Shown here: piece by piece, positions 1 through 18,343 of the stretch
Numbering within the stretch: the first letter of the stretch is position 1
How the letters are laid out: the number at the start of each line of letters is the position of its first letter
Assembly (NCBI GenBank): GCA_036679645.1
Contig: JAZDCY010000001.1
Coordinates: 1 to 18,343, forward strand
From: Gemmatimonadota bacterium
GTDB lineage: Bacteria > Gemmatimonadota > Gemmatimonadetes > Gemmatimonadales > GWC2-71-9
DNA length: 18,343 nt
Direction: 5' to 3'
The notes under the pieces: generated by a model
What the model was told of the DNA's origin: nothing
The model's input: only the letters and a program-made list of their open reading frames with translations
Databases searched by the model: none
Position numbers and translations under genes: made by a program

Positions 1-112
1 GACCGTCGCTACGTCGATGTGTCGTTGCTCGAGAACAAAGAGTTGGATCAGGCAGCGTGATGATCGAACCGAGGAGCTTCCTCAGCTTTTACACAAAAAT
101 CGGGACTTGACC
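1..112 (+). mobile_element. Right end of an IS256-family insertion sequence (transposase C-terminus 1-60 plus right terminal inverted repeat ~87-112)
   Basis: Frame 1 reads DRRYVDVSLLENKELDQAA* (stop 58-60), like the RRY(L/V)xMxxL tail of IS256 transposases. It is followed by a small hairpin (GAGGA-GCT-TCCTC, 71-83) and TTTTACACAAAAATCGGGACTTGACC, which resembles IS256-family right IRs (reverse complement starts GGTCAAGTCC). The left end is outside the window. Confidence 0.7.
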
Positions 113-291
113 TGCGCAACACTGCTTGGCGCTACATCACTTCCGAAAAGGACACATTCAGGCAGATCGTGGAATTCGTTGGCAGTAGCCGGTGATACTC
201 ACACAGCCTTGGGATGCGTGGAGACACGCTTGTCATTGCGTTGCTACAACTCTTGTGGGGAACGGTTCGATTCCCATAAATGGGCCACAAT

Positions 292-813
292 ATGAAATGT
301 GACGGTTGCGGTCGGTCATCTGACGATGATGGGAAGAGCTTTACTTGGGTAGCGGGCACCAAGGTGTCCGAATCCTCGCGTACCGGGAGTACTCCCGTGG
401 AGCACATCGTAACAAAGACGTATGCCGATTTTGAACGAGTAACTGTTTTCCTTTGTCCGTTGTGTTTTGGACAAGCGAGAAGACGCAAGTTTGCGATTCG
501 ATGGGCGCTGCTAGCTGCTTCGCTTGTAGTGGCTCCTCTATGGATTCTCTTCATGGACTCTGTCAGTGGTGGTTCAGCTCCTGATGTGGTGGGTGTGATC
601 CTGGTCCTAATCACTCTGTTGGTTGTGCTTACTCCTCCGTCCATGATCGCCCTGCTTTCCAAGACCTACTGGTATTGGTGGCGAGGCAACCCAAAACACG
701 AAGCCGATATTTTGGTTGGGCCCTTGCAGCCGAAACTTAGAAGCATGAAGCGCGATACCTACTGGACGCCGGAGGAGTTCGAGATTCTCAAGAAGCAGCA
801 AGCCATCCTATAG
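292..813 (+). CDS. Hypothetical membrane protein with two CxxC motifs (putative Zn-binding) and two TM helices
   Basis: ORF 280..813 with ATGs at 280 and 292. CDGC and CPLC motifs; hydrophobic segments WALLAASLVVAPLWILFM and VVGVILVLITLLVVLTPPSMIALL. Confidence 0.7.
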   Translation: MKCDGCGRSSDDDGKSFTWVAGTKVSESSRTGSTPVEHIVTKTYADFERVTVFLCPLCFGQARRRKFAIRWALLAASLVVAPLWILFMDSVSGGSAPDVVGVILVLITLLVVLTPPSMIALLSKTYWYWWRGNPKHEADILVGPLQPKLRSMKRDTYWTPEEFEILKKQQAIL

Positions 814-920
814 TAGGCCAACGTAAAACGGGACAAATCCGTCGGTGGTCGTGTTCGCGTTGCCGTCGCTCCAGACGCCAGCAAAGACGCCCGGCCCGAC
901 GACTTTGGGGAGATCTTGAG

Positions 921-1340
921 ATGCCAGCCTTGCGTAGCTTAGCGACGGCAACGTCGATACTGGTCCTTGCGGCCTGCGGCGATTCAACAAGTAATGGCGA
1001 CCCAACCGGTCCCGCGGCGCTGAGTATCTCTGGGAGCTACACAGGCACAGCCAGCGGCACGGACAGTGGGCAACCGTTCACGATGACCATCGCCTTCACG
1101 CTTTCGCACACTGGATCAAACGTTACAGGCACATGGATTGGTCAAGGGAGCTCTGGTACCCTGAGCGGGACTGTTAGCGGTAGCAATGTCAGCGTAACGC
1201 TCAACCAGAACAACCCGTGCGCTGGCACATTCACAGGATCAGCACAGATTCAGAACAACGGAGCGCGGTTGTCTGGCTCTTATTCCGGCAATTACTGCAC
1301 TGGGACCGTGTCAGCGACGTTCACCGTTGATCGGGTTTGA
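921..1340 (+). CDS. Small beta-rich lipoprotein, function unknown
   Basis: GGGGAG RBS upstream; signal peptide with lipobox LAAC; Gly/Ser/Thr-rich alternating beta strands (SISGSYTGT, VTGTW, LSGSYSG) and two further Cys. Confidence 0.85.
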   Translation: MPALRSLATATSILVLAACGDSTSNGDPTGPAALSISGSYTGTASGTDSGQPFTMTIAFTLSHTGSNVTGTWIGQGSSGTLSGTVSGSNVSVTLNQNNPCAGTFTGSAQIQNNGARLSGSYSGNYCTGTVSATFTVDRV

Positions 1341-1639
1341 TCGAAGGCGCACGATTCGCGGACGACTTGCTCGGCACCGATGGCCGCGTTTCGGCCATCA
1401 CGCTCGTTGCGACTCGCTCAGGTAACCGCGCTTCCGGTTCATCGCCACGTCGTACCGGCGGCACCGCCGGGTACAGGTCGACGTCCCATATCCACGTCTG
1501 GCTGCTCATCATTCCGCCTCGGGTGGGGTGTCGCGGTCAGGGTAGCGCCCAGCGATCAACGGCGGATCAGCGGGGGCTCGGTGTGTTCGTACGCGGCCAG
1601 TCCCGTTCGCGGCACCTCGCAGTTAGCTTAGCGGCCACG

Positions 1640-2400
1640 ATGGATTTTCCCACTAGCCGTGCCATAATCACGAAACTCCCCGGCTGGGTTGACAAGCTCG
1701 CCGGAGAACTCCCCGAGCCGATCAAGGTGTACGAACCTCGTGGGTTCAAGTGGCGGCATCCGGAGGAGACCGCGAGAGTGGTTCTGGTCGCCAAAGCGGT
1801 CCGCATGGCAAGCGGGATCGCTGCGGCTCTGCAACTGGCCGACCGACGCTTCACGGTGGAGTGCGGGGCGCTGCTGAGGACCGTTTCTGACTTCGCGACG
1901 GAGGTCATATTCCTCGGTGAAGGGATGCTCAAGGGCGAGATGACAACGGCCCAGTCCAAGTTTGTTCACGACTTTTTCAAGCCAATGTCAACTACTCCTG
2001 ACGATCTTGCCCGGCGTGAACGGGACGGTTACGTCGGCAGGAAGGACATGCACAAGGCGCACCGGCGTCTCGTAGACGAACGGGCCAATCCGGGGAAGAG
2101 TTCGTGAAGGTTTCGGAGTTCCTCAAGAAGAGCTACGACTCGCTGGTTCATGGTGCATACGAAACGGCAATGGAGCTATACACTGGCCGGACAAATCGCT
2201 TCATGATGACCGGGCAGGAGTCGGACAGGCACGTCTGCATGAGCAAGGTATCTGTTGCGGGGAAACTGCTCGAAGTTATCGGTACCTTGGAGTTGGTTGC
2301 GATTGTCTTTGGACTCCGTGAGCTGGCCACTGAGATTATGAGCGAGAGACACCGACTCGACGACAGTGACGAGCAACCTGGCGCGGACTGCCCGCGGTGA
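1640..2400 (+). pseudogene. Helical hypothetical protein split by a one-base frameshift near 2070-2100 (DUF5677-like, tentative)
   Basis: ORF from ATG 1640 (MDFPTSRAII...) stops at 2107. The overlapping frame is open upstream of 2104 and reads RRTGQSGEEFVKVSEFLKKSYDSLVHGAYETAMELY..., a natural continuation. The family guess rests only on the Y-x3-VH motif and helical character. Confidence 0.6.
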
Positions 2401-2475
2401 CGCTAGCGGTGACACCCCCCCTGTTTTTGGCTGACGCTGACTGGCGGGGTGGTGTCCCAAGTCCTTATTTTTCAA
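2394..2475. repeat. Short direct repeats and AT-rich tract at the island end (candidate integrase arm-type / accessory sites)
   Basis: GCGGTGAC at 2394-2401 and 2406-2413, GCTGAC-GCTGAC near 2430-2441 and CCAAGTCCTTATTTTTCAA at 2457-2475, all within ~120 bp of the tRNA fragment. Confidence 0.45.
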
Positions 2476-2508
2476 CGATCGCTGTTGCGGGCTGTCGTGC
2501 CTCTGACT

Positions 2509-2551
2509 CCTTCTAAGCCGTGGGTCGCAGGTTCGAGTCCTGCCGGGGGCG
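2509..2551 (+). tRNA. 3' half of tRNA-Arg(TCT); truncated copy, attR-like attachment site
   Basis: Anticodon loop CT-TCT-AA (2510-2516), 3' anticodon stem GCCGT, variable loop GGGTC, T arm GCAGG-TTCGAGT-CCTGC and acceptor 3' strand CGGGGGC-G. The expected 5' stem ACGGC, D arm and 5' acceptor strand are absent. Confidence 0.9.
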
Positions 2552-2614
2552 TGCACACACCGTGCGCTTCTCCGAACCGTCGAGAGCGGAAGCGCACCAA
2601 CCACAGAGGATCGT

Positions 2615-3439
2615 ATGCGCCAGTACACCACCGTCGCCTGTGCCGTAGCACTCGCCGCCTGCGCCGGAGGGAGCGCCCCGGCGGCAACGCCCGCGGCGAG
2701 TCCCGAACCGCCACCGAGAGTGCTGTACACGCCAAGCACCACCCAGTACATCGTCGTTTCGCGGGGAACGCAGGAACAGGACTTCCAAGGCCAGACCTCG
2801 AGCTCCTCGACATCCATGCGGGTGCGGGTGCGGGTCGATATCGCCTCGAGCACCGAAGGCATGACCGCAACGTTCACGGTCGATTCCATTCTCGAGATGA
2901 ACGCCCCAGGCGTCTTCTCGTCGCAGCGCAATCAGGTGGTGGGTTCCGCCTTCTCCGCGTCGTTCACACCCACCGGTGAGCTGGGTGAGGTCACTACGAC
3001 GTTGGAGAGCGAGTTGGCCCGGCAGATCTCCAATACCGTCCGTACGTTCTTCCCGCGGCTTCCGGCGGGGGGTGCGGAGCCGGGTGCCATGTGGACCGAC
3101 ACGACCGAGATGCTGCTGCCAACCGGGCAAGTCGATCTCACCGTCCGAGCCATCACGCAATACACGACGGCCGATTGGATGGATCACGACGGAGTGCGCG
3201 CCCTGCCCATCGCGGTGGCGGCAGCCGTGACGATGTCCGGCCACGGCGAGCAGATGGGTGCTGAGTTCACGCTGCAAGGGGACGGAACCACCACGGGCAC
3301 CCTCTACCTTTCGGCCACCGGCACCTACCTCGGCGGGGTCTCGAGCGACAGCCTCAGCGCGCTGGTGGATGTCGAGGCCGCGGGCATCACGATTCCGTTG
3401 AAGATGATCTCAACCGATACCGTGCACGTGATTCGCTAG
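2615..3439 (+). CDS. Lipoprotein, function unknown (beta-rich)
   Basis: GAGGA RBS; lipobox LAAC; Pro/Ala linker then a beta-rich domain (FFPRLPAGGAEPGAMWTDT); GC-rich third codon positions. Confidence 0.85.
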   Translation: MRQYTTVACAVALAACAGGSAPAATPAASPEPPPRVLYTPSTTQYIVVSRGTQEQDFQGQTSSSSTSMRVRVRVDIASSTEGMTATFTVDSILEMNAPGVFSSQRNQVVGSAFSASFTPTGELGEVTTTLESELARQISNTVRTFFPRLPAGGAEPGAMWTDTTEMLLPTGQVDLTVRAITQYTTADWMDHDGVRALPIAVAAAVTMSGHGEQMGAEFTLQGDGTTTGTLYLSATGTYLGGVSSDSLSALVDVEAAGITIPLKMISTDTVHVIR

Positions 3440-3461
3440 CGGCACCGGCACAAGAGCCGAA

Positions 3462-3502
3462 CGGGCGCGCGATCGATCACCCGATCGCGCGCCCGCTGTT
3501 TT
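3462..3502. terminator. 14-bp perfect hairpin between convergent genes; likely intrinsic terminator
   Basis: CGGGCGCGCGATCG (3462-3475), 6-nt loop, CGATCGCGCGCCCG (3482-3495), then CTGTTTT. Confidence 0.7.
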
Positions 3503-3533
3503 GTCCGCCTCCTCCCCTCTCACCGCATACCGC

Positions 3534-3971
3534 TCACTGCTCCCATCGCACCTCGTCACCCACGGCAATCTCCCCGTCGTCCAACACCTCGCCGAACGCG
3601 CCGCCACGCCAGTCCGGATCCAGCGCTTCGCGCAAGCCGGACACCGACTCGTTCATCCGCTCGCACGGCCGCGTCTCGCCACGGATACGGATCCTGATGT
3701 CTCCCATGCGCAGGACCCGGTCGCGCGTGTGCGCGAGTCGAACCCCGCTTAGAAGCACATTCGCGCGGCGCTGCACAGGATCGACATCGGGACTCAATTC
3801 CTCACGCAGCCCGTCAAAAACCTCGCGCTCGATGAACGTGACCTGACGGGCACCACCCTGGTCGGCGTTCCCATCCAATCCCTGACCCGTCACCGCGCGG
3901 GCTCGCGAGACGGAATCCATCACACCACGCTTGGCGCGTTTGATCCAGATAGCCTCGACACGACCGGACAC
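3534..3971 (-). CDS. MOSC domain-containing protein
   Basis: GGAGG 7 nt before GTG 3971. Motifs GRVEAIWIKR, GLDGNAD, RQVT, RRANVLLSG, ETRPCERM (conserved Cys) and GEIAVGDEV. Confidence 0.92.
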   Translation of the reverse strand: MSGRVEAIWIKRAKRGVMDSVSRARAVTGQGLDGNADQGGARQVTFIEREVFDGLREELSPDVDPVQRRANVLLSGVRLAHTRDRVLRMGDIRIRIRGETRPCERMNESVSGLREALDPDWRGGAFGEVLDDGEIAVGDEVRWEQ

Positions 3972-4052
3972 GCGTTGACCTCCGAACGAAGAAGTCCGGG
4001 GAAGATAGTACCGCACGCGTGTCAGATGGCGTAACGCGCTTCAGCACCGCCT

Positions 4053-4427
4053 CTAAGCGACGTCGCTGGGAGCCAACAGCGCCTGAGAGAAAAAGCGTGC
4101 ATACCGCTGCGACCGCTCCCGCCGGGGCGCGTTGGCATGCCGCTCCATGGCGCGCGACGCCGTGACGAGCGCCCGCCACTGCGGATCGTGCCAGCGCTGC
4201 AGGAGGTACTCGTACGTCTCACCGGCATAGTGGACTCGAGCCCGCATCGACGTAGGTCCCTGTCGCGCCTCCGCCACGCGTGCGAGGGCCTCGGCCAGCT
4301 CCGGATTGGGCGGGCTCATGGCCACGCCGCCCCCGCCTCCGCCTCCGCCCGAGCGGCGTTCGAGCCGATCGTAGCGATCTCGCAACTCCAGATACACGAG
4401 ATCGGTAAGCGCTGGGGAATTGGCCAT
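4053..4427 (-). CDS. Small hypothetical protein (N-terminal helix, poly-Gly linker, helical C-terminal domain)
   Basis: GGGAGG RBS 5 nt before ATG; own promoter candidate at 4489-4517; no family recognised. Confidence 0.7.
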   Translation of the reverse strand: MANSPALTDLVYLELRDRYDRLERRSGGGGGGGGVAMSPPNPELAEALARVAEARQGPTSMRARVHYAGETYEYLLQRWHDPQWRALVTASRAMERHANAPRRERSQRYARFFSQALLAPSDVA

Positions 4428-4488
4428 TCAAGCCTCCCGAGTGTGGCCCGCAACGTGCGGGTGAAAATCGGTTCAACCAAGGGGGGCA

Positions 4489-4517
4489 AAATCTATGCAT
4501 CATTGCATAGCCGTCAA
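4489..4517 (-). promoter_or_regulatory. Sigma70-type promoter overlapped by palindromic operator CTATGCA-TCAT-TGCATAG
   Basis: Minus strand reads TTGACG-16 nt-TAGATT. The perfect 7-4-7 palindrome at 4493-4510 fills the spacer and overlaps the -10. Confidence 0.7.
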
Positions 4518-4546
4518 GTCCCTGACAGAAGGAAATATCTCGTGAG

Positions 4547-4564
4547 CCTTGCAAGACTGCATAG
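4547..4564. promoter_or_regulatory. Second operator copy CCTTGCA-AGAC-TGCATAG immediately upstream of the XRE gene
   Basis: Same TGCA-N4-TGCATAG core as 4493-4510; ends 6 nt before the ATG at 4571. Confidence 0.65.
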
Positions 4565-4570
4565 GAACTC

Positions 4571-4837
4571 ATGACGCCAATCGTCTTGCGCATCAAACAG
4601 TTACGGGAGGTGAACGGCTGGTCCCAGGCCGAACTGGCCCGCCGCTCTGGTGTTCACCAGTCGGTGATATCGCGGCTCGAAAGCGGACGATCGCAGTCGG
4701 TTAGTCTTGGGAACCTGGAGAAGCTCGCGGGGGCACTGGAGTGCGATCCCGGCTACCTCATCGCCAAACGGGCAGAAGCCCAACAACCGGCGCCGCGTTC
4801 TCGCCGCGCCCGGCGCTCGGCTCCCACGTCGTCGTGA
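4571..4837 (+). CDS. XRE-family (Cro/CI-like HTH) transcriptional regulator
   Basis: RIKQLREVNGWSQAELARRSGVHQSVISRLESG...LEKLAGALEC is a classic HTH_3 pattern; basic C-terminal tail; no peptidase domain. Confidence 0.93.
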   Translation: MTPIVLRIKQLREVNGWSQAELARRSGVHQSVISRLESGRSQSVSLGNLEKLAGALECDPGYLIAKRAEAQQPAPRSRRARRSAPTSS

Positions 4838-4851
4838 GATGAGCTACGGGC

Positions 4852-5232
4852 CTACGGCGGCGTGGGCCCCGAAACTCTGATATCCAGCGCACGCTCGACC
4901 CGCTCGACCATCACATCAGCGAGATCCAGAGCCGCCAGCGCGAGCGCCCGCAACGCGTCGCCCACGGTCTGCGAGAACACCGTATGTTCGACGTCCGCTG
5001 AGCCAGGCTGCGATTGTTTCGCCGCATCGCGCAATCGTCGGAGGGTGTCATGCAGCATTTCGTCGGCGCGTTGGCGGTTCGCGACAGTGTTGGGCCCGAT
5101 AGTTCGCTGCCGCCACTTTCCACTGTCCGTCCATTCGATGCGGACTCTTCCGCCACTCACGTAGCGACGCCCCACGAACGGCGGGCTGCCAACAGTGAGA
5201 GTGTAACGCGGATCACGCGTTCGTCCGGCCAT
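4852..5232 (-). CDS. Hypothetical protein; N-terminal half resembles an integrase arm-type DNA-binding domain
   Basis: GRVRIEWTDSGKWRQRTIGPNTVANRQRADEML fits the beta-beta-beta-alpha pattern of tyrosine integrase N-termini; no catalytic domain; start at ATG 5232 uncertain. Confidence 0.55.
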   Translation of the reverse strand: MAGRTRDPRYTLTVGSPPFVGRRYVSGGRVRIEWTDSGKWRQRTIGPNTVANRQRADEMLHDTLRRLRDAAKQSQPGSADVEHTVFSQTVGDALRALALAALDLADVMVERVERALDIRVSGPTPP

Positions 5233-5283
5233 ATGACCATTACGCGTGCACGTCGCCGCGAGTTGCAAAGCCACGCCGCCGCA

Positions 5284-5299
5284 CGGCACAGATCGTGCT
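5284..5299 (+). promoter_or_regulatory. Putative sigma54 (-24/-12) promoter
   Basis: CGGCACAGATCGTGCT: GG (5285-5286), 10 nt, GC (5297-5298) versus consensus TGGCACR-N4-TTGCW; predicted TSS about 5310. Confidence 0.55.
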
Positions 5300-5309
5300 T
5301 CACCTAGTC

Positions 5310-5425
5310 ATCGCGGCCGTCGGGCGGTAAGCCCTGGGACCTTCCTAAATCGAACCTGCCACGGAGCGAGACCGTTGACAGCCCGCACCACAAGAGAAAG
5401 AGCCGGGATTTCCCGGCTCTTTTTT
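5310..5425 (+). ncRNA. Candidate ~115-nt small RNA, family not recognised
   Basis: Lies between a sigma54-like promoter and a + strand terminator with no credible + strand gene. CGGGC (5321-5325) can pair with GCCCG (5381-5385), and there is an internal CCTTCCT motif. Confidence 0.5.
5397..5425 (+). terminator. Intrinsic terminator (possibly bidirectional)
   Basis: AAAGAGCCGGG-ATTT-CCCGGCTCTTT followed by TTT; the longer T run is on the + strand. Confidence 0.85.
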
Positions 5426-5503
5426 GTTGCGCGGAACGCCGTTACATAGCGCGCGCTTCTCCGACCCGGACAATTCTTCCGGCAGTTGTTTCCGCCTATT
5501 CGC

Positions 5504-5785
5504 TCAGCGGTCGTAGCACCAGAGCGAGTCCCGTGTAGCTTCCCCAACCTCGAGATGACATGCCCGCTCGGCGAGCAGCGCGTGCCCTCCGGTAGCGGTG
5601 AACAACACCGAGTCGGCGCGGTCGATGCTGATCGTCACGTCGCGCAGCATCACGAACGCCGAGCCGATCTCGTCGATTGAGTGGGCAAACCGACCGCTAT
5701 CGACACGGAATTGCTCCTGCGCGTATCGCAAGTTCTCGAGATCCGACCTGATCTCCGTTTCGTACGCTTTCTCTTTCGGGGAGCA
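5504..5785 (-). pseudogene. Type IV pilin-like globular domain without a recognisable N-terminal leader/TM helix
   Basis: KEKAYETEIRSDLENLRYAQEQFRVDSGRF...FTATGGH...C...C resembles the pilin segment after the hydrophobic helix. In-frame starts (TTG 5869, GTG 5884) give no signal or TM segment. Confidence 0.45.
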
Positions 5786-5954
5786 GCCGGTGGGCGAGAC
5801 CCCTCCAACATGGGCGGTCGCCGCGCGCTCGCAAGCGTGGCCGCGCGGCTTGCCGACTTGATGCGCCAAGGGGCAGGTGTACACTTTCAGGATACCACGC
5901 GCCGCCGTCAAGGGAGAGTCCCAGCGGCCAGCCGCCTCGCATTGGAGACAAGAA

Positions 5955-7241
5955 ATGCACATGCGCGCCCTGTTCGCACCAGCCGTTGCCGGCATCGCCC
6001 TCAGCATGGCTGCACCTGCGCTGGCGCAATCCGCCCGCCCGCCGTGCGCCCCCGACAACGGCGGGCTAACGCTCCCGGATGGGTTCTGCGCCATCGTCGT
6101 GGCCGAGAACCTGGGCGCGGCGCGGCATATCGCGGTCGCCGAGAACGGCGACGTATTCGTGGCACTGAATCGCTCGCGCCGGGGTGGGGAACCCGCGAAC
6201 TTCGCCGTGCTGCGCGATACCGACGGCGATGGCGTCGCCGACGAGATTCGCAAGTACGGCGCGCTTGGCGGAACCGGGATCCGCCTCCGCGACGGCTGGC
6301 TCTACTTTGGCGCTAACGACCAGATCCTCCGCTATCCATGGCCCACGGGAGCGCTCGAGCCGGCAGGCGAGCCAGAGACCGTCGTGACCGGTCTACCGGA
6401 TTGCTGCGGTCACGCCGCCAAGGGATTCGCGATCGGCACCGACGGGGCGCTCTATGTGAACGTCGGCTCGCCGTCGAACGCCTGTCAGGAAGGGCGGGGC
6501 CGGCAGCCGGGGAACCCCGGCCTCGATCCGTGCCCGCAACGCGAGACACGCGCCGGCGTGTGGCGGTTCTCCGCCGACCGGCTCGGACAAACCCAATCGG
6601 ACGGCGTGCACTACGCCACCGGACTGCGCAACACCTTCGCACTCGACATACACCCGGGCTCCGGTGTCCTGCACGGCGTCCAACATGGTCGCGACCAGCT
6701 CTCGCAACTCTGGCCCGACCTCTACACCAACGAGGAAAGCGCGGTAAAGCCGGGGGAGGAATTCGTCAGGATCGAGGAAGGCGACGACTTCGGCTGGCCC
6801 TACTGCTACTACGACCCCGAAACGCGCACGAAGGTGCTCGGCCCCGAATACGGGGGGGACGGCCAACGACCGGAGCGCTGCGCCGAGAAGAAGAACCCGC
6901 TGCTCGCATTCCCCGGACACTGGGCACCCATGGCACTGCAGTTCTACACCGGGTCGCAGTTCCCCGCGCACTACCGGGGCGGGGCATTCGTCGCCTTCCA
7001 CGGATCCTGGAACCGGGCGCCCCTACCACAGGACGGATACCGGATCGCCTTCGTACCGTTTGACGGAACCGAACCTTCCGGCAGCTACGAGACCTTCGCC
7101 GATGGGTTTGCCGGACCCAACAAGTCACCAGGTGGAGCGCTACACCGGCCGTCAGGTCTGGCACAGGGGCCTGACGGTTCGCTCTACGTGGCAGACGACC
7201 GCGGCGGAACCGTGTTCCGGATCATCTATCGGGATCGCTGA
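5955..7241 (+). CDS. Glucose/sorbosone dehydrogenase family protein (PQQ-dependent sugar dehydrogenase-like beta-propeller), secreted
   Basis: GGAGA RBS; Sec signal (ALA-Q). Motifs LTLPDGF, LRDTDGDGVAD, LYVNVGSPSNAC, ATGLRN, HGRDQL, FGWPYCY, AFHGSWNRAP and GPDGSLYVADD. Start 5955 or 5961. Confidence 0.92.
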   Translation: MHMRALFAPAVAGIALSMAAPALAQSARPPCAPDNGGLTLPDGFCAIVVAENLGAARHIAVAENGDVFVALNRSRRGGEPANFAVLRDTDGDGVADEIRKYGALGGTGIRLRDGWLYFGANDQILRYPWPTGALEPAGEPETVVTGLPDCCGHAAKGFAIGTDGALYVNVGSPSNACQEGRGRQPGNPGLDPCPQRETRAGVWRFSADRLGQTQSDGVHYATGLRNTFALDIHPGSGVLHGVQHGRDQLSQLWPDLYTNEESAVKPGEEFVRIEEGDDFGWPYCYYDPETRTKVLGPEYGGDGQRPERCAEKKNPLLAFPGHWAPMALQFYTGSQFPAHYRGGAFVAFHGSWNRAPLPQDGYRIAFVPFDGTEPSGSYETFADGFAGPNKSPGGALHRPSGLAQGPDGSLYVADDRGGTVFRIIYRDR

Positions 7242-7421
7242 GCGGCCGATACTCTGAAAGGACCGAGACCACCTCCGCCGCGGGGTCCATCCGACGGAAG
7301 AGACCGCGAAAGGCCGCCCCCTTCGCGAAATGCGGTGTACTGGCGACGGCGACCTAATGTCGTTTCTCGATGACGACGCGCAAACACCGCATTGGCAGCA
7401 ACATAGCCTACATGGCGTAGG

Positions 7422-7437
7422 CGGCATGTGTCTTGCT
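7422..7437 (+). promoter_or_regulatory. Putative sigma54 promoter for the PAS gene
   Basis: CGGCATGTGTCTTGCT: GG (7423-7424), 10 nt, GC (7435-7436) with GGCAYG and TTGCW, about 75 nt upstream of the start codon. Confidence 0.7.
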
Positions 7438-7512
7438 TTCTCACAGCCTTTGGGCTGATTTGCCTGGCGTTTCGGGACCGACGATTCAGAATTGCGATGA
7501 CGGAGGAGTTGC

Positions 7513-9327
7513 GTGTCTGAGAGTCCGCTGGCCGAACAGGAACCGCGTCGTCAGCGCGTGAGCCGCCCGACGCCGGCACACCTGTTCCAGCAGCGTCAGG
7601 CGGCTGAGCCGCCCGGGTCTAGCGAAGTGGCCGCACCCGCACCTCGGGCGACCCGCGTGATCCCCGCACTTGCCGGCATCGACGTTCCCGCTTCGGGCAC
7701 CCCAACCACGGAACCCGTCCCCGACTACCCCCCCGATCTCGTCTTCATCGTTCGCGATGACGGCAAGGTTCTCTTTGTGAATCGGGCGCTGGGACAACGC
7801 GCCGAAGATGATGTCATCGGATCTGAAATTTACGACTGGGTATTCCCCGAGCAGCACCAGGTGGTCCGCGAGTGCCTGGGGCGCGTGTTCTCCTCTGGGC
7901 GCGGCGACAGGCATGAGTTGAATGGGCTGCAGCAGCACGATCCGGACGCGTGGTACGAATGCCGCGTGTCCGCCAACCTGCGTGACGGAAAGGTAGTCTC
8001 CGCAACGATCATCGCGCGGGACGTGACCCGCTTCAAACAAGCGGAGATCGCACTCCGGGCCGCGTTCGCAGAGAAGGAACAGCTGCTCGAGGAGCGCACC
8101 GCAGATCTCGATACGGCGAAGCGGGACATGGCGCGCCGCCCCAGCGACGGTGACACGGCCCGCCGCGAGTTGGAGCGCTTCCGCGCGGTTGTGGACGAGG
8201 CCGGGGAGGCCATGTTCGTCACCGACAGCGCGACACGACGGGTAGTCGACGTAAACGAGACCGCCTGCCGGTGGCTGCGGCAGGAGCGGGCGGAAGTGAT
8301 CGGGCGAGCGGCGGACGAATTGGGAATCGAGTTCCAGGTCGTGCCACCCGAATCCGCCGATCTGGTCTTCACCGAAACGCGCGATGCGCGGCGGCCATTC
8401 GTGCTCGACGGCGGTGTGCATCGGCGAACCGACGGCAGCACGTTCCCAGTCGAGGTCGCGGTCACGTGGCACCACGTGGGAGAGCAGGAATACGTGCTCG
8501 CCGTGGTCCGCGACGTAAAGGGCCGGCGCGAAATGGAAGAGGCGCTGCGCGAGACCGAGGCCCAGTACCAGGCACTGTTCGATCAATCGTGGGACGCTGT
8601 CTACCTCACCACGCGCGCCGGAGAGATCGTCAAGGCCAACCAATCTGCCATCGGTCTGTTCGGATACGCCAGCGAGGACCTCATTGGGCTCGACGCGCGC
8701 GAGTTAATGCCTCGCGCCGAGGATATCCGCGCCTTTCAGCAGGGCATGGCGGAAGATGGGCGCGTGGAAGCTCTCGAGGCACACTTCCGCAGCAAGACGG
8801 GGGGTGAGTTCGCCGGGCAGCTCTCCGCCACGAGCCGGAGGGACGCCCAGGGACGCCTGCTCGGATACCAGTGGGTAGTGCGCCACGAGGCGGCCAACGG
8901 ATCCGCCGCCGGTGACTCAGCCGAGGAAACGCCTGGCGTGGGCGACCATCGCAGCGTGCTCCTGATCGACGCGGAGCAGCGTGTACTCGACGAGACACGT
9001 TCCGTACTGGAACACGCGGGGCTACGCGTGCTCACCGCCACCGAGCCCGGTGAAGGAGCGACGCTGTTCCGCGCCCACGCCGGCGAGGTGGGCGCCACCG
9101 TCATGGCAACCGCACTCTCGGAGACGGCGTCGGGCAAGGCCGTACGCACGATCCGCGAGCTCGACCCGGAGGCGCGCATCGTGCTCGTGAGCGCCGACGA
9201 TCCCTATGCGGTCGCCGAGCGCTTTTCGGACGTGCGCATCTCGGCGTACCTGCGGCGGCCCGCACACCCATTGACGTTGGTGCAGACCGTACGAGATCTG
9301 GTCGCCGCCGCATCAAACGGCCGCTGA
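7513..9327 (+). CDS. Cytoplasmic PAS-PAS-PAS protein with degenerate C-terminal receiver domain; no kinase domain
   Basis: GGAGGAG RBS before GTG. Three PAS/PAC units ending ARDVT, VRDVK and WVVRH, joined by coiled coils. REC-like fold from SVLLIDAE to AYLRRP with Ala at the phosphoacceptor position. Confidence 0.88.
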   Translation: MSESPLAEQEPRRQRVSRPTPAHLFQQRQAAEPPGSSEVAAPAPRATRVIPALAGIDVPASGTPTTEPVPDYPPDLVFIVRDDGKVLFVNRALGQRAEDDVIGSEIYDWVFPEQHQVVRECLGRVFSSGRGDRHELNGLQQHDPDAWYECRVSANLRDGKVVSATIIARDVTRFKQAEIALRAAFAEKEQLLEERTADLDTAKRDMARRPSDGDTARRELERFRAVVDEAGEAMFVTDSATRRVVDVNETACRWLRQERAEVIGRAADELGIEFQVVPPESADLVFTETRDARRPFVLDGGVHRRTDGSTFPVEVAVTWHHVGEQEYVLAVVRDVKGRREMEEALRETEAQYQALFDQSWDAVYLTTRAGEIVKANQSAIGLFGYASEDLIGLDARELMPRAEDIRAFQQGMAEDGRVEALEAHFRSKTGGEFAGQLSATSRRDAQGRLLGYQWVVRHEAANGSAAGDSAEETPGVGDHRSVLLIDAEQRVLDETRSVLEHAGLRVLTATEPGEGATLFRAHAGEVGATVMATALSETASGKAVRTIRELDPEARIVLVSADDPYAVAERFSDVRISAYLRRPAHPLTLVQTVRDLVAAASNGR

Positions 9328-9350
9328 TGGATCTGAGCCCGAGCGTCAAG

Positions 9351-9390
9351 GCGTCTGAGCACCTGAGCGTCTGAGCGTCTGAGCGTCTTG
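9351..9390. repeat. Intergenic 8-bp tandem repeat, 5 units
   Basis: GCGTCTGA GCACCTGA GCGTCTGA GCGTCTGA GCGTCTTG. Confidence 0.9.
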
Positions 9391-9462
9391 CATAGTCGCG
9401 CTCCGACACTAGCTTCGCCTTATTGCATCCGGCAGTAGCGCTTCACTCCCCGGGGGTCCCGA

Positions 9463-10704
9463 ATGCGTACGACCATCGCCATTCTCGGTACGGCAACGGC
9501 AATTCTGATCGGCGTACAGGCGTGCGGTGACAGCGTGCCCATACCGTTCAGCGTGGACGTGTTTCCCGCCACCCCCTCCATCGAGGTGGGGGCAACGGTT
9601 TCGCTGAACGCGACCGTCAGGGACGAAGATGGTGTTGTGCTCGGGGCATCCGGTCTCGCGTGGTCGACCAACGCCGTATCCATAGCCACGGTGACCTCCA
9701 CAGGCCTGGTGACTGGTGTCGCGCCGGGGACGGCCACCATCACCGCGCAGGCGGGCCTTGCCGCGAGCGGCACCGCGACGGTCACGGTTCTCGCCGGCGT
9801 GGTGAGCGTTACCGTTTCCCCGCCCAACGGGTCGCTGTCACCCGGCCAGACGCTTCAACTCACCGCCACGCCGCGCGACGCCGCTGCGCAGCCGGTGCTC
9901 GGCGCGGCCGTGACGTGGTCGAGCAGCAACAACACGGTCGCAACGGTCAGCACCACAGGGCTCGTGACCGCGGTTGCGGATGGAGCGGCGACGATCACCG
10001 CCCAGAGCGAAGCGGTCACGGGTACCGCAGCAATCTCGGTGACCACGGTCCAGATCCGGCTCAACGTCGAGAATCAGCTCGCCAGCTCGGTGGATATCTC
10101 GACAGGCGGGACGTTCCTGGGACGGCTCGCGCCGGCCGGCGTCCAAAACTTCATGGTGGCGCAGCCCGATACGCTGCGACTCACGTGGGACCTGGTGAGG
10201 GATACGACGACCTCCGGTACGTCCATCGGTGACGTGATCATCGCGACATTCACCGTCCCGCTGACACCGACGGACACGTTGCTCTTCTTCGCGATCGACA
10301 ACGTCATCGGGAACGATACGATCTTCGCGCCGCGCATCACCAACAACTCCGGCGTGGATCTTCTCATGGCTGTCAACGTCACGCTGCCCGACTCTAACTT
10401 TTGCAACTGCGTCGTGGGCAACGGCGGGACGCAGGTGGCCATGGGCTACTACCGATGGGTCCCGAACACCAACGTGCGGGGGTACAACACCGGATCCAAC
10501 TACACCGGCGGTTTCGTGTTCTGGGACCGCCCGGGAATGAACGCGTTCCTCCAGGCCCTGGATGGAATCGTGCTTCTCGTGGCTAACTCGGCGCCGCCGG
10601 GACCGCCGTCCTTCATCCGTGGGACGTTGGAGCAGCCCGCAGTTCGGCCCACGCGTAGGAATGACGGTTTCCAGGAGAGGCTGCATCCTCCGCCAGATCG
10701 TTAG
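9463..10704 (+). CDS. Lipoprotein with two bacterial Ig-like (Big_2) domains and an unknown C-terminal domain
   Basis: Lipobox-like VQAC; two repeats of the W-S-S...VATV...GLVT.VA.G.ATITA pattern; C-terminal beta domain containing CNC. Confidence 0.88.
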   Translation: MRTTIAILGTATAILIGVQACGDSVPIPFSVDVFPATPSIEVGATVSLNATVRDEDGVVLGASGLAWSTNAVSIATVTSTGLVTGVAPGTATITAQAGLAASGTATVTVLAGVVSVTVSPPNGSLSPGQTLQLTATPRDAAAQPVLGAAVTWSSSNNTVATVSTTGLVTAVADGAATITAQSEAVTGTAAISVTTVQIRLNVENQLASSVDISTGGTFLGRLAPAGVQNFMVAQPDTLRLTWDLVRDTTTSGTSIGDVIIATFTVPLTPTDTLLFFAIDNVIGNDTIFAPRITNNSGVDLLMAVNVTLPDSNFCNCVVGNGGTQVAMGYYRWVPNTNVRGYNTGSNYTGGFVFWDRPGMNAFLQALDGIVLLVANSAPPGPPSFIRGTLEQPAVRPTRRNDGFQERLHPPPDR

Positions 10705-10733
10705 CCGCTGCAGACCTCGCGAGGAGCGCGAGT

Positions 10734-10769
10734 ACGCGCCCCGGTCGTTTGCGGCCGGGGCGCGTTCTT
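10734..10769 (+). terminator. Likely intrinsic terminator
   Basis: ACGCGCCCCGGTCG-TTTG-CGGCCGGGGCGCGT (one G-T pair) then TCTT, 30 nt after the stop codon. Confidence 0.7.
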
Positions 10770-10851
10770 GTAACATGTTGCCCGCTAGACGATTCGCTTG
10801 TGCGCCGGCCCGGGGATACACATATTCGGGCGACCTGCACACGGAGACACA

Positions 10852-11517
10852 ATGGCATTCTTCACGCGGCTGAGCACACGCGGGGCTATGACCTTCGCGT
10901 CACTTGGTCTGTTGGCCGCACCCGCGGCTGCCCAGGTGCACTTCACACCCTTTGCCGGCGCGTACTATAGCGCGTCGAGTTTGGGCGATCTCCAGGACCC
11001 GTCGCTCGCTGGTGCAGAAGTCATTCAGACGAGCGGCGTGGTCGTCGGCGGCATGATCGACTTGCCGTTGAGTCCAAGTTTCGGTATCGAGTTTGGCGGG
11101 TCGATCGGCATCAGCGACGCCCGATTCCAGATCACGCAGACTCTCAGCGGGACGCAAGTTACCGCGTTCATCGATCAGAGCGGGTGGATCGCGCATACAT
11201 CGATCACGGGACGGATCAACGCCACGCAGACGGGCAACTTCTTCCTCTTCGCGGGACCCGGATTGTCGCTCCGGGGTGGGGATGCGTGGACGGAAGATAA
11301 CGCCATCAGCCAGGGGCTTGGAAGTAGCGATCGGATTGCGTTCGGCGGCGTCGTCGGTCTGGGCGTTCTCGCGCGCGTCGCACCGGGGTTCACGCTAGAC
11401 GTGCGAGTTGAGACCTTTGTCTATACGTTCGACCCCGATGGGGATGACCCCGAGTTCGACTCGAGCGCCAATGCCGATATCCTCGTGAAGGTCGGGCTGC
11501 GGCTACCAGGAACCTGA
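10852..11517 (+). CDS. Outer-membrane beta-barrel protein (small, probably 8-stranded)
   Basis: GGAGA RBS; signal peptide ending AAA-Q; amphipathic strands FTPFAGAY, FGIEFGGS, FFLFAGPG, FGGVVGLG, LDVRVETF and ILVKVGLRL. Confidence 0.82.
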   Translation: MAFFTRLSTRGAMTFASLGLLAAPAAAQVHFTPFAGAYYSASSLGDLQDPSLAGAEVIQTSGVVVGGMIDLPLSPSFGIEFGGSIGISDARFQITQTLSGTQVTAFIDQSGWIAHTSITGRINATQTGNFFLFAGPGLSLRGGDAWTEDNAISQGLGSSDRIAFGGVVGLGVLARVAPGFTLDVRVETFVYTFDPDGDDPEFDSSANADILVKVGLRLPGT

Positions 11518-11527
11518 GCAACTCTCG

Positions 11528-11569
11528 GAGCGGCGGCGGCGGCGGACCCCACCGCCGTCGCGTCCGCTC
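11528..11569. terminator. Imperfect GC-rich hairpin between convergent genes
   Basis: GAGCGG...GCGGCGGCGG-ACCCCA-CCGCCGTCGC...CCGCTC; no clear T tract. Confidence 0.45.
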
Positions 11570-11572
11570 GTT

Positions 11573-14500
11573 CTACTGACGGACGGTAATGGCTACGGGG
11601 ACGCGGCTCGCCTGGGTGCCGCCGCTCCCCAACTGCCCGTTGTCGTTCGCGCCCCAACACAACACCTGCCCATCGGTCGTGAGGCCACAGGTATGCTTCT
11701 CGCCGGCGGCCAGGACACGGAAGCGGTGGTTCCCGCTGACCGGCGTGGGTTCCCTGCGGTTGTCGGCCTGGCCCGTCCCCAACTGCCCCTCGCGTCCGCG
11801 GCCCCAGCAGACGGCACGGCCCTGCCGATTAATCCCGCAGGCATGCTCGCCGCCCACGACGATCGAGGTAAGACCAGTTGTCCCAACCTGGGACGGACTG
11901 GTACGCTGGCGAGTGGACCCGTCGCCCAACTGCCCCGCGTTGTTCTTGCCCCAGCAGTAGGCGGTGCCGTCTGTCGCCACACCGCAGGTGAACTCAGTGC
12001 CTGCCGCGAGTTGCGTGAAGCGCTGATCGCCGGAAACTCCGGTCGGTGACGGAAGGTGCTGCAGCATGCTGCTGCCGACCTGGCCCGACCAATTGTCACC
12101 CCAACAGATCGCCTCACCGGCGCGCGTGAGACCACAGCTGTGACGGCCACCGGCGACCACCTGCCTGAAGCGTTGGTCGCTCGAGACCGCGGTGGGCTCG
12201 GTACGCCTGCTGGTCGAGCCATCACCCAACTGGCCCCGGTCGTTCTTGCCCCAACAGAAGGCCTCGCCCGCTGACGTGAGACCACACGAGTGCTCGTTCC
12301 CGAGCGACACCATCCGGAAGCGGGTAGTGGCGACGGACGATGTGGAGGCGCTGCGGTCCTGCGATCCCAACTGTCCGTCGTTGTTGCGCCCCCAGCAGGA
12401 CAGTTGGCCACCGCGCAGCGCGCAGGTGTGCCGCCCGCCGGCGACGATGGTATCGGCGGCCCCGCTCCGCGCTGCAGGACGGGGCACGCGCTCGCCGGCA
12501 CCGCCCTGAACCTGACCCTCCGCGTTGCGCCCCCAACACCAGGACGCGCCCTGGCCATCCACGACGCAGGTGTGGGACCCGCCTGCTACGAGTCCGGTGA
12601 ATGGCGCCACCGTCGGTGCGACAGGTGTTGGCTGTGCGGGCACGGCCCTGTCGCGCGGAGCCGGTGGCTTGGCCGTGTCTCGCACCGCCGGCGCGCGTGC
12701 CGTGTCGCGCGGCTCCACCCGGGGCTGCGCCCGCCGTGCGGTGTCACTGGGCGTGTTGACCGCAACCGGCGGCTTGATTACCGGAGCGGGCCGCGTCACG
12801 AGCACACGAGCCCCATCCTCGGCTCCCTGGGCGCTGGCCAGCACCCGGGTCTCACCGGCGCCCACAGCCGTGACGTTGCCCCTCGTCGTTACACGCGCGA
12901 TCGCGACATCCTGCGTGCGCCAACTCACCGTGCGCTCTAATTGCTGTCCGTCGGCGTCGAGCGCCCGCGCGGTGATCCGTTGGCTCTGGCCTACCGCGAG
13001 GTTGATCGTGCGTGGTCGGACCTCGACCGACGCTACGATGGCGCGGGCGGGTGTCGCTGCACCCTGGTCACCCGTCGCGACCGGCTCCGGCGCGAGCACG
13101 CGGATCGTCGCCGTCGAGGAGATGCCGCCGCGCGACGCGCGGATCTGCGTCACGCCCGCCGCAACACCCGACACCGTCCCATCGGCGCGCACCGTCGCCG
13201 TCGCAGGATTGGCGGATGCCCAGTCCACCGCCTCGTCGGGGAGTCGGTTTCCGTTCTGATCGAATTGCTCCGCCCGGAAACGCCGTGTCCGCCCCACTAC
13301 CACCTGCCCCGTGGACGGCGAGAGCGCGATCTCCGTGAGGCGCGCGTCGTCGGAAGCCACGTTGACGACAGCTATGGCGGAGTCACCGCCGTAACGCGCG
13401 ACGATCTCGGCGCTGCCGGCCGCAATCGCGACCACGCGGCCGCTGGCATCGACGCTCGCAACCGTCTCATCATTCGATACCCACTCGATACCGGTCCCTG
13501 AGGCCCCCGCAAGCTGGAGTTGCTGACTCTGATCGACCCGGAGCCCAAACTCGGAAGGCACCAGCGCCAACAGCGTTCCGCCAGATCCACCTTCGCCTCC
13601 ACCTCCCCCTCCCCCCCCGCCGAGGGTCATGATCACGATCACGACCACCACCGCCAGCGCAGCCACGACGCCCGCGATGAGTTTGACGGGGAGGGCACGC
13701 CCAGCCACGGTGGCCGGTTCTGCTTGCACCGCCACCGTCGCTGGTGCGGTGCCGACCGAATCGACTGCCACCGTCCCAGGAACGAGATCTTCTGAGGGGC
13801 GGTACGCACCAGCGTCACTCGTGGCGACTGCCGCCGGGGCGGTCGACCGCTCCGGCGGCTCTGATGGCGCGCTGGGTGCCTGGAATGGCGCGGTCGGAGC
13901 CTCCATCTGTTCCTGACTCGGCGTCTCATCTCTGGGGGGTGCCACCATTGGCTGAGTCGGGAGCGATGGGTCCGAGACCTGCGGCGGCGCGGCCGACTGC
14001 GGCGACGGACTCATCGGTGTCGTGAACACCTCGGTGGGCGGCACGAAGTCCGGCGTGTTCACCAGCCGTACGATGTCTTCTTTGATCGGGTCTCCTGGAG
14101 GAAGCGGGTGGCCGCCAAGGGCGCGCACCCCGTCGAGCACGTTCGGGAAGCGGTCCGCTGCATCTTTCGCGAGCATGCGCTCGAGGGCGGTGCGCACCTC
14201 GCCGGGGAAAGGGCCTTCCCGCAGGCGTTCGATTGGCGGAAGAGGATCGTCCACCTGCTTGCGCATCACCGTGAGCGGATCGCCGTGATAGGGCGGCTCG
14301 CCATTGAGCATGTGATACGCGACCATGCCGAGCGAGTACTGATCGGAGGCCGCCGACACCGGCTGCGCGAGACACTGCTCGGGACTCATGTACTGAGGCG
14401 TCCCGATCGCGGCGCCGTGCATTGTGTGGCTGCGGCCACCTTTCAACTTGGCGATCCCAAAATCGGTGAGCACCGCATTGCCGCGTGCATCGAGCATGAT

Positions 14501-15067
14501 GTTGCTCGGCTTGACGTCACGGTGGATCACCGGCTGCGCGGCCGAGTGGGCGTACGACAGCGCCAGGCCAATCTCGTAGATGATGGACTGCACGACGCCG
14601 AGTGGGAGCGGTCCGTTTTGCAGTACGTCCCCGAGTTCGCGTCCCTCGATGTACTTCATCACGAAGAAGTGGAGTCCGCCGGCCTGCTTGGCGGCATGGA
14701 CCGTTACGATGTTCTGGTGTTCGAGCTTGGCAACGGTACGCGCTTCCTGACGGAAGCGGTCCACCATGGTCGTGTCGGCCATGAGGGTCGGCGCCATGAC
14801 CTTGATGGCGACTTTCTTATCGAGCGCGATGTCGTGGGCCAGGTACACCGCCGCCATCCCCCCGTGCCCCAACTCCCCACCAATGTCGAACTCGCCGCGC
14901 GTCGCCTTGCGCAACGCGTCCAGCACCATGTCCCACCCGGCCCCACCGTCGCTCGGGGAAGGGGGAGCGTCCGCGCCAAACGCCGGATTCGTCTCGCCGC
15001 ACTGAGCGCAGAACTTGTGCTCGAGCGTGAGCGTACCGCCGCATTTTGTGCAGAACGTCTGGGACAT
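11573..15067 (-). CDS. Transmembrane Hanks-type Ser/Thr kinase: Zn ribbon, kinase, Pro-rich linker, TM, 3 Big_2 domains, 7 RCC1 repeats
   Basis: CTKC/CAQC; GHGGMAAVY, VAIK, HRDVKPSN, DFG, GTPQYMSPEQ and SDQYSLG all intact. TM LIAGVVAALAVVVVIVIMTL; three Ig-like repeats; seven CWG-x4-GQ repeats. Confidence 0.95.
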   Translation of the reverse strand: MSQTFCTKCGGTLTLEHKFCAQCGETNPAFGADAPPSPSDGGAGWDMVLDALRKATRGEFDIGGELGHGGMAAVYLAHDIALDKKVAIKVMAPTLMADTTMVDRFRQEARTVAKLEHQNIVTVHAAKQAGGLHFFVMKYIEGRELGDVLQNGPLPLGVVQSIIYEIGLALSYAHSAAQPVIHRDVKPSNIMLDARGNAVLTDFGIAKLKGGRSHTMHGAAIGTPQYMSPEQCLAQPVSAASDQYSLGMVAYHMLNGEPPYHGDPLTVMRKQVDDPLPPIERLREGPFPGEVRTALERMLAKDAADRFPNVLDGVRALGGHPLPPGDPIKEDIVRLVNTPDFVPPTEVFTTPMSPSPQSAAPPQVSDPSLPTQPMVAPPRDETPSQEQMEAPTAPFQAPSAPSEPPERSTAPAAVATSDAGAYRPSEDLVPGTVAVDSVGTAPATVAVQAEPATVAGRALPVKLIAGVVAALAVVVVIVIMTLGGGGGGGGGEGGSGGTLLALVPSEFGLRVDQSQQLQLAGASGTGIEWVSNDETVASVDASGRVVAIAAGSAEIVARYGGDSAIAVVNVASDDARLTEIALSPSTGQVVVGRTRRFRAEQFDQNGNRLPDEAVDWASANPATATVRADGTVSGVAAGVTQIRASRGGISSTATIRVLAPEPVATGDQGAATPARAIVASVEVRPRTINLAVGQSQRITARALDADGQQLERTVSWRTQDVAIARVTTRGNVTAVGAGETRVLASAQGAEDGARVLVTRPAPVIKPPVAVNTPSDTARRAQPRVEPRDTARAPAVRDTAKPPAPRDRAVPAQPTPVAPTVAPFTGLVAGGSHTCVVDGQGASWCWGRNAEGQVQGGAGERVPRPAARSGAADTIVAGGRHTCALRGGQLSCWGRNNDGQLGSQDRSASTSSVATTRFRMVSLGNEHSCGLTSAGEAFCWGKNDRGQLGDGSTSRRTEPTAVSSDQRFRQVVAGGRHSCGLTRAGEAICWGDNWSGQVGSSMLQHLPSPTGVSGDQRFTQLAAGTEFTCGVATDGTAYCWGKNNAGQLGDGSTRQRTSPSQVGTTGLTSIVVGGEHACGINRQGRAVCWGRGREGQLGTGQADNRREPTPVSGNHRFRVLAAGEKHTCGLTTDGQVLCWGANDNGQLGSGGTQASRVPVAITVRQ

Positions 15068-15259
15068 GGACCGCCGACCTCCTGACTCTGGTCCAAGATA
15101 CAGTTACCCCACCGAGAATACGAGCGATCCCCGGCGTCTATGAGACCGGCAATCAGCGTGCCGCCGTTGCTCGTTTTCGCGAGGCCCGCCGCGCCTAGCG
15201 TGTCGTGGGTCACCACGTAGATTCTCCTCGACAACACCCCCGTGTCCCGGAGTCGGCAA

Positions 15260-17086
15260 ATGCGCGTGCGTTTGGTGTTCGTAACCGGCAGTCAGGCCGG
15301 CACGACGATCGAGGTCCAGCAACAGGAGATAACGATCGGCCGTAATCCGCGGAGTACCGTCACTTTCCTGCCTGACGAAGTGGTCGTGTCGGGACGCCAC
15401 GCCAAGGTGTACGTCGAAAACGGTGTGGCGTACCTGCGCGACGAGGGAAGCCGCAACGGTACGTTCGTCAACGGACAACGCATCGACGTGATCGAGCTGG
15501 CACCGGGCCAGACGCTGATGTTTGGGCCCAACGGTCCCACCGCGCGCGTCGAGGCGGTGGACGCAGGAGTGGCCCCGGCCACGGCGTTCGTGCCCGAGAG
15601 CGCGCTCGGAGCCCCGCCCACCGTCAGTCCACCGGCCGCCGCACCGGCCGCCGCACCGGCCGCGGGCGCCGGGTCGGGATCGGGACTCACAGGGTTGTAC
15701 CACATGGCGCGCGCCGGCGCCGACCAGCGCGCCGGCGGACGCGCATCGCAGACGTCGATCATGAAGGAGTTCGTCCGACTCGCGGCCGATCGGACCTCCC
15801 GGCGCAACCGCATGATCATCGCCGGCGTCGCGGTGGGTGCCGTCATAGCGATCGCCGGCGTCTACATCTTGGGGCAGCGGCAACAGGCCGGTCTCGAGGG
15901 CGCCTTGGCCGAGTTGACCGGCGTGTTGGAGTCGGAGCGGGGTGCCCGCGCGGCGTTGCAGGAACAGCTGACCTCGCTGAGCGGCCAGGCCGAGGAATGG
16001 CAGATGGCGTCGGAATCGTTGCGGACGGAGACGGACGAGATGCGCCAGCAGGTGGCGCAGGGACAGCGCGAGCTGGCCCAGCAGCGGGCAGCGGTAGAGC
16101 AGGATCGGCGCTTCGGACCGACCGTCACGCAGCGCTTTGCCTCTGGCGTGGGGATTATCCAGGTCGTCTACGGCTACCGCGACGCGAGTGGGAGTTGGCT
16201 CCACCTGCAGGGTAACGCGGACGGCCGGATCGGCCTCACCACGTCGGGCGGTGTGCCGTTCGAGATGGCGGGGCACGGCACCGGGTTCCTGGTGGATGCG
16301 GAGGGATGGCTAATAACCAACCGGCACGTGGCCCAGATGGGGTTGGGCGAGCAACTGGAGATCGGCGGGCAGCATTTCGAGTCGCAACCGCGCCGCTCGC
16401 GCATCTATTTCCCGCCGGGCGACAAGGTGTACGATTTCACCGTCGAGGGCGTTTATCAAGGCGGTGAGAACGCCCCCGACCTGGGGCTGTTGCGGCTACA
16501 GACCCGACCATCCGGCGTCCCAGTGCTCCCCGTTGCTACGCGCGCGAACGTGGTGCCCGGCGAGGATGTCGTGATGCTCGGCTACCCGGGGGGTGCGGAG
16601 TTCACGACCGGGCGGGTTGGCGATCCCGCCATACGCGACGCCATGGTGCGTGCGGGCCAGCAGGCACAGTCCCAGTGGATCCAGCAGGGCAACTTGGGCC
16701 CGGCGTTCGAACGTCTCCAGCAGGTGCGGGATGGCAAGGCAGAAGCGCTCGGAACCGAAGATTTGCTCATCGGACTGCTTCGCCAGGTTGGGTATTTGGC
16801 CATGCTCGACGCGCAGGGTCAGCACCGGCAGATCCAACCGCACCTGGCGATGGCCTCGGTCAGCGACACGACGGCCCGAACGATCATCTATTCGGCCGTG
16901 GGCGGCTCGATCGGGGGCTCGAGTGGTGGGGCAATCATCGGCCGCGACTTGCTGGTTGTGGCGGTGAACTTCGCCGGCCAGGCCAAGGATGACCGGGGCA
17001 TGAGCATCCAGCGGCAGATTGGCGTCCCGGCCCGCTTCATCTGGGACCTGTTGCCAAGTAGCGTGGCGTCGCGGGCGCGGCACTGA
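15260..17086 (+). CDS. FHA domain - TM - coiled coil - trypsin-like serine protease
   Basis: FHA motifs IGR, SGRH and RNGTFVNG; TM MIIAGVAVGAVIAIAGVYILG; coiled coil. Protease motifs GTGFLV, TNRHV (His), PDLGLL (Asp), LGYP and GSSGG (Ser). Start 15260 (alternative GTG 15242). Confidence 0.9.
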   Translation: MRVRLVFVTGSQAGTTIEVQQQEITIGRNPRSTVTFLPDEVVVSGRHAKVYVENGVAYLRDEGSRNGTFVNGQRIDVIELAPGQTLMFGPNGPTARVEAVDAGVAPATAFVPESALGAPPTVSPPAAAPAAAPAAGAGSGSGLTGLYHMARAGADQRAGGRASQTSIMKEFVRLAADRTSRRNRMIIAGVAVGAVIAIAGVYILGQRQQAGLEGALAELTGVLESERGARAALQEQLTSLSGQAEEWQMASESLRTETDEMRQQVAQGQRELAQQRAAVEQDRRFGPTVTQRFASGVGIIQVVYGYRDASGSWLHLQGNADGRIGLTTSGGVPFEMAGHGTGFLVDAEGWLITNRHVAQMGLGEQLEIGGQHFESQPRRSRIYFPPGDKVYDFTVEGVYQGGENAPDLGLLRLQTRPSGVPVLPVATRANVVPGEDVVMLGYPGGAEFTTGRVGDPAIRDAMVRAGQQAQSQWIQQGNLGPAFERLQQVRDGKAEALGTEDLLIGLLRQVGYLAMLDAQGQHRQIQPHLAMASVSDTTARTIIYSAVGGSIGGSSGGAIIGRDLLVVAVNFAGQAKDDRGMSIQRQIGVPARFIWDLLPSSVASRARH

Positions 17087-17123
17087 TGGCTGTAACCCTC
17101 TCCGATTCGGTCATTTATCCCCC

Positions 17124-17152
17124 TTGACTGGGGGTGGCAGCCCGTCTACAAT
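17124..17152 (+). promoter_or_regulatory. rRNA operon sigma70 promoter
   Basis: TTGACT-17 nt-TACAAT about 190 nt upstream of 16S. Confidence 0.85.
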
Positions 17153-17191
17153 ACGGTGCTACGCAGGAATTTTTCTCGTTCCCGCGCAGCT

Positions 17192-17203
17192 TGCTCTTTG
17201 ATA
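17192..17203 (+). promoter_or_regulatory. rrn boxA antitermination element
   Basis: TGCTCTTTGATA versus consensus TGCTCTTTAACA, in the rRNA leader. Confidence 0.8.
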
Positions 17204-17337
17204 ATCGAAGCGAAACGGGATTGGAAAGATGTGCGGCCCTGTGACACGACGGCCGATCAGACGGTTGTCGGTGAGGGAAGTACTCTGATTTTTTGTGATT
17301 CGGACGATCAGTCGTTCGAGGAGCTAATCGAATTTCT

Positions 17338-18343
<1,006 letters not shown>

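Follow-up and report, generated by a model that had tools for sequence, protein, structure and literature searches.

A unit at positions 5284-5425 of the window, as we call the whole 18,343-nt stretch of Gemmatimonadota DNA analysed here, can with little doubt be regarded as a real non-coding RNA gene, its transcription being predicted from the DNA itself. The first-pass annotation had proposed an undescribed, sigma54-dependent small RNA (sRNA) at this place. Sequence conservation, covarying pairs, a promoter retained by all 10 members, neighbours that change and the lack of any match in Rfam now support an uncatalogued, stand-alone and probably sigma54-driven sRNA. How the RNA acts is a more tentative matter: the full account that we prefer, in which a conserved, stand-alone non-coding RNA gene transcribed by sigma54 RNA polymerase would titrate a protein through the shape of its apex, is held as a whole at slightly less than an even chance.

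The 10 members counted are the genome holding the window (G000), a metagenome contig closely related to the window locus (L104), G001 of the same genus (g1, which also includes G002), G003 and G291 of a second genus (g2), and G307, G343, G394, G371 and G272 of a third (g100); eight of the 10 have the short form of the RNA. X2 and X3 denote contigs of public sequencing runs.

The predicted RNA gene and its promoter

The features of the unit and of the region upstream of it are the following.

5205..5221, no strand: candidate activator (enhancer) site, AACGCG-N5-CGCGTT as an inverted repeat that spans -105 to -89 relative to the predicted +1
5284..5299, + strand: sigma54-type -24/-12 promoter, CGGCAC-N5-GTGCT, with GG at 5285-86 and GC at 5297-98
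5310..5425, + strand: predicted non-coding transcript of 116 nt, its start set by promoter geometry and its end by the U tract
5313..5386, + strand: single long hairpin of irregular shape, interrupted by internal loops and, within CGGAG (5362-5366), by a bulged A, from the minimum free energy (MFE) fold and covariation
5342..5356, + strand: apical mini-hairpin, a 3-bp UUC/GAA stem closing a loop of 7 nt (CUAAAUC) and continued by CC, the resulting GAACC being conserved
5394..5425, + strand: intrinsic terminator, core 5400-5419 and U6 at 5420-5425

The -24/-12 motif placed at 5284-5299 by the first-pass annotation is present in the sequence, and since its GG-N10-GC spacing is canonical (10 nt) the promoter geometry puts the presumed +1 at A5310. 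RpoN is present in 5/5 genomes searched, and 14 activator-like genes were recognised by motif in G000. A looser form of the motif, YGGCAC-N5-NTGC, occurs at 89 sites in the 4.05-Mb G000 genome, eight of them intergenic according to our own crude gene calls (3340 genes), and the window motif is alone among the eight in having a terminator 60-260 nt downstream. The sigma54 motif is kept in 10/10 members, and sigma54 very probably drives the RNA gene, a dependence that we infer from the promoter sequence. The inverted repeat at 5205..5221 sits within the first codons of a divergent 126-codon ORF and is unchanged in L104, where that ORF is broken (0/20 changes in 5203-5222, 5/7 in 5223-5229); the G000 genome holds three exact copies of it. 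Its role as an activator site is speculative because a search allowing 3 mismatches failed to find it in the upstream regions of the seven other members tested. No IHF consensus was found upstream of the nine members tested (9/9).

The strong plus-strand terminator proposed earlier was borne out: its core, GAGCCGGG/CCCGGCTC at 5400-5419, is followed by T6 at 5420-5425, the hairpin has a z of -5.5 with 0/200 shuffles equally stable, and the terminator is kept in 10/10 members. It is also usable on the minus strand, more weakly, with a weaker U-rich tail. The 5394..5425 terminator was absent from the output of a simple terminator scan of the window. The changes found at the terminator in X2 are confined to loop positions 5409 and 5410 and one extra T. 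As for the body of the RNA, both stems named by the first-pass annotation, CGGT/ACCG and GCCCTGG/CCACGGAGC, appear in the MFE structure, but the body alone (5310-5396) folds no better than shuffles (z -0.9; 35/200 shuffles as good). No small ORF common to the members was found, and the transcript is predicted to be non-coding.

The novelty suggested earlier also held against Rfam: at gathering score (Rfam 15), the only matches in the window were to 16S rRNA, the gene for which starts at 17338-18343 (+) at the contig end. In E-value mode the best score was 20.4 bits, driven by the terminator, and neither the nine homologue loci (0 matches) nor the G003 region matched any Rfam family.

Constraint, homologues and covariation

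The unit is under purifying selection. In L104, 5/116 bases of the RNA are changed, as against 123/398 third-codon positions of the neighbouring GSDH-family gene (p ~1e-10), and 74/283 and 23/110 columns are changed in two nearby intergenic regions. Within the body (5310-5386) the count is 3/77, and the L104 change U5375C turns a G-U pair into a G-C pair; the promoter has 1/16 bases changed, towards the consensus, and 6/10 are changed in 5300-5309, between -12 and +1. X3 lacks 4950-5202 and 5603-5851, that is, most of both flanking ORFs, and differs from the window at 10/200 bases in 5240-5439 vs 38/400 in 5203-5602. Eight of these 10 changes are listed (5279; 5293 in the spacer; 5302, 5304 and 5307 between -12 and +1; 5348 in the loop; 5389 and 5390 in the linker), and among those listed the spacer base 5293 is the sole change in the promoter. 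The upstream ORF is lost in both L104 and X3, which may belong to a single lineage. L104 was the one real locus among 29 matches of a metagenome pattern scan, and scanning contigs from metagenomes and genomes for exact 20-mers gave 0 matches, which a variant at 5348 explains.

More diverged homologues were sought with three models: R1, from the single sequence; R2, from the window, L104 and G001, thus g1 only; and R3, which includes G307. BLASTN, the route proposed by the first-pass annotation, returned only three short chance matches when 5240-5480 was compared with 60 relatives and missed the G001 homologue, whereas homologues were indeed obtained by other routes. The G001 copy (L067:12092-12246) was located by its synteny with the GSDH gene and comprises the promoter, one long hairpin and the terminator; folded alone, its RNA adopts the same long hairpin. 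In g2, R2 matched G003 with 38.5 bits (E 2e-5 per genome, 39 genomes searched) and G291 with 37.3 bits, the G291 copy being 96% identical to that of G003. A consensus sigma54 promoter lies ~100 nt upstream of the R2 match in G003, beyond the model, and yields a 225-nt form; over a transcript of this length, about 225 bases, G003 and G291 differ at 6. This g2 form (L163:705-800 in G003; L177 in G291) has a ~95-nt 5′ extension with hairpins of its own. In g100, R2 gave 26.8 bits for G307 (E 0.014 among 150 genomes, alone not significant) within a series of 26.8, 25.6, 23.2 and 16.8 bits, and missed the G272 copy; R3 found the remaining g100 genomes (4/4, with 61, 58, 57 and 26 bits), with the promoter motif at a constant offset. 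For comparison, terminator-only matches score 22-29 bits.

The copies share a fold. All short-form members (8/8) adopt the one-hairpin structure, as do 11-23% of shuffles, and the 3-bp stem with a 7-nt apical loop appears in the MFE structure of 6/8, whereas the 300 shuffles of each member gave it 0-3 times. G000 and L104 form the apical stem from UUC/GAA, G001 from CUC/GAG, and G343, G394, G371 and G272 from CAC/GUG; in G307, 2/3 of its pairs form. The covariation check proposed earlier thus turned up homologues with compensatory pair changes and a preserved promoter: 11/31 pairs are changed on both sides in alignment A9, 21/31 in A13, which holds 10 members from three related groups and was fitted to the structure (92% of cells paired vs 35-49% when slid), and 9/27 in A14, an unfitted MAFFT alignment of seven members read by RNAalifold.

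Several other searches returned little. The promoter combined with CCTTCC matched at control level in 201 genomes; a core pattern gave 18 matches in 301 genomes, only G001 being real; and promoter+YTCCT+TCGA matched in 44 of 401 genomes, about the control level, and of these no genomes but G000 and G001 could be recognised. Run on 61 genomes, R1 did not recover even the G001 copy, and its match in G014, without promoter and terminator, was dropped. With only 20 candidates scored in each of 150 genomes, R2 missed G003, and 7/8 of the R2 matches outside g1 were dropped for want of a sigma54 motif. Weak R3 matches in G004, G008, G012, G049, G039 and G000:C18 look terminator-only and were likewise dropped; another, in G011, spans 27 nt. 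A GTDB pattern scan gave 49 matches and two candidates. A refined but insensitive pattern search of 241 family and 156 phylum genomes identified as real only G000 and the five g100 genomes, and the 14 other loci that it returned had no R3 match. The RNA was not found in G002 (g1, 89% complete), where search sensitivity was weak. Locus L165 (G021:C191:994-1112) has intergenic-looking hairpins and a terminator similar to those of the RNA family and is possibly another small RNA; no sigma54 motif was seen in the 250 nt upstream of it. A contig titled as a Coriobacteriia MAG carries, at L202:2001-2128 (+), an intergenic sigma54 motif, a terminator and a strong hairpin (z -3.4) that has UCGAACC within its C-rich loop and CGGAGC on its 3′ strand. 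It scores 19.8 bits with R2 and 16.7 bits with R3, and its features are biased because it was picked by pattern; it may be a remote member of the family or else a sigma54 sRNA in its own right.

Mode of action and competing explanations

In the mechanism that we favour, an enhancer-binding activator would fire, sigma54 RNA polymerase would transcribe the predicted 116-nt RNA, and the RNA would bind and titrate a protein through its 3-bp/7-nt apical mini-hairpin and internal loops. The supposed protein binding follows decoy logic of the kind known from GlmY. Recognition of shape by a protein is favoured because the apical stem covaries, the g2 loop holds no Shine-Dalgarno (SD) complement, the prediction of mRNA targets was null and none of Hfq, ProQ, RapZ (PF03668) and Ro60/TROVE (PF05731) was found (0/5 genomes searched for each). 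The five-genome sets differ between protein searches, carriers of the RNA making up 2/5 in the Hfq and CsrA sets and 4/5 in the RapZ, Ro60 and ProQ sets. CsrA was found in 1/5, namely in G000, with no match in G001, G002, G010 and G027; the CsrA gene of G000 (L158, G000:C84:18465-18614) adjoins an activator-like gene.

A serious, if doubtful, alternative is that the RNA pairs in trans, without Hfq, with ribosome-binding sites via its C/U-rich apex, a U-turn-like loop (CUAA/CUGA) starting the contact. The heptamer CCUUCCU (5340-5346), which the apical mini-hairpin overlaps, can pair with AGGAGG through one G-U wobble; at the corresponding position G001 is perfectly complementary to AGGAG, and G307, G343 and G371 are complementary to AGGUG. 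In g1 and most of g100 the loop retains a CCU run. An enrichment of SD-like words is seen ahead of G000 start codons (GGAG in 994 vs 218 of 3340 genes), an enrichment that is partly circular because the gene caller rewarded such words. Base-pairing sRNAs are known from Hfq-free bacteria. A precedent is CJnc230 of Campylobacter jejuni, which according to the sections cited is RpoN-dependent, ~98 nt long and equipped with an anti-SD CCUU (PMC11187230). In that same source, however, the motif is single-stranded and conserved, unlike the half-paired and variable apical heptamer of the window RNA. The first-pass annotation had taken CCUUCCU for a free loop, but UUC 5342-44 is predicted to pair with GAA 5352-54 (probability of being unpaired ~0.1 or less) and covaries with it; the heptamer also drifts between genera, becoming CACUCCU in G001 and CACACC(U/A) in g100, and it is absent in g2, where the apical loops of G003 and G291 have no SD complement. 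The anti-SD letters of the window thus vary in the manner of RNA pairs, unlike a fixed seed. The anti-SD mechanism has weak support. In target prediction, the best duplex of the loop over ~3340 G000 start regions (-25.5 kcal/mol) was equalled or bettered by 25/25 shuffled loops. No single-stranded, conserved anti-SD seed was found across the members, a result that presupposes that the g2 and g100 copies are kin; indeed, the case against mRNA pairing rests largely on these copies, whose kinship is probable.

We consider the g1, g2 and g100 copies probably related, a kinship inferred with the sequence-only reciprocal test having failed. It is unlikely that only the g1 RNA belongs here and that the elements of g2 and g100, though sigma54 sRNAs as well, are unrelated to it and have just promoter and terminator in common, which would make the RNA genus-restricted and its mechanism unreadable from them. 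Such a separation would fit the weak R2 scores and the reciprocal tests, in which sequence-only profiles of g100 or g2 bodies did not recover the window locus from the G000 genome, a G001-alone sequence profile likewise missed it, and a g100 promoter+body profile placed it at rank 11 (E 14); a G001+g100 profile with promoter ranked it first, with E 0.49. It fits less well with the distance from promoter to CGGAG, which is 76-82 nt in 7/8 short members, with CC(U/A)(A/G)A, GAACC and CGGAG common to the short members in constant order, or with the like apical shape. Moreover, the consensus promoter of G003 lies outside the model match, and its 32-nt loop matches that of G001 at 16/32 positions, ungapped.

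The neighbouring genes bear on whether the unit could be a cis leader or attenuator of the GSDH-like gene, with a sigma54 start and a ligand or protein deciding termination, an explanation that we regard as quite improbable. In g1 a GSDH-family (sugar-dehydrogenase-like) gene lies downstream, in L104 and G001 the terminator ends ~130 nt before this same-strand gene, and G307 too has a same-strand gene downstream, observations that favour a leader. In the window, however, ~420 nt including an opposite-strand ORF intervene between the terminator and the GSDH-family gene, and the RNA is still conserved. The downstream gene is convergent in 5/10 members (G003, G291, G343, G394 and G371), so that no same-strand gene is constant, which speaks for a gene standing alone rather than a cis leader. 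Moreover, no antiterminator common to G000 and G001 was seen by eye, and the GSDH gene would have a promoter of its own in a weak -35/-10-like site at 5858-5885 (+), the core of which is kept in L104 and G001 but which fell below the cut-off of the simple scan of the window. In g2 the neighbours are a convergent gene that looks peptidase-like (labelled by eye) and a divergent gene for glutamate dehydrogenase, the latter a possible hint of nitrogen control; in g100 they are a divergent gene for an LA_2272-repeat protein in 4/5 copies and a convergent kinase-like gene (also labelled by eye) in three.

The ORFs flanking the unit are themselves variable. The 126-codon ORF (4852-5232, minus strand), the middle of which is deleted in L104 and X3, has no Pfam or NCBIfam match, adjoins an HTH gene, also in G002, and has an N-terminus that may resemble an integrase arm-binding domain. 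Its homologues occur in 5/250 genomes, and none of the five has the RNA element upstream. On the other side, the ~420 nt at 5433-5851 are missing in both L104 and G001, and X3 has lost part of them; they hold the minus-strand ORF ending at 5504, which has no family match. Its C-terminal part presumably resembles type IV pilins, and as no pilin-like N-terminus was seen the ORF may be a fragment.

That there is no RNA gene at all, with a promoter motif due to chance and a hairpin that terminates the minus-strand ORF as a bidirectional terminator, is very improbable: 89 loose motifs per genome, a body that folds like shuffles and an expression that is a prediction would agree with it, but the body has 3/77 changes in L104, a promoter and a covarying fold are found in G001, and the case in which the hairpin merely terminates the 5504 ORF, raised by the first-pass annotation, fails on L104 and G001, which keep the whole unit without that ORF.

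Relation to known small RNAs and significance

The window RNA is probably a sigma54-driven small RNA in kind that falls outside every named family tested. Qrr of Vibrio, CrcZ and CsrB-RsmY/Z are small RNAs that are driven by sigma54 or titrate proteins. Hfq, on which Qrr and CrcZ depend, was found in 0/5 genomes searched here. Csr sponges carry many GGA hairpin loops, in contrast to the 2-6 GGA per RNA, mostly in stems, of the window RNA family, and CsrA occurs in 1/5 genomes. Bacterial Y RNAs differ by the 0/5 result for Ro60/TROVE (PF05731) and the lack of an Rfam match. Resemblances to SRP, 6S, tRNA anticodon loops and Y RNA were dropped, with no Rfam match and no such features common to the members.

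GlmY of Enterobacteriaceae, as the sections cited describe it, depends on GlrK/GlrR, IHF and sigma54 and acts as a decoy for RapZ (PMC3045617, PMC4152352). The window RNA resembles it in its sigma54-type promoter and in being stand-alone and presumably Hfq-independent, and protein binding, a property of GlmY, would be a further likeness; it differs in having no Rfam match to GlmY, RapZ in 0/5 genomes, one hairpin plus terminator and no IHF consensus. Pxr of myxobacteria is an sRNA of ~108 nt for which the part of the report cited indicates probable transcription by way of a sigma54 promoter (PMC5568312). According to the same part, Pxr forms a triple stem-loop adjoining the activator gene nla19, unlike the window RNA, which is one long hairpin with no adjacent activator and no Rfam match. 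CJnc230 is proposed, in the sections cited, to be processed from the flgE transcript, whereas the window RNA has a promoter motif of its own (PMC11187230). Literature searches found no description of this RNA and no paper on Gemmatimonadota small RNAs; two ncRNA surveys do not mention the phylum in their main texts, and their supplements might bear on novelty (PMC11109978, PMC8632094).

The analysis thus delivers a compact, well-delimited RNA with evidence of selection and covariation, in genomes that were searched without success for four known RNA-binding partners, and on these grounds the RNA is a ready bait for studying post-transcriptional regulation in abundant uncultured bacteria. If it acts by pairing with mRNAs, it would be one more Hfq-free sRNA, of modest interest. 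Should it act as a decoy, it would lead to an RNA-binding regulator with a link to sigma54 signalling. A bolder and rather unlikely proposal is that the RNA would be the first of a new class of sigma54-controlled decoys titrating an RNA-binding regulator where Hfq, ProQ, RapZ and Ro60 are lacking; given the similar promoter-hairpin-terminator unit in L202, such a class may reach beyond Gemmatimonadota.

Follow-up and report, generated by a model that had tools for sequence, protein, structure and literature searches.

A receptor kinase divergently paired with an FHA-bearing membrane protease in Gemmatimonadota: a candidate envelope signalling relay

Genes at the locus

We analysed a stretch of 18,343 nucleotides (hereafter the window) from a member of the Gemmatimonadota, a little-studied bacterial phylum (GCA_036679645.1 JAZDCY010000001.1:1-18343). 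In it a gene for a receptor Ser/Thr kinase lies head-to-head with a gene for a membrane serine protease that carries a forkhead-associated (FHA) domain, and a third gene converges with that of the kinase. Table 1 lists these genes and their features. A preliminary description of the sequence had put the divergent genes about 190 bp apart and the gap is 192 bp, with the protease start (ATG 15260) set by alignment to five orthologous starts. A scan of this gap for the sigma-70 consensus called no promoter.

The same description spoke of a two-protein loop. The head-to-head pair is real, but the set probably comprises three genes, the convergent gene at 10852-11517 having been missed; a zinc ribbon at the N-terminus of the kinase and a three-helix insert in the protease had also gone unnoticed. 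Chimeric assembly of the kinase/protease junction is not supported: one contig from run X1, which may be the source sample, covers 14495-17370 with zero differences, and a contig about 90% alike from run X3, a separate study, bridges 14907-15238.

Table 1. Genes and features of the kinase/protease locus, in window coordinates.
Feature	Position	Strand	Basis
Predicted small outer-membrane beta-barrel gene, convergent with kinase	10852..11517	+	PF13505
Receptor Ser/Thr kinase gene, 1164 aa: Zn ribbon, Hanks kinase, Pro-rich linker, transmembrane (TM) helix, 3x Big_2, RCC1/crinkly-type propeller	11573..15067	-	ORF, Pfam, model
Seven-bladed RCC1/BLIP-II-type propeller, predicted extracytoplasmic; C-x8/9-CWG pair per blade, predicted disulfide	11588..12601	-	Motifs, model
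Predicted periplasmic stalk of three bacterial Ig (Big_2) domains	12794..13570	-	Pfam, model
Kinase single TM helix, residues 461-482	13622..13687	-	Hydrophobic stretch
Juxtamembrane motif FTTPMSP (348-354), candidate site for autophosphorylation and for docking of the FHA domain	14006..14026	-	Conservation
Hanks-type RD kinase domain, catalytic motifs intact	14108..14890	-	Pfam, motifs, alignment
N-terminal CxxC...CxxC zinc ribbon	14996..15052	-	Weak DZR match; cysteines nearly invariant
Possible sigma-70-like kinase promoter, weak; TAT..T hexamer ~25 nt 5' of start codon	15095..15123	-	Invariant columns by eye, 6 aligned intergenic regions
FHA-TM-coiled coil-HtrA-like serine protease gene, 608 aa, without PDZ	15260..17086	+	ORF, Pfam, structure/profile matches
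Cytoplasmic FHA domain, phosphothreonine-binding residues intact	15260..15556	+	Pfam, structure, alignment
T-x-x-hydrophobic site T165-S-I-M at start of helix entering membrane; candidate phospho-switch or mere helix N-cap	15752..15763	+	Conservation
Protease TM helix, ~186-204, after basic RTSRRNR stretch	15815..15871	+	Hydrophobicity, alignment
Predicted periplasmic coiled coil, ~10 heptads; in the model (low pLDDT) a single helix runs from cytoplasm to protease	15875..16102	+	Model, heptads
Chymotrypsin-fold protease; His 16325-16327, Asp 16478-16480, Ser 16922-16924	16115..17080	+	Structure, alignment, profile
Three-helix insert, ~77 aa, right after GYP motif	16592..16822	+	Model helices 445-521; profile alignment to HTRA1 GSPFSLQN

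The receptor kinase and its propeller

Pfam identifies a Pkinase domain (residues 62-306), three Big_2 domains and seven RCC1_2 repeats. The catalytic domain is of Hanks type, with a Gly-rich loop (GELGHGG at 64), the VAIK lysine (VAIK at 86), a helix-C Glu, HRDxKxxN (HRDVKPSN at 182), DFG (at 202), an activation-loop Thr and xPE (GTPQYMSPE at 222), and T215 and T223 of the activation loop are invariant in 12 aligned rows. Motifs, Pfam and an AlphaFold2 model thus agree with the earlier claim of a kinase with intact catalytic motifs, three Ig domains and a complete seven-repeat RCC1 propeller. Pfam found no PASTA repeats, and the PknB/Stk1 model NF033483 gave 250.6 bits, below its cut-off of 450.

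The juxtamembrane motif FTTPMSP has a mean identity of 0.71, compared with 0.23 across the rest of the kinase linker. Generalised as F-x-T-P-[LMH]-S-P, it is present in 17/17 kinases of the clade partnered with the protease, in 0/66 other kinase matches and in one of the genome's own 107 kinases; the pattern was defined on the partner clade itself, and common ancestry alone could account for its conservation.

The propeller block of the AlphaFold2 model (pLDDT 91-98) fits the seven-bladed UVR8 with an rmsd of 1.6 Å. Its sequence matches CRINKLY4 (E 2e-20) and BLIP-II (E 8e-14), and the C-x8/9-CWG cysteine pair recurs in 7/7 blades with a spacing of 8-9. The UVR8 and HERC propellers outscore CRINKLY4 in sequence and fold, and since neither ACR4 nor BLIP-II is among the Foldseek matches listed for the kinase model, the likeness to CRINKLY4 is one of sequence match and motif only. 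Passages of PMC4617170 give the CRINKLY4 ectodomain seven crinkly repeats with C(x~10)CWG, and the preprint on the ACR4 structure (PDB 7A0J) describes the disulfides in each blade as unique to CRINKLY4 and states that no ligand is known. The two proteins have in common a Ser/Thr receptor kinase, a seven-bladed RCC1/BLIP-II-like ectodomain and a cysteine pair in every blade. Unlike CRINKLY4, the protein described here is bacterial, has its kinase at the N-terminus, lacks a signal peptide and bears a Big_2 stalk in place of the TNFR-like Cys-rich domain.

The FHA protease

The GR, SxxH and NG blocks by which phosphothreonine (pThr)-binding FHA domains are defined (in passages of PMC4238996) are intact in the protease; among 55 aligned relatives R28, S44 and N66 are each kept in 53 and H47 in 54, and the fold resembles GarA and FhaA (rmsd 1.3-2.1 Å). 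Further along, T165-x-x-hydrophobic is retained in 14/15 orthologues and the Thr in 43/55 family rows. The a/d positions of the coiled coil are 63% hydrophobic as against 2% elsewhere (15 sequences, register chosen by eye on the window protease), a heptad pattern which suggests that the protease may form an oligomer. The catalytic triad H356/D407/S555 is present in 55/55 aligned relatives. The protein had been described beforehand as combining an intact FHA domain, a TM helix, a coiled coil and an external His/Asp/Ser domain, a picture that stands, motifs and triad being conserved among relatives.

The protease has the chymotrypsin-fold His/Asp/Ser domain of the HtrA/DegS proteins, its best matches being HTRA1, DegS and DegQ at 12-16% structural identity. 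DegS is membrane-anchored, as the window protease is predicted to be. In contrast to HtrA and DegS, it has no PDZ domain detectable by Pfam, its chain stopping about 50 residues past the catalytic Ser, and it has gained a cytoplasmic FHA domain, a long coiled coil and the three-helix insert. Against the HtrA family model NF041521 it scores 18.8 (cut-off 450); PDZ-less members of the HtrA family do exist (Deg5; passages of PMC3640471). The helical insert is the least conserved part of the protease (mean identity 0.38, minimum 0.12), and long forms of it are confined to the kinase-linked protease clade. Its position matches the HtrA segment that we take to be activation loop LD.

Such an insert, found where the kinase is found, raises the question of direct contact outside the membrane: the propeller might bind the protease as BLIP-II binds a serine hydrolase and inhibit it until displaced by a ligand, with phosphorylation secondary. 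The similarity of the propeller to BLIP-II fits this arrangement, but this propeller is also found in many receptors that lack a protease neighbour and are linked to a barrel instead, and the insert is poorly conserved and follows the propeller no more closely than the kinase domain (rank correlation 0.64 and 0.60). We consider direct binding of this kind very improbable. Across nine kinase-protease pairs, domain identities co-vary positively for every domain pair (0.60-0.83); we set this aside as a sign of contact, since linkage alone predicts the same pattern.

Conservation of the gene pair

Conserved divergent synteny had been named beforehand as a test of the pairing. Kinase and protease are head-to-head in 6/6 orthologous loci seen as DNA (the window, L021, L022=L101, L023, L102+L273 and L103), which represent about four independent lineages and have varying downstream neighbours; in L021 the kinase reading frame is interrupted before the propeller. 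As a chance level, 28 of 2996 genes in the host genome have a head-to-head kinase beside them. Indirectly, six further protease/kinase pairs sit on longest contigs of exactly equal size, and for four kinases (P0041, P0046, P0157 and P0164) the lists examined held no protease on a contig of equal size. The clades match as well, a protease clade of 18 rows (SH-aLRT 98) corresponding to a kinase clade of 15 rows (SH-aLRT 100). These come from quick IQ-TREE runs (LG+G4, SH-aLRT only) in which long-branch joins were flagged and deep branching was not relied on; the protease tree omitted L101 and L241 as duplicates and L111 and L028 as truncated.

Co-occurrence, checked among 401 sampled genomes of the order, was also borne out, kinase and protease being found together in the same two genomes (G000 and G098) and nowhere else in the sample. 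A phylum-wide search gave no additional orthologue (3/401, the same three), and searches of congeneric genomes did not turn up the pair; the genome searches scored three to five candidates each, and misses are possible. The pair is rare.

Linkage in relatives, on which the proposed loop had been made to depend, holds for the orthologous loci and breaks down in the wider families. None of the informative loci of the sister protease clade (0/7) has a kinase neighbour and none of the fetched loci of the sister kinases (0/20) has an FHA protease, so linkage is dispensable for these families; in a double-FHA protease clade, 6/14 rows lack a kinase neighbour. FHA-TM-trypsin proteins are common in Gemmatimonadota (the host genome has three), and clusters of them also occur in other phyla. 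The two further paralogues of the host genome each lie no more than two genes from a different kinase, and the core paralogue belongs to a ZnR-FHA2/kinase/PP2C/protease operon (PP2C upstream in 21/21 clade rows, kinase next in 18/21). The window pair is one lineage-specific pairing inside this wider Gemmatimonadota theme of kinases and FHA-TM-trypsin proteins.

The unlinked sister families show that kinase and protease can function apart, and it could be that the two genes form a co-regulated cassette rather than a dedicated pair, with the FHA domain reading pThr made by many of the cell's 100 or so kinases, the protease acting generally in the envelope and the kinase signalling elsewhere. Divergent genes give separate transcripts, and the FHA domain could be fed by any of the roughly 107-113 Hanks kinases that the host genome encodes. 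On the other hand, the linkage has persisted while the proteases diverged by about 60% and the flanking genes changed, FHA-TM-trypsin genes adjoin three unrelated kinase clades, and a clade-specific Thr motif is retained within an otherwise variable linker. On balance we find such a cassette somewhat unlikely.

The barrel gene

The product of the convergent gene matches PF13505 (E 1e-7, above the cut-off) and has a signal-peptide-like N-terminus and, by eye, about eight strands. Its homologues adjoin an RCC1-propeller gene in 19/20 loci selected for the barrel, in two orientations; in 16 the neighbour is a kinase-Ig-RCC1 gene and in three more an RCC1 gene broken off at a contig end, and 13 of the 20 loci are from one genus. 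Barrel-(Ig)-RCC1 fusion proteins also occur. Because of this adjacency and these occasional fusions, the barrel is the best candidate for the input of the propeller. At the kinase-protease pair loci themselves, a barrel adjoins in just 4/6.

The protease is an addition, in one clade, to an older unit of barrel and receptor, and it might serve as negative feedback instead of downstream output: once docked through its FHA domain, it would clip the Ig/propeller ectodomain of the receptor or the barrel, and so end or reset the signal. Judging from their lengths, the coiled coil and the three-Ig stalk would place the external domains at a similar height, and two ectodomain linkers (663-673 and 763-819, Pro/Arg-rich and of low model confidence) are candidates for cleavage. 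These linkers are, however, poorly conserved, and most loci with barrel and receptor have no such protease. We regard feedback as distinctly unlikely.

Comparison with known kinase-FHA relays

Passages of PMC4238996 describe mycobacterial membrane Hanks kinases whose genes lie beside those of FHA proteins that dock on pThr (PknF-Rv1747, PknH-EmbR and PknB-FhaA/FhaB). In PknB it is the phosphorylated juxtamembrane region that FhaA binds (passages of PMC12077195), and PMC11252331 offers a further precedent. The likeness lies in the kinase gene adjoining an FHA-effector gene, here in all six loci. Rv1747 is regulated through the linker threonines T152 and T210 (abstract of PMC8339232), for which T165-x-x-hydrophobic may be the counterpart here, if it is not a helix cap. 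Unlike the mycobacterial effectors, the protease crosses the membrane once and carries its enzyme on the side away from the cytoplasm. The locus also differs in having divergent genes, an Ig stalk topped by an RCC1-type propeller as sensor, and a diderm host with a linked outer-membrane barrel.

TagQ/TagR form the input of the threonine phosphorylation pathway of type VI secretion (T6SS), a relay from a membrane kinase to an FHA protein which likewise operates in a Gram-negative envelope. In that pathway, PpkA-Fha1-PppA (passages of PMC6213207), the FHA protein is a secretion scaffold and not a transmembrane protease, and a phosphatase is absent beside the pair described here. The pair could in principle replace PpkA and Fha1 as a T6SS regulator. 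A T6SS cluster lies directly downstream in L023 and L103, TIGR02270 and Imm49 genes are downstream in L102, and in the 38 kb examined in G098 no FHA, kinase or PP2C gene was detected, with barrel and barrel-RCC1 genes on the far side. Yet VipB/TssC was found in only 1/4 pair-bearing genomes searched, tblastn with VgrG, TssG and PAAR gave no match in G000 (92.7% complete), and the FHA protein scores 34.7 against a TagH cut-off of 120. A T6SS regulator is thus highly improbable, and for the host genome a T6SS role is largely refuted, neither core genes nor a TagH/Fha1-type FHA protein having been found at this completeness.

A possible envelope relay

We suggest, with a probability of roughly one half (0.48), that the conserved set of kinase, FHA protease and usually barrel acts as an envelope relay that runs outside-in and then inside-out. 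Gene linkage and fusions suggest a first step in which the propeller, raised to the outer periplasm by the three Ig domains, would contact the barrel or something captured by it. Clustering would then cause the kinase to phosphorylate itself, as PknB-type kinases do, on the activation loop and on the juxtamembrane FTTPMSP. By analogy with PknB-FhaA and PknF-Rv1747, the FHA domain of the protease would dock on the pThr of this motif, with T165, at the base of the membrane helix, as a possible next target of the kinase. In the most speculative step, docking would gather the protease at the receptor, or shift the continuous helix and coiled coil. The PDZ-less HtrA-like domain would thereby be switched on, possibly via the insert at the activation loop, and a local envelope substrate cut.

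The complete round trip, in which the barrel is ligand or antenna of a CRINKLY4-like kinase and pThr read by the FHA domain turns the protease on through the continuous helix and the helical insert, we hold to be doubtful. By analogy, the system may be seen as a PknF-Rv1747 or PpkA-Fha1 relay whose ectodomain resembles CRINKLY4 and whose output is a protease. The preliminary description knew of no characterised counterpart, and the literature searched held no description of a kinase/FHA-protease/barrel layout.

Implications

The principle of kinase-to-FHA signalling is already known; what appears to be new, on comparison with these systems, is an FHA-bearing membrane protease as the candidate output of a receptor kinase, together with a predicted barrel. 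DegS and DegP are activated from outside, by peptides that bind their PDZ domains. If the relay exists, control by a receptor kinase from the cytoplasm would reverse this direction, cytoplasmic phosphorylation activating periplasmic proteolysis inside-out, and FHA-TM-trypsin proteins would be given a function. The barrel would be a concrete input, open to testing, for a class of orphan receptor kinases in a phylum whose genomes each encode about 100 kinases. Finally, a per-blade Cys pattern called unique to plant CRINKLY4 is also carried by bacterial receptor kinases, and bacterial crinkly propellers may offer a simple and tractable model for finding the ligands of a class of propellers that is still without them.

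Architecture of the kinase and the protease

Both products of the divergent gene pair are built as a preliminary description had it: the kinase has an intact catalytic domain, three Ig domains and seven RCC1 repeats, and the protease an intact FHA domain, transmembrane (TM) segment, coiled coil and His/Asp/Ser triad. The gap between the genes, put there at ~190 bp, measures 192 bp from the protease start at ATG 15260, and is bridged by contigs from two runs, each belonging to a different study; one of these runs may be the source sample itself. Both proteins score below every NCBIfam cut-off, and the named relatives of both are from Gemmatimonadales or Gemmatimonadota.

Features of the window and of related operons in its genome (G000)
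Feature	Location	Strand or orientation	Description
Low-G+C region	1-2560		G+C 0.53-0.61; no tRNA called by ARAGORN
tRNA 3'-half lookalike	2515-2552		End of low-G+C region; possibly an integration site
Three-PAS + receiver protein	7513-9327		Histidine kinase domain not detected
Probable lipoprotein	9463-10704		Two Big_2 domains; just upstream of barrel gene
Barrel	10852-11517	Convergent with kinase	Predicted small outer-membrane barrel, PF13505
Kinase	11573-15067	-	1164 aa; Zn ribbon, intact RD kinase domain, three Big_2, seven RCC1 repeats
Sigma-70-like promoter	17124-17152		TTGACT-17-TACAAT; directly 3' of protease gene, before 16S start
16S rRNA gene, start	17338-18343		Directly 3' of protease gene
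C22 operon	G000 C22:44422-49374		Zn-ribbon-FHA-FHA / kinase / PP2C / FHA-TM-trypsin; core Gemmatimonadales operon
C14 gene	G000 C14:20496-24481		Double-FHA TM-trypsin facing soluble tandem degenerate + intact kinase protein

The kinase has a single TM helix (residues 461-482). In its AlphaFold2 model the kinase domain matches PknB, and the seven propeller blades are confident and match UVR8 at 1.6 Å. All seven blades carry a C-x8/9-CWG cysteine motif, a pattern that fits an oxidising compartment. Direct inhibition of the protease by this propeller seems very improbable to us. At one orthologous locus (L021:2269-5446) the partner-kinase frame is broken between Ig stalk and propeller, either genuinely or through a sequencing error, and similar breaks occur in L282 and L293. 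A separate clade of kinase-RCC1 receptors (L227, L231) is encoded in operons that also contain FHA genes and, for L227, a PP2C gene.

In the protease, the GR/SxxH/NG blocks of the FHA domain are intact, and a basic stretch is followed by the TM helix and about ten heptads. The triad (His356/Asp407/Ser555) is invariant in 55/55 relatives. Fold and profile searches place the protease domain nearest to HTRA1/DegS/DegQ, with PDZ absent. An insert of three helices (residues 445-521) directly follows GYP, opposite the HTRA1 segment GSPFSLQN, which we take to be loop LD. An activating role is assigned to loop LD in PMC11252331 and PMC6172425.

Conservation of the gene pair

Protein searches returned 14 full-length orthologous protease clusters (36-92% identity). 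Divergent synteny, which had been proposed as a check, is conserved: the kinase is head-to-head with the protease in 6/6 orthologous DNA loci (the window, L021, L022 (= L101), L023, L102, whose kinase continues in L273, and L103), amounting to about four independent lineages. Six more protease and kinase entries match exactly in the length of their longest contig (54167, 29343, 49134, 12485, 46050, 76826), an indirect sign of linkage, and seven orthologues lie on contigs <4 kb that are uninformative for linkage. For kinase entries P0041, P0046, P0157 and P0164 a matching protease was absent among the listed entries. In the trees the orthologous proteases fall into a clade of 18 rows (SH-aLRT 98), and their kinases into a clade of 15 rows (SH-aLRT 100). 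The expected co-occurrence was also borne out: among 401 genomes of the order, with few candidates scored per genome, the protease clade and the kinases of >53% identity are each confined to G000 and a second genome, G098.

Since G000 (4.05 Mb, completeness 92.7%; contig C1 begins with the window) encodes 107 (phmmer) or 113 (local HMM) Hanks kinases and six FHA proteins, adjacency of kinase and FHA genes needs a chance control. Among its 2996 non-kinase genes, as counted with a crude gene caller, 28 are head-to-head with a kinase, 140 adjacent to one and 250 within two genes. Downstream of the protease the loci differ, with an rRNA operon, a Zn-ribbon/kinase-fragment gene, a T6SS cluster or TIGR02270/Imm49 genes. 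The module is real, conserved and rare. It could also be a co-inherited cassette whose kinase and protease have no dedicated pairing, a reading we hold to be rather unlikely.

Each protein of the pair has a candidate phosphosite. Just past the catalytic domain, F-x-T-P-[LMH]-S-P is present in 17/17 partner kinases and 0/66 other kinase hits; conservation is 0.71 for the motif segment, 0.69 for the kinase domain and 0.23 for the remaining linker. As the motif was defined on the partner clade, this shows constraint and not partnership. In the protease, T165 (T-x-x-hydrophobic) is kept in 14/15 orthologues and starts a helix that the model runs unbroken through membrane and coiled coil up to the protease domain; a helix cap would explain it just as well as a phosphosite.

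In the sister protease clade (13 rows) none of the 7 loci with upstream sequence of 2.5 kb or more has a kinase nearby, and L181, three Acidobacteriota loci and L029 likewise have none near the protease. No FHA gene occurs in the regions fetched for 20 loci chosen by kinase-domain similarity, or in 16 barrel-linked kinase-Ig-RCC1 loci. Because sister proteases lack the kinase and these receptor loci lack the FHA gene, it is likely that the receptor family is the older one and that the protease joined it in a single clade.

Related FHA-TM-trypsin genes

Atlas clusters combining FHA and trypsin are most frequent in Gemmatimonadota and occur in Acidobacteriota and Pseudomonadota too. G000 has two further FHA-TM-coiled coil-trypsin genes, on C22 and C14. 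In the C22 clade (loci including L184-L199, L204, L205), PP2C is directly upstream of the protease in 21/21 rows and the kinase is next in 18/21. The genes flanking this operon are presumably amidase, anmK and murQ; homologues of these recur in 12, 16 and 15 of the 21 loci, hinting at a cell-wall role. In the C14 clade the protease faces the tandem kinase in 8/14 rows (e.g. L201, L203, L208-L210, L213, L215), the kinase being absent in 6/14. The three partner kinases of G000 belong to three separate clades. That FHA-TM-trypsin proteases recur beside unrelated kinases, and beside a phosphatase, is the strongest indirect pointer to their being phospho-regulated.

The barrel as a probable third component

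The barrel gene, single-copy in G000 and matched in 23/401 genomes, adjoins the kinase in 4/6 pair loci. Twenty loci were fetched by barrel similarity alone (13/20 from one genus): 16 have a kinase-Ig-RCC1 neighbour (two frameshifted), three an RCC1 gene truncated where the contig stops, and one neither, with 15 barrel/RCC1 pairs convergent and four tandem. In L022:1772-3694 a barrel is fused to Ig and propeller domains that share 55% identity with the tip of the kinase next to it, probably through local duplication; this and further barrel-(Ig-)RCC1 fusions (L021:1-1338, L244:8923-10602) are possibly decoys or co-receptors. From this linkage and these fusions, the barrel is the best candidate for the input of the propeller. 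In 8/20 kinase-selected loci (L299, L300, L304, L305, L309, L310, L313, L318) a second small barrel-like family, with weak PF13505 matches all below cut-off, is convergent with kinase-Ig receptors lacking a propeller. Three loci with the module hold a small gene with two kinase-first-lobe-like fragments around a Zn ribbon (L021:7563-8198, L022:9914-10483, L244:11428-12324), which was not found in G000.

In G098 the barrel is ~27 kb away, past a T6SS cluster and beside a barrel-RCC1 fusion. The cluster (C10:124000-149500; L244, L245) lies between the protease gene of the module and the barrel genes, and FHA, kinase and PP2C genes were not detected in it. Regulation of the T6SS by the pair is the least probable alternative, VipB having been found in only 1/4 pair-bearing genomes searched.

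A proposed signalling relay

We suggest that the barrel would signal to the kinase propeller, that the kinase would then autophosphorylate, that the protease FHA domain would dock on it, and that the periplasmic protease would thereby be gathered locally or activated. We infer every biochemical step, and give this relay, the most likely reading, a probability of about 0.48. Feedback of the protease on the receptor or the barrel is distinctly unlikely.

The relay so proposed follows the logic of PknF-Rv1747, PknH-EmbR, PknB-FhaA and PpkA-Fha1 (PMC4238996, PMC8339232, PMC6213207, PMC12077195). The repeats of the kinase ectodomain fit the definition of the crinkly repeats in plant CRINKLY4 kinases (PMC4617170, bioRxiv 10.1101/2020.08.10.245050), but the overall architecture of those kinases is not matched. 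In targeted searches of main-text literature we found neither an FHA-TM-trypsin protease with a kinase nor a bacterial RCC1-propeller receptor kinase, and the available parts of PMC7159879, PMC2877116, PMC6213207 and PMC9218822 describe neither layout. What is new is kinase/FHA-effector signalling that would have an external protease as its output and, probably, an outer-membrane input.
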